NCBI GenBank assembly: GCA_002753515.1
Contig: PEAK01000012.1
Location: 2 to 64,001 of the forward strand
Direction: 5' to 3'
Length of the DNA: 64,000 nt
Source: Magnetococcales bacterium
GTDB lineage: Bacteria > Pseudomonadota > Magnetococcia > Magnetococcales > UBA8363
A model generated the notes under the pieces. The model did not search any database and was not told the DNA's origin. It saw nothing but the letters and a program-made list of their open reading frames with translations. Below, in pieces: positions 1 through 64,000 of this stretch (position 1 is the first letter of the stretch; each line of letters opens with the position of its first letter). Both the position numbers and the translations under genes were made by a program.

Positions 1-371
1 CAACGATTTCCACCTTGCAAGATGTTGACGTCAGACTTTCATACCAAAAAAAATCGGCAATGTCCAGATCAGATCACTACCTCTTTGAATCAGAAATATT
101 TTTGTCCCGGAACAAATTCACCCTGTGTCAGTAACAACATGGATTGATGCAATTCCCGAGGGGTTCTGAAGCTGCGTGGGATTGGGTCCGGATACTCCGT
201 GCTGCGAGGGTGGATTGCATCATCATAGCAGTCATCATGGGTGATTTCAGGAACGAATGCGAGGGATCATTTCCAATTCGTGATTGTCTTGTGGTCCACC
301 ATGGTCCGGAACCTGCATTATGGCATCGACTTTGTCAACCCGTCAGTTGCCGTAACGTATGAGGCGTCATC

Positions 372-1112
372 ATGATGAATGGTTGCAGTATCCTGGCCAT
401 TATTCCCGCACGAGGGGGATCCAAAGGGGTGCCCATGAAAAACATACGCATGTTTCATGGCCAACCTTTGCTGGCCTGGACGATCCAGGCCGCTCAAGGG
501 TGTCGGGAGATTGATCGATTGCTACTTTCGAGCGATGATGAGAGGATCATGGAGGTGGCGCGGCATTATGGGTGTGACGTACCATTCGCCCGTCCCCGGG
601 ATTTGGCAACCGATACGGCCACATCCTTGGACGTTGCACGGCATGTTTTGGACCATTTAGAAAAAAAATATGATATCCTTTTATGGTTGCAACCCACCTC
701 CCCTTTGCGGACTTCGGAACACATAAGAGCCGCCCTGGAGGTGGTGGCACAGGGACGTCATAGCAGTTGTGTTTCGGTATGTCGCAGTGCCAAACCACCG
801 GAGTGGATGTTTCGTCTGCAGGACGATCACACCCTGATTCGGGTGGTGCCGCAGGCGCAAGAGGCTGGAAACCGGCAAGCCATCTCTCCCGCCTATGTAT
901 TGAACGGTGCGATTTATGCGTGTTCCATCCCTTGGTTATTGCAGGGGAAATCGTTTACAGACAGCCATACCATCGCCCTGGTCATGGAGGATCGCCATTC
1001 CATCGATATCGATACCGAACAGGATTTTCAGTTGGGGGAATGGTGGATGCGGCACAACCTTCACCTCGTTGTCCCGGACCGCGACCAGGAATGCTTACGT
1101 TTCAGACCATGA
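372..1112 (+). CDS. neuA: Acylneuraminate (CMP-nonulosonate) cytidylyltransferase
   Basis: IIPARGGSKGVPMKNI, LQPTSPLR and SIDIDTEQDF motifs; first gene of a neu/leg block. Confidence 0.9.
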   Translation: MMNGCSILAIIPARGGSKGVPMKNIRMFHGQPLLAWTIQAAQGCREIDRLLLSSDDERIMEVARHYGCDVPFARPRDLATDTATSLDVARHVLDHLEKKYDILLWLQPTSPLRTSEHIRAALEVVAQGRHSSCVSVCRSAKPPEWMFRLQDDHTLIRVVPQAQEAGNRQAISPAYVLNGAIYACSIPWLLQGKSFTDSHTIALVMEDRHSIDIDTEQDFQLGEWWMRHNLHLVVPDRDQECLRFRP

Positions 1113-1131
1113 AGGGTGAAAACAGCGCGCC

Positions 1132-2037
1132 ATGAATATCGTATTGACAGGCAGTTCGGGATATGTCGGTAGTTGCCTGGCCCACCGACTGATCAAAGAG
1201 GGGCATGGTGTTTGGGGTTTCGATAAGAATCCGCCACGCCCCAGCCTGAAAGGCACTGCCAACTACCATCACACCCGGGTTGATCTCAGCGATCTGACGT
1301 TATTGCGCCAAGCCTGCATCGCCCTGCCGGATATCGACATCGGCATCCACGCCGCCGCCAGTCAAGCATTGCAGCACCCCATGGAACTGACCGAGGTCGT
1401 GCGGGACAATTGCCTGGGAACGGCCAACCTGTTGCGCGTTGCCGATGAAAAATCAATCCTGCATTGGGTCATGCTCTCCAGTTCCGGGGTTTATGGTCAA
1501 CCGCAGCCCGTCCCCGTCAGCGAAAACAGTCCCACCCGCCCCCATTCCGCCTATGGTTTGTCAAAATTACACGCGGAGGAATTGTTCCGCTTTTACTGCC
1601 AGCATCACGGCATGCATGCCGTTGTATTACGATGTGATCGGGTTTACGGTATTGGTCAGCAGGTTCCGGGACTGGTTCAATATTTGATCCAGACATTGGA
1701 AAGTTATGAAGATGTTGAACTTTTTAGTCATGGAAACATTCCCTACGACCCGGTCTACATCGACGATGTGATTGGTGCGGTACAACTGGCGATCCAACAT
1801 GTCGCCAGGCAGACTTTGGATGTTTTCAACATAGGCGGAGGCGCCCCCGCCACCAGCCGGGAATTGGCGGAAACCATTAAGAAAAGATTGAAATCATCCA
1901 GCAACATTATCGTTCGCTCTTATGATAATCCAAGCTATTCCCCAACAGCGGTGATGGATATCAGTCGCGCCAGGAGTATTTTGGGTTTTTCACCGGGTAG
2001 CTTGACCGCCAATATGGATATCATGTTGAAACAATGA
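1132..2037 (+). CDS. NAD-dependent epimerase/dehydratase (extended SDR)
   Basis: GSSGYVG Rossmann motif and YGLSK catalytic YxxxK; overlaps the next gene by ATGA. Confidence 0.85.
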   Translation: MNIVLTGSSGYVGSCLAHRLIKEGHGVWGFDKNPPRPSLKGTANYHHTRVDLSDLTLLRQACIALPDIDIGIHAAASQALQHPMELTEVVRDNCLGTANLLRVADEKSILHWVMLSSSGVYGQPQPVPVSENSPTRPHSAYGLSKLHAEELFRFYCQHHGMHAVVLRCDRVYGIGQQVPGLVQYLIQTLESYEDVELFSHGNIPYDPVYIDDVIGAVQLAIQHVARQTLDVFNIGGGAPATSRELAETIKKRLKSSSNIIVRSYDNPSYSPTAVMDISRARSILGFSPGSLTANMDIMLKQ

Positions 2038-3248
2038 CGATGGGATCCCGCGATCACTGCCGCCCCATATCCCGCACCCTTGCCGTACTGACCGGTTCCC
2101 GCGCCGAATATGGACTTCTCAGACCGCTGATGGCCATGATTCGAGCGGATGCCGATGTTCGTTTGCAAACCATCGTTACCGGGATGCACCTGCAGGCGCG
2201 CTTCGGCAACACCGTGCAGGCGATTGAAGGGGATGGATTTGCCATAGACGCCCGGGTTGCCATGCCGGTGGCGGATGATTCCCCGCTGGGTGTGGTTTCG
2301 TCCATGGGACGGGGTATCGTTGGGATTGCCGAGGCACTCGCCCGACTGAAACCCGATCTGCTGATCCTCCTGGGGGATCGTTATGAGGTGTTGTGCGCGG
2401 CCCAGGCCGCCCTGTTGCTGAACATACCCTTGGCGCATATCCATGGGGGCGAGGCGAGCCAGGGGACCATGGATGAGTCGATACGCCATGCCATTACCAA
2501 ATTATCGCATCTGCATTTCACCGCGGCCCAGGCGTATCGTTGGCGGGTGATCCAGATGGGGGAACACCCATCCCGGGTGTGGAATGTTGGTGCCATTGGT
2601 CTGGACAGCCTGCGCACCTTGCCCTTGTTGTCGCGGGAGGCGTTGCAACATGACTTGGCATTTGATTTGGGGGAACATTATTTCCTCATCACCTACCATC
2701 CCGTCACTCTGGATCCGCAGCGCGCCACGGCAGCAATCGATGCCTTGCTGTCCGCTTTGGACCATTTTCCCGGGCATCGGTTGTTGTTCACCGGGGTCAA
2801 TGCCGATCCCGGATATCAAACCATTGACCAACGTATCCGGGAATATTGCCGGCGTCAGCCGCACCGGGTCCACCATGTGCAATCGTTGGGACAGCTCCGT
2901 TATCTTTCGGCCATGACATGGTGTGACGCCGTGGTTGGCAACTCCTCAAGCGGCATCATCGAAGCCCCGGCTTTAAAAAGACCAACGGTGAACGTCGGAC
3001 AGCGGCAGTTGGGACGACTGCGAACCCCGGGTATCGTCGATTGTGACGAATCGGTGGGTGCGATTCGCGATGCCCTGGAGCGGGTGATCGCACCCCATTT
3101 TCAAGACATGGTACGCCATCTGCCCCATCCCTATGGGGATGGACATGCTGCGGAAGCCATTTTTTCCGTGGTCAGCACCTATCCGTTGTCGGACCTGTTG
3201 CTCAAAAAATTTTACGATCTCCCTGAAAACGCGACAACTACTTTGTAA
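2034..3248 (+). CDS. neuC: UDP/GDP-sugar 2-epimerase, hydrolysing (NeuC/LegG family)
   Basis: TGSRAEYGLL, LGDRYE, HIHGGE and GNSSSGIIEAP motifs. Confidence 0.9.
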   Translation: MTMGSRDHCRPISRTLAVLTGSRAEYGLLRPLMAMIRADADVRLQTIVTGMHLQARFGNTVQAIEGDGFAIDARVAMPVADDSPLGVVSSMGRGIVGIAEALARLKPDLLILLGDRYEVLCAAQAALLLNIPLAHIHGGEASQGTMDESIRHAITKLSHLHFTAAQAYRWRVIQMGEHPSRVWNVGAIGLDSLRTLPLLSREALQHDLAFDLGEHYFLITYHPVTLDPQRATAAIDALLSALDHFPGHRLLFTGVNADPGYQTIDQRIREYCRRQPHRVHHVQSLGQLRYLSAMTWCDAVVGNSSSGIIEAPALKRPTVNVGQRQLGRLRTPGIVDCDESVGAIRDALERVIAPHFQDMVRHLPHPYGDGHAAEAIFSVVSTYPLSDLLLKKFYDLPENATTTL

Positions 3249-3254
3249 GCGGTC

Positions 3255-4313
3255 ATGAACAATACATATATCATCGCGGAAGCGGGTGTGAATCACAATG
3301 GCAGTCTGGACCGTGCCATGGACATGGTGGATTGTGCCGCTGCGGCCGGGGCCAATGCCGTCAAGTTTCAAACTTTTATTGCCGAGAATCTGGTGACCGC
3401 CCAGGCCCCCAAAGCCCACTATCAACAACAAACCACCGGTTCCGGTTCCCAACTGAGCATGCTCAAGCAGTTGGAACTGACCCACCAGGATCATTTCGCC
3501 CTTGCCAGGCGTTGCGGTGAGCAGGGGATTGAATTCCTCTCCACCCCTTTCGACATCCCCAGCCTGCATTTTTTGGTGGCATCGCACCTTGTGCGTCGCA
3601 TCAAGATACCATCGGGTGAACTGACGCATGGTCCCTTGTTATACGCTGCCGCGCAAACGGGCCATCCTTTGATCGTTTCCACCGGCATGGCTGATCCCGA
3701 CGAAATTGGATGGGCGTTACGGGTGATTGTCAGCGGATGGCGGGGTGACGACCCGGCGCACATCGATGGACGGGATCCTTTTGTTCCAGACGTGGACTTG
3801 TTGCGGGGCCGGGTGACCCTGCTGCATTGCACCACCAGCTATCCCACCCCCATGGAGGCGGTCAATTTAAGCGCCATGGTTACTTTGCGGCAAACCTTTC
3901 ACACCGATGTGGGCTATTCCGACCATACCCGGGGGATTACGATTCCCATTGCGGCGGTTGCTTTAGGGGCCATGGTCATTGAAAAGCATTTCACCCTGGA
4001 TCGCAACCTGGAGGGTCCCGACCATCGCGCCTCCCTGGAACCGGACGAGTTGACCGCGATGGTTCAGGGGATTCGTCAGGTGGAACGGGCCATGGGGGAT
4101 GGGATCAAACGCCCTGATCAGGTGGAGCGGGGCAATGCCGCAGTGGCCCGCAAGAGTGTGCATGCTTCCCGATTCATACCCCGGGGTGCGTTGTTCACTG
4201 CTGACAACCTTGCCATCAAGCGTCCCGGCACCGGACGTTCCCCGCAAGACTATTGGCGTTTGCTCGGAACCACGGCTTCCAAGGATTACGATCCCGACGA
4301 TCCCATCGATTGA
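3255..4313 (+). CDS. neuB: N-acetylneuraminate/legionaminate synthase with C-terminal SAF domain
   Basis: IIAEAGVNHNG, KFQTF, GYSDHT, IEKHFTLD and KRPGTG motifs. Confidence 0.92.
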   Translation: MNNTYIIAEAGVNHNGSLDRAMDMVDCAAAAGANAVKFQTFIAENLVTAQAPKAHYQQQTTGSGSQLSMLKQLELTHQDHFALARRCGEQGIEFLSTPFDIPSLHFLVASHLVRRIKIPSGELTHGPLLYAAAQTGHPLIVSTGMADPDEIGWALRVIVSGWRGDDPAHIDGRDPFVPDVDLLRGRVTLLHCTTSYPTPMEAVNLSAMVTLRQTFHTDVGYSDHTRGITIPIAAVALGAMVIEKHFTLDRNLEGPDHRASLEPDELTAMVQGIRQVERAMGDGIKRPDQVERGNAAVARKSVHASRFIPRGALFTADNLAIKRPGTGRSPQDYWRLLGTTASKDYDPDDPID

Positions 4314-4386
4314 TTGTTTTCAAGTCGATTCGCAATGGCCTGATTGGTCCAGGGATCGGTTTGTGACCAATGTATCGAGAACAATC

Positions 4387-7044
4387 TTAAACGGCGAGTG
4401 CTTTGTGAACCAGTTCATGGATATCTCTGGCCAAATCGGGCAGTGCCGCAATTGAGCGGAGTGCTTCCAACATCAACCGCCCCCGTTGTTCTTCAAACCG
4501 CTTCCATGGCAACAGAGGCGTTAGCATGCGAGCCGCCACCTGCGGATTGATCCCGTTCAGATTTTCAATGATTGTCACCAGGAAGCGATAGCCTTCACCA
4601 CTGCCAGCATGAAACCGGTACGGGTTGGTGTGGCAAAACGCTCCGATCAAAGCCCGGACTTTGTTGGGATTGTTCATACTGAATTGGGTATGATGCAACA
4701 ACAGTTTCACCCGTTCCAATGTTTTTAATGCCGGTGAGGTGGCTTGGATGGAAAACCATTTGTCCATGACCAACGGATCATTTTTCCAACGTTTTTGGAA
4801 ATCATCCAGGATATCTTGCGCGCTGGGGTGTTCTTCGTGCGCCAGTTTGACCAGGGCCAGCAAACGATCTGTCATATTGTCCGTGGTTTCATACTGCGTG
4901 ACGGCCAGGTTGCCGAAGCGCTGACAATCACCCGTAACCAAATAATCCAGGCAGTAATTTTTCAAGGTCCGTCGTCCAACGGCCTGCCGATCATACCGAT
5001 AGCTTTTATCTTTTTCTGCAAGGGTCTGATACAATTCCAGCAAATACTCCGCGAAATTGTGTGCCAGACGCTTTTTAAAGCGGCGTCGCACAACATAAAC
5101 CCCCTCGGGTTCGCCCCTGGGCATTTGGTCCAGCAGATATTTCTCATCGGGCAACATCAGCAGCATGGCCTTGTCCATGGGTTGCAGGGCTGGATCTTGC
5201 ACATTTTTCTTGAATCCCTCCAGGTAGGCTTCGGGAACGATGAAATTTTCTCCCCGTTGCCAATGTTCGATGGCGTTGAGCAATAATTTGCTGGCGAAAG
5301 CCTGTCCGCCCTCCCAACGATTGAAACCGTCGCCGTCATGGCACCAGAGGAATCCCATCTCTTCGTTGGTAAGGTTGGAATGCAGTCGCACCGGGGCGGA
5401 AAAATGCCGCAATACCGATGGTACCGGTCGACGGGGGACCCGGGAAAAGGTGAAGGTCTGTTTTTCCGCGACCAGTTCCAACAATCGGGTTGTGGGTCCT
5501 GATTCCGAGCCGTCCAGGTGTAGAGGGATTTCCCGACCATTGTTATCCAGCAAGGCGACGATGATGGGAATGGGAAATGGTTTTTTGCTTGGTTGTCCCG
5601 GGGTGGGCGGGCAATTTTGCTGAAAAGTCAGGGTACAGGTTTGTTGTTTGGCATCGTAGTCGTACTGGAGCGTGACCACCGGGGTGCCCGATTGTTGGTA
5701 CCACAGCAGGAACGGGCGCAGATCGCGACCACTTCCAGACGACATGGCCGTCAGGAAATCTTCCACCGTGACGGCCTGACCATCGAAGCGTGAAAAATAG
5801 TCGTCCATGCCCCGGCGGAAACCGTCGGTACCCAACAACGTCGCCAACATGCGTACCACTTCGGCACCCTTGTTGTAGATCGTCATGGTGTAAAAATTAT
5901 TGATTTCCATGTAGGAGTCGGGTCTGACCGGATGCGCTGTCGGGCCGGCATCCTCGGGGAATTGCAAACTTCGGAGTGTTCGCACCGCTTCGATGCGTCC
6001 GATGGCTTTGGTGGTGACTTCGTCGGCGCTGAACTCCTGATCGCGATAGACCGTCAAACCTTCCTTCAGACTGAGTTGGAACCAATCGCGGCAGGTGATG
6101 CGATTGCCCGTCCAATTGTGGAAATATTCGTGGGCGATGACGCTTTCAATTTGTTGATAATCGAGATCGGTTGCCGTTTGTGGTTGCGCCAGGACATATT
6201 TGGCGTTGAACAGGTTCAATCCTTTGTTTTCCATGGCCCCCATGTTGAAGTCATTGACGGCGACGATTTGGTAGAGATCCAGGTCGTATTCGCGACCGAA
6301 GCGTCTTTCGTCCCACGCCATGGCTTTCGTTAATGCCGTTAACGCATGTTGGCACTTATCGCTGTTTTCCGGCTCCACATAGACATGCAAGGTGATTTCA
6401 CGTCCACTCGCCGTGGTGAACCCGCCGGTGGCGCAATAAAGATTTCCAGCAACCAAAGCAAAGAGATACGATGGTTTTTTATAGGGATCATCCCAGGTGA
6501 CCACCCTTTTCCCATCTTGCGTTAACACGGAACTCACTAGGTTACCGTTAGACAGAAGGGCATTGTACCTTCCCTCGTCCGCCTCCAAGATCACCCGATA
6601 CCGTGTCATCACATCGGGACGATCGGGGAAATAGGTGATCTTGCGCAATCCCTCCGGTTCACATTGGGTACACAAAATATCCTTCGAGCAAAACAACCCC
6701 TCCAGGGATGTGTTGGTTCGGGGATGGACGCAGGTGGTCAATGCCAATGTGCAACGATCTCCCACGCCATGTACCGTCATCCCTTCCTCATCCAAGGAAT
6801 AGGATCCCGTTGCCAACGGTTCCCCATTCATCCTGGCTTCCAGCAACTGCAAATGTCTGCCGTCCAGACGCAGATCGGCAGGGGCGGACTCGCCGCCGAT
6901 CCCGGGATTTTTGATCAGGACCATCTCCGATGCTACCACGGTTCGATCGGGATCAAGCTTGAAATGCAGTTGTACCGATTCCACCGAAAAGGCTGGGGGA
7001 CGGTAGTCTTTCAAGTAAACGATTTCTTTGGGTTTGCCGGACAT
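4387..7044 (-). CDS. pepN: Aminopeptidase N (M1 family)
   Basis: GAMEN and HEYFH...E zinc motifs; C-terminal NPNKVRALIGAF. Confidence 0.95.
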   Translation of the reverse strand: MSGKPKEIVYLKDYRPPAFSVESVQLHFKLDPDRTVVASEMVLIKNPGIGGESAPADLRLDGRHLQLLEARMNGEPLATGSYSLDEEGMTVHGVGDRCTLALTTCVHPRTNTSLEGLFCSKDILCTQCEPEGLRKITYFPDRPDVMTRYRVILEADEGRYNALLSNGNLVSSVLTQDGKRVVTWDDPYKKPSYLFALVAGNLYCATGGFTTASGREITLHVYVEPENSDKCQHALTALTKAMAWDERRFGREYDLDLYQIVAVNDFNMGAMENKGLNLFNAKYVLAQPQTATDLDYQQIESVIAHEYFHNWTGNRITCRDWFQLSLKEGLTVYRDQEFSADEVTTKAIGRIEAVRTLRSLQFPEDAGPTAHPVRPDSYMEINNFYTMTIYNKGAEVVRMLATLLGTDGFRRGMDDYFSRFDGQAVTVEDFLTAMSSGSGRDLRPFLLWYQQSGTPVVTLQYDYDAKQQTCTLTFQQNCPPTPGQPSKKPFPIPIIVALLDNNGREIPLHLDGSESGPTTRLLELVAEKQTFTFSRVPRRPVPSVLRHFSAPVRLHSNLTNEEMGFLWCHDGDGFNRWEGGQAFASKLLLNAIEHWQRGENFIVPEAYLEGFKKNVQDPALQPMDKAMLLMLPDEKYLLDQMPRGEPEGVYVVRRRFKKRLAHNFAEYLLELYQTLAEKDKSYRYDRQAVGRRTLKNYCLDYLVTGDCQRFGNLAVTQYETTDNMTDRLLALVKLAHEEHPSAQDILDDFQKRWKNDPLVMDKWFSIQATSPALKTLERVKLLLHHTQFSMNNPNKVRALIGAFCHTNPYRFHAGSGEGYRFLVTIIENLNGINPQVAARMLTPLLPWKRFEEQRGRLMLEALRSIAALPDLARDIHELVHKALAV

Positions 7045-7120
7045 GAGGGGGAACCTTTGTTAAGGTTGGTACAGTCAGGTCAGGTTGGTCTCGGGCACGC
7101 CAACCTGGAATGAATTCAAT

Positions 7121-10100
7121 TCAATTGAACAGGATGGGGTCCACCTTTTGGCTTTGTATCTTGCGCAGAAAATCCTGCTGCCAGGAATCACCCAACACCC
7201 TGGCCGCCAGATGGACGGCAAGGAAGTCGGTCTCCATGTCAAGGGCGTGACCGATGCGGGACAACCCCTGATAACACGAGGGACACGACGTCATGATGCG
7301 GCAGGGACGGGATCGCCCCCCATCCGCTGCGGCCCGTTCCATGACCCCCTTTTTCCCGAGGCGGGATCGATTGGCCGTTTCCGGATGGGCCAAGGCAAAC
7401 GTACCCGCTTCGCTGCAACAGCGATCGGTCAAACGAACCTCGGAACCGGTCAGGGCGGCGACCACACGGGCGGGGGCATGGTGGGTCATGGGGGAGTGGC
7501 ACGGGTCGTGAAACAATAGGGTTTCCTCAACCTGAGATTGCGTACGTATCCCACGTTCAAACAAGAATTCATGAATGTCCATCACCCGGCAACCGGGAAA
7601 GATGCTCGCCAGATGATAGGATTGCAACTGGCTCAAACAAGTGCCACACGATACCAGAACCGTTTTGATTTGCAGAAAATCCACGGTATTGGCAACCCGA
7701 TGCAACAAGACCCGGTTTTCCAGACTCATCCTGCGGCTTCGGGCGGCATCCCCACCCCCTTTTTGCGGAAAACCACAACACATGTATGTCGGGGGCAGGA
7801 CGGTTTGAATCCCCAGATGATGGATCAACGCCAGGGTGGCCAGGGCGATATCGCTGAAAAGACGTTCACAGCCGCACCCGGGGAAATAAAAGACGGTCTC
7901 CAAGGTGTGGTCGGGTCGGGAAACCACCGGTACCCAGGGGATCCCCGGTTTGTCGTCCCACCCCAGCAAGGTCCTGGCACTCCCCCCCGTGCTGGGCAGG
8001 GGCAGCCGGGTGTGCAGCATTCCCGTAAGGGCGGCAACCCGGGGTTTGATCCAGGGTCGCCGAGCGCTCCAGGTCAGGAGCTTTCGCAATGCCGGGCTCC
8101 GGTTGACAAGCCAATGGGCCGTGCGCTGCGCCTTGTAGGCGGGAATCAATAAATAACGACGGAAAAATCGAATGATACCAGGATGTTGTGTTGTCAGAAA
8201 GGCCAGGGCCAAACGTTGCGGCAGCAAGGACAAACGGCGGCGGGCCGGTATACCCCGCATGGCGACTGTGACCAATCCGAAATCGATATGTACCGGACAG
8301 GGAACCTGACAACGATGGCATACGGCGCAATGGTCGGCCAGATCGACGAACTGTGTCAGGTTTTGTACGGAGAGTCCGCGACGGGTTTGTTCCTCATACA
8401 AATAGGCTTCGATGGCGAGACCCAATGCCAATATTTTATTGCGTGGCGAATAAAACAGCCCACTTTCCGGGACATGGGTGGTACACACCTCCTTGCACTT
8501 GCCACAACGCAAACAATGGCGAATAGCATCGTTCAGCCCCCCCATGGCGCTCTCTTCCAGGATGATGGCCTCCTGTTGCACCAAGCGCAAGGATGGGGTA
8601 TAGGCGCGTTCCATGACCGGTTCCGCGAAAAACATCCCCACCGGCAACAACTTGCCCTTGTTGAACCGATGGAAGGGATCCACCTGTTGCTTGTAGCGGA
8701 CGAACTGATCCACCTCGGCGGGTTCCAGATGGGCGAACTTGGTCATGCCGATCCCATGTTCCCCGGATATTTTCCCACCCAATTGCACCGCCAGGGTCAT
8801 GAGATGATCGACGATGCGCTCCGCTTCCCGCAACATGTCATAATCGTTGGAGTTGACCGGAATGTTGGTGTGCACATTGCCGTCGCCCGCATGCATGTGC
8901 AGGGCGATGAAAATACGCCGGGCGCGCCCCTGTTTGTGAACGTCATCCAGACGACTCTGCAAGGATTGCCAATGTTCCCCGGAAAACAAGTCGCGCAACG
9001 GTTCCCGCACCTCCTTGCGGAAGGAGGGGGCGATTGCGCCGCGCAACAACCATTGAATCAACGGTTCCCGCAAGGTTTCCTCCGATGTCGGCGCGGGGAT
9101 CACCTGTGCCAGAACGGGATCATAAGCCGGGGTATCCAAATGCATCAGCAAGGTTTGCCAACGCTGCCGCACCTCCTGGAGCAATCCGAGGGCGGCCTGT
9201 TGCTTGTCGGTGATGATGCGTTGCCCCTCCAGGCTGGGGGTGCGATCCCCCGGGGATTGCATCTCGATCACCAGACTGACGAATTCATCCAGGATGGCAA
9301 TCTTGTTTTTCAATGATTGCTCAATGTTGATGCGTTCGACCCCATGGTTGTACTCGGCCAGTTTCTCCAGGGGTATGACAATATCTTCGTTGATTTTAAA
9401 GGCGTTGGTATGTTTGGCAATGGCGGCGGTCCGGGAACGGTCGGCCCAGAATCGTTGCCGATCCTCCGGGGATGCCGCAATAAACCCTTCCCCATCGCGT
9501 TCCCGGGCCAGGCTGACCACTTGTTGCGAAGCCTCCAGCACAGTTTGCTCTTCTTCCCCGACGATATCGGCCAGGAGTACCATGCGTGGTCGCTCATTGC
9601 GCGCCGATTTGGTGTTGTAATCCACCGCCTTGATATAGCGGGCGTCCATGTGTTCCAACCCGGCGCAGCCCACCCGGGGGTGACGATCCAGATAGTCTTT
9701 GATCTCGACAATGGCCGGTACCGCTTTTCCCAGTTCCATGCCAAAAAATTCCAGACAGACGGTGCGAATATGTTGGAACCCCGGATGCAGTAAAAAGACG
9801 GCGCTGGTAATGACACCATCGCAACCTTCTTTCTGCACCCCGGGCAAGCCACCCAGTGCCTTGTTGGTGACATCCTTGCCCAATCCTGGTTTGCGAATGA
9901 GCGATACCGGTATTTCCAGCAGTTCTTCCCCGGCTTGATCCCGGGAATGGCCCGGTTGCCAGCGCAGCAGACGGAAACGGGCCACGGGTTGGTCATGGAT
10001 CTTCCCCTGATTGTGCCCCAGCCGTTCCACCAGCAGCCAATGGCCGTCGGGGGTGACCATGGTCCAGGAAACCAGGTTGTCCAGGGTGGTCCCCCACAGC

Positions 10101-10969
10101 ACCGCCTTTTTGCCGCCGGCGTTCATGGCGATATTGCCACCGATGGTTGAGGCTTGTTTGGACGTGGGATCCACGGCAAAAACCAATCCCTCCCGTTGCG
10201 CCGCCAACGCTACGTGATGGGTGACCGCCCCCGCTTCGACACGGATGGTGGCCGCCTGTACCGTTGTTCCGGGCAGGGTCAGGTGGCGCACGGGACCGAT
10301 GGCGTTCAACCGTTCCATGTTTAAAATGGCGGTGCGGGAAAACAACGGAACCCCGGCACCGGTATACCCGGTACCACCGCCACGGGCGATCATGGTGATT
10401 TCCAATTGATTGCAAATGGCGACAATCGTTGGCCATTCTTCTTCACGATGCGCCGTGATGACCACGAAGGGATATTCCACCCGCCAATCGGTGGCATCGG
10501 TTACCGAAGCCACACGGGCAATGACGGAAAAATCAAGGTGGGTGGAGGGGCTTTGCTGGCCAACGAGCTGCGCCAGTCGTTGCCGCAACTCACGAAATTC
10601 CCGGATTTCTTTCGCCATCTTTTCCAGGGCGGCCCGGACCCGGACCAGAAGAATGCCAACCTGGGGCAAATCCCGGGATCGCTCCTCAATGGCCAGAACC
10701 CGACGAAAACTGTCGGCCATGAATGCTTTAAGCCGCTTATCGTTGACCAGCAGTTCTTCCTGAAGGATGGGATTGCGATCAACGATCCACAAATCCCCCA
10801 ATATCTCGAACAACATGCGTTGCGATTGGCCGGTCCGGCGTTGGGTGGCCAATGTTTCCAACAATTTCCACATGTCCACCCCGAGAAAACGCTGGACGAT
10901 TTCCCGGTCGGAAAACGAGGTGTAGTTGTAGGGGATTTCCCGCAGATGGGCTTGGGCGGATTCGGACAT
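7121..10969 (-). CDS. DUF3683-type FAD-binding Fe-S oxidoreductase (FAD_binding_4 + 4Fe-4S + CCG domains)
   Basis: REIPYNYTSFSDREIV N-terminus, RGGGTG, HAGDGNVH, SGEHGIG, CLRCGKC, CAVCHRC and CCG motifs. Confidence 0.85.
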   Translation of the reverse strand: MSESAQAHLREIPYNYTSFSDREIVQRFLGVDMWKLLETLATQRRTGQSQRMLFEILGDLWIVDRNPILQEELLVNDKRLKAFMADSFRRVLAIEERSRDLPQVGILLVRVRAALEKMAKEIREFRELRQRLAQLVGQQSPSTHLDFSVIARVASVTDATDWRVEYPFVVITAHREEEWPTIVAICNQLEITMIARGGGTGYTGAGVPLFSRTAILNMERLNAIGPVRHLTLPGTTVQAATIRVEAGAVTHHVALAAQREGLVFAVDPTSKQASTIGGNIAMNAGGKKAVLWGTTLDNLVSWTMVTPDGHWLLVERLGHNQGKIHDQPVARFRLLRWQPGHSRDQAGEELLEIPVSLIRKPGLGKDVTNKALGGLPGVQKEGCDGVITSAVFLLHPGFQHIRTVCLEFFGMELGKAVPAIVEIKDYLDRHPRVGCAGLEHMDARYIKAVDYNTKSARNERPRMVLLADIVGEEEQTVLEASQQVVSLARERDGEGFIAASPEDRQRFWADRSRTAAIAKHTNAFKINEDIVIPLEKLAEYNHGVERINIEQSLKNKIAILDEFVSLVIEMQSPGDRTPSLEGQRIITDKQQAALGLLQEVRQRWQTLLMHLDTPAYDPVLAQVIPAPTSEETLREPLIQWLLRGAIAPSFRKEVREPLRDLFSGEHWQSLQSRLDDVHKQGRARRIFIALHMHAGDGNVHTNIPVNSNDYDMLREAERIVDHLMTLAVQLGGKISGEHGIGMTKFAHLEPAEVDQFVRYKQQVDPFHRFNKGKLLPVGMFFAEPVMERAYTPSLRLVQQEAIILEESAMGGLNDAIRHCLRCGKCKEVCTTHVPESGLFYSPRNKILALGLAIEAYLYEEQTRRGLSVQNLTQFVDLADHCAVCHRCQVPCPVHIDFGLVTVAMRGIPARRRLSLLPQRLALAFLTTQHPGIIRFFRRYLLIPAYKAQRTAHWLVNRSPALRKLLTWSARRPWIKPRVAALTGMLHTRLPLPSTGGSARTLLGWDDKPGIPWVPVVSRPDHTLETVFYFPGCGCERLFSDIALATLALIHHLGIQTVLPPTYMCCGFPQKGGGDAARSRRMSLENRVLLHRVANTVDFLQIKTVLVSCGTCLSQLQSYHLASIFPGCRVMDIHEFLFERGIRTQSQVEETLLFHDPCHSPMTHHAPARVVAALTGSEVRLTDRCCSEAGTFALAHPETANRSRLGKKGVMERAAADGGRSRPCRIMTSCPSCYQGLSRIGHALDMETDFLAVHLAARVLGDSWQQDFLRKIQSQKVDPILFN

Positions 10970-11004
10970 GGAGCCGTGGGTGACAATGGAAAAGGGGAGA
11001 AATG

Positions 11005-11559
11005 TTATTCAATGCGCCATTTGATGCTGCACCCCATGGAGGGGTTTTGCAAGGGTGGCAGCGGTCGACCATCCAGGAGGGCTTGCAGTGCTTCTTTGAG
11101 TTCCTGATGCTTGACCCGGTCCGGTTCCTTGGGGGAATCGTCCAGACGACCGCGATAACGGAGCGTCCGTTGTTTGTCGTAGACAAAGAAATCCGGGGTG
11201 CAAACCGCCCCGTAGTCGCGGGCAACCGATTGCGATGTATCTACAAGATACGGAAATGGTAAATTTTTCGTTCGAGCGAGTTGTTGCATGTTGGAAAAAC
11301 TGTCTTCCGGATAGGCGTGGCTGTCGTTGCTGTTGATGGCGACCATCGCCACGTCTTGCCGGGAAAAATCCTGCCGCAGGGCGATCAAGCGATCCCACAC
11401 CGCTTTGACATACGGACAATGGTTGCACACGAACATGACCAGGAGGAGTGTGCTGCCGCTGAAGCTGCTCAGGCTGTAGGATGATCCATCGACGCCCGGA
11501 AGGGAAAAATCGGCTGCCGGGACGCCCAGTTCCCCGGCAGGGGTATGGAGTAACGCCAT
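11005..11559 (-). CDS. Thioredoxin-like (AhpC/TSA, Prx-like) family protein
   Basis: CNHCPYV CxxC, CTPDFF and SMGCSIKW signatures. Confidence 0.85.
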   Translation of the reverse strand: MALLHTPAGELGVPAADFSLPGVDGSSYSLSSFSGSTLLLVMFVCNHCPYVKAVWDRLIALRQDFSRQDVAMVAINSNDSHAYPEDSFSNMQQLARTKNLPFPYLVDTSQSVARDYGAVCTPDFFVYDKQRTLRYRGRLDDSPKEPDRVKHQELKEALQALLDGRPLPPLQNPSMGCSIKWRIE

Positions 11560-11577
11560 GATCGTGACCTCCTTGGG

Positions 11578-12552
11578 TTAGAATGATCGGTCCATGCTGG
11601 ATGATCCGGGAAGTTCTTGAAATGTCATCACCTTATCGATTCCCTCTTTGTCGAACGCGAGCATCAGCAGGCGATCCACCCCCAAAGCCACCCCCGCGCA
11701 CGACGGAAACCCCGCTTCCATGGCTTGCAAAAATTTGCGATCGATGGGCAGGGGGTTGAGACCATCGCGTCTCCGAGCGGCATTGGCCGTCAGCATCCGT
11801 TGCTCCAGCTCCAGGGGATCCCGCGACTCCTGATAACCATTGGCCAGTTCCACGCCCCGGAAAAACACTTCAAAGCGCCTGGCAACTTTGGGTGGTCCCG
11901 GATTCAGTTCCGCCATACCCGGCTCCCAGGGGGGGAAGCCGGTCAGGATCAGTACCGTGTCCAGGGGGGCGATCGCTGGTTCCAAACGTTGGACGAACAG
12001 GCGATCAACCAACGCGGGGCGATCATCGCCCGGACGCAACACCTCATTCAATGCCTCCGCCAAGGTTTCCAGGGGTGCCTGGAACGGATCCGCTCCAACA
12101 AAGGATTGGAACGCCTCCTGAAAGGTCATGATGCGAATGGCCGGGACGGGCAGGACGAGCTGGATCAAGGTGGTGACCTCGTCCACGAGCTGATCCAGGC
12201 CCCAATGGGGCCGATACCATTCCAACATGGTGAATTCCGGGTGATGCAACCGTCCCGACTCCCCTTGGCGGAAGGCCGGCCCCATTTGGAAAATGGCCCC
12301 TGATCCAGCGGCGACCAAGCGTTTCATACACGTTTCCGGGGATGTCAGCAAAAACCCCCCCGAACAAACCGGTGGGGTTTGATGGCGTTCGGGGGCCACT
12401 TCCGGCAACCATACCGGAGTCGTGACCTCCAACACCCCACGTCCTTCGAAGAAGGCCCTGATTTTTTGGATCGCCTTGGCCCTGAGGCGCAAGGTTTCCA
12501 GGGTGGCGCTTGGCTGCCAGGATTGCCAATCACCCCTTGGCGCGTTCAACAT
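11578..12552 (-). CDS. epmA: EF-P lysine aminoacylase
   Basis: Class II LysRS catalytic core without anticodon domain (TSPE, FRQGE..HHPEF, GVALGVDRL); directly after efp; start set at ATG 12552. Confidence 0.9.
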   Translation of the reverse strand: MLNAPRGDWQSWQPSATLETLRLRAKAIQKIRAFFEGRGVLEVTTPVWLPEVAPERHQTPPVCSGGFLLTSPETCMKRLVAAGSGAIFQMGPAFRQGESGRLHHPEFTMLEWYRPHWGLDQLVDEVTTLIQLVLPVPAIRIMTFQEAFQSFVGADPFQAPLETLAEALNEVLRPGDDRPALVDRLFVQRLEPAIAPLDTVLILTGFPPWEPGMAELNPGPPKVARRFEVFFRGVELANGYQESRDPLELEQRMLTANAARRRDGLNPLPIDRKFLQAMEAGFPSCAGVALGVDRLLMLAFDKEGIDKVMTFQELPGSSSMDRSF

Positions 12553-13093
12553 ATTCGCCGGTCTTGGTGTTGACCCGAATCCGATCCCCCTCGTTGACGA
12601 ACAGCGGAACCTTGACGGTCGCACCGGTTTGGAGGATTGCCGGCTTGGTCGCCCCGGAAACGGTATCCCCTTTGATGCCCGGCTCGCATTGGGTTATGGT
12701 CAGGATGACAAACGGTGGCGGGGTCAGGGAGATGGGTTTCTCCTTCCAAAAGGTGACCTGGTAGCTTTCCTGCTCCTTGAGCCAATGAATGACATCACCC
12801 ACCTGGCTCTTGGTCATGGCGACCTGTTCGTAACTGGCGGGATCCATAAAGTGCCAGAATTCCCCGTCGCCATAGAGAAATTGCATATCCTTGTCGACAA
12901 TGCTTGCCTTAACGACGGTTTCGCTGGATTTATAGGTGCGTTCAATCACCCGGCCGTCGATCAAGTTTTTTATCTTTATTTTGGTAAACGCCTGTCCTTT
13001 TCCTGGTTTGACAAACGAGGCATCCACAATGATCCATGGAAGATCGTCGATTTCAACGCGGGTTCCTTGCCGAAGCTGGTTATGAGTCAGCAT
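12530..13093 (-). CDS. efp: Elongation factor P
   Basis: FVKPGKGQAF with the modified Lys; PGIKGDT and KVPLFVNEGD. Confidence 0.97.
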   Translation of the reverse strand: MLTHNQLRQGTRVEIDDLPWIIVDASFVKPGKGQAFTKIKIKNLIDGRVIERTYKSSETVVKASIVDKDMQFLYGDGEFWHFMDPASYEQVAMTKSQVGDVIHWLKEQESYQVTFWKEKPISLTPPPFVILTITQCEPGIKGDTVSGATKPAILQTGATVKVPLFVNEGDRIRVNTKTGEYVERAKG

Positions 13094-13142
13094 GTTCTTG
13101 ATTTTTCCTGTAACTTAAGTCGAATGACCGTTCAATAGGGAA

Positions 13143-14144
13143 TTGTCTTTGAAGCTCAATAATTCTATCAACCGTGATTCTACCCCCAATCACTCCGAAG
13201 AGGAACCCGATTTTTGCAACACTTCGTGCGGTCGGTCCCTGAATTTTGATGAGGGGGCGTTACGTGCTGCGCACAATTTTGCATTTCGTGTGCCCAGGGT
13301 GTTTTCCGAATTGATTCATTGGCGGGATCCCCAAGACCCCATACTGTTGCAAGTGATGCCTTCGGCCCTGGAATTGATGACGCCTCCCGGTTTCACTGCC
13401 GACCCCCTTGAAGAAGCGCAATTTTTAAAAGCGCCAGGGTTGTTGGTCAAATATCCGGGGCGGGTGTTGATGCGCCTGACGGGCCAGTGTCCCATCCATT
13501 GCCGTTATTGCTTCCGCCGCCACGACACCTTCCAGGATGTTCCGACTCAGGGGGACGCATGGCGACCGGCCTTGGAATGGATTCGCCGTGATCCATCGAT
13601 TCATGAAGTGATTTTTTCCGGGGGTGATCCGTTGATGGTTGCCAACGATGACCTGTTGGCTTTGACGACCGAGCTGCAAACCATGGGGCACCTGAAACGC
13701 CTGCGTTTGCACACCCGCATGCCGGTGTGCAGTCCGGGAAGGATCAACAACGGCTTTTTGGTCTGGCTGACGGAGTTGAAACTGACGCCCATCATCATCA
13801 TCCACGTCAACCATCCCAACGAACTGGGGCGGGAAGGGGGTGCGGCTTTGGCACGATTGGCGGCAGCGGGTGTCACGTTGCTCAACCAATCGGTACTCCT
13901 CAAGGGGATCAATGATACGGTCGATGTCTTGGAATCTCTTTCAGATATCCTCATACAAAATCGGGTTGTTCCGTATTATCTGCACCTGTTGGACCCCGTG
14001 GCGGGTGCTGCCCATTTCCGGGTGGACGAAGCCCGGGCCAGGTCGTTGTTACGCGACTTGCGGCAAAGAACATCCGGCTATGCCGTCCCCAGGTTGGCCT
14101 GGGAACACCCCTGGCAACTGGCCAAGGAGGTTCTTGAGGCTTGA
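13143..14144 (+). CDS. epmB: EF-P beta-lysylation lysine 2,3-aminomutase (radical SAM, KamA family)
   Basis: CPIHCRYCFRRH, SGGDPL, NQSVLLKGIND and PYYLHLLD motifs; divergent from efp; exact start uncertain. Confidence 0.88.
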   Translation: MSLKLNNSINRDSTPNHSEEEPDFCNTSCGRSLNFDEGALRAAHNFAFRVPRVFSELIHWRDPQDPILLQVMPSALELMTPPGFTADPLEEAQFLKAPGLLVKYPGRVLMRLTGQCPIHCRYCFRRHDTFQDVPTQGDAWRPALEWIRRDPSIHEVIFSGGDPLMVANDDLLALTTELQTMGHLKRLRLHTRMPVCSPGRINNGFLVWLTELKLTPIIIIHVNHPNELGREGGAALARLAAAGVTLLNQSVLLKGINDTVDVLESLSDILIQNRVVPYYLHLLDPVAGAAHFRVDEARARSLLRDLRQRTSGYAVPRLAWEHPWQLAKEVLEA

Positions 14145-14186
14145 GAAGGAACCTGTACGGACTGCATCGGACGTTCAACGAAATTA

Positions 14187-14249
14187 TGCTTGGTGGCCTA
14201 CAATGTGTAATGGGTCACCATCAATGAAACTGTGGCAGGCCACCAAGCA
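14187..14249. terminator. 13-bp inverted repeat between convergent epmB and TAXI genes
   Basis: TGCTTGGTGGCCT (14187-14199) is the exact reverse complement of AGGCCACCAAGCA (14237-14249). Confidence 0.45.
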
Positions 14250-14336
14250 AGCGTACCTTCGGTTTGAAATTGTTCGGCAAAGCTGGCCGTAGCTTTCGTC
14301 ACCGAATGAGATGACCTTCGCATCTTTAATTGGTGT

Positions 14337-15332
14337 TCACTTGTTTTTTTCCAACGTGAACCATCCCCGCTGGGCAAAATATTTTAAAGCACCATTGTGA
14401 TAGGGGATGCTGAATTCCGGCAACATGGAACGGGGGGACAAGTGCGCAAAGGCAGGGTTATCTTTCATCAATGTTTCCAAATTTTCAAAAACTCCCTTAA
14501 CAATGGCCAGGATTGTCTCCTCTGGGTCATCCGTGTGCGCCATGACCCATACTTGCATGCCAAACGTGGGAACATCGGCATCCATTCCGCGATAGAGTCC
14601 CCCGGGAATGCGCCCCTTTTGATAATAGGAGCGTTTGCCGATCAACTGGGCAATACAGTTTTCCGTCAATGGGAGAAATAGGACGGGTTGTTCCTGAGCC
14701 AGTTGGGTAACGCTGGGGCTGGGATGACTCGAAATGGCGAACACGGCATCCACGGAATGATCTTTCAAGCCCGAAACAGCCTGGGACGTACTGCCCTTGA
14801 CTCGAGTCAAGGCATCGGTGCTGATGGTGCAGGATTTCAGGATATCCATCACAACCGAGTCATCGTCGGACCCCTCGTCACCCCATCCGATCCGTTTGCC
14901 CGGGATGTCGCGAAAGGTTGATACCCCGGTATCCTGAGTGGTGATCAGGGTTACCATATCTTGGTGCAAGGCGAACAAGACCCGTAGATTGTCAAAACGT
15001 TCTTTGAATGGGGGTTGCCCAAACCAGGCGCGGTAGGCCAGGTCGGCCCGGGCAAGGCCCAACGTAACCTTACCCTCGTGCAAGGCCGATACATTATGCA
15101 TGGAACCATCGCTGGCGAGGTTTTCACAATGAGCCGTGGCATCTCCCCGGACGACGGTCTGGCACACAGCGGCCCCTGCCATGTATTCCATACTGCTCGA
15201 GTTGCCGGAACCGATGCTCACCTTGATGGGAGGAGGGGGTGCGGCCTCTTTGGCCTTTTCTCCTCCCAGGTTGCAACCAGCCGTGAACAGGAAACTGACC
15301 ACTATTCCGGCACCAATCAGTGATTTTTTCAT
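14337..15332 (-). CDS. TAXI-family TRAP transporter solute-binding lipoprotein
   Basis: MKK signal peptide with lipobox-like TAGC; SDGSMHNV and IPYHNGALKYF motifs; start set at ATG 15332. Confidence 0.85.
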   Translation of the reverse strand: MKKSLIGAGIVVSFLFTAGCNLGGEKAKEAAPPPPIKVSIGSGNSSSMEYMAGAAVCQTVVRGDATAHCENLASDGSMHNVSALHEGKVTLGLARADLAYRAWFGQPPFKERFDNLRVLFALHQDMVTLITTQDTGVSTFRDIPGKRIGWGDEGSDDDSVVMDILKSCTISTDALTRVKGSTSQAVSGLKDHSVDAVFAISSHPSPSVTQLAQEQPVLFLPLTENCIAQLIGKRSYYQKGRIPGGLYRGMDADVPTFGMQVWVMAHTDDPEETILAIVKGVFENLETLMKDNPAFAHLSPRSMLPEFSIPYHNGALKYFAQRGWFTLEKNK

Positions 15333-15438
15333 GCGGACCTCAATAAATGATCGAACGTCACCTTGCCATGCATGCACCAGGTACCCTAAACTCATTGCCT
15401 TCAGGCCTTCATCCACCCTTCGCCAGGCCACCATTAGC

Positions 15439-16533
15439 ATGCATGCCAACAATACAGCACCCTCCACTCACCCGGAACCCCAATCCTTGTTCCTGCGCGC
15501 CTGCCTGGGGCTTGAGGTCAGGCGAACACCCGTCTGGTTGATGCGACAGGCTGGACGTTATCTGCCCGAATATCGGGAGGTGCGTAAACTGGCCGGGGAC
15601 TTCCTCTCCCTGTGCAAAAACCCCGAGCTGGCTGCACGAGTGACGCTGCAACCGTTGCAACGTTTTGAACTGGATGCGGCCATTTTATTTTCCGACATTC
15701 TCGTTATACCCGAAGCCATGGGGATGGAACTACACTTCTTGGAGGGGGAGGGGCCACATTTTCCCAAACCATTGCGCCGCATGGCTGATTTGGACAGGCT
15801 CGTTCCCCCCGATCCCCGGAATCAGTTGGGTTACGTCCTGGCCGCCATCCGCACCATTCGCCAACAATTGCCGGCTGGGATGCCCCTCATCGGGTTTTCC
15901 GGATCGCCCTGGACCTTGGCGACCTACATGATTGAAGGGGGCTCCAGTAAAAAATTTTCCCTGATCAAAACCTTACTGTACAACGATCCCGAATTTTTGG
16001 AAGCATTATTGGATCGCCTGGTTGTCGCAGTGACGCATTATTTAAATGCCCAGATTGACCATGGGGTCCAGGCGGTACAATTGTTTGACACCTGGGGGGG
16101 GATCCTGGGGCCTGACGAATACAGGCGTTTTTCCCTGGAGCCCATGGCACGTATCATCGCCGGGTTGAAACGTCATGGCACCGATGGTGTCCGCATTCCG
16201 ATCATCGTATTTTCCAAAGGGTGTGGCGGCTACCTTGAAACCATTGCCAGCTCCGGTTGTGACGTTATCGGACTCGACTGGACCATGGCGCTGGATCAGG
16301 CGCGTCGGCAGTTGGGACCACGGATCGCCTTGCAAGGCAACCTGGACCCTGCCGTTCTTTATGCCACCCCTGAGCGCATCCGGCTTGAAGTGCGTCGTGT
16401 CTTAGAGACTTTAGGGCGACAAAATGGTCACATTTTCAACCTTGGGCACGGTGTGGAACCCAACATGGATCCCGACAAGGTACAGACGCTGATACAAGCC
16501 GTACACGAGATCAGTGGTGCCCTACGCGCCTGA
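15439..16533 (+). CDS. hemE: Uroporphyrinogen decarboxylase
   Basis: RTPVWLMRQAGRYLPEYR, AAILFSDIL, LQGNLDP and HIFNLGHG motifs. Confidence 0.96.
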   Translation: MHANNTAPSTHPEPQSLFLRACLGLEVRRTPVWLMRQAGRYLPEYREVRKLAGDFLSLCKNPELAARVTLQPLQRFELDAAILFSDILVIPEAMGMELHFLEGEGPHFPKPLRRMADLDRLVPPDPRNQLGYVLAAIRTIRQQLPAGMPLIGFSGSPWTLATYMIEGGSSKKFSLIKTLLYNDPEFLEALLDRLVVAVTHYLNAQIDHGVQAVQLFDTWGGILGPDEYRRFSLEPMARIIAGLKRHGTDGVRIPIIVFSKGCGGYLETIASSGCDVIGLDWTMALDQARRQLGPRIALQGNLDPAVLYATPERIRLEVRRVLETLGRQNGHIFNLGHGVEPNMDPDKVQTLIQAVHEISGALRA

Positions 16534-16542
16534 CGGCGGGAT

Positions 16543-16911
16543 TCAGGCGAGCAGTCGGGTGACCGCTTGACGGACGTCTTCGGGGGAGAATGGTTTGGCC
16601 AAGACCTGTAGAGCCCCGAAATCTTTGGCCATATCCAGATTGAAGGAGGCGTCCAGACCGCGTCCCCCGCCCGACATGGCAATGATGCGCACGCCTGGAA
16701 AACTTTCGGTGAGTTCCATGATGACCTCAACCCCATCCTTGAGCGGCATGAGGATATCGGTGAAGATCAGGTCGAAGTGTCCGGCACGAAACGACTCCAA
16801 CCCGGAGTTGCCATCGGTTGCTTCGTCGACTCGGTGCCCATCTTCCTCAAGGATAGCGCGGACATAGGCACGGATGGTGGGATCGTCGTCGATGATGAGT
16901 ATGGTAGCCAA
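16543..16911 (-). CDS. Single-domain response regulator (REC)
   Basis: IIDDD, TDILMP..DG and AKPF receiver residues. Confidence 0.9.
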   Translation of the reverse strand: MATILIIDDDPTIRAYVRAILEEDGHRVDEATDGNSGLESFRAGHFDLIFTDILMPLKDGVEVIMELTESFPGVRIIAMSGGGRGLDASFNLDMAKDFGALQVLAKPFSPEDVRQAVTRLLA

Positions 16912-16996
16912 ATTTTTTAAGTTCCATTATCAAAAGTTGTATCGGAGCGAAACAATGCCACCATGGATCAAGGCCCCGGCTTACGCCTGCATCGCA

Positions 16997-17386
16997 CTAA
17001 TGCGACTGTGACGATCCATCACCCTTCCCCTGGGTCAGGTGGTAAGCGGCCACCGAAGCCTCTTTGACCTCGTGAATCATCTCCTGTTTGGCCTGGAGCA
17101 ACAATTCCATGGGCATACCTGTAGCCTTGGCAATTTTTTTCAAACCTTCCTCTTGTTGGAAATGACGGGTGGCCAGAGTGATTTTGACAAAATCATCCAG
17201 AATGACAGCACGAAACCCGGCATCGGCCACCATGTTCACGTATTCTTTGGCCTTGTTCCAGCTTTGACCATCGGCCAAGGCTTTGGTGATGGCCGCCATG
17301 GCCTGGTCATACAGCCGGTTATCTTCATCGGAATAACCCGGATCGGCAACTTGAAATCGCAACTGATAATCGTCCTGATCGCTCAT
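16997..17386 (-). CDS. Hypothetical protein, translationally coupled to secF
   Basis: 129-aa ORF overlapping the secF stop by ATGA; plausible helical protein. Confidence 0.65.
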   Translation of the reverse strand: MSDQDDYQLRFQVADPGYSDEDNRLYDQAMAAITKALADGQSWNKAKEYVNMVADAGFRAVILDDFVKITLATRHFQQEEGLKKIAKATGMPMELLLQAKQEMIHEVKEASVAAYHLTQGKGDGSSQSH

Positions 17387-18321
17387 GATGCCACCTCTTC
17401 TTTGGGGGCCGTTTTGGCATGATCGGGCCGTTTCTTCTCAAAGAACAACACGATGGGGCTAGCGACAAAGATAGAAGAATAGGTTCCGACGATAATGCCG
17501 AAGAGTAACACGAGGGCAAAATCGTGAATCACCTCGCCGCCGAAAAATAACAAAGCCAAAAGCACCATGACGACCGTGCCCGAGGTGATAACCGTACGCG
17601 ACAAGGTACGATTGATAGCGATATTGATCACTTCGGCCAAACTTGATTTTTTGTTACGCCGCATTTCTTCGCGTATTCGATCATAGATGACGATGGTATC
17701 GTTGATGGAATAGCCGACGATGGTGAGGACGGCGGCGACGATGGTCAAGGTGAACTCTTTTTGCAGGATGGATAACAATCCCAGGGAACAATAGGCATCG
17801 TGGGCCAGGGCGATGATGGCACCATAGGCGAAACGCAACTCGAAGCGCCACGCAACGTAGATAAGTATGGCACCGATGGAATAGAGCATGGCTAAAAATC
17901 CTTTCTGCTCCAGTTCGGCCCCCACCTGGGGTCCGACGAATTCCACCCGTCTGAGTTCGATGGGATCCTTGCCAACCAACGGTTCCAGGGCTTTGACGAT
18001 TTTGGCTGCCAACTCACCCGGTTTTCCATCGTCACCGGTTTGTTTTTGCACGCGCAGGATGATTTCCTCGCGGGTACCGAACTCTTGGATAACGACGTCA
18101 CCCAAGCCCAGGCCGACCATGGTGGTGCGAATATCCTGTAACGCTGGCGGTGCTTGGAAACGCAACTGGATCAGGGTACCACCCGCAAAATCGATTCCCA
18201 TGTGCATTCCCTGGGTTGCCAGGGAGATGGTGGAGGCGACGAACATCAGGCCGGTCAGCAGGTAGGCTATCCAACTGATGCCGACAAAATCGATACTGGT
18301 CTTGTGAGGAAATATTTCCAT
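17383..18321 (-). CDS. secF: Protein translocase subunit SecF
   Basis: GIDFAGG, VGPQVG, GYSINDTIV.YDRIRE and GTYSSIFVA motifs. Confidence 0.96.
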   Translation of the reverse strand: MEIFPHKTSIDFVGISWIAYLLTGLMFVASTISLATQGMHMGIDFAGGTLIQLRFQAPPALQDIRTTMVGLGLGDVVIQEFGTREEIILRVQKQTGDDGKPGELAAKIVKALEPLVGKDPIELRRVEFVGPQVGAELEQKGFLAMLYSIGAILIYVAWRFELRFAYGAIIALAHDAYCSLGLLSILQKEFTLTIVAAVLTIVGYSINDTIVIYDRIREEMRRNKKSSLAEVINIAINRTLSRTVITSGTVVMVLLALLFFGGEVIHDFALVLLFGIIVGTYSSIFVASPIVLFFEKKRPDHAKTAPKEEVAS

Positions 18322-18367
18322 GATGAAACCCGAACCCTCTTTTGGCAGACTGGAGTCATTCAGCCTT

Positions 18368-19960
18368 CTAGATACTCAATGATTTAATGCGCCGGTTTTT
18401 CAGCACCATGGCCAGAACCACCCGGGTAACGAAGATGGCGGTGAACATGGACGCCACCAAGCCGATGGCCAGGCTGACGGCAAATCCTTTGACCGGCCCG
18501 GTACCGAATTGGAACAGGATCAATGCGGTGATCAGCGTTGTGATGTGCGAGTCCAGGATGGTGATGAAGGCGGTGTCATATCCCAGATCAATGGCCAAGA
18601 GTGGCGGTTTGCCGGTACGCAATTCTTCACGGACGCGTTCGTTGACCAGCACGTTGGCATCCACCGACATACCGACGAGCAAGACCATGCCAGCGATGCC
18701 CGGCAGGGTCAACGTGGCCTGGATCCAGGCCAGGATTGCCAGAAGGATGACAATGTTGAGGGCCACGGCCAGATTGGCCAGCCAGCCAACGGCACGATAA
18801 TAGATGCCCATGAATGCCAATACCAGAAGGCTGCCGACGAGGGCGGCGGTGATGCCATGTTCGATGGAATCCCGACCCAGGGTGGGGCCGACGGTTCGTT
18901 CTTCCATGATGGTGACCGGGGCGGGCAAGGCACCCGCTCTCAGGATGATGGCCAGGTCATGGGCTTCTTCAGCGGTGAAGCTGCCGCTGATCTGTGCCCG
19001 TCCGCCATCGATCCGTTCCCGAATGACCGGGGCGGAATAGACGGTGTTATCCAGGACGATGGCCATGCGTTCATTGACGTGCTCGGCGGTCAGTTGCGAA
19101 AACTTGCGTGCCCCCTGGCTGTTGAAAGTAATGGAAACGTAGGGTTCGTTGTACTGGGAGTCAAAGTTGACCCGGGCATCGGTCAACAGTTCACCGGACA
19201 AGACGGTCCGTTTTTTGAGGAGATAAGGTTGGCGATTGGCTTTTTTTGTTTTTTTATCGTTTTGTTCGCCATACAGCACGATATCACCTGCGGGAACACG
19301 TCCTTCCAGGGCGGCAGCCAGATCACCCTTTTCATCGACCACTTTGAACTCCAGACGTGCGGTGCGGCCAATCAGGGCTTTGGCACGGGAGGAATCTTTC
19401 AATCCCGGCAGTTGTACCAGGATGCGATCCTCCCCCTGTTTTTGGATGGTGGGTTCGGCCACCCCGAACTGGTCGATACGCGAGCGGATGGTCTGAATGG
19501 ATTGTTCCACCGCAAAGTTGCGCATCTCCTTTTGATCTTTGGGATTGATGGTCAGCTTGAGGGTGGTGTGATCCGGATCCTCCGTGATGACGGCATGGGG
19601 TATTTCGGTGGCCAAAACCTTGCGTGCCTGTGCCATCTCATCGGGTTGTGACAGTTTGACGCTGACCTCTTCCTTGCCCGAGTGTTCCACCCCCCGATAA
19701 CGCAATTTGGCATTGCGCATGACCCCGCGAACATCATCCACCATGTTTTCCGCGGCCTGTTCCACGGCTTTGTCCACCTCCACGTGCAATAGGAGGTACA
19801 ACCCACCCTGGAGATCCAATCCCCGGGCGATCACCAGTTGCGGCAGCCACGATGGCCACCAGGAAGGAACCCCGCCCATCATGCTCGGGGCCGCGTAGAG
19901 CAGGGAGAACAGGGCGACCACAAACACCGTCACCGGTTTCCACAAGGGTAGAGGTTTCAT
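18368..19960 (-). CDS. secD: Protein translocase subunit SecD
   Basis: RGLDLQGG, RIDQFGVAEP, GALPAP and GMSVDANVL..ER.REE motifs. Confidence 0.96.
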   Translation of the reverse strand: MKPLPLWKPVTVFVVALFSLLYAAPSMMGGVPSWWPSWLPQLVIARGLDLQGGLYLLLHVEVDKAVEQAAENMVDDVRGVMRNAKLRYRGVEHSGKEEVSVKLSQPDEMAQARKVLATEIPHAVITEDPDHTTLKLTINPKDQKEMRNFAVEQSIQTIRSRIDQFGVAEPTIQKQGEDRILVQLPGLKDSSRAKALIGRTARLEFKVVDEKGDLAAALEGRVPAGDIVLYGEQNDKKTKKANRQPYLLKKRTVLSGELLTDARVNFDSQYNEPYVSITFNSQGARKFSQLTAEHVNERMAIVLDNTVYSAPVIRERIDGGRAQISGSFTAEEAHDLAIILRAGALPAPVTIMEERTVGPTLGRDSIEHGITAALVGSLLVLAFMGIYYRAVGWLANLAVALNIVILLAILAWIQATLTLPGIAGMVLLVGMSVDANVLVNERVREELRTGKPPLLAIDLGYDTAFITILDSHITTLITALILFQFGTGPVKGFAVSLAIGLVASMFTAIFVTRVVLAMVLKNRRIKSLSI

Positions 19961-19999
19961 GATTGTTCAACCAACGTTGAAGTGAGCCAGAAGAGAGGC

Positions 20000-20389
20000 T
20001 TATTTATCTTTGTCTTTGTCTTTCTCTTTGTCCTTGGTGTCCGTGGCCCCGGCTTTGGCGGTCACCAGGGAAATGGTGCCGCGTTTCACCTTGACCCGCA
20101 GGGGACGAAAGCTTTTGTCACCGACTTCCACTTCGCCCAGTTCCACGACAACGGTATCGTCTTCCACGCGATGAACCTTGCCGATGAGACCGCCACCGGT
20201 AACGATGGCATCGCCTCGTTGCAGGTTTTGAATCATCTCTTTGTGAATTTTTTGTTGCTTTTGCTGTGGTCTGAGCAGCAAAAAATAGAAAATGGCGAAC
20301 AACAGGACCATGAAAATAATGTTGCCCATAGCGGCCTGGGTACCCGTGGCACTGGTCTGGGCGTGAGCTTCGCGGATCAAATCAAACAT
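20000..20389 (-). CDS. yajC: Preprotein translocase subunit YajC
   Basis: FYFLLLRPQQK and GD.IVTGGGLIG motifs; upstream of secD. Confidence 0.92.
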   Translation of the reverse strand: MFDLIREAHAQTSATGTQAAMGNIIFMVLLFAIFYFLLLRPQQKQQKIHKEMIQNLQRGDAIVTGGGLIGKVHRVEDDTVVVELGEVEVGDKSFRPLRVKVKRGTISLVTAKAGATDTKDKEKDKDKDK

Positions 20390-20437
20390 CCTTGGCACCT
20401 CAGAATGATGGTTGCAAACCAACAAAGGGAGTCCAGC

Positions 20438-20466
20438 ACAATAGGAAGAATGTCACCTTTTTTCAA
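20438..20466 (-). promoter_or_regulatory. Putative sigma70 promoter of yajC-secDF
   Basis: On the minus strand TTGAAA (-35), a 17-nt spacer and TATTGT (-10), about 50 nt upstream of the yajC ATG. Confidence 0.5.
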
Positions 20467-20785
20467 GGGATGATCGGCAGAGTTGGCGATTCACCCTTTC
20501 TTTAAGTGCTGTGACACCTCCCGCTTCCCGGCGCAACCCGGTAGCCAATTGGCACTTTGTCCCATTGAAATAAAAAATATCTGTACAACAACGCAAGAAT
20601 TTCCGAAAAAGAGTGAGTTGTGGGAAAAAACGGTTTATGATCGGCTTGAATATGATTGCTTGTCGCCGCATGGGATGGAATGATGAGATAATTTAAGGTA
20701 TACATGTGGCTTTAGTACCAATTCTGGATCGTCTTGAGACGCTTGTTGTGATCCTTAACGCGTGTGGATGGCACGTAACATAATC

Positions 20786-21676
20786 ATGGTCTATTCCGAA
20801 ACCGAACTGTTCGCTTTGATGGAGGAGATGCCAGCCTTTCCCCACAGCGGCTTTCGTATTTTGCAAATCACCAACGATATCAATTGCCCACCCAAAGAAT
20901 TGGTCAAGGTCATCGAACAGGATCCCATCGTGACCATGCACCTGCTCAAGTTGGTCAATTCGGAACACTTCGGTCTGGCGAAAAAAATTACCTCCATCAA
21001 ACAAGCCGTGGTTTTTCTCGGTATCAACACCATGAAAAATCTGGCCCTGGGTATCGCCCCCATGGAACTCCTGACCGGAGCCAAATCCTTTCCCTGGTCG
21101 CTGACGAGCATCCTCAGACATTCCCTGACCACCGCCATCATCGCTCGCAAATTGGCCCGGGATCTGGGTTACACCGAAACCCAGGCCACCGATTGTTATG
21201 TAGCCGGCCTGCTCCATGATTTTGGCAAGGTCGCCTTGTTCAAACTTTTCCCGGGACGCTATGAGGCACTCCTCAAACAGTCTGAAAATCAAGGAATCCC
21301 TTTGAGTGAACTTGAGGTGCGGGAAATCGCGATCACCCATACGGCCATTGGTAAATTGTTGGGACAAAGATGGCAATTGCCGGAATTGCTCATCCACAGT
21401 ATGGGCGGGCATCACGATTCCAATCTGTGTGCCACCTCGCCGTTTCTGATTTGTGTTTATACGGCCAACCTGATCGCTGATCGCATGCATCGGGGGGCAA
21501 TGTACAAGCAATCTGCGGGTTCTTCCCTGCCTGCAGCCATGCTCCAATGCCTGGGCAAGGACCTGGACGCTCTGATCGCCTCCATAGGTCTGATCGCGGA
21601 TGAAATCGACCGTGCGTTGTTATTGACTACGATTCGGGAGGATGGTTCCATGGCCGCTTCCATCACACACTCATGA
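20786..21676 (+). CDS. HDOD domain signal-transduction protein
   Basis: IEQDP..T..LLKLVNS, ITSIKQAVVFLG and AGLLHDFGK motifs. Confidence 0.88.
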   Translation: MVYSETELFALMEEMPAFPHSGFRILQITNDINCPPKELVKVIEQDPIVTMHLLKLVNSEHFGLAKKITSIKQAVVFLGINTMKNLALGIAPMELLTGAKSFPWSLTSILRHSLTTAIIARKLARDLGYTETQATDCYVAGLLHDFGKVALFKLFPGRYEALLKQSENQGIPLSELEVREIAITHTAIGKLLGQRWQLPELLIHSMGGHHDSNLCATSPFLICVYTANLIADRMHRGAMYKQSAGSSLPAAMLQCLGKDLDALIASIGLIADEIDRALLLTTIREDGSMAASITHS

Positions 21677-22560
21677 AACTGACCTTTCGTGGCGTTCGCG
21701 GTTCCATCGCCGTCCCCGGACCCAAAACCTTGCGCTATGGTGGCAATACCACCTGCCTGGAAGTCAGGGGGGACCAGGGGGAATTGATCATCCTGGATGC
21801 CGGGACCGGCCTCTACCAATTGGCCTTGACCTTGTTTGGCGAACTGCCCGTCGAAGCCCATCTTTTCCTGACACACACCCATTGGGATCACATCCAGGGA
21901 TTGCCGTTTTTCATTCCCTCCTTCATCCCGGGAAACACCGTCCACATTTATGGCGCTTTCGACCCCGTTGATCACAAAGATATCCGGCAAATTTTATCCC
22001 GACAGTTTGAATACTGCTATTTTCCCGTGCGTGAGGCGGAACTCAAGGCAACCATCACCTATACCACCCTCAAGGAAAGACAGGTGGTGCAGGCGGGTGG
22101 GGTGACCGTCAGCAACATCATCATGAATCATCCCGTGCTTAATTTTGGCTATCGTTTGGAATGCAATGGCAGGAGCATGTTTTTCACCGGTGATCACGAG
22201 CAGCTTTATAACATTTATCCCCCGGGGGAAGAAGACTGGGCGGAATACCAACTGTACGTAAACGAAAAAAACAAGTCCATTACCGACTTCATGCACGGCG
22301 TCGATCTGCTGGTGGCGGACACATCGTATACAATCCAGGATTATCCGCAAAAAAAAGGGTGGGGGCATTCAACCTTTGATGCCAATATTGACATGGCGCG
22401 GGCGGCGGAAGTCAAAGCATTGTATTTCACCCATCACGAACCGGTGCGCTCGGACGATGACCTGGAACGGGTCTTTCAGGAGGCACTGAGCCGCAAAAAG
22501 GTTGCCCAATATGGTCCCCCTTGCTTTTTGGCCCGCGAGGGGCTGACCGTTGATGTCTGA
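21673..22560 (+). CDS. MBL-fold metallo-hydrolase (phosphodiesterase-like)
   Basis: GVRGSIAVPG, YGGNTTC, LDAGTG, THTHWDH and WGHS motifs; ATGA overlap with HDOD. Confidence 0.88.
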   Translation: MKLTFRGVRGSIAVPGPKTLRYGGNTTCLEVRGDQGELIILDAGTGLYQLALTLFGELPVEAHLFLTHTHWDHIQGLPFFIPSFIPGNTVHIYGAFDPVDHKDIRQILSRQFEYCYFPVREAELKATITYTTLKERQVVQAGGVTVSNIIMNHPVLNFGYRLECNGRSMFFTGDHEQLYNIYPPGEEDWAEYQLYVNEKNKSITDFMHGVDLLVADTSYTIQDYPQKKGWGHSTFDANIDMARAAEVKALYFTHHEPVRSDDDLERVFQEALSRKKVAQYGPPCFLAREGLTVDV

Positions 22561-22635
22561 CCCGAGGAAGTGGGGCGTGTTTACGGAACTCATGCTTGGT
22601 AGTTGACCATACAGTGTCGATAGCATTATCCTTTT

Positions 22636-22953
22636 TCACCCCCCTTTTTGCACCACCACCTTCGTCGCCTCAATAATTTTTCTGAAAGATATACTGGTCG
22701 TTGCCCAATCCACCACATCGACTTTCCAGGGTAGATCGGATTCAGAAAAATCATCCTGCAAGTCCCCCGATACCCTGTAATCCAGCGGTTGCTCGGAAAT
22801 GACGCACAAGTCCAGATCCGAATAGCGTTTCGCGGTCCCTTTGACACGGGAACCGAAGGCCCACACTTCAAGCCCGGGCACATGTTTTTTCAGGATATCC
22901 CGTACGATTTGCAAATGGTCGGGGCGGATATCGATCAGTGGGGTATTAACCAT
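22636..22953 (-). CDS. Minimal nucleotidyltransferase (MNT/MntA-type antitoxin)
   Basis: GS-x10-DLD motif (FGSRVKGTAKRYSDLD) and KVDVVD; 105 aa. Confidence 0.9.
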   Translation of the reverse strand: MVNTPLIDIRPDHLQIVRDILKKHVPGLEVWAFGSRVKGTAKRYSDLDLCVISEQPLDYRVSGDLQDDFSESDLPWKVDVVDWATTSISFRKIIEATKVVVQKGG

Positions 22954-23125
22954 TACGTTCCTGAAGCTTTTTCAGTAGATGGCGGACTTCATCTATAAAA
23001 ACGGGAATACCCTCCACAACGTTCATGGCAATCTCTTCGTCATAGGTGTGGCTCGTTTTACCACGCATTTCACGATACTGTTTCCAAACCGACCAGTCAC
23101 CCAGGCGTGATTTCCAAGGCGCTGA
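22946..23125 (-). pseudogene. C-terminal remnant of a second HEPN (HI0074-type) toxin gene
   Basis: Manual translation gives SAPWKSRLGDWSVWKQYREMRGKTSHTYDEEIAMNVVEGIPVFIDEVRHLLKKLQERNG*. It has an RX4HXY motif and no start of its own, and its stop overlaps the MNT ATG. Confidence 0.75.
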
Positions 23126-23548
23126 TCATTCCCAGCTCCGACCCGTCAACCCGCGATAGAGGGCGATGGCATCTTCAATGAATGGCGCGATAATAGTGAG
23201 TGTTGTTGCCGCCTTGGTGCCGCTGTAGTCGTGGGTGGTGTTTACCCTGGCGTTGGCATAGGCAAACCACGTTTCCACAGGAGAAGGCAATAGATGATTC
23301 TGATCCGCCAACCTGAATACAGGTTTGGGGCTGTTGGGAACATCCGGCAGTCCCATGACTTCGACAAGGTGTCGTTTGAGAACTTTCCACAAACTGTCGT
23401 AACACGTTTCAAACCTTTGGATCACCGATTCAGCGATGGCTTCGCGATCCAATGTTGCAAGTTCGGGTCGATCCAGCGCATGCAGGTGGTTGGCGAATTG
23501 CAGCTCCAGGTGTTTCAGTGATTTTTGATATTTTTCGTACTCGATCAT
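23126..23548 (-). CDS. HEPN toxin / nucleotidyltransferase substrate-binding protein (HI0074 family)
   Basis: IQRFETCYDSLWK and RVNTTHDY (RX4HXY) motifs; lies upstream of MNT. Confidence 0.88.
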   Translation of the reverse strand: MIEYEKYQKSLKHLELQFANHLHALDRPELATLDREAIAESVIQRFETCYDSLWKVLKRHLVEVMGLPDVPNSPKPVFRLADQNHLLPSPVETWFAYANARVNTTHDYSGTKAATTLTIIAPFIEDAIALYRGLTGRSWE

Positions 23549-23557
23549 CTTCAGCTG

Positions 23558-26500
23558 TCACGGTTGTTCTATATTTTTCTCGAACGATTCGTCAGATTGG
23601 CGCAAAATCTCCAATGCCGCATCATAGTGATATTCGGAAACCTTGGCGACAACCGATTCGATGCGTTTCGCCACCGGACCGGGCATCGGCATTTGCCGAA
23701 TCCTGGCCAGGGTTTCTTCCACCTCGGAATCAAAATTTTCAAGTTGCTGTATGGCTTGATCAATCAAAGCATTGCGTGCGGCGACGATTGCGCTGTCACT
23801 TTCCCGGGGAGTGGAGTCGGCTATTCTGGGTTCCGTTAACTTTTCCTGGAGAAACGGTAGCAACGCTTGACACAAACCGTTGAGTTCCGTCTCGATTGTT
23901 GCCAGGCAATCATCCCGATGATCTGGGTCGATATCAATCCCTTTTTTGCATAGCGATTCCAGAACACCGGCTTTTTCCGCCAGTGTTTCAGCGCCAATGG
24001 TTGCGGCCACTCCTTTCAGGGTGTGCGCTAGACGGTGCGCCGTTTCCCCATCCCCATTGCGAATGGCCACCCTGATTGCATCGACCGCGCCTCCCTGGTT
24101 GGCGCGAAACCGGGACAACAATGCCAAATAACTTTGTTGACGTCCCCCCAAACGGGCCAGTCCCGCCTGCACATTCAGACCGGGGATATCGGCCAGGGAA
24201 GAAACCGATGCTTCGCCTTCGTCAGACGTAAGGGGCAGGGGTTGGGGCGAAGCCGGTTTGATCCAGCGTGCCAGCGTGGCATACAGATTGGTGGGAGAAA
24301 CCGGTTTGGCCACGTGATCCTGCATTCCCGCTTCCAGGCATAACTCCCGATCACCCGACATGGCATTGGCGGTCATGGCGATGATGGGCAGGGGGTCCAG
24401 GTGGGCAAGTTTGCGAATTTCCCGAGTGGCGGTCAAGCCATCCATGAAGGGCATTTGTACATCCATCAATACACCGTCAAAGGGTTCTTGCTTGACCCGA
24501 TTCAGCGCTTGAAGGCCATTCTCCACGACCACGACGGCAATATTGGCGGTTTCCAGCAATTCCCGTGCAACCTGTTGGTTGATCTCGTTGTCTTCGGCGA
24601 GGAGAATGCGGGCTCCCGAAAGTTTTTCCAACGATTGCCGATGTTCCTCCTGGTGTTGGGGCACCTGACTGTGATGGTCCGTCCTGCCAAAAGCCTCCAG
24701 AATGGATTCAAACAACACACTTTGACTGACCGGTTTGATCAATAAAGCGTCGATCAAGGCTTCATTGCTGGCTCGACGGACCTCTTCTTCATCCCCATAA
24801 GCCGTGGCCATGATGATGAGTGGGGGCGAGGGTAAACCCAATCCAAAGCGAATGGAGGTTGCCGCTGTTATGCCGTCCATTTCCGACATCATATAATCCA
24901 TCAACACCAAAGCAAAGGAATCCCCGGCGTTTTCCGCTGCTTCAACAGCGGCAACGGCTTCCGGGCCGGAGTGGACCTTGACTACCTTGAACGTCAAGGA
25001 TTCCAAGTAAAATGCCATGATGTCGCAAGCATTTTCATTATCGTCAACCACCAGGACTTTCAAACCGGCGAGGTCGCCGATGGGGAGTATCGGTTTTGCA
25101 ACACTATTTTGGCCTATTCCCAAACGCACATCAAAAAAGAATCGCGATCCGACACCCGGTTGGCTTTCCACCTGAATGTTCCCCCCCATCAAGGCAACCA
25201 ATCGCTGGGATATGGCCAAGCCCAGACCCGTACCACCGAAACGCCGGGTAATGGAGGTATCCGCTTGACTGAAGGCCTGGAACAATCTCTCTGTTTGCTC
25301 CCGGGTCATGCCGATCCCGGTATCCTGTATGACGAACTGCACACGAACTTCCTGTTCGTTGCGCTCAAGGATCCGGGTCGCAATGGACACTTCCCCGGTC
25401 TCAGTGAACTTGACGGAGTTGTTGGCCAGGTTGATCAATACCTGCCCCAGACGCAGTGGATCACCCACCAGCACGGGGGGGAGGTCCAAAGCGGGCTTCA
25501 AGATGAATTCCAGGCGTTTTTCGTGAGCTTTGAGGGCAATCATGGATGCCAGATTGCCCAATACCTCCTCCAGGGTGAATTCTATGCTCTCCAAATCGAG
25601 GCGTCCGGCATCTATCTTGGAAAAATCGAGGATATCGTTGATGATGCCCAACAATGATGTTGCCGAGGTATGGACTTTGCGGATGTAATCCTTTTGTTTG
25701 ACCGTCAACTTGGTTTGCAGGCACAAATGACTGAGGCCAATGATGGCATTCATGGGGGTGCGGATTTCGTGGCTCATGTTGGCCAGGAATTCCGATTTCG
25801 CCTGGCTCGCCTGTTCCGCTTTGATCAATGCTTCTTCGCGTTCCATCTCCAAACGTTTTTTTTCGGTGATGTCGTCTTTGATAGCCAGATAGTGGGTGAT
25901 GTTTCCTTCGCTATCGCGCACGGGGGAAATGACAGCGTATTCCCAGAACAAGGATCCATCTTTTCTTTTGTTTTGCAGTTCTCCCCTCCAGGTACCGCCC
26001 TGGGAGAGTGTGTCCCACATGGTGCGATAGACGGCGCTCGGGGTGTTTCCCGAACGAATCATATCCGGTTTGTTGTGCAACAGTTCCGCGCTGGTGAAGC
26101 CCGTTGATTCGATACATTTGGGATTGACGTAGATGATGAAGCCTTTGGCGTTGGTGATCATGATATCCGAGGAACTTTGCTCCATCGCCTGAGATAGGAA
26201 GCGGATGCGCTCCTCAGCCTGATGACGGTCGGTAATACATTGGATGGTGCCGATGACCTCGGTCACTTTTCCCTGGTCGTCGCGGATGAACTCGGCCAAT
26301 TCACGAATCCAGCGGATTTCGTTATTGACCAGAACGCGATGCTCGATATCGTATGCCGATTCTCCGGCCAACGCCGTAGCCCAGGCATGGATGACTTTTG
26401 ACCGATCATCCGGATGGATATATTGGATGAAGGTTTGCTCATCCATGGGTGTGCCTTGAGGGATACCGATCAGGTTATAAATTTCATTTGACCAGTAGAT

Positions 26501-27589
26501 GTTGCCCGATGCGACATCCATCTGCCAGCTTCCCAGAAGGGCGACCTTTTGCGCTCGGTTGAGGGTGGCTTCGCTGCGCTGTAGCTCGGCGGTACGCTCT
26601 TTGACACGTTGTTCCAATTCTTTCTGAATCGAGGTCAGGTCGCAGGTCCGTTCGTCAAAGGCCCGGGCCAGGAGTTCCAGTTCGTCGTTGCTGCCCAGGG
26701 GTGCGCAAGGGGTTTCGCCTTCGGCTCCAGCGCGGCGTACCCGATTACTCAATGCCAGAATGGGCCGCGCAATATGGCTTCCCAGCCACATGGAGGCCCC
26801 AACGGCACCGACTACCAGGAGTACTCCCAATAGCACGAAAAAGCCAACAGCCCGGTAGATGGGTGCCCGAAACTCGGCCAAGGGTGTCCCCACCAGAATA
26901 CCCGCCCGTATCTGACGCAATAAGGGGGCGGAATAGTCGGCCATCACCAGCTCGGTGAGATATTCTATAGCTGGCGTGAAATGAAAGATGAAACGGTTTT
27001 TTCCTTCCAGGATGATAGCGTGATATCTGGAATCGTTTTGCGTCAATAAGCGTTTGGCCAGGGCTTCCATATCGTATTGGATGACGACCGCGCCTTGAGT
27101 GGTCTGGTAGTAGTGTACCGGGGCGACGATGAGTAACGATTGGTCAACATGGGATAGATACACTCCGTGCCGACCCAGGCTTAGTGCTTGGCGCAGTTCT
27201 GGGGAATCGTTAAAATCGGGAGGTTTGTCTCCCTTGACGAAAAGGGGGTGACCATCAAAGTCCACCAGGGCGAACGAAATGACCTCAAGCCCGGCAGAAA
27301 AATTTTCCGCAATTTTCGGCAAATATTTCTCGCGACCCTGGGGATCAATCAGGCCATTGATTATAAAATGGTTTTCTGCAAGTCTTCGCGTATTTTCCAG
27401 CAACATGCCCATCTGTTGTTCCAGGCGCAACATTTCATGCCGGGCCTGGTTACTCAGGTTGGCACGATGTTCCCTTTCCAGGTGGCCGAACAGCAACAGG
27501 GCAATGAACAGCGTCGATAGCCCAACGGTGAATACCACCAAAGCGGAAATGGATGAGATCAACCTGGTACGGATGCTTGTGAACATCAT
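23558..27589 (-). CDS. Hybrid sensor histidine kinase (periplasmic sensor, HAMP, 2xPAS, HisKA/HATPase, 2xREC, Hpt)
   Basis: [17 protein letters not shown]-box, GGTGLGL G-box, two receivers (LMDYMM, LMDVQMP), and RLAHTLKG Hpt. Confidence 0.93.
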
Positions 27590-29778
27590 TGTGGTTTCCG
27601 ATCTGCCAGATCATGGGTGCTGGGGATCAGTTCGCCCTGAGCATTAAAGCGGGCGAGAAAATAATCATTCTGGTCCAGGGCATCGTGTCGATCGGGGGTA
27701 AAGGGCGGTGCATACCGTTTGATCAAACCATCATGGTCATGGATCGTTTCCAAGGCATCGCGCACAGCCGACCTGTTTGTCGTTCCCGCCCGGGTAATGG
27801 CCTTGGCCAAGAGATGAATCAAGTCGTAAGCCTGGGCGGTTCCGACGGGCGAGGGGATTGTTTCCAATTCTCCCTGAAAGAAAAAATCCTGATACAGGTG
27901 TAACACCTGCTCGGCCTTGTTGCCAGTTTTGTTTCCGTTGAAGGAAAAGGTTTGTAAAATTTGCAGATCGATCATCGGGGGCAGCGGTCCCATCTGCGAC
28001 CACAGATTGCTGATGCCCCAGTGGGCGATGATGGGGAAAATTTTGTGTCCTTTTCCATGATCGCTGATCAATTCCTTGACCAACCCCGCTCCTTCCATGG
28101 TGTTGGCCACCAGGACGATGGCATCGGCCCCTGATTTCCTGATGGCATCCACGATGGGGGGCCAGTTGGTTTCACCCCGATTGATCCAACTGACATGTAC
28201 CGGGGCATTGCCGACTCCCTCCAGGTATTGGCCCATGGATGCCAAATTACCCCGTCCCCACACGGAATTTTCCAACAACAGGGCCACTTTGCCAAACTGT
28301 TTGGTTGCGGCTTGTGCCAAAAAAGGACCCGCAAGATGGTCGTTGGCCGATAATCGAAAGGTAAAATTGGGTTTTTGCTGATAATCGATAATATCGGCTC
28401 CCGCCGCCCAGGGAACCAGATTGGGGATGCCGATCCGTTGCGCCTCCCGGGCTTCAAGTTCGGCAATCGTGCTGAAGGTTCCCCCCAGTATGGCCACCAC
28501 TTCCGGCATGGCGGCCAAATCTTGAAAGTTTTGTACCCCCCGGGAAGGCATGGCTTTGTTGTCCCGACAGACCAACTGCAACGGTCGTCCCAGAACGCCG
28601 CCTGAACGATTGATTTCATCCATGGCCAGCATGGCCCCTTGTTTGATGCCTAGGCTGGAGCGAATGCTCAGGGTGGACAGATCGCTGTCAAAGCCGACGA
28701 TGATCTCTTGTTTGTTTTGTTTCCTGCTTGGCTCGGACCTGAAAAAGTCATCCGCTTTGGCTAGAATGTCAGGACCGATGACCGACTCAAAATGTCGGGG
28801 AAGATGGGCTGCGGAAACGGTAAAGGCTTGGCGCTCGCCATCGGTCAGTGTCTGTACGTTGACGTTGGCCTTGCGTACCTGTTCGATAAATTGTATTTCG
28901 CGCCGTTGGGTTTCCGCACGTTCAAAGGCAACCAGTTCGGTTCCGGTCGTGGTCAGGAGGGTGCGAATATCACCGGGAAGATTTTGGAAAACCGAACCGC
29001 TGATGGCCAGGACATATCCCAGGTAGCCGTGATTGCTCAGTGTCAGGTGGGATTGCACCTCGTGAATCTTCAGGCCAACAATGGCAACCAGGGGATTTTC
29101 CTGTCCGTCAACGACTTTGTCGACCAAGGCTTGGTGGGTTGAATGAAAATCGATCAGCACAGGGATGGCCCCCATGGCTTCGTAATGATGCATGATGATC
29201 CGACTTTTCATCGTGCGTATTTTTTTACCTTTAAAATCATCAGGGCCATGGATCGGCTGATTGGATGTGAACTGTTTAAAACCGTTTTCCCAGAAGGCGA
29301 TCCCCTCCAAACCAATGGGGCGCAGCTTGGCCAACAGCAATTGACCCAGTTCGCCATCGAGTAGATGGTAAAGTATTTCCGGGGACGGAAAGTAAAACGG
29401 CAGATCGACAAATTGCAGTGCCGGCACCGCCACGCTCATTTTGGCAGTCGGGATCAACACGATGTCCAGCTTGCCCTGACGGGCCATTTCCAACATTTGA
29501 TCGTCATTACCCAATTCTTGGAACGGATGCACGCTGACCGCAACCTTGCCACCACTTTTTTGCCCGACCTCCTCGGCAAAGCGGACTGCGGCAACGTGCA
29601 GGGCGCTGTCGGTGGGGGAATTATGACCAAAGCGCAGGGGGAAGATCGTGTGGGTGGAAGGGGTGGGGGGGTGGGAGATGCTTGCTTGTTCTATGGAAAG
29701 TTGAACCAACCAGACAACCAACAGTACCGAAAGGCCGGAAAAAACGACGCCGAGAAAGATATATCTTAATAATTTCAT
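27586..29778 (-). CDS. Membrane-anchored fusion of a DctP-type TRAP solute-binding domain and a LivK/Leu-binding-type periplasmic domain
   Basis: N-terminal TM helix; DctP motifs (ENGFKQFT, DGQENP, HLTLSNHGY); then IVGFD...GAMLAMDEINRSGGVLGRPLQL typical of ABC branched-chain amino-acid binding proteins. Confidence 0.85.
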   Translation of the reverse strand: MKLLRYIFLGVVFSGLSVLLVVWLVQLSIEQASISHPPTPSTHTIFPLRFGHNSPTDSALHVAAVRFAEEVGQKSGGKVAVSVHPFQELGNDDQMLEMARQGKLDIVLIPTAKMSVAVPALQFVDLPFYFPSPEILYHLLDGELGQLLLAKLRPIGLEGIAFWENGFKQFTSNQPIHGPDDFKGKKIRTMKSRIIMHHYEAMGAIPVLIDFHSTHQALVDKVVDGQENPLVAIVGLKIHEVQSHLTLSNHGYLGYVLAISGSVFQNLPGDIRTLLTTTGTELVAFERAETQRREIQFIEQVRKANVNVQTLTDGERQAFTVSAAHLPRHFESVIGPDILAKADDFFRSEPSRKQNKQEIIVGFDSDLSTLSIRSSLGIKQGAMLAMDEINRSGGVLGRPLQLVCRDNKAMPSRGVQNFQDLAAMPEVVAILGGTFSTIAELEAREAQRIGIPNLVPWAAGADIIDYQQKPNFTFRLSANDHLAGPFLAQAATKQFGKVALLLENSVWGRGNLASMGQYLEGVGNAPVHVSWINRGETNWPPIVDAIRKSGADAIVLVANTMEGAGLVKELISDHGKGHKIFPIIAHWGISNLWSQMGPLPPMIDLQILQTFSFNGNKTGNKAEQVLHLYQDFFFQGELETIPSPVGTAQAYDLIHLLAKAITRAGTTNRSAVRDALETIHDHDGLIKRYAPPFTPDRHDALDQNDYFLARFNAQGELIPSTHDLADRKPQ

Positions 29779-30005
29779 GATCTTGATTCCTGATGGGCTC
29801 TCTTAAGGCCCATACCGTTTCAAATAGCCCATAATCATCCAATAAATATGGTTTTCATCATGTCTCAGAGATGGTAGCCGATATTTATTGATTCCTGGAA
29901 GCTTTTTCAGGTAGTCTATGCTACTTGAAAAAGGGTGAATGGGGTTTTGTTTTTTTATGCCCGAAGGGTCGTGTTGAACATGCGAGTGGGGTGCCGTACG
30001 CCGCC

Positions 30006-30965
30006 ATGAAAGATGTACTGGTTCTCACTCCCGTCTATAACGACTGGGAATCCTTGAGGATATTGCTCGGTCATCTGGATGTCCTCGCACGATCCGGTCA
30101 TTTCGGAATCTCCGTGGTGGCGATAGATGACGGTTCCACCGACAAAATGCCTGAAAATCTGTTCCCTTCCGGGGCCTACGCTTCCCTCACCTTCGTTGAC
30201 GTGTTGGAAATGCAATGCAATGTGGGTCATCAGAATGCTATCGCCATAGGCTTGGCCGAAGTGACTCGACGAGAGGAACTTTCCGAAAACCTTGCGGTCG
30301 TCGTCATGGACTGCGATGGCGAGGATGACCCGGAAGATATTCCCCGCCTGCTCCAGGCTTTTTCCGCCCACCCCGGGCATATCGTTCTGGCGCACCGGAA
30401 AGAGCGGTCGGAGGGACTCATATTCGTTATATTCTATCATATATACAAGCTCCTGTTCCGTTTGGCGACAGGGCAGGGGATCTCCTTCGGGAATTTCTGT
30501 GTTCTCCCACTGACAATCGCCAGACGTCTCACTTTCATGTCCCAACTCTGGAACAGCCTGCCCGCATGTGTTGTGCGGTCGCGTATTCCCAACGTTCTCC
30601 TGCCAACCCAGCGGGGACAACGTTTTTGCGGCAGTTCCCACATGAACTTCATCGGTTTGGTCCTCCATGGCTACAACGCCATTGCCGTCTTTTCCGATAT
30701 CGTTTTCATCCGTATCTTTCTTTTCGTTCTCGGGATAAGCACCCTGACTTCCATTCTGGTCATTCTGATCCGTTTCCTCACCGATTGGGTTCCGCATCTC
30801 TGGGCCACCATCATGGTGGGTTTTATGACGGTTGTCCTCGCCATGACACTGATTTCCCTGATCAGTTTCAGTCTCCTGACGTTGCAAATCCGGTCTCAGT
30901 TGCGGATTGTTCCGGGACTACACGGCAGGATGTTCCTGCGTCGTGTCCTCCGGGTGATCGGCTGA
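30006..30965 (+). CDS. GT2 polyprenol-phosphate glycosyltransferase (GtrB-like) with two C-terminal TM helices
   Basis: PVYND, DDGSTD, GHQNAI and MDCDGEDDP motifs. Confidence 0.88.
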   Translation: MKDVLVLTPVYNDWESLRILLGHLDVLARSGHFGISVVAIDDGSTDKMPENLFPSGAYASLTFVDVLEMQCNVGHQNAIAIGLAEVTRREELSENLAVVVMDCDGEDDPEDIPRLLQAFSAHPGHIVLAHRKERSEGLIFVIFYHIYKLLFRLATGQGISFGNFCVLPLTIARRLTFMSQLWNSLPACVVRSRIPNVLLPTQRGQRFCGSSHMNFIGLVLHGYNAIAVFSDIVFIRIFLFVLGISTLTSILVILIRFLTDWVPHLWATIMVGFMTVVLAMTLISLISFSLLTLQIRSQLRIVPGLHGRMFLRRVLRVIG

Positions 30966-30969
30966 TGCC

Positions 30970-31692
30970 ATGACCAGTACCCATATCTATCCCGGTACGG
31001 AACTCGGCCTTTTTGCGGAGGCCCGCAACTGGAAGCAATACACGGCTCAAACCCTGTCCCCCTACCTGCGGGGGCGTATTCTCGAAGTGGGGGCCGGCCT
31101 CGGCAGCATGACCCGGGTTCTTTGCACTGGAAAGGAAACTTCCTGGATCTGCCTGGAGCCCGATCCACAAATGGCCGAAACCTTGCGGAAGGCAGTGGAA
31201 AGTGGGAGTCTTCCCGCAATCTGCCAGATTGAAAACGGTATTTTACGGAATATCGCCGCCTTGGCCCCCTTTGATGTCATATTGTATGTCGATGTTCTTG
31301 AACACATCGCCGACGATGTACGGGAAGTGCATGAAGCGCGTGATTTGTTGGCCCCTGGCGGACGACTCATCGTCCTGAGTCCCGCCTTCCAATGGTTTTT
31401 CACCGAGTTCGATCACGCAATCGGTCATTATCGCCGCTACAACAAAAAATCAATGACGGCCCTGACCTCTCCGGGTTTGCGGCTGCATCGCTGTCTCTAT
31501 CTGGATTCCGTGGGTCTCCTGGCCTCCCTGGCCAACAAGCTGTTCCTCAAATCAGCTCAGCCTGATCCAAGGCAGATTCATTTCTGGGATCAATATATGG
31601 TGCCCCTTTCCCGTGTATGCGACCGATTGGTTTTGCATTCCTGGGGGCGCTCCATCGTGGGTATCTGGGGTCGGGACGAATGCGCGTATTAA
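30970..31692 (+). CDS. Class I SAM-dependent methyltransferase
   Basis: ILEVGAGLG motif I, VLEHIADD and LAPGG motifs. Confidence 0.88.
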   Translation: MTSTHIYPGTELGLFAEARNWKQYTAQTLSPYLRGRILEVGAGLGSMTRVLCTGKETSWICLEPDPQMAETLRKAVESGSLPAICQIENGILRNIAALAPFDVILYVDVLEHIADDVREVHEARDLLAPGGRLIVLSPAFQWFFTEFDHAIGHYRRYNKKSMTALTSPGLRLHRCLYLDSVGLLASLANKLFLKSAQPDPRQIHFWDQYMVPLSRVCDRLVLHSWGRSIVGIWGRDECAY

Positions 31693-33143
31693 TCATCAAT
31701 CCCCCTGACGAAAATACGGTGATCGAAAATCCCGATGAAAAGGGGGATGAGTTCCTTGAAGCGGATGCTTTCGGAGATTTCCCCCCTTTGGGTGCGCTCT
31801 ACGTGCTTTCCCATCTGGAAGCCAAGACAACGGGCCACCAATTGTTCTTCAAAGATTGCGTCGGGGAACGCGTCAGGTACCCGGCCTTGCGAACCTGGCT
31901 GGAGGAGATCAGACCTGATATTGTCGGGATCACCAGTTTTACCGTCTGCTTGGTGGACACCCTCAAGACCGCTCGATTGATTCGGGAAATCTTTCCCAAG
32001 GTCCATCTTTGTCTGGGTGGCCACCATCCCATTGCGTTTCCCCACGAAGCGGTGCAGTTGACAGAGTTCGATTCCGTAGTCGTGGGCGAAGGGGAGATCG
32101 CCTTCACCGAGCTGGTGGAGCGCTTGGCTGCGGGTCGTGATTTCACCGATATTCAAGGAGTTTACACCCGGGAAAGTATGCGGCGGTTTGAGAACAATCC
32201 CTTGCGGGATCGCAGGTTCCTCCGGACGGTGACCGTACCCCCCGCCTATGTGGAGGATATCGATTCCCTGCCCATGGTTAACCGCAAGTACATCCGCCAC
32301 ATCCCCTACAAAAACATCATTGGCGCAACCGACAATCTGGCCACCATTCTGCAGTCCCGTGGGTGTCCTTACAAGTGTACCTTTTGCGATGTGCCCTTCA
32401 AAAAATATCGTCGGCGATCTACCCGGTTGGTGGTGGATGAAGTCGAAGCCTGCTTGGCCATGGGATATCGGGAATTCCGATTCTATGACGATCTTTTCAA
32501 CATGCGGGCCCAGGATGTGATTGAGTTTTGCGATGAACTGGAAAAACGCCGGCTTAAAATTGTCTGGGACTTTCGGGGACGGGTCAACACCCTGACCCGG
32601 GAGTGTCTGGTTCGGGCCAAGGCGGCGGGATTGCGTATGGCCTCCTTCGGCGTGGAAACAGCTACTGACGAAGGGATGAAGCTGCTGAAGAAGGGGACCA
32701 ATACCGCCAAGGTACGGGATGCCTTTGCCTGGTGTCGTGAATTAAAGATTTTGACAGTGGCTGATTTCATCATCGGTCTCCCCCACGAAAAAACTGTCGA
32801 AGATGTGCGCAACAACATACGATTCCTGATTTCACTGGATCCCGATTTCGCCCAAATCTCCATTCTGAAGCTCTACCCGAATACCGAACTCTACGATCAG
32901 GCTGTGGCCCAGGGGGTGATCGCCCCCGACCGATGGAAACAGTTTTCCCTGAATCCCCACAAAGATTTCAGGATTGACCATTGGGAACAATACCTTGATC
33001 TGCCCACCCAGGTTGCTCTGCAACGCTGGGCCTACCGAAAATTTTATTTCCGCCCGCAGTACATTTGGCGCAGCTTGCTTTCGGTACGTTCCATTTACGA
33101 GTTCAAGTCGAAAGCCAAGGGCGTGTTGCAACTTCTCCAATGA
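31680..33143 (+). CDS. Cobalamin-dependent radical SAM protein
   Basis: N-terminal B12-binding region (PPLG, GGHHP, GEGE) plus SRGCPYKCTFC (CxxxCxxC). Confidence 0.9.
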   Translation: MRVLIINPPDENTVIENPDEKGDEFLEADAFGDFPPLGALYVLSHLEAKTTGHQLFFKDCVGERVRYPALRTWLEEIRPDIVGITSFTVCLVDTLKTARLIREIFPKVHLCLGGHHPIAFPHEAVQLTEFDSVVVGEGEIAFTELVERLAAGRDFTDIQGVYTRESMRRFENNPLRDRRFLRTVTVPPAYVEDIDSLPMVNRKYIRHIPYKNIIGATDNLATILQSRGCPYKCTFCDVPFKKYRRRSTRLVVDEVEACLAMGYREFRFYDDLFNMRAQDVIEFCDELEKRRLKIVWDFRGRVNTLTRECLVRAKAAGLRMASFGVETATDEGMKLLKKGTNTAKVRDAFAWCRELKILTVADFIIGLPHEKTVEDVRNNIRFLISLDPDFAQISILKLYPNTELYDQAVAQGVIAPDRWKQFSLNPHKDFRIDHWEQYLDLPTQVALQRWAYRKFYFRPQYIWRSLLSVRSIYEFKSKAKGVLQLLQ

Positions 33144-33150
33144 GCGGGTC

Positions 33151-34479
33151 ATGAGCGAATCTTCCCGAGGACCCCTGCGGCATTTCACCTGTGTCGGCGC
33201 ATACGAGCGCTGTCAGGCGGCCTGTATGGAGCCGGATCGCTATCGTGCCCTCCTGGCCTTGCCAGCCAACAAGCCGGTGATCGCCATGGGCGCAGGACTT
33301 TCCTTGGCGGGGGCGGGTTTTTCCCCCGATGCTTTGACAGTGGACATGCGCCACTTCAACAGAATTCTTGATCTTGACCAGAATGGAATGACCCTCCATG
33401 TGGAAGCGGGAGCGACCCTGGCTTCCCTGTTCCCCTTTTTGGCGGACAGGGGCCTCATGATTGCCGTGCAACCGGGTCATCCGGGCATCACCATCGGCGG
33501 CTGCATCGCCGGCAACATACATGGGAAAAACCAGTATCGCATTGGCACCTTCGCTGATCTCGTGGAGGGAATTCGTCTTTTTCATCCCGCCCACGGCATT
33601 TTGGATCTGGATCGGCAGCGTCACGCCGACGTGTTTGAACTCACCGTGGGCGGTTGCGGATTGACCGGTATCCTGCTTTCGGCCCGGATTCGCCTGCATC
33701 CCGAGGCGGGAAGAAGTTGTCTTGTGCGGCATACGCCCGTGGCTGGCATGCAGGAAGCGGTGCAACAGATGAAAGGCCAACAGCAACATGAAGATTTCAT
33801 GTACAGTTGGCACGATGTCACCCCCTTTGGGGGAAGTTCCGGCAAAGGTTTTCTGGTCTCCGGACGTTTCGTGTCCGGGACACACGAGCGGAACGGCTGG
33901 CGCAACCATCCTCCCCTCAATCACGCGTCCCCTTGGCCGTTGCCGGTCTTCAACGGACTCACCCTGCCAATCATCAATGGGATCTACCGGCGGTTGAAAC
34001 AGGGGTATGCGGGAACCGAAGATCTGTTCACATCCTTGTTTCCGTTCGCCATCATGCCCAGCTATTTCCATGCCTACGGACCCAGAGGTTTCATCGAACA
34101 TCAGGTACTGATCCCTGATGCGCATATCATCGACTACCTGGAGCGTTTCCTGGCCCTGGCGCACGATTTCCGGCAATCTTTCGGCATGGTTTCCCTCAAA
34201 CGCTTTCGCGGGGAGAGAAAGCTGTTACGCTACAGCGGTGACGGTTTCAGTGTGGGCCTGCACCTGCCCGCAACACCCAAGGCCATCCGGTTTTTGGCGC
34301 AACTCGACGAAATCGACACGCAGTTCAATGGAATAGCTAATATTATCAAGGATTCACGGCTTTCGGCTTCCGTAGTGGCCGCTCAGTTCCCAGAATATGT
34401 CCAGTTTCGCGAACGCTTGGCCACCTTCGATCCCGGGCGGATTTTCACTTCCATGCTTTCCAGGAGGCTTGCGTTGTGA
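33151..34479 (+). CDS. FAD-binding oxidoreductase, DprE1-like
   Basis: TIGGCIAGNIHGKN, T.GGCGLTG, YGPRGF.EHQ, SLKRF and KDSR motifs. Confidence 0.82.
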   Translation: MSESSRGPLRHFTCVGAYERCQAACMEPDRYRALLALPANKPVIAMGAGLSLAGAGFSPDALTVDMRHFNRILDLDQNGMTLHVEAGATLASLFPFLADRGLMIAVQPGHPGITIGGCIAGNIHGKNQYRIGTFADLVEGIRLFHPAHGILDLDRQRHADVFELTVGGCGLTGILLSARIRLHPEAGRSCLVRHTPVAGMQEAVQQMKGQQQHEDFMYSWHDVTPFGGSSGKGFLVSGRFVSGTHERNGWRNHPPLNHASPWPLPVFNGLTLPIINGIYRRLKQGYAGTEDLFTSLFPFAIMPSYFHAYGPRGFIEHQVLIPDAHIIDYLERFLALAHDFRQSFGMVSLKRFRGERKLLRYSGDGFSVGLHLPATPKAIRFLAQLDEIDTQFNGIANIIKDSRLSASVVAAQFPEYVQFRERLATFDPGRIFTSMLSRRLAL

Positions 34480-35222
34480 AAGCCTTGGTCATCGGTGCTT
34501 CAGCGGGTTTGGGACGTGCCCTGGCGCAGCAACTCGGGGCCTCTGGGCATGAGCTGTATCTGGTGGCATCGGATCAGCGGGATTTGTTGCCCCTGGCACA
34601 GGATCTTTCCCTGCGCTATGGTGTAACGGTTCATTGCGCGGCCATTGATCTGGCTGATCTGGATCCAGATGCCCTGCGACACCAGGTTTTGGAGAAAATG
34701 CCCTCCCTGTCGGCCCTGTTCTACGTGGCTGGCTGCGCCTTCAACCAGGACAATGGGCCAGTACCCGCCGTGGTGGCAGACCGCCTCCTGAAGGTTAACT
34801 TCACCTCGGGTGCGCGCATTATCAACGCCTTTCTCGACCACCTGGACGCGCAACCACGGGGCCTCGTGGTGGGCATCGGTGCCGTGGCCGCAGTGCGGGC
34901 GCGTGGCGACAACATGATCTACGCTGCCGCGAAAAGGGGCTTGGAGTTCTACTGCGCCGCCTTGCGACACAGATACAACCGAAGACCACTGACGGTGCAA
35001 TTTTACCGGGTCGGCTACATGCTCACCAGCATGTTGGGGGGCAGCGAAACGCCGCTACCCGCTGCCGCCCCGGAAAAAATAGCGGCGCATATCGTCGCGC
35101 ATCTGGAAGATGATTTTGGCATGCGGCATCTCCCTGGTTGGTGGTATTGGGTTTGCCTCGTTCTCAAATTATTGCCCTGGACGATCTTCAAACGCCTTTC
35201 CCTGGAGGCTCCCGGGCGCTGA
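34476..35222 (+). CDS. Short-chain dehydrogenase/reductase, DprE2-like
   Basis: GASAGLG, RARGDNMIYAAAK (YxxxK) and T.MLGG motifs; GTGA overlap with the DprE1-like gene. Confidence 0.8.
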   Translation: MKALVIGASAGLGRALAQQLGASGHELYLVASDQRDLLPLAQDLSLRYGVTVHCAAIDLADLDPDALRHQVLEKMPSLSALFYVAGCAFNQDNGPVPAVVADRLLKVNFTSGARIINAFLDHLDAQPRGLVVGIGAVAAVRARGDNMIYAAAKRGLEFYCAALRHRYNRRPLTVQFYRVGYMLTSMLGGSETPLPAAAPEKIAAHIVAHLEDDFGMRHLPGWWYWVCLVLKLLPWTIFKRLSLEAPGR

Positions 35223-36818
35223 TTCCCCTTTTTCCCGGTCGGGGCCGGGGTGAAACAGTTTGCTGATCCATGGATTGTATTGAATACCGACGATACCACC
35301 CAGGATGATCAGGAAATCAAAGGGGAGACGGTACTCCGGGAACTGATGCACCAATCCTGATATCATGATCACGCCGAAGGCGGGGGCCAACATGACCATC
35401 AGCAGTCGCGCCCTTTTGCGAAATCTGTCCACAAAGGGCAGCAGCAGGGAGGCGGCCAGAAAAATCAGCATGGGTGGTACCATGGGTATCAAAGCCATTT
35501 TTGCAATCATGGCGACATGGTAGTTGCCTTGGACCTCGAACATCTTCCAAGCCTCCGCCAGTTTTTTCTTGATCGATTGCTCCTTCGCCGTTGGTTTCCG
35601 CTCTTTTTCCAGTATTCTTGGGACATTGAGTTGCTTCATGGCTTCAGGCGTAGAGGAATAAGCCAAGTGAATGTTGACGGGATTGGGTACGGACGGCGGG
35701 GTAATGGGTTGTCCGGAATCAGAAATTTGGTTGTCTTCCAGGTTTTCTGGCGTAGCGGAGGCCGGTTTCGAAGAATGTTCGGGAAGGGCGGGGCTGTATG
35801 CATCCACGAACATGTGCAGAATCATGGAAAAGATCGTTTTGGCGAACTCCCCGGGTCGGGAAACGATACTCTCCATAGAAGCGCGGAAGAGAATACCCCG
35901 GTCGATGACCCTGTCCAAATAGAGCAGATCGGAAAATTTACGGATGTCCCAGCGGTATTCCAAGAAATCCTTGATACTCACCCTGTTTTCCACATAGACG
36001 GGTTTGGCGAGCAGCTCCCGCTCCACCAATTGAAGGAGCTTACGGTTTTCCGGGCCATATTCCGCAGAGAAACCGGGACCGAAACGATAAACATGTAATG
36101 TCGGGATATAACCGCTGAGGGACGGAAAGGAGAAACGGTCAAAGGTGGCTTGATTGTAGACCAACATGCAGAACAGACCCGCTGTGAACCCGGCAGCGAT
36201 GGTCATGGTTTTGAACAGGTTTTTCTTGGTAAATCCGAAACAGAGCAGAGGGAAGAAAGCTGCTGTCAGATAGAGGATGGCGGTCTGACGGAAAAGTATT
36301 GGGAGGAATGTGGCCAGTCCAAGCAGGAAAAGCCCGAAGGATTTTTCCATCTTGTAATAACGCATCATCAACACACTCCAAAGCGCCATGGCCAGACAAA
36401 GGAGAAAGTCCCCGTCCACCTTGAGAAAAAGTATGGTAACCTGGACATGAAAGAGCATGATGAGGGAAGTTATGCGGGCCGTTGTGCGGCTGAAGGCAAG
36501 TCCCAACATATAGACACAGAGCAAAAACAGCAGATAGGTTGAAAGCATGGCCAGTACCATGCCCGGGCGTCCCATCTCAAAAAACCACCCCAGCAGGTAA
36601 GAGGCCCCTACGGGCCGAAAAAAAGCTCCCCCAGTTTGAAGTCCATAATAATGTTCCAGAAAGGTCCAGTATTCCCTTCCCGGCAACAATGGCCACCCGG
36701 CATAGGCAAAGAGATAGGTGAAACATCCCAGGAGCATCAGCGTCAGGATGAATCTGGCGTCTTCGCGCATGGCGTTGAGTAGCCGGGGATTGCTGGTTTG
36801 AGTGTGGTGGGACATCAT
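35169..36818 (-). CDS. Polytopic membrane protein, probable GT-C (ArnT/PMT-like) glycosyltransferase
   Basis: About 10 hydrophobic segments, a large extracytoplasmic loop, FRPVG and EYRLP motifs; convergent with the glycosylation operon. Confidence 0.55.
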   Translation of the reverse strand: MMSHHTQTSNPRLLNAMREDARFILTLMLLGCFTYLFAYAGWPLLPGREYWTFLEHYYGLQTGGAFFRPVGASYLLGWFFEMGRPGMVLAMLSTYLLFLLCVYMLGLAFSRTTARITSLIMLFHVQVTILFLKVDGDFLLCLAMALWSVLMMRYYKMEKSFGLFLLGLATFLPILFRQTAILYLTAAFFPLLCFGFTKKNLFKTMTIAAGFTAGLFCMLVYNQATFDRFSFPSLSGYIPTLHVYRFGPGFSAEYGPENRKLLQLVERELLAKPVYVENRVSIKDFLEYRWDIRKFSDLLYLDRVIDRGILFRASMESIVSRPGEFAKTIFSMILHMFVDAYSPALPEHSSKPASATPENLEDNQISDSGQPITPPSVPNPVNIHLAYSSTPEAMKQLNVPRILEKERKPTAKEQSIKKKLAEAWKMFEVQGNYHVAMIAKMALIPMVPPMLIFLAASLLLPFVDRFRKRARLLMVMLAPAFGVIMISGLVHQFPEYRLPFDFLIILGGIVGIQYNPWISKLFHPGPDREKGESAPGSLQGKAFEDRPGQ

Positions 36819-37084
36819 TTCTTTTTGAGGGGGGAGTGGGCGTTCCATGGTTCCGGGATGCTTGTTTAATTGAGTCGACCAAACGTGACTAACCTAACCG
36901 TCTTGTTCAAAGAATGGAAGGATGAACAACGTTTTTGTGCAATCTGGAATTTGCCAAGAACTATAATGTACAATTGGTTACCCATTGGCAAAAGGACCGG
37001 ATCGTTCTCATGGATGGACGCGAGTTGAATGTGTCTCATCCAGGAAACCGGGCTCACTCAAAAATATGATTGGAGGAACAACAC

Positions 37085-38164
37085 ATGTCACGTAAACAGG
37101 CTGCAGGGGTACTGTTTTTAAGCGCACTTCTGGGAACGGTCGCTGTACAAACCGTTGATGCCAAAACACAAATTTCAACATCCACAACCAACTTGACGAT
37201 CAATGGCAAGTCCATGGCGGTGTACACCGTGCAAAGCGATGGCACGCCCTACTACGGCACCAATAATGCCGCTGGTTTCCCAACCAGTGGCACCAGTTAT
37301 CTGCACACCCCGTCAGCACAATCCTACACATTCTACATCCCCGCCGCGCCAACCTTGGCCGGTACCGCCGCTTCGCCTGTTTATACCCCTTTGGGGCTGT
37401 CGAACAGCTTGGGCGTTGCCTTCGATGGCGTCCCGTACGACCCCCTGACCAGCAATTGCAACGGTTCCAAGTCAACTTCCAATAGCTGTACTTTCCGCAT
37501 CGAGGGACGATTGCAGACGACTCCGGCGACTGCCAGCAGTGCCTATGGAACCGGTCGTTTGGGTTTTGACACCCACAATGGCCATTCCCAATCCAATGGA
37601 TCCTATCATTATCACAGCATTCCCTGTGGCATCTCCACGGGGAGTTCGGCATTGATCACATGCAGCCCGATGGTTGCGAACAACCCTTGGACTGCGTTGC
37701 CGAGTACAGCGACTGTCGTCGGTTATGCCCGGGACGGTTTTCCCATTGTGGTACAGAACGGTGTCACGGCCAACTATGCCGTGGTTTCAGCCGCTGCTTC
37801 CGGTCGGCCTTCCACCAACCCCGTCGATTCCACCAACCAACTGGGCAACTGGTCCGCAGACATGATGACCCTCCTGGCCTCGGGTAGCACTACCTTTACC
37901 CAGGCCAATCTGCCAGCCAACAAAACGTTTGGTGATTTCGTCTACAAAGGCCCGAGTACGTTGGGAACTTCTTCCACCGCCCTGGGTTTGTGCAACGAAG
38001 CCCCCAATACCAACCCCAACATTAAAACAATGGCAGGGGTTCAGGCAGCTTATGTCTATTATCTGACTCCCAATTTTCCCATGGTTCCCAGGTGTTTGAT
38101 TGGTGTAACCGATGCCGCAACAGCCACGACTCAGGGATTTTACCATGCGGGTAGCTACGATTGA
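37085..38164 (+). CDS. Secreted YHYH-domain protein
   Basis: Signal peptide; GVAFDGVPY, NGH.QSNGSYHYH, GYARDGFPI and YYLTPNFP.VPRC motifs. Confidence 0.75.
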   Translation: MSRKQAAGVLFLSALLGTVAVQTVDAKTQISTSTTNLTINGKSMAVYTVQSDGTPYYGTNNAAGFPTSGTSYLHTPSAQSYTFYIPAAPTLAGTAASPVYTPLGLSNSLGVAFDGVPYDPLTSNCNGSKSTSNSCTFRIEGRLQTTPATASSAYGTGRLGFDTHNGHSQSNGSYHYHSIPCGISTGSSALITCSPMVANNPWTALPSTATVVGYARDGFPIVVQNGVTANYAVVSAAASGRPSTNPVDSTNQLGNWSADMMTLLASGSTTFTQANLPANKTFGDFVYKGPSTLGTSSTALGLCNEAPNTNPNIKTMAGVQAAYVYYLTPNFPMVPRCLIGVTDAATATTQGFYHAGSYD

Positions 38165-38190
38165 TCGTTAGTTGACCCGAATCGCACATA

Positions 38191-38235
38191 ATAAGGGCTG
38201 CCACAGGGGGGGTACATCCCTGGGGCAGCCCTTAT
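38191..38235. terminator. Bidirectional hairpin between convergent genes
   Basis: ATAAGGGCTGCC (38191-38202) pairs with GGCAGCCCTTAT (38224-38235), plus an inner CAGGG/CCCTG pairing; T-run follows on the + strand. Confidence 0.6.
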
Positions 38236-38248
38236 TTTCATTAATTTT

Positions 38249-39106
38249 TCATGGAATGGGAGCGTTATTTTCCACCCCGGGCATGCGGAGGGGATCAACC
38301 CGTTGACCGCGCACCAGGGTGCCCCAGTGCAGATGGGGACCGGTAGAACGACCCGTGGTACCAACGTAACCAATGGTTTGCCCTTGTGTGACCCAATCGC
38401 CCTCGGCAACCAGCATCTGGTCCAAGTGGGCGTAAAGGGAAACGACTCCGTGGCCATGATGCAGTACCAACGTGTTGCCGGTCAGTACATAGTTTGCCCC
38501 GGCCAGGGCAACCAAACCCGCAGCCGTAGCCTGGACCAATGTCCCCTTGGGGGCCGCAATATCAACACCATTGTGGGGATTTTTGGGTTTGCCGTTCAGG
38601 ATGCGCCGGCTGCCGAATACCCCGGAAAACCGTCCTGTAACGGGTTGCCGAAAACCATTCTGAAAACCAACCTGGCCATCTCGCAAACGGTAGACCGCTT
38701 TGATGGATTCGGTCTCGCGCTGGATCCGTTCTTCGAGCGCCTTGTTGGGGGGAGTCACCTTGCCTTCCGGCAAACTGATCCGTTCTTCCTGATAATTCCT
38801 TTTGGCTACGGTCATTTCTTTACGCAAGGTCTCCCGACGACCATCGGGATTCGCCAAGGTGACTTCGATGGTGACGGCTCCGGGAGGCGCTTCCATATCC
38901 ATGCCGATCACTGCCAACCCGTCCGGGGTGATGGGAAACGGGGAGGCGTTGAGCTTGCCGCTCGCTTTGGCTCCGGGTGACAAGCCAATTATCCGGAGAA
39001 GGACAGCCGTTCCCTGATCCAGGGGACCGGATAACTCCAGGGTGGCCGCTCCTGCTTGAGTTGCAAAGAAATACAGAAATAACATGAATATTCCAGAACG
39101 AATCAT
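38249..39106 (-). CDS. M23 family metallopeptidase
   Basis: HNGVDIAAP (HxxxD) and TGPHLHW (HxH) motifs; signal peptide. Confidence 0.9.
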   Translation of the reverse strand: MIRSGIFMLFLYFFATQAGAATLELSGPLDQGTAVLLRIIGLSPGAKASGKLNASPFPITPDGLAVIGMDMEAPPGAVTIEVTLANPDGRRETLRKEMTVAKRNYQEERISLPEGKVTPPNKALEERIQRETESIKAVYRLRDGQVGFQNGFRQPVTGRFSGVFGSRRILNGKPKNPHNGVDIAAPKGTLVQATAAGLVALAGANYVLTGNTLVLHHGHGVVSLYAHLDQMLVAEGDWVTQGQTIGYVGTTGRSTGPHLHWGTLVRGQRVDPLRMPGVENNAPIP

Positions 39107-40449
39107 GATGGTTTCCTGACTTGTTGCACGGTAGCATCGAATTCGGCATCAACCAGGTGAATGGTTACAATATCTCCCGGTTTGACGGTTTTGCCACTTT
39201 TTTGCAAGGTGCCGCGTTTGTTGTAAACGAGGGCATATCCCCGGTCGAGGACCGCCTTGGGGGAGACCCCGTGCAGACGGGCTATCAAGGCCGCCAATTG
39301 GTCCGCTTGCCGCAGAAAATAGACGCGCATGACCTGTGACAGCCGCTGTTGATCATGTTGCAAGCGAGTTTGTTGCACCGGAAACGTCCGCGCCGGCCAT
39401 TGTTTCAAGCGCTGTTGCAGATTGGACAATTCTGGTACACGTCGTTGGAGGGCTTGCAAGGTGGTGTTGTGGAGGCGCTCGGTCAATTCATCAATACGAA
39501 AGCGTTGGCTGTCGATATGCCGGCGGGGATGCGTCAAACGCCCCTTGGTTTGGCTTAACCGGTGCTGATGATGTACCAGGAGAGAGGAAAAACCGCGAAT
39601 CAAATTTTGTCGCGCTTGCCACAATCGTTGTTGCAGGTGGTCAAGTTCCGGCATCACCATTTGCGCAGCGGCGGATGGGGTCGGGGCACGGACATCGGCG
39701 GCCAGATCGACAAGCGTTGTATCGACTTCGTGACCAACCGCACTGATGATGGGAATGGGGCTCGCAGCGATGGCCCGAACGATGCGCTCGTCGTTAAATA
39801 CGGCCAAATCATCGGTGGAACCGCCGCCGCGACCACAAATAATCACCTCGGGACGTCCATCCGCCACCAGTTGTTGCAGGGCGGAAACAATCTCCAGGGC
39901 GGCTTGATCTCCCTGGACCCGGGCGTGGGCGACGAGCAGGTGATAACCCACACGACGATCATCAAGAACTCGGATGACATCTTGCAGGGCAGCGCCAGTC
40001 CTGGAGGTGACGATACCAATAACACCGGGAAAATAGGGGAGAGGTCGTTTGCGATCGGGGTCAAACAATCCTTCACGACTTAGTTGGGCGTGAAGTTTCA
40101 GCAAACGCTCACGGGCATCCCCTGCCCCATCGTCCTGCATCCCTTCGACAATCAGTTGGTATTCACCCCGAGGCGCGTAAACGGCGATCCGTCCGGTGAT
40201 GATGACGGATTGTCCAATTTTGGGCTGCGTATTCAATCGCTTACGGTTGCCTTTCCAAATGACGCAACGAATACGCGACTGACCATCAATCAGGGCAAAA
40301 TAAACATGTCCCGATGCCGGTTGGGCCAGATCCGACAATTCTCCCCGGACTCGAACGTAGGCAAAGCGATTTTCCAGCAAGTCGCGGATTGCTTCGTTGA
40401 GTCCGGTGACGGACAAAATATCATTCCAATGGGGTTCCGAAGTTTCCAT
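39103..40449 (-). CDS. xseA: Exodeoxyribonuclease VII large subunit
   Basis: SGHVYF.L.D, RGGGS, SAVGHEVD and RAPTPSAAA motifs. Confidence 0.95.
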   Translation of the reverse strand: METSEPHWNDILSVTGLNEAIRDLLENRFAYVRVRGELSDLAQPASGHVYFALIDGQSRIRCVIWKGNRKRLNTQPKIGQSVIITGRIAVYAPRGEYQLIVEGMQDDGAGDARERLLKLHAQLSREGLFDPDRKRPLPYFPGVIGIVTSRTGAALQDVIRVLDDRRVGYHLLVAHARVQGDQAALEIVSALQQLVADGRPEVIICGRGGGSTDDLAVFNDERIVRAIAASPIPIISAVGHEVDTTLVDLAADVRAPTPSAAAQMVMPELDHLQQRLWQARQNLIRGFSSLLVHHQHRLSQTKGRLTHPRRHIDSQRFRIDELTERLHNTTLQALQRRVPELSNLQQRLKQWPARTFPVQQTRLQHDQQRLSQVMRVYFLRQADQLAALIARLHGVSPKAVLDRGYALVYNKRGTLQKSGKTVKPGDIVTIHLVDAEFDATVQQVRKPS

Positions 40450-40594
40450 TAATTTTTTTTTGTCATCTTTTTGAAAATGTTAAAATATTAAGACGAGCGT
40501 TCCGATCCTCCCTCGTCTTGTTGCCATTTTTCGGGCGGTGCCGGGACCGAACGGTACGGGTCATGCGTCTATTGGCACCCCAAGGAAACACCTT

Positions 40595-41656
40595 TCATCG
40601 GGATACTTGCAAGGGGAGACGTCTGGATCCCCAGATTCCGGGTTTGGCTTCCAGGACACCACCACAGGGTGTTTGGCAAAAACGGCACCGGCCTTGTTCG
40701 TCAAGATTCCATTGGCCCAGGGTGTAACCGGAGCGTTCGATTAACAATTGGTCGCATTCATGACACCAGGTGCTTCCCCACTGACGGTCAACAATATTCC
40801 CGGCATATACATAATGAATCCCGTTATTTCTGGCAATCTGACATGCGTTAATCAGGGATGTCATGGGCGTAGGGGGAATGGTTCGCATTTTCCAATCGGG
40901 GTGGAATGCGGAAAAGTGGATGGGGATGCCGGGGCCCAGGTGTTCGACAACCCATTGGGTGAGTTGTTGGAGTTCGCTGGTGGAATCGTTGACGCCGGGG
41001 ATCAGAAGGGTCGTGAGTTCCAGCCACACCTTGGTTTCTTTGGCAACGTATTCGATGATGTCGAGAACGGGTTGCAGGTGACCGCCGCAAAGGTGGTGGT
41101 AGAAGTCGTCGGAGAATGCTTTCAAGTCGATATTGGCGGCGTCCATGTGGGAAAAGAAAAGTTCGGCGGGTTTGGGGTTGATATAGCCGGCGGTGACGGC
41201 CACGGATTGGATGCCTTGTTCGTGGCAAGCTCGGGCGCAATCGATGGCGTATTCCAGGAAGATAACGGGATCGTTGTAGGTATAGGCAACGCTACGACTG
41301 CCGGAGTGTTTGGCCATGTGGGCGATATCTGCGGGGGAGGCTTGGTTGGCGAGTCGGTCCATGTGGGTGGATTTGGAGATATCCCAATTTTGGCAAAATT
41401 TACAGGTCAGGTTACACCCGGCGGTGCCAAAGGAAAGGATGGGGGTTCCGGGGAGGAAATGGTTGAGTGGTTTTTTTTCAATGGGGTCAACGCAAAAGCC
41501 GCTGGAACGACCGTAGGTGTCGAGGACCATTTGGTTGTTGTGTCGCGAGCGGACGAAGCAGACTCCCTTTTGATTTTCTGAAAGTTGGCAATGTCTTGGG
41601 CAGAGGTCGCATTGAATACGATCATTTTCCAGTGGGTGCCAGTAGCCGACGTTCAT
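40595..41656 (-). CDS. amrS: AmmeMemoRadiSam system radical SAM enzyme
   Basis: CDLCPRHC, DPIEKKPL.HF.PG, GCNLTCKFCQN and YVYAGN motifs. Confidence 0.9.
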   Translation of the reverse strand: MNVGYWHPLENDRIQCDLCPRHCQLSENQKGVCFVRSRHNNQMVLDTYGRSSGFCVDPIEKKPLNHFLPGTPILSFGTAGCNLTCKFCQNWDISKSTHMDRLANQASPADIAHMAKHSGSRSVAYTYNDPVIFLEYAIDCARACHEQGIQSVAVTAGYINPKPAELFFSHMDAANIDLKAFSDDFYHHLCGGHLQPVLDIIEYVAKETKVWLELTTLLIPGVNDSTSELQQLTQWVVEHLGPGIPIHFSAFHPDWKMRTIPPTPMTSLINACQIARNNGIHYVYAGNIVDRQWGSTWCHECDQLLIERSGYTLGQWNLDEQGRCRFCQTPCGGVLEAKPGIWGSRRLPLQVSR

Positions 41657-41685
41657 GTTTGCATTTCTTTATGAAAGGGATAGGT

Positions 41686-41850
41686 CTGGAAAGGGTCTGG
41701 ACCCTTTCCAGCAGGGTTTGGGACAGCGTCCCAAGGTTTTTTTCGCCCCCCTTGATCAGGAAGCATTTTCGCGTTTTTTGCGAAAATGCGCCTGGGGGCG
41801 CACCTTAGCTGTGGGATTCCTTGGCGGGTTTGGCCAAGGAATCCCACAGC
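41686..41850. repeat. Cluster of perfect hairpins upstream of amrS
   Basis: Stems at 41686-41711, 41718-41734, 41763-41789 and 41808-41850 (18 bp perfect). Confidence 0.7.
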
Positions 41851-41927
41851 ATAATGCCGGGCAAAAGGTCAGGGTGACTATTTTGACTCACATTAATAAA
41901 TATTGGTAAATTCACCCGGCAGAATAC

Positions 41928-42126
41928 TAAACCGCAGCTATCTTGGGATTCGTAGTTCTTGTCATCCACGCCCCCGATTAAAGCATTCGAGGTTCCCGCT
42001 TTCGCGGGAATGACGAGGCTTCAGCGGGGATCCAGGGAACCTACACACCTTTCTCTGACTTTCTGGATTCCCGCTTTCGCGGGAACGACGCTAGAAAAGT
42101 ACGTGTCCCGCGTTGGTTGCGGTTTA
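41928..42126. mobile_element. MITE/REP-doublet-like element, copy 1 (199 bp)
   Basis: Ends TAAACCGCAGC ... GTTGCGGTTTA (11-bp inverted ends including TA, 1 mismatch); internal TTCCCGC-TTTC-GCGGGAA palindromes; homologous to 45195-45419. Confidence 0.75.
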
Positions 42127-42429
42127 ACGATAAAATATTTATATCACGGAAGCAGTTAACCTTCCAAGTCGTATCGATTGATGATGGGGCTCAGGCTTTC
42201 GTTTCTATGTAAGTTTTACGATGTGGTTTCTTTTTATGAAAGCCAAAGAATTGGTAGAACGGGAATTTTCGTAACTATTGCGGATAGACGCGAGAACTGT
42301 GTCTTTTTATGATTAATCGATTAGAATAAAATTTACTTTCTTGTTTGCATGAATGACCACCGCGATGAATCCTTGGATCATCCATTGCCAACACCCCTTT
42401 ACAGAAGGTCAGCGATGCATATGTACAAC

Positions 42430-44733
42430 TTATTCGCTTGGATTCGATCTCTTGGGCACCAAAAGTACGGTCAAAATGTTCGCGCCCTTGGCTTGTAACT
42501 CTCGCAAGGATGTCTCGTCGGGATGGTCGGTTGCCAGTTTGGTCAAGGCATCGTATAGGCCACGAGCCTGGATCAGATCGCCGGCGGTGCCATAATCGAT
42601 AATCAAATTGAACGCGCCCTTGGCTTGCAACTCCCGCAGGGGTGCCTCGCTGGAATGGTCTTTGGCCAGATTGCTCAGGGCATCGTATAGACCACGAGCC
42701 AGGGTCAGATCGTCGGTATCGCAATAAGCGTTGATCAAATTGAACGCTCCCTGGGCTTGTATTTCTCTCAAGAACGGTTCCATGGGATGGTCTTTGGCCA
42801 GTTTGCTCAGTGCATCGTATAGGCCACGAGCCTGGATCAGATCGCCGGCGTTGCCATAATAGGTAATCAAATTGAATACTCCCTTGGCATGCTCTTTCCG
42901 CAAAGATGCTTCGTCGGGATGGGCAGCGGCAAGAGTTTCTAGGGCATCGTACATTTTCCTCGCCTGAGCAAGATCTCCATCGTTGACATAATCGTAGATC
43001 AAATTATATGACCCCCTGGCTTGCACTTCCCGCAGGGTCGGCTCGTTGGAATGGTCTTTGGCCAGATTGCTCAGGGCTTTGTATAGATTACGAGCCAGGG
43101 TCAGATCGCCGGCATTACCATAAGCGTTGATCAAATTGAAAGCTCCCCTGGCTTGCTCCTCCCGCAGGGACGGCTCGCTGGAATGGTCAGTTGCCAGTTT
43201 GGCCAAGGTATCGTATAGGCCATGAGCCAGGGAAAGATAACCGGTTTTGCCATAAATGCTGATCATATTGATTGTGCCCTTGGCTTGTGCCTCCCGCAGG
43301 AAAGCATTGCCAGGGTTGGCCACAGATAGCGTCGCCAGTTGTTGCAGCAAGTTATGGGCTTCCCTGGGATGCTTGCCGCCCGCATAAGCGATAACATCGA
43401 CCACAGTTAACGCCCAGAAAGATCTCGTCTTGGATATATCGTACTTTGGCAACACCATCAGAGACCACAATCCCGCATGGTCCGGGTAGTCCTGGGCGAT
43501 ACGGGAAAGAGATGCAAAAACTGCGACAGGATCGTATTGCCACGCAGCGTTCAAGATGTCGGAACGTTTTTCTCTATTGGGATCAAACCGAAGCGGTCCT
43601 GACAGCTGCAACTCCTCCAACACCAACAATTCACCCAACAGGTCCGGCTCCATAGGGAAAAGGCGGTACTGGGTATCCGTATCCGCATGTCCAGTCAGGT
43701 TTAAGAAACGCTCGGCTAGTGGCGGTGATGCAATACCATACGCTCGCTGTATCATTTCATTAACTTTTTCTGGAAAATAATCACGGTTCGTTTCAATGCC
43801 AGCGCACAGTGTTGCCAATATCAGTAGGGGCAGGTCAGTGTCCATCTGTACACCACTTTCCTGCCAACGTTCCCTTTCACGTTGCAACACGTTTTTGATC
43901 AAATCCTGCTTTTGCCAGGAGAGGGTACGTCCAGCACCATGCTGCAAGGCATCCGCCAATAACGCGGCATACAGGGGACGCCCGCCTACGTTCAGTCGCT
44001 CCAAAATCTCCCACAAGTCAGACAAGGGAATACGGTCACTGCCAGGCCACCCACGAACAACCATAATCATAGATTCCAGGGAAAGCGGGGATAATTGCAA
44101 AGCCTTAGCCCCATGACGGCTATGGGAGATACAATCCATCCTATAACCGGTTCCCAAAAAGCGGTCGTACCAGTTTGCCTCCTCGCCTTCCCGCTCCAGC
44201 AATAACAACCGCACCTTGTTGGAAAACGATGACTGCTTCTTGGCCAAATTTTCGACCAACGCACCCACGACTTCTGGTCTTCCCAGAATATAATCAGCAA
44301 TCAACAGGGTCGGTTTGGTCGGCCAACCCGCTGGTGGACTGGTCATAAAGCGGACATTTTTCTCCCAAACTTTGTCGCGCCCGAGAAAACCCGCCTCCCA
44401 GCCCATCTCCTGCCGACTCAGCGCCAATTCCAAAGCCAAGCGGCTTTTGCCCGAACCACCCGGCCCCACAACCAGACACCAAAGAAAGTATTCTTCCCGG
44501 TCAAGAAATTCATCCAAGAATTTCAGTTCCCGTTCCCGCCCCAACATGGCTGTTGTTCGGGCGGTATAACGAAACCGAGTGGTTCCAAGAGGCGTATTGG
44601 CAGAAGAGGAGGCTCCCGGGGGCAGCAGCTCCAGTTCCAACTGGGCCGGGAAACCGCTTCCATAATTGATTTGTGTACCAATCACAGTACTTTGTTCAGC
44701 ACGATTGACGCGAATCTCGGTCGTACCCGTCAT
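42430..44733 (-). CDS. STAND/NLR-like P-loop NTPase with N-terminal putative amyloid motif and C-terminal 44-aa TPR-like repeats
   Basis: LGRERE pre-P-loop, Walker A GPGGSGKS, Walker B LLIAD, GRPLY winged-helix-like motif, six tandem helical repeats; AGGGGG SD-like sequence 8 nt before ATG 44733. Confidence 0.85.
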   Translation of the reverse strand: MTGTTEIRVNRAEQSTVIGTQINYGSGFPAQLELELLPPGASSSANTPLGTTRFRYTARTTAMLGRERELKFLDEFLDREEYFLWCLVVGPGGSGKSRLALELALSRQEMGWEAGFLGRDKVWEKNVRFMTSPPAGWPTKPTLLIADYILGRPEVVGALVENLAKKQSSFSNKVRLLLLEREGEEANWYDRFLGTGYRMDCISHSRHGAKALQLSPLSLESMIMVVRGWPGSDRIPLSDLWEILERLNVGGRPLYAALLADALQHGAGRTLSWQKQDLIKNVLQRERERWQESGVQMDTDLPLLILATLCAGIETNRDYFPEKVNEMIQRAYGIASPPLAERFLNLTGHADTDTQYRLFPMEPDLLGELLVLEELQLSGPLRFDPNREKRSDILNAAWQYDPVAVFASLSRIAQDYPDHAGLWSLMVLPKYDISKTRSFWALTVVDVIAYAGGKHPREAHNLLQQLATLSVANPGNAFLREAQAKGTINMISIYGKTGYLSLAHGLYDTLAKLATDHSSEPSLREEQARGAFNLINAYGNAGDLTLARNLYKALSNLAKDHSNEPTLREVQARGSYNLIYDYVNDGDLAQARKMYDALETLAAAHPDEASLRKEHAKGVFNLITYYGNAGDLIQARGLYDALSKLAKDHPMEPFLREIQAQGAFNLINAYCDTDDLTLARGLYDALSNLAKDHSSEAPLRELQAKGAFNLIIDYGTAGDLIQARGLYDALTKLATDHPDETSLRELQAKGANILTVLLVPKRSNPSE
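42511..43302 (-). repeat. Six 132-bp (44-aa) intragenic tandem repeats
   Basis: Consensus LRE.QA.GAFNLI..YG.AGDL..AR.LYDAL..LA.DH..E; 39-nt identical tracts at 42548-42586 and 42812-42850 (offset 264 = 2x132). Confidence 0.92.
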
Positions 44734-44745
44734 GGAAAACACCCC

Positions 44746-45108
44746 CTACCGATGATTATGCTGTGAACCAATGATTGTGCTGTTATTGGCGGTATTCACA
44801 TTGATGGTGTTGTGAATTACGGTTATTCCGGCGCTCTTCAAATGGGACTCCAAGTTCCTGGCCAGTTGCAACGCTTCCTCATTTTGAGCCAAGCCACAAG
44901 CGACAACCTCTTCGTGCAGGGTCAACTTGCGACCCTCTGTAGGAGTTTGCTCGACCTTGTTCATTGCTTCGACCACCGCATGCTGTTCGCCGAATTGTTT
45001 CTTGATCCATCCCTTCAACATTCCGTAAGCATCTGCGACAAGGTGTCCCCCTACCTTGTTAGCAACAAAAGGGGCGGCGGCAACAATGGCATCAGTGATC
45101 GAATCCAT
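44746..45108 (-). CDS. Bell-like (HeLo/HeLL-analogous) small helical protein with C-terminal N/T/I-rich putative amyloid motif
   Basis: Amphipathic N-terminus (..VADAYGMLKGWIKKQFG..), ~95-aa helical body, then HNTINVNTANNSTIIGSQHN; AAAGG SD; stop 12 nt before the NTPase ATG. Confidence 0.75.
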   Translation of the reverse strand: MDSITDAIVAAAPFVANKVGGHLVADAYGMLKGWIKKQFGEQHAVVEAMNKVEQTPTEGRKLTLHEEVVACGLAQNEEALQLARNLESHLKSAGITVIHNTINVNTANNSTIIGSQHNHR

Positions 45109-45194
45109 GGGTTAACCTTTCGAGTTGGATGATGTTGTCAACTTCGTTTTCAGAATAACAAGAGTCGCAGAAAGAACCAAAAAAAATCTCGCTC

Positions 45195-45419
45195 TAAACC
45201 GCAGCTATCTTGGGATGTGTAGTTATTGTCCTCCTCGCCCCCGATTCAAGCATTCGAGGTTCCCGCTTTCGCGGGAATGACGAGGCTTCAGCGGGGATCC
45301 AGAGGACTTTCCTACCTTCCCTGACTTTCTGGATTCCCGCTTAAGCCTGCCCTCGAATGCTTGAATCGGGGGCGGAAATGACACTGGAAAACTACGCTTC
45401 CCGTGTTGGTTGCGGTTTA
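45195..45419. mobile_element. MITE/REP-doublet-like element, copy 2 (225 bp)
   Basis: Same termini and orientation as 41928-42126; carries an extra segment giving a 24-bp perfect inverted repeat (45236-45259/45351-45374). Confidence 0.75.
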
Positions 45420-45706
45420 AATCAAGGTAATCGCATGTGAGTTCTGTGAATGTCCTTGTTTTCCAGGAATATATAGGTCACTCTCGTACGTGGTGCGGTA
45501 TAGATGAGCGACACGAGAAAAAGGACGGAGAGAGTAAGAAAGGTCAGGCGCAACCATTCAGGATCCCCCACTTTCTTTGTTTCTATTCCCCCTCGCACAC
45601 TCGTAGAGGGAGAGAGGGGGACGAATGGTTATGGGCAGACTCGGTTGAATCCCTGGCTTTTATTAAAAAGCATAAGATCCTGCCATTCAGGAAAGGGAGG
45701 GTGAAC

Positions 45707-46102
45707 ATGGAAAAGGAAAAATCGGGGGCAACCATGCCGACGATCTTGGTTGTTGATGACCAAACCGCCAACATTGAAATACTCCATTGCATCCTTCAGG
45801 AAGAATATCGTGTCGTGTTCGCCACCAACGGTCAAGATGCCTTGAAGCTGGCGAAAGAACAAAAACCTGACTTGATATTGCTGGATGTGGTCATGCCAGG
45901 CATGGATGGCTATCAGGTGTGTTCCGTGCTACAGGCCGATCCCGTGACCAATGGAATTCCTGTCATTTTTGTCACCTCCCTCAACGATATGAAATATCAG
46001 GCCACCGGTTTCAGCATGGGAGCTGTGGAATACATCGTCAAACCCATCGACCCCGATTCGGTATTGGACATTGTGCAGCAATGTTTGGAAAAACATCAAT
46101 AA
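45707..46102 (+). CDS. Single-domain response regulator (REC)
   Basis: LVVDD, LLDVVMPGMDG and VKPI motifs; start after GGAGG at ATG 45707. Confidence 0.88.
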   Translation: MEKEKSGATMPTILVVDDQTANIEILHCILQEEYRVVFATNGQDALKLAKEQKPDLILLDVVMPGMDGYQVCSVLQADPVTNGIPVIFVTSLNDMKYQATGFSMGAVEYIVKPIDPDSVLDIVQQCLEKHQ

Positions 46103-46349
46103 TGCCACATTTTTTTCCACAATCATGGCATCGCTTCAGTATCATGGATATCCCGTTGGATCCGTAACCGTCAACCATGACAACCGGCTTTACAGTTGGG
46201 TTTCTTGGGCTAAAATCACGCAAGAAACCCAACCTGAGGCGTGCCCACTGGTGTATTTTCGCAAAAAACGCGACAATGCTTCTGCTGGGAAAGGGGCCAG
46301 CCCCATTCCATACCTATCCCATGGACTTAACCATAACATAAGGCACCCC

Positions 46350-47747
46350 GTGAAACTGGCTGACCAAGCACGCATCGCCATCATCGGCGGCGGTCCCGCA
46401 GGATCCATGGCCGGATTTTTCCTCAAAGAATTATCGCAACGTATCGGCATGACCGTTCACGTCGATCTCTACGAACCGAAAGATTACAATCGCTTCGGAC
46501 CTCAAGGCTGTAATATGTGCGCTGGCGTCATCAGCGAATCCCTCGTACAAACCCTCGCCGCAGAAGGAATCGAACTGCCCTCCAAAGTCGTGCAACGCGG
46601 CATCGATTCCTACGTACTCCACACCACGGAATGCCAACCCGTCACCATCGATACCCCCGCGGACGACCTGCGTATCGCCACCGTTTACCGCGGCAGCGGC
46701 CCCCTCGAACCCAAAGGCAAACTGGAATGGCGCAGCTTTGACGGCTACCTCCTCGAGCTGGCACAACAACATGGTGTTACCCTCATCCACCAACGTGTTA
46801 CCGACATACAATGGTCCGACCAACGCCCCACAGTATTCACCAACAATAAGGAAAAAGGGGAAACTTACGATTTGCTCATAGGGGCCATGGGAGTCAATGC
46901 GCAACTCTTGAAAAAATTTGAAACACTGGGATTCCACTTTCAAGCTCCACGCACTTCCAAAGGTTTTCTGTCCGAGATTCACCTGGGCAAAGAACGGGTC
47001 CGTCATTACATTGGTAGTGCCATGCACGTTTTTCTATTGGACATTCCAGGACTTAAATTTGCAGCACTGATCCCAAAGGTGGAATATGTCACCATTTGTC
47101 TCCTTGGTGAGCAGATCGATCGTAAACTCATTGAAACATTCATGAACACCCCTGAGGTGAAGAGTTGCTTCCCCCCGGATATGTCATGGCGTTTCGAGGA
47201 TCAAGGATGCGATTTTGGTCAATCCTGCCACTGTGGCCCCAAACTGAATATCCAGGCTGCTCGTCATCCGTCCGCTGATCGGGTGGTGTTGGTTGGTGAC
47301 AGCGCGGTGTCGCGACTCTATAAGGATGGCATCGGTGCTGCCTACATCACCGCCAAATCCTGTGTTGTCACCGCCCTGTTCATAGGGATATCAGCCCAGG
47401 ATTTCTCCAAACATTACGATCCCGTTATCCGTCGTATCGATCGCGACAACAATATTGGTAAAGTAATTTTTTATATTACCGAACTATACCAAAATCTGCA
47501 CTTTCTCAGACGTGGCATGGTTGCCATGGTTCACCAGGAACGGCAATTCATCTCCCGCCGCCGTCGCATGGCCCGGGTATTGTGGGATATGTTTACCGGC
47601 AGTGCCACCTACCGCGATATTCTCATCCGCTCGTTTCATCCCGCTTTTGTAACCCGACTCCTGACTTCCACCCTCATGACCCTCTTCAGCCCACTCGCCT
47701 TTAGCCGGAAGAATCACCAGAATGCGCAAAAAAACGGTTCCCTTTAA
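46350..47747 (+). CDS. FAD-dependent oxidoreductase (geranylgeranyl reductase-like family)
   Basis: IIGGGPAG, CNMCAG and LVGDSA motifs; start estimated at GTG 46350. Confidence 0.75.
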   Translation: MKLADQARIAIIGGGPAGSMAGFFLKELSQRIGMTVHVDLYEPKDYNRFGPQGCNMCAGVISESLVQTLAAEGIELPSKVVQRGIDSYVLHTTECQPVTIDTPADDLRIATVYRGSGPLEPKGKLEWRSFDGYLLELAQQHGVTLIHQRVTDIQWSDQRPTVFTNNKEKGETYDLLIGAMGVNAQLLKKFETLGFHFQAPRTSKGFLSEIHLGKERVRHYIGSAMHVFLLDIPGLKFAALIPKVEYVTICLLGEQIDRKLIETFMNTPEVKSCFPPDMSWRFEDQGCDFGQSCHCGPKLNIQAARHPSADRVVLVGDSAVSRLYKDGIGAAYITAKSCVVTALFIGISAQDFSKHYDPVIRRIDRDNNIGKVIFYITELYQNLHFLRRGMVAMVHQERQFISRRRRMARVLWDMFTGSATYRDILIRSFHPAFVTRLLTSTLMTLFSPLAFSRKNHQNAQKNGSL

Positions 47748-47824
47748 CCCACCATAGCTTTAGAATGGAGCCAATCAGGTTTCCGATATACCCGATCACC
47801 CTGGAGCATAACGACTGACCGCAT

Positions 47825-49096
47825 ATGAATGATTACGGCTGGATAATTTTGATAACATTGCTTTTGGGCTTTGTTCTCGAAACGGTAGCAACTTTGCTTA
47901 ATTTACGGCATTCCCCGAAAACTCCCCCCGAACCGTTCCAGGATTGCTTCGACCAGGATCGCTTTCAACGGACCAGGAATTATCTCGCGGCTAAAGCCAA
48001 GGCTGGAATGGTCCGGGGTGGGTGGGATTTGGCGCTGTTGCTGATCTGGTGGGGAATGGGTGGCTTCAACGCCCTGGATCAATGGCTCAGACCCATGATA
48101 CACGACGACCTGTTACGTGGCGTTGTCTATGTCGGCACCCTGGTGCTGCTCTCTCGCCTCCTCGACCTGCCCTTCGCCATCCACGACACCTTTGTGGTTG
48201 AGAATCGCTTTGGCTTCAACCGCACGACACCGGTAACCTTCGTCATGGACCGTATCAAATCACTCCTGCTCTCCAGTATCCTTGGAGGGGGCATTCTCTG
48301 GGGTATCCTGTGGTTTTTCCATAAGGCTGGTCCCCTGGCGTGGCTCCACTGCTGGCTCAGCGTCACCCTGTTCACCCTGACCGTGCACTATGTCGCCCCG
48401 CGTTGGATCATCCCCCTGTTCTTTAAATTCAAATCTTTGCCCGATGGTCCTCTACGCCAAGCCTTGCTGGCCTACGCCGAAAAAGTCCAGTTCCCCGTTC
48501 AGGACGTTTTCGAGGTCGATGGTTCCCGGCGCTCTACCAAAGCCAATGCCTTTTTTACCGGCTTTGGCAAAAATCGCCGTATCGCCCTGTTCGACACCCT
48601 GATCCAAACCCACTCCCAGGATGAAGTCATCGCCGTTCTGGCCCACGAAGTGGGACATTTCAAGCATCGCCATATCCTCAAAGGGGTCGGTCTCAGCATC
48701 ATCCACATGGGGCTGCTGTTTTATCTCATGTCCCTTTTCATGAACAAACCCGAGTTGTCTCAAGCTTTTTTCATGACCCACATGTCGCTATACACCGGCT
48801 TGGTGTTTTTTACCCTGTTGCTGACGCCATTGGATCTGATCGTCGGCCCAGTGTTCAAATGGTATTCCCGCAACAATGAATTTCAGGCCGATCATTTTGC
48901 CGTGCAAACCGCCCCCAACCCTTTGGCCTTGCAAAACGCCCTCAAAAAATTGGCGGTCAACAGTTTGTCCAACTTGACGCCACACCCGCTACACGTCATG
49001 TTGCATGATTCCCATCCCCCTCTGATCCAGCGCCTGGACAGAATGATGCAGGTATCATCCACTCAGCGGTTCCCCTTGCCGCAAGGTAACCCGTAG
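47825..49096 (+). CDS. M48 (Ste24/CAAX prenyl protease-like) metallopeptidase
   Basis: ENRFGFN, DGSRRSTKANAFFTG, HEVGH, EFQAD and SHPPL..R motifs. Confidence 0.93.
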   Translation: MNDYGWIILITLLLGFVLETVATLLNLRHSPKTPPEPFQDCFDQDRFQRTRNYLAAKAKAGMVRGGWDLALLLIWWGMGGFNALDQWLRPMIHDDLLRGVVYVGTLVLLSRLLDLPFAIHDTFVVENRFGFNRTTPVTFVMDRIKSLLLSSILGGGILWGILWFFHKAGPLAWLHCWLSVTLFTLTVHYVAPRWIIPLFFKFKSLPDGPLRQALLAYAEKVQFPVQDVFEVDGSRRSTKANAFFTGFGKNRRIALFDTLIQTHSQDEVIAVLAHEVGHFKHRHILKGVGLSIIHMGLLFYLMSLFMNKPELSQAFFMTHMSLYTGLVFFTLLLTPLDLIVGPVFKWYSRNNEFQADHFAVQTAPNPLALQNALKKLAVNSLSNLTPHPLHVMLHDSHPPLIQRLDRMMQVSSTQRFPLPQGNP

Positions 49097-49104
49097 TTTG
49101 AGGA

Positions 49105-50874
49105 ATGGCCATGAAAACCAAGGGTCCAGCCAACGATCTGGCAGAGTTGTTAAATGGACGCTCCTTTGAGGCGGTTTTGCTCAAAGTACTCCTGGAAAAC
49201 AGTCGGGAAGGCGTTGCATTGGTGGATTGGCGTGGCAACATACGCCGTATCAATCGTGCTTTCGCCCGTATGACCCACACCATTCACGAAGACCTGGAAG
49301 GGAAAAATATTATCCGTCTGTTTCCCGACAGTCACGATCAGGGCATGCTGGACGAAATTCTGGAAATCCTTTGGCAAGATGGCTATTGGTCCGGAAGTTT
49401 TGCACCTCAATTCCCAGGAGACAAACAAAACAGCAAACTGTTTCTCAAAGTGAGTGCCATTTTGCCCGCCAATGGCAGGGTGCGGTTTTTTCTGTGTCAG
49501 CTTTCGGAAAGCCATACAAGCGACAAACAGGGGGATCACCTCGTCAAACAACCGAAAGATTCCTTGACACAATTGGCAAGCCGCCCCCTGTTTGTGGACC
49601 GCCTGGAACAAGCCATCGCCGCCGCCAAACGTCACAACCGTTCCCTGGGTGTACTCATTCTGGATCTGGATCGCTTCAAACTGATCAACGATTCCCTGGG
49701 TTTTGAGCTTGGCGATGCCATGCTGAAGGTGGTGGCGGAACGGTTAACCCGATGCTTGCGCACTTCCGATAGCGTTGCCCGGGTTGGCAGCGATGAATTC
49801 GGCATGATCCTGACCGACATCGACGAAGGGACTGGAGCCATACGCAATTCCGGCTTTGTTGCCCGCAAAATTTACGAAGCCCTGGCGGAACCGGCCCTGT
49901 TGGGTTCCCAGGAAGTGGAACTCTCCGCCGCAATCGGCATCACCCTGTTTCCCCAGGATGCCATAACCGCCGAATCCTTGTTGAAATGTGCGGAAACCGC
50001 ACTGGATCACGCCCGTCGTCGTGGAAGAAACAATTATCAATTCTTTTCCTCGGAAATGGCCGAAACCGCACGCAAACGGTTCGCGTTGGAGTCAAACCTG
50101 CGCCATGCCCAGGAAAAGGGTGAGCTGCGTCTGTATTACCAGCCCCAAGTGGACCTGGAAACAGGTCGGGTGTTTGGTGCCGAAGCCTTGATTCGCTGGT
50201 TTCATCCCGAAAAAGGTTTGATTTCCCCCGCCGACTTTATCCCGATTGCCGAAGAAACCGGCTTGATCATCAGCATCGGTGAATGGGTGATTCGCACCGC
50301 CTGTCGCCAAATTGCCCAGTGGAAAGAAATGGAACTGCCGGCCATACGTATCGGAGTTAACCTGTCGGCACTGCAATTCCAACGGCAAAATCTCGTCGCC
50401 GTCATCCAAGATGCTTTGCAGGAAACAGGTATCGATCCCGCGTGCCTCGATTTGGAAATAACCGAAAGCGCCATTATGGAGGATGTGAAAAAAACAATCA
50501 CCATGCTGGCGCAAATCAGCGCCATGGGGGTTCACCTCTCCATTGATGATTTCGGCACGGGATACTCCTCCTTGAGCCAGCTCAGGAATTTTCCCTTTAA
50601 AACATTGAAAATTGACCAATCCTTCATTCGTTCCATCGTCAACAATGATGGCGATAAAGCCATTGTCAATGCCATCATTGCCATGGCCCACAGCCTAAAT
50701 CAAAAAGTGATCGTAGAAGGTTTGGAAACTCATGACCAGTTGGCCATTATGAAATCCCTTAATTGCAATCATATGCAGGGATTTTTGTTCAGCGCCGCCG
50801 TTCCTGCCGATGAATTGACGCAAATGCTGCGTGAGGGTAAAAGTTTGGATACACTGCCCAGACCCAAAGGATGA
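49105..50874 (+). CDS. PAS-GGDEF-EAL c-di-GMP protein
   Basis: DLDRFK.INDSLG, variant GSDEF, EALIRW, EITES and DDFGTGYSSL motifs. Confidence 0.92.
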   Translation: MAMKTKGPANDLAELLNGRSFEAVLLKVLLENSREGVALVDWRGNIRRINRAFARMTHTIHEDLEGKNIIRLFPDSHDQGMLDEILEILWQDGYWSGSFAPQFPGDKQNSKLFLKVSAILPANGRVRFFLCQLSESHTSDKQGDHLVKQPKDSLTQLASRPLFVDRLEQAIAAAKRHNRSLGVLILDLDRFKLINDSLGFELGDAMLKVVAERLTRCLRTSDSVARVGSDEFGMILTDIDEGTGAIRNSGFVARKIYEALAEPALLGSQEVELSAAIGITLFPQDAITAESLLKCAETALDHARRRGRNNYQFFSSEMAETARKRFALESNLRHAQEKGELRLYYQPQVDLETGRVFGAEALIRWFHPEKGLISPADFIPIAEETGLIISIGEWVIRTACRQIAQWKEMELPAIRIGVNLSALQFQRQNLVAVIQDALQETGIDPACLDLEITESAIMEDVKKTITMLAQISAMGVHLSIDDFGTGYSSLSQLRNFPFKTLKIDQSFIRSIVNNDGDKAIVNAIIAMAHSLNQKVIVEGLETHDQLAIMKSLNCNHMQGFLFSAAVPADELTQMLREGKSLDTLPRPKG

Positions 50875-51056
50875 ACATCACCCCCGATGCCAGGCGACAT
50901 GCGGCACAAACAGGGAGAAAATATCGCTGCAATCAGACTATGCTGATTGTGAGTTCAGGCAGGATGATGTAGAAGAATAATTCAAGAGCGCTTTATTGAT
51001 TGTGGACCGAACACCCTGACACGGCAAACAAGCTTCAGTACCCGAAAGTCCCGCGA

Positions 51057-51731
51057 ATGAATCTGCAGGAAAAGAATACCACGCAAGTTCCCCGTTCGAC
51101 TCAGGATCACAGCAAAAAACTTTCCAAGGATGACATAAACAACCTGCCGATTCGCCGTTGGGAGGGGCCCGTTATCCTCATTCGCGAAGATGATAAAGTT
51201 TCACAGGCGGTCCAACTCTTAAAAAACGAAACGGTACTCGGCTTCGACACCGAAACCAAACCCGTCTTCAGAAAAGGCGTTTCCCACCTTCCCTCCCTGC
51301 TGCAACTGGCCGCAGCCAATGCGGTGTATCTGTTCCAACTCAATCAGCTCACCCGTTTTTCTCCTCTCCAGGAAATTTTGGAAGATTGCAAAGTGATCAA
51401 AGTGGGCGTTGGTATCGCACAGGATATGGAACAATTACGAGCTGTTTTTTCATTTGTTCCCAGTCAATGTCATGATCTGGGTGATCTGGCCCGTTCCATG
51501 GGGATGGAAAGCTATGGCCTGCGTACCCTGGCCGCCCGCTTTTTCAATTTCAGAATTTCCAAAAGGGCACAATGTTCCAACTGGGACAGCCCGGTTTTGA
51601 AACCCTTCCAGGTTTCCTACGCTGCCACCGATGCCTGGATCAGCCGGGAAATCTTTTTGGCCATGCGTCGTGAAGGGCTGAATCTTCCAGATAAAAAAAC
51701 GCACCTGCACGAAGCCATTCAGCTTGGATGA
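51057..51731 (+). CDS. 3'-5' exonuclease (DEDDy, WRN/RNase D-like)
   Basis: GFDTE, LLQLA, SNWD and YAATDAW motifs. Confidence 0.88.
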   Translation: MNLQEKNTTQVPRSTQDHSKKLSKDDINNLPIRRWEGPVILIREDDKVSQAVQLLKNETVLGFDTETKPVFRKGVSHLPSLLQLAAANAVYLFQLNQLTRFSPLQEILEDCKVIKVGVGIAQDMEQLRAVFSFVPSQCHDLGDLARSMGMESYGLRTLAARFFNFRISKRAQCSNWDSPVLKPFQVSYAATDAWISREIFLAMRREGLNLPDKKTHLHEAIQLG

Positions 51732-51889
51732 ATATCTGTTAATATGTTATCGTTGGTTTGCTGTATTGGCCGAATGAAAGGGGGGCATGATCGTATCCGA
51801 TACATGCGATGGTAATTGCTGTCCGACGTGAGGGGCGTTGTCAAAGGTAATTGGATACGAATATCTGAAATCTGTAAGGGAGGCTGTTG

Positions 51890-53677
51890 ATGAAGGTTGT
51901 CCGACCAGTCTTGTTTCGCTGGATCATCGCGTTACTCGTTTCCCTTATAGGTGTTTGCTTGACCTTCGGCGCTTCCCTGGCCCAATCGATCCCGGGATTC
52001 GATACTCCCTACTTGACGCTGGATCCCGGAATGCATCTCGATCCCATCCAAAAAATGGCGATCAATCAGGATGAATCCATTCTGGCAACCATCTCCCTGG
52101 ATAAAACCGTTCGCATCTGGAGTGTGTCAAACCTTAAGGTCAGGAAAACCATTCGTATCCCCATGCTTCCAGGTGAAGAGGGCAGGCTTTACGCCGTGGC
52201 CGTTTCACCTTCCGGCGGCGTTGTCGCCGTGGCTGGGAATACCTGCAACACCTGGAATTCAGCCTATTGCATCTACCTGATCAACACTTTCAACGATAAA
52301 ATACCCTTGAAAATTACCGGGATCACCGAACCAGTCATGGACCTGGATTTTTCTTCCGACGGCGAATATCTGGCGGCGGCAGTCAATAATGGTGCCGGAT
52401 TGCGTGTTTATCGAACCAGTACCGGTCAACAGGTCGCTCGGGATACGACCCCGGGCAGCGGTGCCACCTGGGTACAATTTTCCGAGGGCGGTAACAACGT
52501 GGTCACACTGGGACATGACGACAGGATACGCTTGTATGATCGCAATTTTGTGCTTCAAATGGCCAGACAACTGCCAAAAAATCTTCGGGCCCGTTCTGCC
52601 AGTTTTTCCCCGGACGGCCAAAAACTCGCCGTAGTCTTTACGGGCAAACCTTATATTTCGGTATTCTCCGCCAAAGATTTGGAACTCCTGTATTTGCCCG
52701 ACGTGACAAAACTTTCCGGTCCTTTAGGGTCGGTAGCCTGGTCCGCGGATGGTAAATCTTTGTATGGCGCTGGCAGCCACATGGCCCATTTCAAACGTAT
52801 CATCCGTTGGTGGAGCAACGCTGGCCAACCCGATAGCGCCGGTCGGGGTGATTTTGTCGAACTGCCCGTTTCCACCACTCCTATTCAACAAATCTTACCT
52901 TTAAGAAATGGGGGGGTGTTGTTTACATCTGCATCAACGGCCATTGGCCATTTGGACGCACACGGATTCTTGGAAGCCACCCATAAATATCCCAATGTTG
53001 TATTTCCAAAATGCCGTGGTTTCATGAAGATTTCTTCTTCAGGGGATACGATCTCCTTTCCCATGACACCGGAAAATACTTTGACTGGTTTTTTTTCCTT
53101 GAATCAACTTGAATTTTTTATCAAAAAAAACACTTCCAATACCTTGATGGTGCCTAAAAGACGTGCCGAAAGTTTTAAATTACAAGCCACCCTGTCTGAA
53201 GGCGATACCCTGCTTCTCAGGTTGAACGATGCCCCACTCTCGGGTTTGGAAGGTGAAGACGTTTCCTGCTTTGCCATAGCCAGGGACGAACGATTCTTCG
53301 TCGCCAGCACCAATAAGGCACTCTACCTGTATGATCAGGCGGGGGCGCTCCATTGGCGCATGGCGGTGGATAGCCCCGTTCGTGCCCTCAACATTCCTGA
53401 GAATGACAAATTTGTCATTGCTACCTTGTTCGACGGCACCGTGAATTGGTATCACGCCGCTTCTGGCAAGTTGGAACTGTCCCTATTCGTCAATGCGGAA
53501 AACGGTGAATGGATCGCCTGGACGCCAGCATTTTATTATGTGGCTTCAAGCAAAGGGGAGAGTTATCTGGGCTGGCACCGGAACACGGCCCTGGACCAGC
53601 CCGCGACATTCATTCCTGTTTCGCAGGGAAAGGCCCGCTTTAACAAACCAGAAATGATCCAAAATATACTGAATTGA
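51890..53677 (+). CDS. Exported WD40 beta-propeller protein
   Basis: Signal/TM segment, SLDKTVRIW, YAVAVSP and FSSDG WD repeats, EWIAWTP.FYY C-terminal motif. Confidence 0.8.
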   Translation: MKVVRPVLFRWIIALLVSLIGVCLTFGASLAQSIPGFDTPYLTLDPGMHLDPIQKMAINQDESILATISLDKTVRIWSVSNLKVRKTIRIPMLPGEEGRLYAVAVSPSGGVVAVAGNTCNTWNSAYCIYLINTFNDKIPLKITGITEPVMDLDFSSDGEYLAAAVNNGAGLRVYRTSTGQQVARDTTPGSGATWVQFSEGGNNVVTLGHDDRIRLYDRNFVLQMARQLPKNLRARSASFSPDGQKLAVVFTGKPYISVFSAKDLELLYLPDVTKLSGPLGSVAWSADGKSLYGAGSHMAHFKRIIRWWSNAGQPDSAGRGDFVELPVSTTPIQQILPLRNGGVLFTSASTAIGHLDAHGFLEATHKYPNVVFPKCRGFMKISSSGDTISFPMTPENTLTGFFSLNQLEFFIKKNTSNTLMVPKRRAESFKLQATLSEGDTLLLRLNDAPLSGLEGEDVSCFAIARDERFFVASTNKALYLYDQAGALHWRMAVDSPVRALNIPENDKFVIATLFDGTVNWYHAASGKLELSLFVNAENGEWIAWTPAFYYVASSKGESYLGWHRNTALDQPATFIPVSQGKARFNKPEMIQNILN

Positions 53678-53692
53678 TGGCCCTGTTCACAC

Positions 53693-54292
53693 TTACAGAT
53701 GTAACAATGTCGGGGCGAACCATCCCAACATGCCAAGCCCTACACCAACAGCCCCCAGTAATCCGGAGATCCAAACCAAAATATTCGACCCGACGATGAT
53801 GGATGCCGAGGCCATGACGATGGCTATCTGCAACGATGCCGAACCGTATTCAAACACGTGGTAGGCCGAAAGTGCCCTGTCACGCCGCTCCTCCAAGGCT
53901 TTGGCCTTCGCAGAAAGCTCTTTTCGTCCTTCCCCCTTTTCCGGTTCGCTTTCATAGCGTTGTACATCGGCGCGCCAGCCGCTGATCCGCTTTTTCATAG
54001 AGGCTTCACGTTCCGGTGATACACCCTGCGCTACCATCTCTTCCATGGTATCCGCAGCGGTTTTCAGGACGGTTTGGCGCAAGTGTTTGGCTTGAAAAAA
54101 GGACCAGGTATTGGCAGCCTCAATATTGGTCAACAAAGAGGTGTTTTGCGAACTCTTGCCACCAATCTCAACGATGGCCAGTAATACGGCCAGCACACTG
54201 ATCATTAATGCAACACGGCTGTTGGAACCCGAACCATGACCATGATGCCCGTGTGCCTCTTCTATTTTCTCCGTGGTTTCCAGAATTTCCAT
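53693..54292 (-). CDS. DUF4337-family membrane protein
   Basis: His-rich N-terminus, ANTWSFFQAK and LQIAIVMAS motifs; three TM segments. Confidence 0.8.
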   Translation of the reverse strand: MEILETTEKIEEAHGHHGHGSGSNSRVALMISVLAVLLAIVEIGGKSSQNTSLLTNIEAANTWSFFQAKHLRQTVLKTAADTMEEMVAQGVSPEREASMKKRISGWRADVQRYESEPEKGEGRKELSAKAKALEERRDRALSAYHVFEYGSASLQIAIVMASASIIVGSNILVWISGLLGAVGVGLGMLGWFAPTLLHL

Positions 54293-54462
54293 GACAAATC
54301 CTCATGAGTCGTTATAAGTAAAGAGTTAAATAACACCAAGATTCATGATAATACTCCAACACGCAAGCAAGACGGAAAACTCAAAGATCTCCAGTCGTTC
54401 ATTTTTTCGAGTATACATGGAAATGCAACGCATGAAAAAATAAAAACCACGGATTCGGGGAG

Positions 54463-55572
54463 TCAGAATGGCTGATGCAAATCTTCCAACATGGTCAGGA
54501 TCCTGGCTGCCGCCACTTCAGCGCCATTACAGGGCGGACGTGGTGGATGAGGCATACCAAGCAAGGATTCGATGGCATCGTGCCACTTTCCGGAGGTAAA
54601 GGTTGCAGTGTCGATTTCCATGGCACAAGCATGCTGCGCCAACCAGGTACAGATGGGATCTTCGTCAGGGAACCGGCCCCGGCGCACGTAAAGCAACGGA
54701 ATGCCCAAAGCAACCGCATTCACACATGTCCCATATCCTGGCTTGCTGACAATGGCATCAACAGAGGCCACAATATTTTCAAAGTGCCAATGATCGACGA
54801 CTCCAATCCCGTGGAGATGCTCCAGTGGGGGTAACTGGTGTTCCTTCATCAGCCAATGATAGCGTTTCTCTAAAAAAATTTGTTCCATGGGAACGGTTTG
54901 AGAAGGCATGCCCCCCAAATTGATCATGATCAGGGGACGATGATCTGTCTCTTGGATTCCCAGTTCCTGGCGCAAGTCTTTCTTGCGGGGTTCTGCCAAG
55001 GTTGCCAAAGGGGGGATCCTCACAAAACGAGGAAAGGTGTCGCCGTCAATGAAAGGTTCCGGATACAATGCCAAGGTCGTTTTGGCGTAGTTTTCCCGCA
55101 TCCGCTGCCACCACCCCCGGCCAATGGAATCATCCAATGAGAAATAGGCTTTGATGACGTGATCCCAACTCAAGGAGGCGATGGCTATGCTGGGGATACC
55201 GAGTTGATGGGCCGCAGCGATGGTAACGCAGGGAATATCCACCAGGGTTAGATCGGCAGCGAAATCTTGCAAACGGACCATTTCCATGTGAACCATTTCT
55301 TGCCAATGGGATTGCAGATCGTTATAGCGCTCCCGTGTTGCGGCCAGATCGACTACCATGGGGTCCGACTGGACCAACCCGATATCCCGAACCGAAGTAT
55401 CGACGCTGTGGGGAACATGGATGAACCGGGCCACCAATTCCTTGTCCAGAGAGCATGCCACACGAATATTGAGCTCGGGGTCCAGGATACCCAAATGATT
55501 CAGTATTGGCGCAACCTGGGACAAATGGCCAAAACCATGCCCGGAAACAGCACAAAAAATATTTTTGATCAT
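54463..55572 (-). CDS. GT-B fold glycosyltransferase-like protein
   Basis: SGHGFGH N-terminal motif and D.IVSKPGYGT C-terminal motif; ATGA overlap with tusA. Confidence 0.7.
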   Translation of the reverse strand: MIKNIFCAVSGHGFGHLSQVAPILNHLGILDPELNIRVACSLDKELVARFIHVPHSVDTSVRDIGLVQSDPMVVDLAATRERYNDLQSHWQEMVHMEMVRLQDFAADLTLVDIPCVTIAAAHQLGIPSIAIASLSWDHVIKAYFSLDDSIGRGWWQRMRENYAKTTLALYPEPFIDGDTFPRFVRIPPLATLAEPRKKDLRQELGIQETDHRPLIMINLGGMPSQTVPMEQIFLEKRYHWLMKEHQLPPLEHLHGIGVVDHWHFENIVASVDAIVSKPGYGTCVNAVALGIPLLYVRRGRFPDEDPICTWLAQHACAMEIDTATFTSGKWHDAIESLLGMPHPPRPPCNGAEVAAARILTMLEDLHQPF

Positions 55573-55802
55573 GTGCCTTTTTCCACAATGGCTGTCCACA
55601 GACGCCCTTTGTTGACCAAAGAAACCATGGCGTGGCCGTTGATCTGGCACCAAGCCGGGAGGTCATGGGCAATCCCCGGATCGGTTGCCAGAATTCTGGC
55701 ACGTCCACCAACGGGCAACCCCGCCAAGGCTTGATCCGTTTTGAAAATAGGCAAGGGACAGAGCAATCCCCGCACATCCACATCCAGTTGCCAATCAGAC
55801 AT
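55569..55802 (-). CDS. tusA: Sulfurtransferase TusA family
   Basis: LDVRGLLCPLP (CPxP) and ATDPG...D.PAWC motifs. Confidence 0.9.
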   Translation of the reverse strand: MSDWQLDVDVRGLLCPLPIFKTDQALAGLPVGGRARILATDPGIAHDLPAWCQINGHAMVSLVNKGRLWTAIVEKGT

Positions 55803-56880
55803 GCCAGTGATCCATAAGTTCGTGGGCCGGCAGCGGTGTCACTTCAAGGGTTTCACTGAACCCGTCAGAGTCTATTGTCATGACCACCTTGCCCTGATCC
55901 TTGCCCTTGCTGTAGCGAGCAGCGATGCGGCAAGCCAACAATCGGTCCTCAGGGGCCGTTGTATCCCCTTCCATCAGGGTCAAAGGACCCGCAGTGTTTT
56001 TGGTGCGAATCATCACTCTTCCCTGACGAAACCCGGAAAGAAACAGATTTTCCGACTGATCGCGACCAATCATGAGTTTAAAATGGGGCGCGGGTCTGAG
56101 ATGCCGTCCCGCCTTTAAGAGTAAGATATCTTCAATCGTGTACTCCCGTGTGTTGCGAAAGTTCCATAAATCTCGCAATTTTCGGGCATAATTTTCGTCT
56201 GTCAAAAAGCAGCAGCCGCCTGCGGGACTGGGATAGTCGGTAATGCCCAATTTTTCAGCCAGAGCCATCTGCGGTTTGCGACCACGGCCACTAAATCCTT
56301 CCAGACGGTTTCGATCAACCCACCCCCGTTGTTCCGGTTCGGTTTCCGGCATGCGCAGGGCTGTCAGGGGGCGCAGCAGCCACCCTTTCACACCCGCCTC
56401 CCGATCGATCACCGGAAAGGTATCGCGGCGTTGGCTCATGGGGCGTTGACCCAGGACCTCACCGGTGAAAATAAAGTGATATCCCAACTGTTTGGCCATC
56501 TCCCATGCCTTGGCAACCATGAAAATCTTGCAATCAAGGCACGGATTTAAATGTTTGCCATAGCCATGTTTGGGGTCGGTGACGATGCGGACATAATCGG
56601 CGGAAATATCGACCATGTGCAGCTTGACCCCGAGATTTTTGGCAGCGTGCAGTGCATCGTGGCGTGGGGGCGGCGCCCCTGGTTTGGGATTGCGTATGGC
56701 GCCGGTATGCGATTGGATGCAAAATCCGGTGTGAAAATTGACGCAGGCTACGTCAATCCCCTGTTCCAACAGCAACCGAGCCGCCAAGGTGCTGTCCAAG
56801 CCACCCGACAACAAACCCAGGGCACGAATCCTGTCCGGTTTTTCCTCCATGGCATCGTTCATCCCTGTTGCCGCAACCAT
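55795..56880 (-). CDS. ThiI/MnmA-like PP-loop tRNA thiolation enzyme (DUF814-type C-terminus)
   Basis: SGGLDS PP-loop, [18 protein letters not shown] and PAGGCC.LTD motifs. Confidence 0.82.
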
Positions 56881-57866
56881 TGGGCCGCCTCCGTGGCGTG
56901 GTAGGTCAGGATCAGGTCAGCCCCGGCCCGTTTAAAACCCGTCAAGGTTTCCAGCACAACGCGACGTTCATCAATCCACCCCCGTTCGGCCGCTGCTTTG
57001 ATCATGGCGTATTCACCACTGACGCTGTATATCGCCAGGGGCAGGTCAATCGCCTGGCGCAAACTTGCCAAAATATCCATGTAGGCCATTCCGGGTTTGA
57101 CCATCAGCATGTCGGCTCCCTCATCAACATCCAGCATGGCTTCGATCAACGCTTCCCGCCGGTTGGCCGGATCCATTTGATAGCTCTGGCGATCCCCAAA
57201 GGATGGGGTGTTTTCCGCCGCATCGCGAAACGGTCCGTAATAGGCCGAGGCGTATTTGACGGCATACGACAAAATCGACACCCGGTCAAACCCATCGTCA
57301 TCGAGGGCGTGGCGAATCGCCGACACCATACCGTCCATCATCCCTGACGGGGCGACGATATCGGCCCCGGCCCGGGCCTGGGCCACGGCGACACGCCCCA
57401 GCAAGTTCAAGGTTTCGTCATTGGCGACCCCCCCGTCGCGGATGGGGCCACAATGACCGTGATCGGTATACTCGCACAGGCACGTGTCAGCCAAAATCAC
57501 CAGATCGGAAAATTCAGCGCGCAAGGCACGTATCGCCTGTTGCACAATACCCGATTCTTCCCACGCCCCTGACCCCAACTCATCTTTATGAGAGGGAATA
57601 CCAAAGAGGATAACACCTCCCACCCCCTGTTGCATCGCCTTGGCAGCCGCCACCAAAGCCTGATCCACCGACAGTTGACACACCCCGGGCATCGAAGTGA
57701 CCGGTTTTTGGATGCCACTCCCCGGGACGATGAACAAAGGTTGGATCAAATCACGTGTGTCCAGGTGCGTTTCGCGCACCAGTTGACGGATCGCCTGATT
57801 GATGCGCAATCGGCGCGGACGACGAACGGGCAACGGGATGAAATGGTCGGACAGGCTTGGAGACAT
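56859..57866 (-). CDS. hemB: Porphobilinogen synthase (delta-aminolevulinate dehydratase)
   Basis: [37 protein letters not shown] and MVKPG motifs. Confidence 0.97.
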
Positions 57867-58087
57867 TACGCAAACCCTCGGTTAGTCAGGTCGTTTGAAG
57901 GGGCCACTAAGCAATCGCGAAAGACAAAAAAATGGGGACCATGCTGCAAGGCACATTTTCTTTCTGAGCATATTAGACTACCATCTTCCAGTGGTTTGAG
58001 CCAATGTCAACCTTGAATCCAGCTTGCGGAACCGTAGCCATCTTGCCAAACCGGCAATTATCAAAATCGGGTCTGGGGTAAGAGTCC

Positions 58088-58915
58088 ATGACACAGTTAA
58101 TCGGTGATCGCCTGGTGGTTGCGGGGCAGACAGATGTCGGGTGCGTCCGAACCCTCAATGAAGATTGTTACTTAATTGATGATCGAACCGGTCTTCTACT
58201 GGTCGCCGATGGAATGGGTGGACACGAAGCGGGTGAGGTTGCCAGTGCCCGGGTCGTCGAACTGATGAGAAATAGTTTGGCAAGCGCCCTGAACTCCCCG
58301 CTCCCGCAGCAAACTCTTCCAACCCAAGCCAGCGGCAGCATTGAGCATGATCCCGATCTCCCCACCTTGGACGACCTCCCCAATCCTGTAACCCATATGG
58401 TGCGTCATGCTATCGTCGCTGCCAACGCCGATGTCAATCGTACCAATCAGGATAAAGGTTTTGAAAATGGCACCGGAATGGGAACCACCCTGGTCGGGCT
58501 TTGGTTACCCCCGTTCAGCGATCACCCGGTGGTCTTTCACGTTGGCGACAGCCGACTTTACCGTTATCGCAAGCAACAACTCGTCCAGGTCACCCGGGAC
58601 CACTCCATGTATCAGCAATGGTTGGCCATGGGAAAAAAAGGCCCCCGTCCGGCACAAAATATTTTGCTGCAAGCTATTGGTCCCGCAAAAAATTTAACCC
58701 CCGATGTCCATCTCCTCGAAATGGTTTCTGGTGACGTCATTCTCCTGTGTTCCGACGGTCTCCACGGGATGGTTGGCCAGGATGTTCTTTCCAGGACGCT
58801 GGATAAGGCTGATCCAAACAACCTGGATCGGATCGCCAAGGAACTGATTGAACTGGCCAAGGCGGGGGGTGGTAAGGATAATGTCACGCTGATCGTTGGC
58901 ATGTTCATCAAATAG
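58088..58915 (+). CDS. PP2C/PPM-family Ser/Thr phosphatase
   Basis: RTLNED, VADGMGGH, GMGTT, HVGDSR, CSDGL and DNVT motifs. Confidence 0.92.
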   Translation: MTQLIGDRLVVAGQTDVGCVRTLNEDCYLIDDRTGLLLVADGMGGHEAGEVASARVVELMRNSLASALNSPLPQQTLPTQASGSIEHDPDLPTLDDLPNPVTHMVRHAIVAANADVNRTNQDKGFENGTGMGTTLVGLWLPPFSDHPVVFHVGDSRLYRYRKQQLVQVTRDHSMYQQWLAMGKKGPRPAQNILLQAIGPAKNLTPDVHLLEMVSGDVILLCSDGLHGMVGQDVLSRTLDKADPNNLDRIAKELIELAKAGGGKDNVTLIVGMFIK

Positions 58916-59014
58916 CGACTGAAAACCAATCAGAGTATTAATTTTGGATGAGGTTGCCATCCCCTTGAGGGTGGTCTCGTAGAGTGATTAATCGACCCAA
59001 AGCAGGAGATCGCC

Positions 59015-59905
59015 ATGAGAGTTCAGAAGCAACTGGCCATCATGTTTGCCGACATTGCTGGAAGCACGAAATTGTACGAAACCGTGGGTGACGCCAAAGC
59101 CCGCGAGTTAACCTCCCAATGCATCACCCTTATGGCGAACATCACCAAAGATCACCAGGGTACGGTCATCAAGACGATCGGCGATGAAGTCATGTGTACC
59201 TTTCCCTCGGCAGACTTGGCCGCCGAAGCCGCCGTCAGAATGCAGGAAAATGTTGATGAAAGCCAGCATGAGTGGGGAGCCAAGCTGCGTATTCGTGTTG
59301 GGTTCCACTTTGGCGATGTCATCGAAGAAAATGGTGATGTTTTTGGCGATGCGGTTAACCTGGCCGCCCGTATGGCTGCCCAGGCCAAGGCGGATCAAAT
59401 CATCACCACCGGGGAAACCCTCGATATCATGAGTCCGCACTTGGCTGCCGATGGTCGGGAATTGATCAAAGCACATGTCAAGGGCAAGTCGGAACCCATC
59501 CGCATCTGCGAATTAACCTGGGGCGAAGAAGAAGAACTCACCATCATGGGAGGTGCCCCGGTAGCCGCTCCCACACCAACCACCGAAACCATCAAGGCCG
59601 TCTTTCTGCGCAAGGAAGTGGTGGTCAACGAATCTTCTGGTTCCGTCAGTATGGGACGTGGCAAGGATAATACTTTCATTGTCCCTGATACCATGTCATC
59701 AAGAAATCATGCCAAAATCGAATTGAGGCGCGGTCGTACCTACTTAATCGACCAAAGCACCAATGGCACCTTTGTCCTGACAACCACCGGGGAAAAATAT
59801 TTGGTCCACCGGGATGAGCATATCCTCTCAGGTCAGGGGGTCATCGGTCTGGGGCGGGAAGTTACAGCCACTGATCCACTGGCCGTGCATTTCATGCCGG
59901 TGTGA
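59015..59905 (+). CDS. Class III adenylate/guanylate cyclase with C-terminal FHA domain
   Basis: MFADIAGST, KTIGDEVM and FGDAVNLAAR cyclase motifs; FHA residues GR, SRNHA, STNG. Confidence 0.9.
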   Translation: MRVQKQLAIMFADIAGSTKLYETVGDAKARELTSQCITLMANITKDHQGTVIKTIGDEVMCTFPSADLAAEAAVRMQENVDESQHEWGAKLRIRVGFHFGDVIEENGDVFGDAVNLAARMAAQAKADQIITTGETLDIMSPHLAADGRELIKAHVKGKSEPIRICELTWGEEEELTIMGGAPVAAPTPTTETIKAVFLRKEVVVNESSGSVSMGRGKDNTFIVPDTMSSRNHAKIELRRGRTYLIDQSTNGTFVLTTTGEKYLVHRDEHILSGQGVIGLGREVTATDPLAVHFMPV

Positions 59906-60041
59906 TGCCGGTTGGTTCCGGCGCTCCTCCAAGTAAACCTTGAAAGCCAGCATTCCGTTGGATGATTTGGTCCAAGGGTCGTGTTGTGAGTTTCACTCCC
60001 CGGGACTGTTTCCTGAGGTGGGTATTCTATTAATGCCGAAT

Positions 60042-61097
60042 TCAATTATTATTCCCTGCTGTTACAAGGGTAGCATTGGCACCTTGCTCGTACCAGTCTT
60101 TTGAACAATTGACCACCTTGACGACGAACAGCATTGCAGGCACCTCAATGAGTACGCCGACCACCGTTGCCAACGCAGCTCCAGATTCAAAACCAAAGAG
60201 ACTGATGGCGGTGGCAACGGCCAGTTCAAAGAAGTTGGACGCACCGATGAGGGCGGAAGGACAGGCAATGTTGTGTTTTTCGCCAGCTGTGCGATTGAGC
60301 AGGTAAGCAAGGGCAGAGTTGAAGAAAACTTGAATGAGAATGGGAATGGCCAATAATCCGATAACCAAGGGTTGTTTAACGATGGCCTCACCCTGGAATG
60401 CAAACAGAAGTACCAACGTAACCAGAAGCGCTGAAACTGACCAAGGACCGATTTTTTCCATGACTGCGTCGAACGACTGCTGACCTTTTGCAAGTAGACT
60501 TCTGCGCCCGATTTGGGCAAGAATCACTGGGATGACAATATAGAGGCCCACCGAAATAAACAAAGTGTCCCACGATACCGTGATGGCCGAAATACCAAGC
60601 AACAGCCCGACAATGGGTGCAAAAGCAAAGACCATGATGGAATCGTTGAGCGCCACTTGCGATAGTGTAAACAGGGGGTCGCCGTTCGTCAGACGACTCC
60701 AGACGAACACCATGGCTGTACAGGGAGCCGCTGCCAACAAGATCAGCCCGGCAATGTAACTATCCAGTTGGTCAACCGACAGCATCGGAGTAAATAGATT
60801 GCGGATAAACAGCCAAGCAAGAAAAGCCATGGAAAACGGCTTAACCAACCAGTTGACGAACAGTGTGATACCTATTCCGCGAATGTGATTCCTGATTTCG
60901 TGCAATGCGCCAAAATCGACCTTGATAAGCATGGGAATAATCATCACCCAGATAAGCAGGCCAACAGGAAGATTGACCTGAGCCACCTCCATGCGACCAA
61001 TGGCATGAAATAACCCCGGGGCCGATTGGCCTAATGCAATTCCGGCAACGATACAAAAAAATACCCAAACTGTCAGGTAACGCTCAAAAATGCTCAT
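60042..61097 (-). CDS. acr3: ACR3-family arsenite efflux transporter
   Basis: MSIFERYLTVWV, LLAAAPCTAMVFVW, GASNFFELAVA and GVLIEVP motifs. Confidence 0.95.
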   Translation of the reverse strand: MSIFERYLTVWVFFCIVAGIALGQSAPGLFHAIGRMEVAQVNLPVGLLIWVMIIPMLIKVDFGALHEIRNHIRGIGITLFVNWLVKPFSMAFLAWLFIRNLFTPMLSVDQLDSYIAGLILLAAAPCTAMVFVWSRLTNGDPLFTLSQVALNDSIMVFAFAPIVGLLLGISAITVSWDTLFISVGLYIVIPVILAQIGRRSLLAKGQQSFDAVMEKIGPWSVSALLVTLVLLFAFQGEAIVKQPLVIGLLAIPILIQVFFNSALAYLLNRTAGEKHNIACPSALIGASNFFELAVATAISLFGFESGAALATVVGVLIEVPAMLFVVKVVNCSKDWYEQGANATLVTAGNNN

Positions 61098-61142
61098 TGC
61101 GGATTCCTATTTTGATCTTTAAGAATATTTTATGCGGCATGA

Positions 61143-61940
61143 TTATGTTTTCCCAGCCAGAGTGAGGGCTTCACTGATGGCAGGAATCAAGCGGTTACGA
61201 ATGTCATCGCGAACATTTATGAAGCTTTCAATCGGTTCCCCATGGGGATCGTGGAAAGGTACGTGGATGTGCGCGACCGGACGCGGAAAGATTGGACAGG
61301 CCTCCTTTGCGTTGTCGCAGACAGTGACTACAAGATCAATGCTTTCATCCATGATGGCCCCGACATCCTTGGGATAAAGGCCCTCTGTCGGAAGTCCCGC
61401 CAGTTTTAGTGCCGCAATGGCACCATCAGCCACCTTGGGTTGGGGTGTTGTCCCGGCTGAAAGGGCACGTACTTTTCCAGTCATTTCATGATTGACGATC
61501 ACTTCGGCCATTTGCGAGCGGCAGGAGTTCCCTGTGCAGAGAATAAGAACTGTTTTTTTTATTTGGCGCATCATTTTTTTTTGTGGCAGGAGGGGTGAAA
61601 TCCGGTTTCGGTTCTCGACGATAGTACCCGATGCAATTGTTTTTGGAAGACACGCCTTGCCATGACAACAGTTATTTATAAGAAAGGAAAAAAGGTCATC
61701 TATTGCGCCAAAGTCTGCGGAATAGAATATAAAACGACTTTCATGTTTTCCATGGATCAGTCCAACCCGACTCAGGTGGGCCAAATGAAAAGAGAGTGTA
61801 GTCGGGGCAAGACCTAACTGTTCGCCAATTGCGCTCGCATGGATCCCATCTGGCCCCGCCTCAATGAGCAATCGAAAAATGGCGAGACGGGATTCGTGTC
61901 CAAGTGCGGCAAGAAGTTCGGCTGCGTTCAATGTCTCCAT
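61143..61940 (-). CDS. arsRC: ArsR repressor-arsenate reductase (LMW-PTP type) fusion
   Basis: N-terminal ArsR HTH with CCHGKAC; C-terminal CTGNSCRSQMAE, TVCDNAKEACP and DP motifs; single open frame. Confidence 0.88.
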   Translation of the reverse strand: METLNAAELLAALGHESRLAIFRLLIEAGPDGIHASAIGEQLGLAPTTLSFHLAHLSRVGLIHGKHESRFIFYSADFGAIDDLFSFLINNCCHGKACLPKTIASGTIVENRNRISPLLPQKKMMRQIKKTVLILCTGNSCRSQMAEVIVNHEMTGKVRALSAGTTPQPKVADGAIAALKLAGLPTEGLYPKDVGAIMDESIDLVVTVCDNAKEACPIFPRPVAHIHVPFHDPHGEPIESFINVRDDIRNRLIPAISEALTLAGKT

Positions 61941-62104
61941 AATTCCAGAATAATTGAATTATGCATCATTATCAAGCCCAATCGTCGACCGCCTATCAAA
62001 TTATTGCATTATGACGATTGACTACCGCTGCCATATTATGGTGTTAATATAATTGGACAGACTACGATAAGTTATATATTATTCTATTGATTGTCTGTAT
62101 TAAA

Positions 62105-62407
62105 TTATATATCGATTATCTTCGTCTGAGAATTCGTTAGCTGCGAAATGCGCGGAACAGGTAGTGGATCCTCGGAACCCAGACAACCCACCCATGCCTG
62201 AACATCCCTGTGGTCGATAACGTGCCCGGTATCTACATCCACCAACGCATCTCGGGTCAATCGATCCCGTTCCTCTTCCTGGTCAATCCAAGCGGTCAAC
62301 GCCTGCTTGATAATCCACCCTTGTGAACGTTCCATGTGTGCTGCCAACTGGTCAATCTTCTCAGCCAACTGAAACGGTACATGCGCAGTCAGTACTCTTG
62401 TTGTCAA
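62105..62407 (-). CDS. CopG/RHH-family antitoxin-like regulator (orphan, possibly degenerate)
   Basis: VLTAHVP..LAEKIDQLA...ERS.GWIIKQAL..W and DVD.G.VIDH..V.AW pattern of ParD-like RHH antitoxins; TTG start. Confidence 0.7.
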   Translation of the reverse strand: MTTRVLTAHVPFQLAEKIDQLAAHMERSQGWIIKQALTAWIDQEEERDRLTRDALVDVDTGHVIDHRDVQAWVGCLGSEDPLPVPRISQLTNSQTKIIDI

Positions 62408-62437
62408 TGGTGTGTCATTTTCGTACCTCTCACACTT

Positions 62438-63817
62438 TTATTCTGACAGATAGTGTAACAAGCGTACCAAACCTTCCGTTCCGGTGAAGAAGGTCGGTAA
62501 ATGCTGGTTTTCGTTGGGTGAATGGGGTCGTGAATCAGCCAAACCAAAACCCAGCAGCAGGGTATCGATACCGAACAATTCTTTCATCTTGGCTACAATA
62601 GGGATTGTCCCCCCTTCACCAACCAGATAGGTTGGGTGTTGAAAGCTTTCGCTGAGCGCCCGCTTGGCCGCCTGGAATGAGGGCAGGTTATCCGCAAAGC
62701 GAATGCCGGGACTGCCGCCTTTGGGACGATGTATTTCCAACTGTACCGTCGGTGGTGCCAAGGAACGCAAAAATGCCATGGTCTTTTCGACAATATCGTC
62801 GGGCGATTGCTCGGGAACCAGGCGCATGGAAACCTTGGCATGGGCTTTTGACGGCAGTACGGTTTTGGATCCCGGCCCGATAAAACCGCCCCACATGCCG
62901 TTTATCTCAAAGGTGGGGCGATGCCAGATCGATTCTAAGATGGAATACCCCGTTTCGCACCAGGATTCCGTAACGCCAACACCGGACAAAAAGGATTCGG
63001 GAGCAAACGGTAACGCCAGCAGCTCGGCTCGCATGGCATCCGGGCACTCCTGGACGCCATCATAAAACCCGGGAATTTGGATGCGCCCCTCTGGACTTTT
63101 GACCGCAGCCAGCAGGCGCGCCAGGATTTCCAGGGGATTGGCAATGGCACCACCAAAGCTGCCCGAATGCAAGTCGCATTGCGGGCCGGTCAAGGTCATT
63201 TCCAGACGGACCAATCCCCTGAGGGAAGTGGTAATCGCCGGCATTCCCTCGCCCCACATGGAAGAGTCGGAAATAATCGCCAGGTCGGCACGCAACAGTT
63301 CCTGATTGGCCTGGAGAAACGCATCCAGGTGGGGACTGCCGATCTCTTCCTCCCCTTCAATCAAAAAAATGACATTGACGGGCAAGGTCCCATTTGTCTT
63401 CAGGATCGCCTCCGCGGCGTGGATGTGCATCAGGATCTGCCCCTTGTCATCGGTGGCACCGCGGGCATAGACGCGATCATTGGCCACATGCGGTTCAAAC
63501 GGGGGGTGGTGCCAAAGTTCCAGGGGATCAACCGGTTGTACATCGTAATGGCCGTAGATCAATACGGTAGGCTTGTCAACTCCCGCTTGGCGCCAGGAGG
63601 CCGTTACAATGGGTGGTCCGGCGTGCCGATGGATGATGACATCGTCAAGGGATGCATCCCGGAGCAGATCCGCCGTGTGTTGGGCGCAGGCTTCCAGGTC
63701 GGAAGCGTGTACCGCCAAACTGGAAACAGAAGGAAACTCCAGATAACGGCATAAATTGGCCAAATGGCGTTGCCGAGCTTGCTGTAGATACTGCACACAG
63801 GGATCGAATTCCATCAT
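62438..63817 (-). CDS. M20/M25/M40 family dipeptidase
   Basis: YGHYDVQP, RGATDDKG, EGEEEIGS, DLHSG and HSPNE motifs. Confidence 0.92.
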   Translation of the reverse strand: MMEFDPCVQYLQQARQRHLANLCRYLEFPSVSSLAVHASDLEACAQHTADLLRDASLDDVIIHRHAGPPIVTASWRQAGVDKPTVLIYGHYDVQPVDPLELWHHPPFEPHVANDRVYARGATDDKGQILMHIHAAEAILKTNGTLPVNVIFLIEGEEEIGSPHLDAFLQANQELLRADLAIISDSSMWGEGMPAITTSLRGLVRLEMTLTGPQCDLHSGSFGGAIANPLEILARLLAAVKSPEGRIQIPGFYDGVQECPDAMRAELLALPFAPESFLSGVGVTESWCETGYSILESIWHRPTFEINGMWGGFIGPGSKTVLPSKAHAKVSMRLVPEQSPDDIVEKTMAFLRSLAPPTVQLEIHRPKGGSPGIRFADNLPSFQAAKRALSESFQHPTYLVGEGGTIPIVAKMKELFGIDTLLLGFGLADSRPHSPNENQHLPTFFTGTEGLVRLLHYLSE

Positions 63818-63877
63818 GGATGTGATCACCTCAACAGGAAGTACCAAGGGAACAAAAGGAAACGATAGGGATGAAGT

Positions 63878-64000
63878 TCAATCCTGAGCGGCGGCAGCCA
63901 GCTCTTTGGGATGTTTAATCCACATCACGGCACCACAACCGGGGGTCAGCCGGGACCAATCGTTGGGTAGCGTGATCAGGGTCAGGGTGGCCGTCTTGAT
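63878..64000 (-). CDS. Partial gene (3' end), probably SixA-like histidine phosphatase
   Basis: Manual translation IKTATLTLITLPNDWSRLTPGCGAVMWIKHPKELAAAAQD* resembles SixA-family C-termini; truncated by the window edge. Confidence 0.5.
   Translation of the reverse strand: MKTATLTLITLPNDWSRLTPGCGAVMWIKHPKELAAAAQD

Follow-up and report, generated by a model that had tools for sequence, protein, structure and literature searches.

On the minus strand of the 64,000-nucleotide stretch of Magnetococcales DNA analysed here (hereafter, the window), we found two neighbouring genes that probably work together in regulated cell death as an NLR-type module of the Bell/BASS kind, in which sensor and effector would communicate through an amyloid relay. 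The gene for a 120-aa Bell-family protein comes first and is followed by the gene for a 767-aa NTPase (Table 1), and the last ~20 residues of the Bell protein match residues 5-24 of the NTPase. A first-pass annotation of the window had described two adjacent, co-oriented genes with the layout of a Bell/BASS-NLR-type pair, namely a helical effector with a C-terminal motif beside motif, NTPase and repeats; both open reading frames were recovered as described, and so was the layout.

Gene arrangement and the matching motif

The two genes are in the same reading frame, with one TAG between them, and no terminator-like site was seen in the spacer that separates them, so that, judging from the sequence, they are probably carried on one transcript. 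The NTPase more likely starts at the ATG at 44733, which has the GGGGG run 8 nt to its 5' side, than at an alternative GTG at 44742, from which the ORF would extend over 42430-44742 (770-aa frame). Whether the motif belongs to the NTPase reading frame does not depend on this choice: it is included from either candidate start, and the annotated start also covers it in three orthologues. Read-through of the Bell stop codon, which would fuse the two proteins, was considered and rejected, since the genes are in frame in only one of seven Magnetococcales pairs, which is the chance expectation.

Table 1. Features of the locus and its flanks, in positions of the window
Feature	Position	Strand	Evidence
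Bell/HetE-N family effector gene, 120 aa	44746..45108	-	ORF; Pfam PF20701; HMMER relatives; AF2
Hydrophobic helix 1 of the Bell protein, residues 3-16 after M-D, MDSITDAIVAAAPFVA	45061..45102	-	AF2 helix 3-16
Bell C-terminal tail with the matching motif, residues 95-120	44749..44826	-	BLASTP; shuffle test; AF2; composition
Bell motif core, NTINVNTANNSTIIGSQHNHR	44749..44811	-	
12-nt spacer from Bell TAG to NTPase ATG, with GGGGG Shine-Dalgarno-like run	44734..44745	-	Sequence
STAND NTPase sensor gene, 767 aa from ATG	42430..44733	-	ORF; AAA_16; homologues; AF2; Foldseek
NTPase N-terminal motif copy, TEIRVNRAEQSTVIGTQINYG, followed by P/G/S-rich linker	44659..44721	-	BLASTP; shuffle test; AF2
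Walker A, GPGGSGKS, residues 93-100 of the 770-aa frame	44443..44466	-	Sequence; G and K invariant
Walker B strand, TLLIADY	44290..44310	-	Invariant D
Six full 44-aa TPR/PPR-like helical-hairpin repeats and a partial seventh	42433..43299	-	TRF; register; PPR/TPR matches; AF2 solenoid
Left copy of dispersed ~200-nt palindrome-bearing repeat (MITE/REP-like)	41927..42127	+	Direct repeat with 45194-45420
Right copy of the same dispersed repeat	45194..45420	+	Direct repeat with 41927-42127

A BLASTP comparison of the two proteins aligned Bell residues 102-119 (INVNTANNSTIIGSQHNH) with NTPase residues 10-27 (IRVNRAEQSTVIGTQINY) without gaps (10/18 identical, 13/18 positive; E=0.002 for a single comparison), and none of 5000 shuffles of the Bell tail equalled the real Smith-Waterman score against the NTPase. 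The coding stretches of the two copies are only 54% identical as DNA, their third positions agree at 7 of 21 sites, and 6 of the 10 identical residues are encoded by different codons, indicating that the likeness has been preserved in the protein and does not stem from a recent duplication of the DNA. The gapless match and its conservation despite differing codons, both reported in the first-pass annotation, thus stood up to quantification. A six-frame scan of the whole 4.33-Mb genome with the pattern S[TN][IVLF][IV]G[STV]Q.N and a small HMM located the motif at these two adjacent sites only (next-best HMM match, E=1.3). In composition, the Bell tail is 54% N/Q/G/S/T and has no Pro; the window tags as a whole are about 53% N/Q/G/S/T, with alternating V/I, no Pro and a near-neutral charge.

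The effector is a member of the Bell family

The 120-aa protein matched the Pfam family HetE-N (PF20701) with 25.8 bits, just over the curated cut-off of 25, with its residues 1-105 aligned to profile positions 1-98 of 102. A word-index protein search returned its own cluster only; an exhaustive HMMER search returned 256 relatives, small proteins with Bell hallmarks and mostly 115-160 aa in length. The same Pfam model was matched by 75 of 112 aligned relatives, and two distant members, P0127 and P0130, each accompany a NACHT-type NTPase as its Bell partner and share a matching motif with it, in agreement with the Bell-like effector that had been proposed. A paper equating PF20701 with the Bell domain was not found in the literature, and the apparent equivalence rests on features in common with these relatives and not on a published statement.

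The AF2 model (pLDDT 81) is a bundle of five helices (residues 3-16, 22-39, 44-54, 58-70 and 77-92), as expected from the helical effector predicted earlier, followed by short strands at 95-98 and 101-104 and a low-confidence tail (pLDDT 44-50 over residues 101-120). The protein starts with MDSITDAIVAAAPFV, and thus has an acidic residue at position 2, within the positions 2 or 3 where Bell proteins have one, followed by a hydrophobic helix; the family consensus for this helix is MDPITTAIVAAL. By analogy with the Bab, Bell and HeLo literature, helix 1 is presumed to be the membrane-inserting element. Foldseek of the model against the PDB gave no match with E below 1, and we therefore refrain from linking its fold to that of Babybell, HeLo or MLKL. 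Likewise, a PDB sequence search with the Bell profile retrieved no solved relative and nothing significant, and Pfam recorded no HeLo match in the protein. The likeness to HeLo, MLKL and Babybell pore-formers thus rests on family membership and on the literature rather than on a fold match; according to the literature, topology within the HeLo/Hell/MLKL-type group varies widely.

The sensor is a STAND NTPase with TPR/PPR-like repeats

In the Pfam search, the NTPase matched AAA_16 (E=1.2e-5) and, weakly, nSTAND_NTPase5, with no NACHT or NB-ARC match at E<=1; a PDB sequence search gave nothing significant. The AF2 model is very confident (pLDDT 92, pTM 0.88) except for residues 1-25, which are predicted to be disordered (pLDDT below 50). 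Its top Foldseek match is the STAND-TPR protein 6mfv (E=1.5e-6), and SAMD9, ORC/Cdc6 and plant NRC2 are among the other top matches. In an alignment of 74 homologues, the G, K, D and R columns are invariant. Based on its modelled fold, the protein is a STAND NTPase, and by its Pfam matches it is AAA_16/nSTAND5-like and not NACHT or NB-ARC. The STAND receptor with repeats suggested in the first-pass annotation therefore holds. It had further been stated that only a ~25-aa motif precedes Walker A; the segment actually comprises ~90 residues, in which the motif is followed by a linker and by the beginning of the NTPase domain.

TRF placed the C-terminal array at a period of 132 nt (44 aa), with 6.2 copies and 72% matches. 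The repeats are highly alike, with variable positions, and are presumed to be the ligand sensor. It had been suggested that they might be a new kind of sensor repeat, but they are TPR/PPR-like helical hairpins common to a broad NTPase family and do not represent a new fold. The NTPase has 143 homologues, many of which match PF25199. Homologous NTPases carry fused effector domains (SIR2, trypsin-like protease, nucleoside phosphorylase and others) at the position where the tag sits here, which fits a role of the tag as the link to a separately encoded effector.

Tags co-vary between partners and are exchanged together

Besides the window pair, six homologous pairs were found in Magnetococcales, and in all seven the Bell gene lies directly upstream of the NTPase gene. 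In the six, each tag is spelled differently and matches that of its own partner. When all tags were scored against one another in a 7x7 matrix, the true pairing was the single best of 5040 permutations, and six of the seven pairs beat all 5000 shuffles. The exception is the pair at locus L007, for which the score was weak (453 of 5000 in the shuffle test) and whose tags are Lys-rich, with a net charge of +6 each, features that sit badly with in-register stacking. A scan of genome contigs for more pairs added one partial Bell, and a JGI metagenome scan yielded no further pairs.

Comparison of L007 with locus L008 revealed that their DNA does not differ across the globular part of Bell (100% identity), falls to about 50% identity in a segment of roughly 170 nt that spans both motifs, and returns to ~90% identity in the NTPase. 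The two loci thus differ by a ~170-nt cassette that replaced both tags together, and this joint exchange is direct evolutionary evidence that the tags are required to match. Taken with the permutation result, which confirms the co-variation of the two motifs across homologous pairs, it shows that the match is held by selection within each pair while the spelling shifts from pair to pair.

The tags and the BASS catalogue

We rebuilt small HMMs for BASS1-10 from the aligned motifs in Table S2 of Dyrka et al. (2020; 10.1101/2020.01.06.895854). None of these profiles, which are approximate because each holds only 4-14 sequences, scored any of the 14 Magnetococcales tags above 4200 shuffled decoys. 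An assignment to BASS9/10, to which the tags are alike by eye (N-x-x-A-x-x-[DN]-S-T-V), was rejected when rebuilt BASS10, and then all ten profiles, performed no better on the tags than on shuffled decoys. The likeness of the IG[ST]Q core to RHIM, raised in the first-pass annotation, was abandoned on the same grounds together with BASS3.

It is possible, although we lean slightly towards the contrary, that the Magnetococcales tags constitute a new BASS class with the core h-x-V-[NKG]-x-A-x-x-S-T-h-I-[GN]-x-Q-x-N-[HY] and a His-rich end; that its specificity is re-coded by swapping the ~170-nt cassette across effector end and sensor start; and that the module serves unicellular bacteria as a mobile defence, phage-borne or not, whose sensor comes from a STAND clade with no earlier link to amyloid signalling. 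If so, a single recombination would create a new orthogonal effector-sensor 'address' and never a mismatched pair.

Distribution and genomic surroundings

A HetE-N gene is present in 5 of 56 genomes of the order and in none of seven other species of the genus, and the same-genus relative G050 has an empty site at the locus. The pair is accessory and mobile in character. In the window, it lies between housekeeping genes, outside any defence island; PADLOC, applied to the pair itself, reported no neighbouring defence genes and has no model that matches the NTPase, and PADLOC and NCBIfam gave no informative match. Two copies of a dispersed repeat flank the locus and mark where the extra DNA begins and ends. 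We considered whether they delimit a composite transposon and discarded this idea, as the repeat occurs at 40 or more places in the genome. A response-regulator gene at about 45707-46102 was likewise dismissed as a third component, being absent beside all six other pairs.

Relation to known systems

Bell-domain/BASS-NLR pairs have been described in filamentous Actinobacteria, Cyanobacteria, Chloroflexota and Methanosarcinales (Dyrka et al., 2020; 10.1101/2020.01.06.895854), and Table S1 of that survey counts no Bell domain in its two Magnetococcia genomes. The window pair resembles them in having a ~25-residue C-terminal motif that recurs at the N-terminus of the next, collinear and closely spaced NTPase-plus-repeats gene, in the N/Q/G/V/I-rich, Pro-poor composition of this motif, and in the existence of homologous NTPases with fused effectors ('all-in-one' forms). 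It differs in its AAA_16/nSTAND5-like rather than NACHT or NB-ARC core, in the 44-aa TPR/PPR-like repeat units, in a motif that matches no BASS1-10 profile as approximately rebuilt here, and in its Magnetococcales host. It therefore falls outside the survey's narrow definition of the partner (NACHT/NB-ARC with TPR or WD repeats) and inside the wider 'NLR-like' sense.

The sole case in which amyloid relay and phage defence have both been demonstrated experimentally is Bab/Agp of E. coli ECOR25, an antiphage abortive-infection system with a BASS11 motif (Ibarlosa et al., 2024; 10.1101/2024.11.07.622273). It, too, belongs to a unicellular proteobacterium and consists of two adjacent partners, a small helical death effector tagged at its C-terminus and a large sensor that has TPR-type repeats and bears the same tag N-terminally, and orthologous pairs occur in prophage-like contexts. 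However, the Bab domain ('Babybell') is shorter, at about 80 aa, and the TPR - GreA/B-C - PIN architecture of its sensor is not that of the window NTPase: Pfam detected no GreA/B or PIN domain there and found a P-loop NTPase instead. The I87-G88-S89 stretch of BASS11 recalls IIGS here, a likeness of four residues that is a tentative lead at most.

In fungal HET-S/NWD2 and other HeLo/Hell-NLR pairs, the logic is the same, in that a motif at the N-terminus of the NLR acts as template for the one at the C-terminus of a helical, membrane-targeting effector next to it. However, the Bell protein gave no match to HeLo in the Pfam and Foldseek searches, HET-S has two motif pseudo-repeats whereas Bell has one, and NWD2 is a NACHT-WD40 protein, so that the relation appears to be one of analogous mechanism and not of membership. 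With Avs/AVAST, bNACHT and the nSTAND clades of Aravind and colleagues, the NTPase has in common a P-loop STAND core, C-terminal helical ligand-sensing repeats, N-terminal effectors that are swappable within one family and a patchy, mobile distribution. Alignment, AF2 and Foldseek together revealed the features that define the STAND superfamily, namely Walker A and B, helical arm domains and C-terminal superstructure-forming repeats. Unlike in Avs, where the effector is part of the same polypeptide, it is here a separate protein joined by the tag.

Proposed mechanism and alternative explanations

Following the precedents above (Dyrka et al., 2020; Ibarlosa et al., 2024), the repeats would bind a trigger, most likely a phage protein, and the NTPase would oligomerise. 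The clustered N-terminal tags could then take up a stacked beta-arch (amyloid) fold and act as the template on which free Bell folds its tail in the same way; this refolding would free helix 1 of Bell, leading to membrane damage and death of the infected cell (abortive infection). We infer amyloid formation, membrane attack and phage defence. AF2 on the two motifs returned low confidence and no confident beta-arch, an outcome that would suit a tag acting as a non-amyloid docking peptide. In that case, like tags on the NTPase oligomer and on Bell would pair as strands or make coiled contact, much as the adaptors of Death-fold or EAD pairs do, and Bell would be recruited without a self-propagating cross-beta fold. 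Co-variation and the cassette swap show that tags must match and not how they bind, and both the Lys-rich L007 pair and the misfit to the BASS1-10 profiles are easier to accept if the tag is a docking peptide. Nevertheless, we judge such docking unlikely, since the window tags agree in composition with what has been reported for BASS and fungal motifs, no adaptor type is known that consists of a disordered homotypic tag of 20 residues lacking a globular partner, and every motif tested in this effector family and gene layout reportedly gave fibrils and prions.

The amyloid relay could also operate as outlined and serve an end other than antiviral defence, such as the recognition of kin or self, cell death in development or under stress, or an addiction function for the mobile element that carries it. 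The housekeeping surroundings of the locus and the PADLOC result would agree with this, as would the fact that the biological role of Bell/NLR pairs is unproven outside E. coli Bab/Agp. On the other hand, the one Bell-type pair that has been tested is an Abi system, effectors typical of defence (SIR2, protease, nucleoside phosphorylase) occur on homologous NTPases, two orthologous pairs are set in phage-like gene clusters, and the patchy distribution and the highly alike repeats with variable positions likewise speak for defence; we consider a non-antiviral role somewhat less probable still than docking. By far the least credible explanation is that the likeness has no function and is either a by-product of the fission of a formerly fused Bell-NTPase gene with a duplicated junction or a chance match of two low-complexity ends. 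Bell-NLR fusions do exist, and the window genes share a frame and are one TAG apart, but a common frame in one of seven pairs is what chance would give. Moreover, third positions of the two copies have diverged to random while the protein match was kept, the motif occurs nowhere else in 4.3 Mb, and seven differently spelled pairs each match their own partner; it is this co-variation test that contradicts a functionless origin.

Significance

Amyloid relays from immune sensor to death effector were long held to be typical of fungi and multicellular bacteria, and Magnetococcales are single-celled cocci. One preprint now shows such a relay as phage defence in E. coli. Systems of this type and the way they work have been described before, and the gain is therefore incremental: the locus adds the magnetotactic Magnetococcales as a separate proteobacterial lineage, a different kind of sensor chassis in the form of an nSTAND5-like NTPase with 44-aa repeats, and a tag that, judged by the approximate rebuilt BASS1-10 profiles, lies outside the published catalogue. 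The seven tag pairs are a ready panel for studying the specificity of cross-seeding. L007 and L008 represent a natural experiment in which near-identical loci differ by the joint exchange of both tags, hinting at how new, non-cross-reacting specificities originate.

A terminal motif shared by adjacent genes

The small HetE-N family gene (hereafter Bell) and the STAND NTPase gene directly downstream of it are arranged as listed below. The likelier NTPase start, an ATG, lies 12 nt past the Bell TAG and 8 nt past a GGGGG run, and since no terminator-like site was found between the genes, they are probably read as one transcript. Alignment by BLASTP matched the Bell tail (residues 102-119; INVNTANNSTIIGSQHNH) gaplessly to the NTPase head (residues 10-27; IRVNRAEQSTVIGTQINY), with 10 of 18 positions identical and 13 positive, and none of 5000 shuffled Bell tails reached the observed local score. 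Searches of the six-frame translation of the 4.33-Mb genome with a permissive regular expression and with a small profile located the motif in two adjacent places only; the profile was made from the window sequences and their orthologues, so that its top two scores are circular, whereas the absence of a third copy (next match in the whole genome: E=1.3) is not. The ORFs, the alignment, the shuffle test, and the scan together confirm the adjacent, co-oriented genes with a shared end motif that the first-pass annotation had described. The coding stretches of the two motif copies show 54% base identity, their third codon positions agree in 7 of 21 cases, and 6 of the 10 identical residues use different codons, indicating that the likeness is held at the protein level, as had also been claimed, and does not stem from a recent duplication of the DNA. 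In the window (44731-44748), the Bell TAG and the NTPase start share a reading frame (TAG GGG GTG TTT TCC ATG), and read-through would produce a Bell-NTPase fusion; this arrangement is probably due to chance, because it is seen in only one of seven pairs.

Features of the pair, its surroundings, and the L007/L008 comparison (window positions unless a locus is named)
Feature	Position	Strand	Basis or remark
Bell ORF, 120 aa	44746-45108	minus	ORF
NTPase ORF	42430-44742 from GTG; likelier ATG 44733, giving 767 aa	minus	ORF
Stand-alone CheY-like receiver-domain gene	about 45707-46102	plus	within the extra DNA that also holds the pair
Direct repeats bracketing the pair	41927-42127 and 45194-45420		direct-repeat match
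Tag-swap stretch	L007:1780-1950; L008 about 1300-1490	L008 reverse strand	DNA comparison

Tags co-vary in homologous pairs

Among NTPase homologues, the closest are from Magnetococcales; at six further loci, the gene immediately upstream is of the HetE-N family, and it overlaps the NTPase start or lies within ~10 nt of it. The motif is spelled differently from pair to pair and alike within each pair (L001: KVKNAKNSTFINEQHNH / EVKSAEHPTLINKQINY; L002: INVNHV-SGGQVAGTIHN / INVGTVGQGGQVGNTIYN; L003: TVNNPVMAKTVTIHHGHG / TVHHPVSAGTIHIHHHHG; L008: IHVVTANHSTIIGSQHNH / IKVGFARHSNIIGVQNNY; L009: TINVGTANHSVVGQNVTIH / HIDVNTACNSVIGDTVLIH; and the Lys-rich L007: NEIRNKIRLKESKHNKIVSKN / NRINNRIKATKSKVIIVNKN). 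In a 7x7 matrix of scores, with each Bell tail set against each NTPase head, the total for the true pairing was the highest of 5040 pairings, and 6 of 7 pairs beat all 5000 shuffles, L007 being weak (453/5000). The co-variation that the first-pass annotation had proposed looking for is thus present across the seven pairs. The L007 tags are Lys/Asn-rich, with a net charge of +6 each, and are unlike the bacterial amyloid signaling (BASS) motifs looked at.

L007 and L008 come from two Magnetococcales species of one genus; in both, the pair occupies the same site in the genome, adjoining a sigma-54 activator. DNA identity between the two loci is 100% in the upstream region and throughout the Bell globular domain, drops to ~50% with gaps over ~170 nt that coincide exactly with the Bell tail and the NTPase head and the junction between them, and returns to ~90% downstream; both tags were exchanged together as one cassette. 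It had been considered that the NTPase might start downstream of the motif. The database start at L009 (L009:3920-4010) does so, lying 30 codons inside the ORF and removing the motif, yet the ORF opens 3 nt past the Bell stop and includes it; surveys relying on annotated starts would therefore miss this pair.

The small protein belongs to the Bell family

Bell residues 1-105 match positions 1-98 of 102 in Pfam HetE-N (PF20701; 25.8 bits, cut-off 25), a match that is marginal by score, yet end to end. A word-index search returned only the protein's own cluster, and HMMER, run exhaustively against 1.84 billion representatives, returned 256 relatives (E<=0.001), almost all of them 115-160 aa long. 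They start with M-D/E-P-I/V-T/S followed by a hydrophobic stretch, their tails are rich in G/N/Q/V/I with varied spelling, and 75 of 112 aligned relatives match PF20701 independently. By definition, a Bell domain is a five-helix bundle of 120-140 aa that has a hydrophobic N-terminal helix, is acidic at residue 2-3, and carries a motif of ~25 residues at its C-terminus (Dyrka et al., 2020; 10.1101/2020.01.06.895854). Two more distant relatives each have a NACHT-type NTPase encoded immediately downstream, its N-terminus echoing the Bell tail (YQNITLGKRAAFVGRDAGNIVTGDNS vs YFKNLTVGRRGVSVGRDTRDTITGDNS; ITGDRNVVSGTGNVTV vs VVSGSGNYVTGTGDITV). Because the defining features are common to both and these distant relatives pair with motif-matched NACHT NTPases, the search that started from the window protein led, judged by sequence, to the published Bell family; the suggested comparison with Bell-type profiles thus turned out positive. 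Our literature search found no publication equating PF20701 with Bell.

An AlphaFold2 model built from the 112-sequence alignment (mean pLDDT 81) predicts helices at residues 3-16, 22-39, 44-54, 58-70, and 77-92, followed by short strands (95-98 and 101-104), with low confidence from residue 101 and values <50 from 105. Since a PDB search with the model gave no significant structural neighbor and a profile search gave no solved relative, the presumed likeness to HeLo, MLKL, or the Babybell crystal structure rests on the literature rather than on a fold match.

The large protein is a STAND NTPase and presumed sensor

Pfam matches of the NTPase domain are AAA_16 (E=1.2e-5), ATPase_2, and a weak nSTAND_NTPase5, with PPR/TPR matches in the repeats and no NACHT, NB-ARC, GreA/B, or PIN match; PF25199 (nSTAND5) is present in many of 143 homologues. 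The AlphaFold2 model (pLDDT 92, pTM 0.88; <50 for residues 1-25, which hold the motif) best matches the STAND-TPR protein 6mfv (E=1.5e-6), SAMD9, ORC/Cdc6-type ATPases, and the plant NLR NRC2. Both tags are predicted to be flexible in the monomer models. The NTPase motifs are intact, Walker A (GPGGSGKS), the Walker B aspartate, and the arginine in LLLLERE being invariant across 74 homologues. The repeat array of the C-terminal third comprises six full 44-aa helical hairpins and a partial seventh (TRF: period 132 nt, 72% matches) with clustered variable positions. Where the window protein has the tag alone, other members of its family carry a fused domain (by Pfam accessions and source names: SIR2, trypsin-like protease, nucleoside phosphorylase, metallophosphatase, hydrolases, or an unnamed ~200-aa helical domain), a pattern ("all-in-one versus split") that typifies NLR-like sensors. 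Elsewhere in the window genome (G000:C115:21691-22581; L019:1144-2460, minus strand), a 438-aa ORF contains five or six of the 44-aa repeats, which are 46% identical to the repeat region of the sensor, and ends in ~100 aa that are unrelated; as the ORF lacks an NTPase domain, it is a repeat-only paralogue or remnant.

Proposed mechanism and alternatives

From Dyrka et al. (2020) and Ibarlosa et al. (2024; 10.1101/2024.11.07.622273), we infer that the NTPase repeats would bind a ligand and the NTPase would then oligomerize, that its clustered N-terminal tags would adopt a cross-beta fold templating the Bell tail, and that Bell helix 1 would be set free to attack the membrane, causing cell death ahead of phage cycle completion. 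The composition of the window tags (52-54% N/Q/G/S/T, alternating V/I, no proline, near-neutral charge) appears to fit the published description of such motifs (Dyrka et al., 2020). The Bell family, the STAND NTPase, and the co-varying tags support the amyloid-type signaling pair claimed by the first-pass annotation. A tag-coupled effector-sensor death module is very likely, and the whole reading, a Bell/BASS-type amyloid-relay antiphage death module, is likely; the putative amyloid step is moderately probable, and we lean to a similar degree toward the putative antiphage role.

The tags might instead serve for docking that involves no amyloid. We consider this unlikely; it is compatible with everything computed for the pair, and the Lys-rich L007 tags, positively charged on both partners, and the lack of fit to known BASS classes speak for it. 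The location of the window locus between housekeeping genes would suit a role other than defense, to which we give little credence. That the motif is a functionless relic or a chance match is very improbable given that the tags co-vary between partners, that the codons of the two copies have diverged, and that the motif is unique to the pair in the genome.

Comparison with known systems

The amyloid-relay module proposed here works like Bell/BASS-NLR pairs and belongs with them by most defining features. The 2020 survey required a NACHT or NB-ARC sensor (Dyrka et al., 2020), whereas the window sensor is an nSTAND5/AAA_16-type STAND NTPase. When small BASS1-10 profiles were rebuilt from the aligned motifs in Table S2 of that survey, none gave any of the 14 Magnetococcales tags a score higher than those of 4200 shuffled decoys in this approximate test; the RHIM-like core once read into the motif was not upheld, BASS3 being the RHIM-like class, and an assignment to BASS9/10, similar by eye, was rejected on the same result. 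The survey itself left 44 pairs unclassified, and the two Magnetococcia genomes that it covered had a Bell count of zero (Dyrka et al., 2020). The sensor of E. coli Bab/Agp has GreA/B-C and PIN domains, and since the window sensor has neither, the window pair is, as far as the sensor goes, no homologue of Bab/Agp. Magnetococcales bacteria are unicellular. The window pair has a Magnetococcales host, whereas the survey had linked the Bell/BASS system to multicellular species (Dyrka et al., 2020), a link already weakened by Bab/Agp (Ibarlosa et al., 2024). New here are the sensor clade, a tag uncatalogued among the rebuilt BASS1-10, and the host lineage; the system type was already known. The window pair is a testable extension of known Bell/BASS-NLR signaling, not a surprise, to which the joint tag-cassette exchange is a useful addition.

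Genomic setting and distribution

Named homologues and loci assign the window genome to the Magnetococcales. The distribution of the pair is accessory: HetE-N occurs once in the window genome, in 5 of 56 Magnetococcales genomes, and in none of seven other species of the genus. In the same-genus genome G050, a radical-SAM and an FAD-oxidoreductase gene are divergent neighbors 269 nt apart; in the window they lie ~4.7 kb apart, the extra DNA comprising the pair, the receiver-domain gene, and two repeat copies. The receiver-domain gene is absent from this site in G050 and in G053, also of the same genus, and was not found beside the other six pairs. The bracketing repeats are copies of a dispersed palindrome-bearing element of ~200 nt, found in at least 40 other places in the genome with shorter forms of ~105 nt; they mark the insert edges and are no proof of a transposon. 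The element's palindrome is TTCCCGCTTTCGCGGGAA, and it translates to "IPAFAGMT"-type pseudo-peptides. The genome of the closest relative, G054, is rich in the element too, and contigs there seem to break at it.

The L001 and L002 pairs lie amid phage-like genes (PriCT_2, ORF6N, helicase, AAA_24, DUF669, and sigma factor), as Bab/Agp is located in prophage hotspots in E. coli (Ibarlosa et al., 2024). Downstream of the pair in both (L001:6375-7276; L002:5821-7170) are the same AAA_24 gene and then a 161-aa gene, with DUF669 too in L002, and this like order suggests a constant place for the pair within a related prophage or mobile element. Candidatus Magnetominusculus xianensis HCH-1 has a partial Bell gene (L023:1098-1292), 49% identical to the window Bell over residues 1-64 and cut by the contig end before the tail. 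This organism is magnetotactic and belongs to a phylum other than that of Magnetococcales; its Bell gene may reflect transfer between magnetotactic lineages of common habitat.
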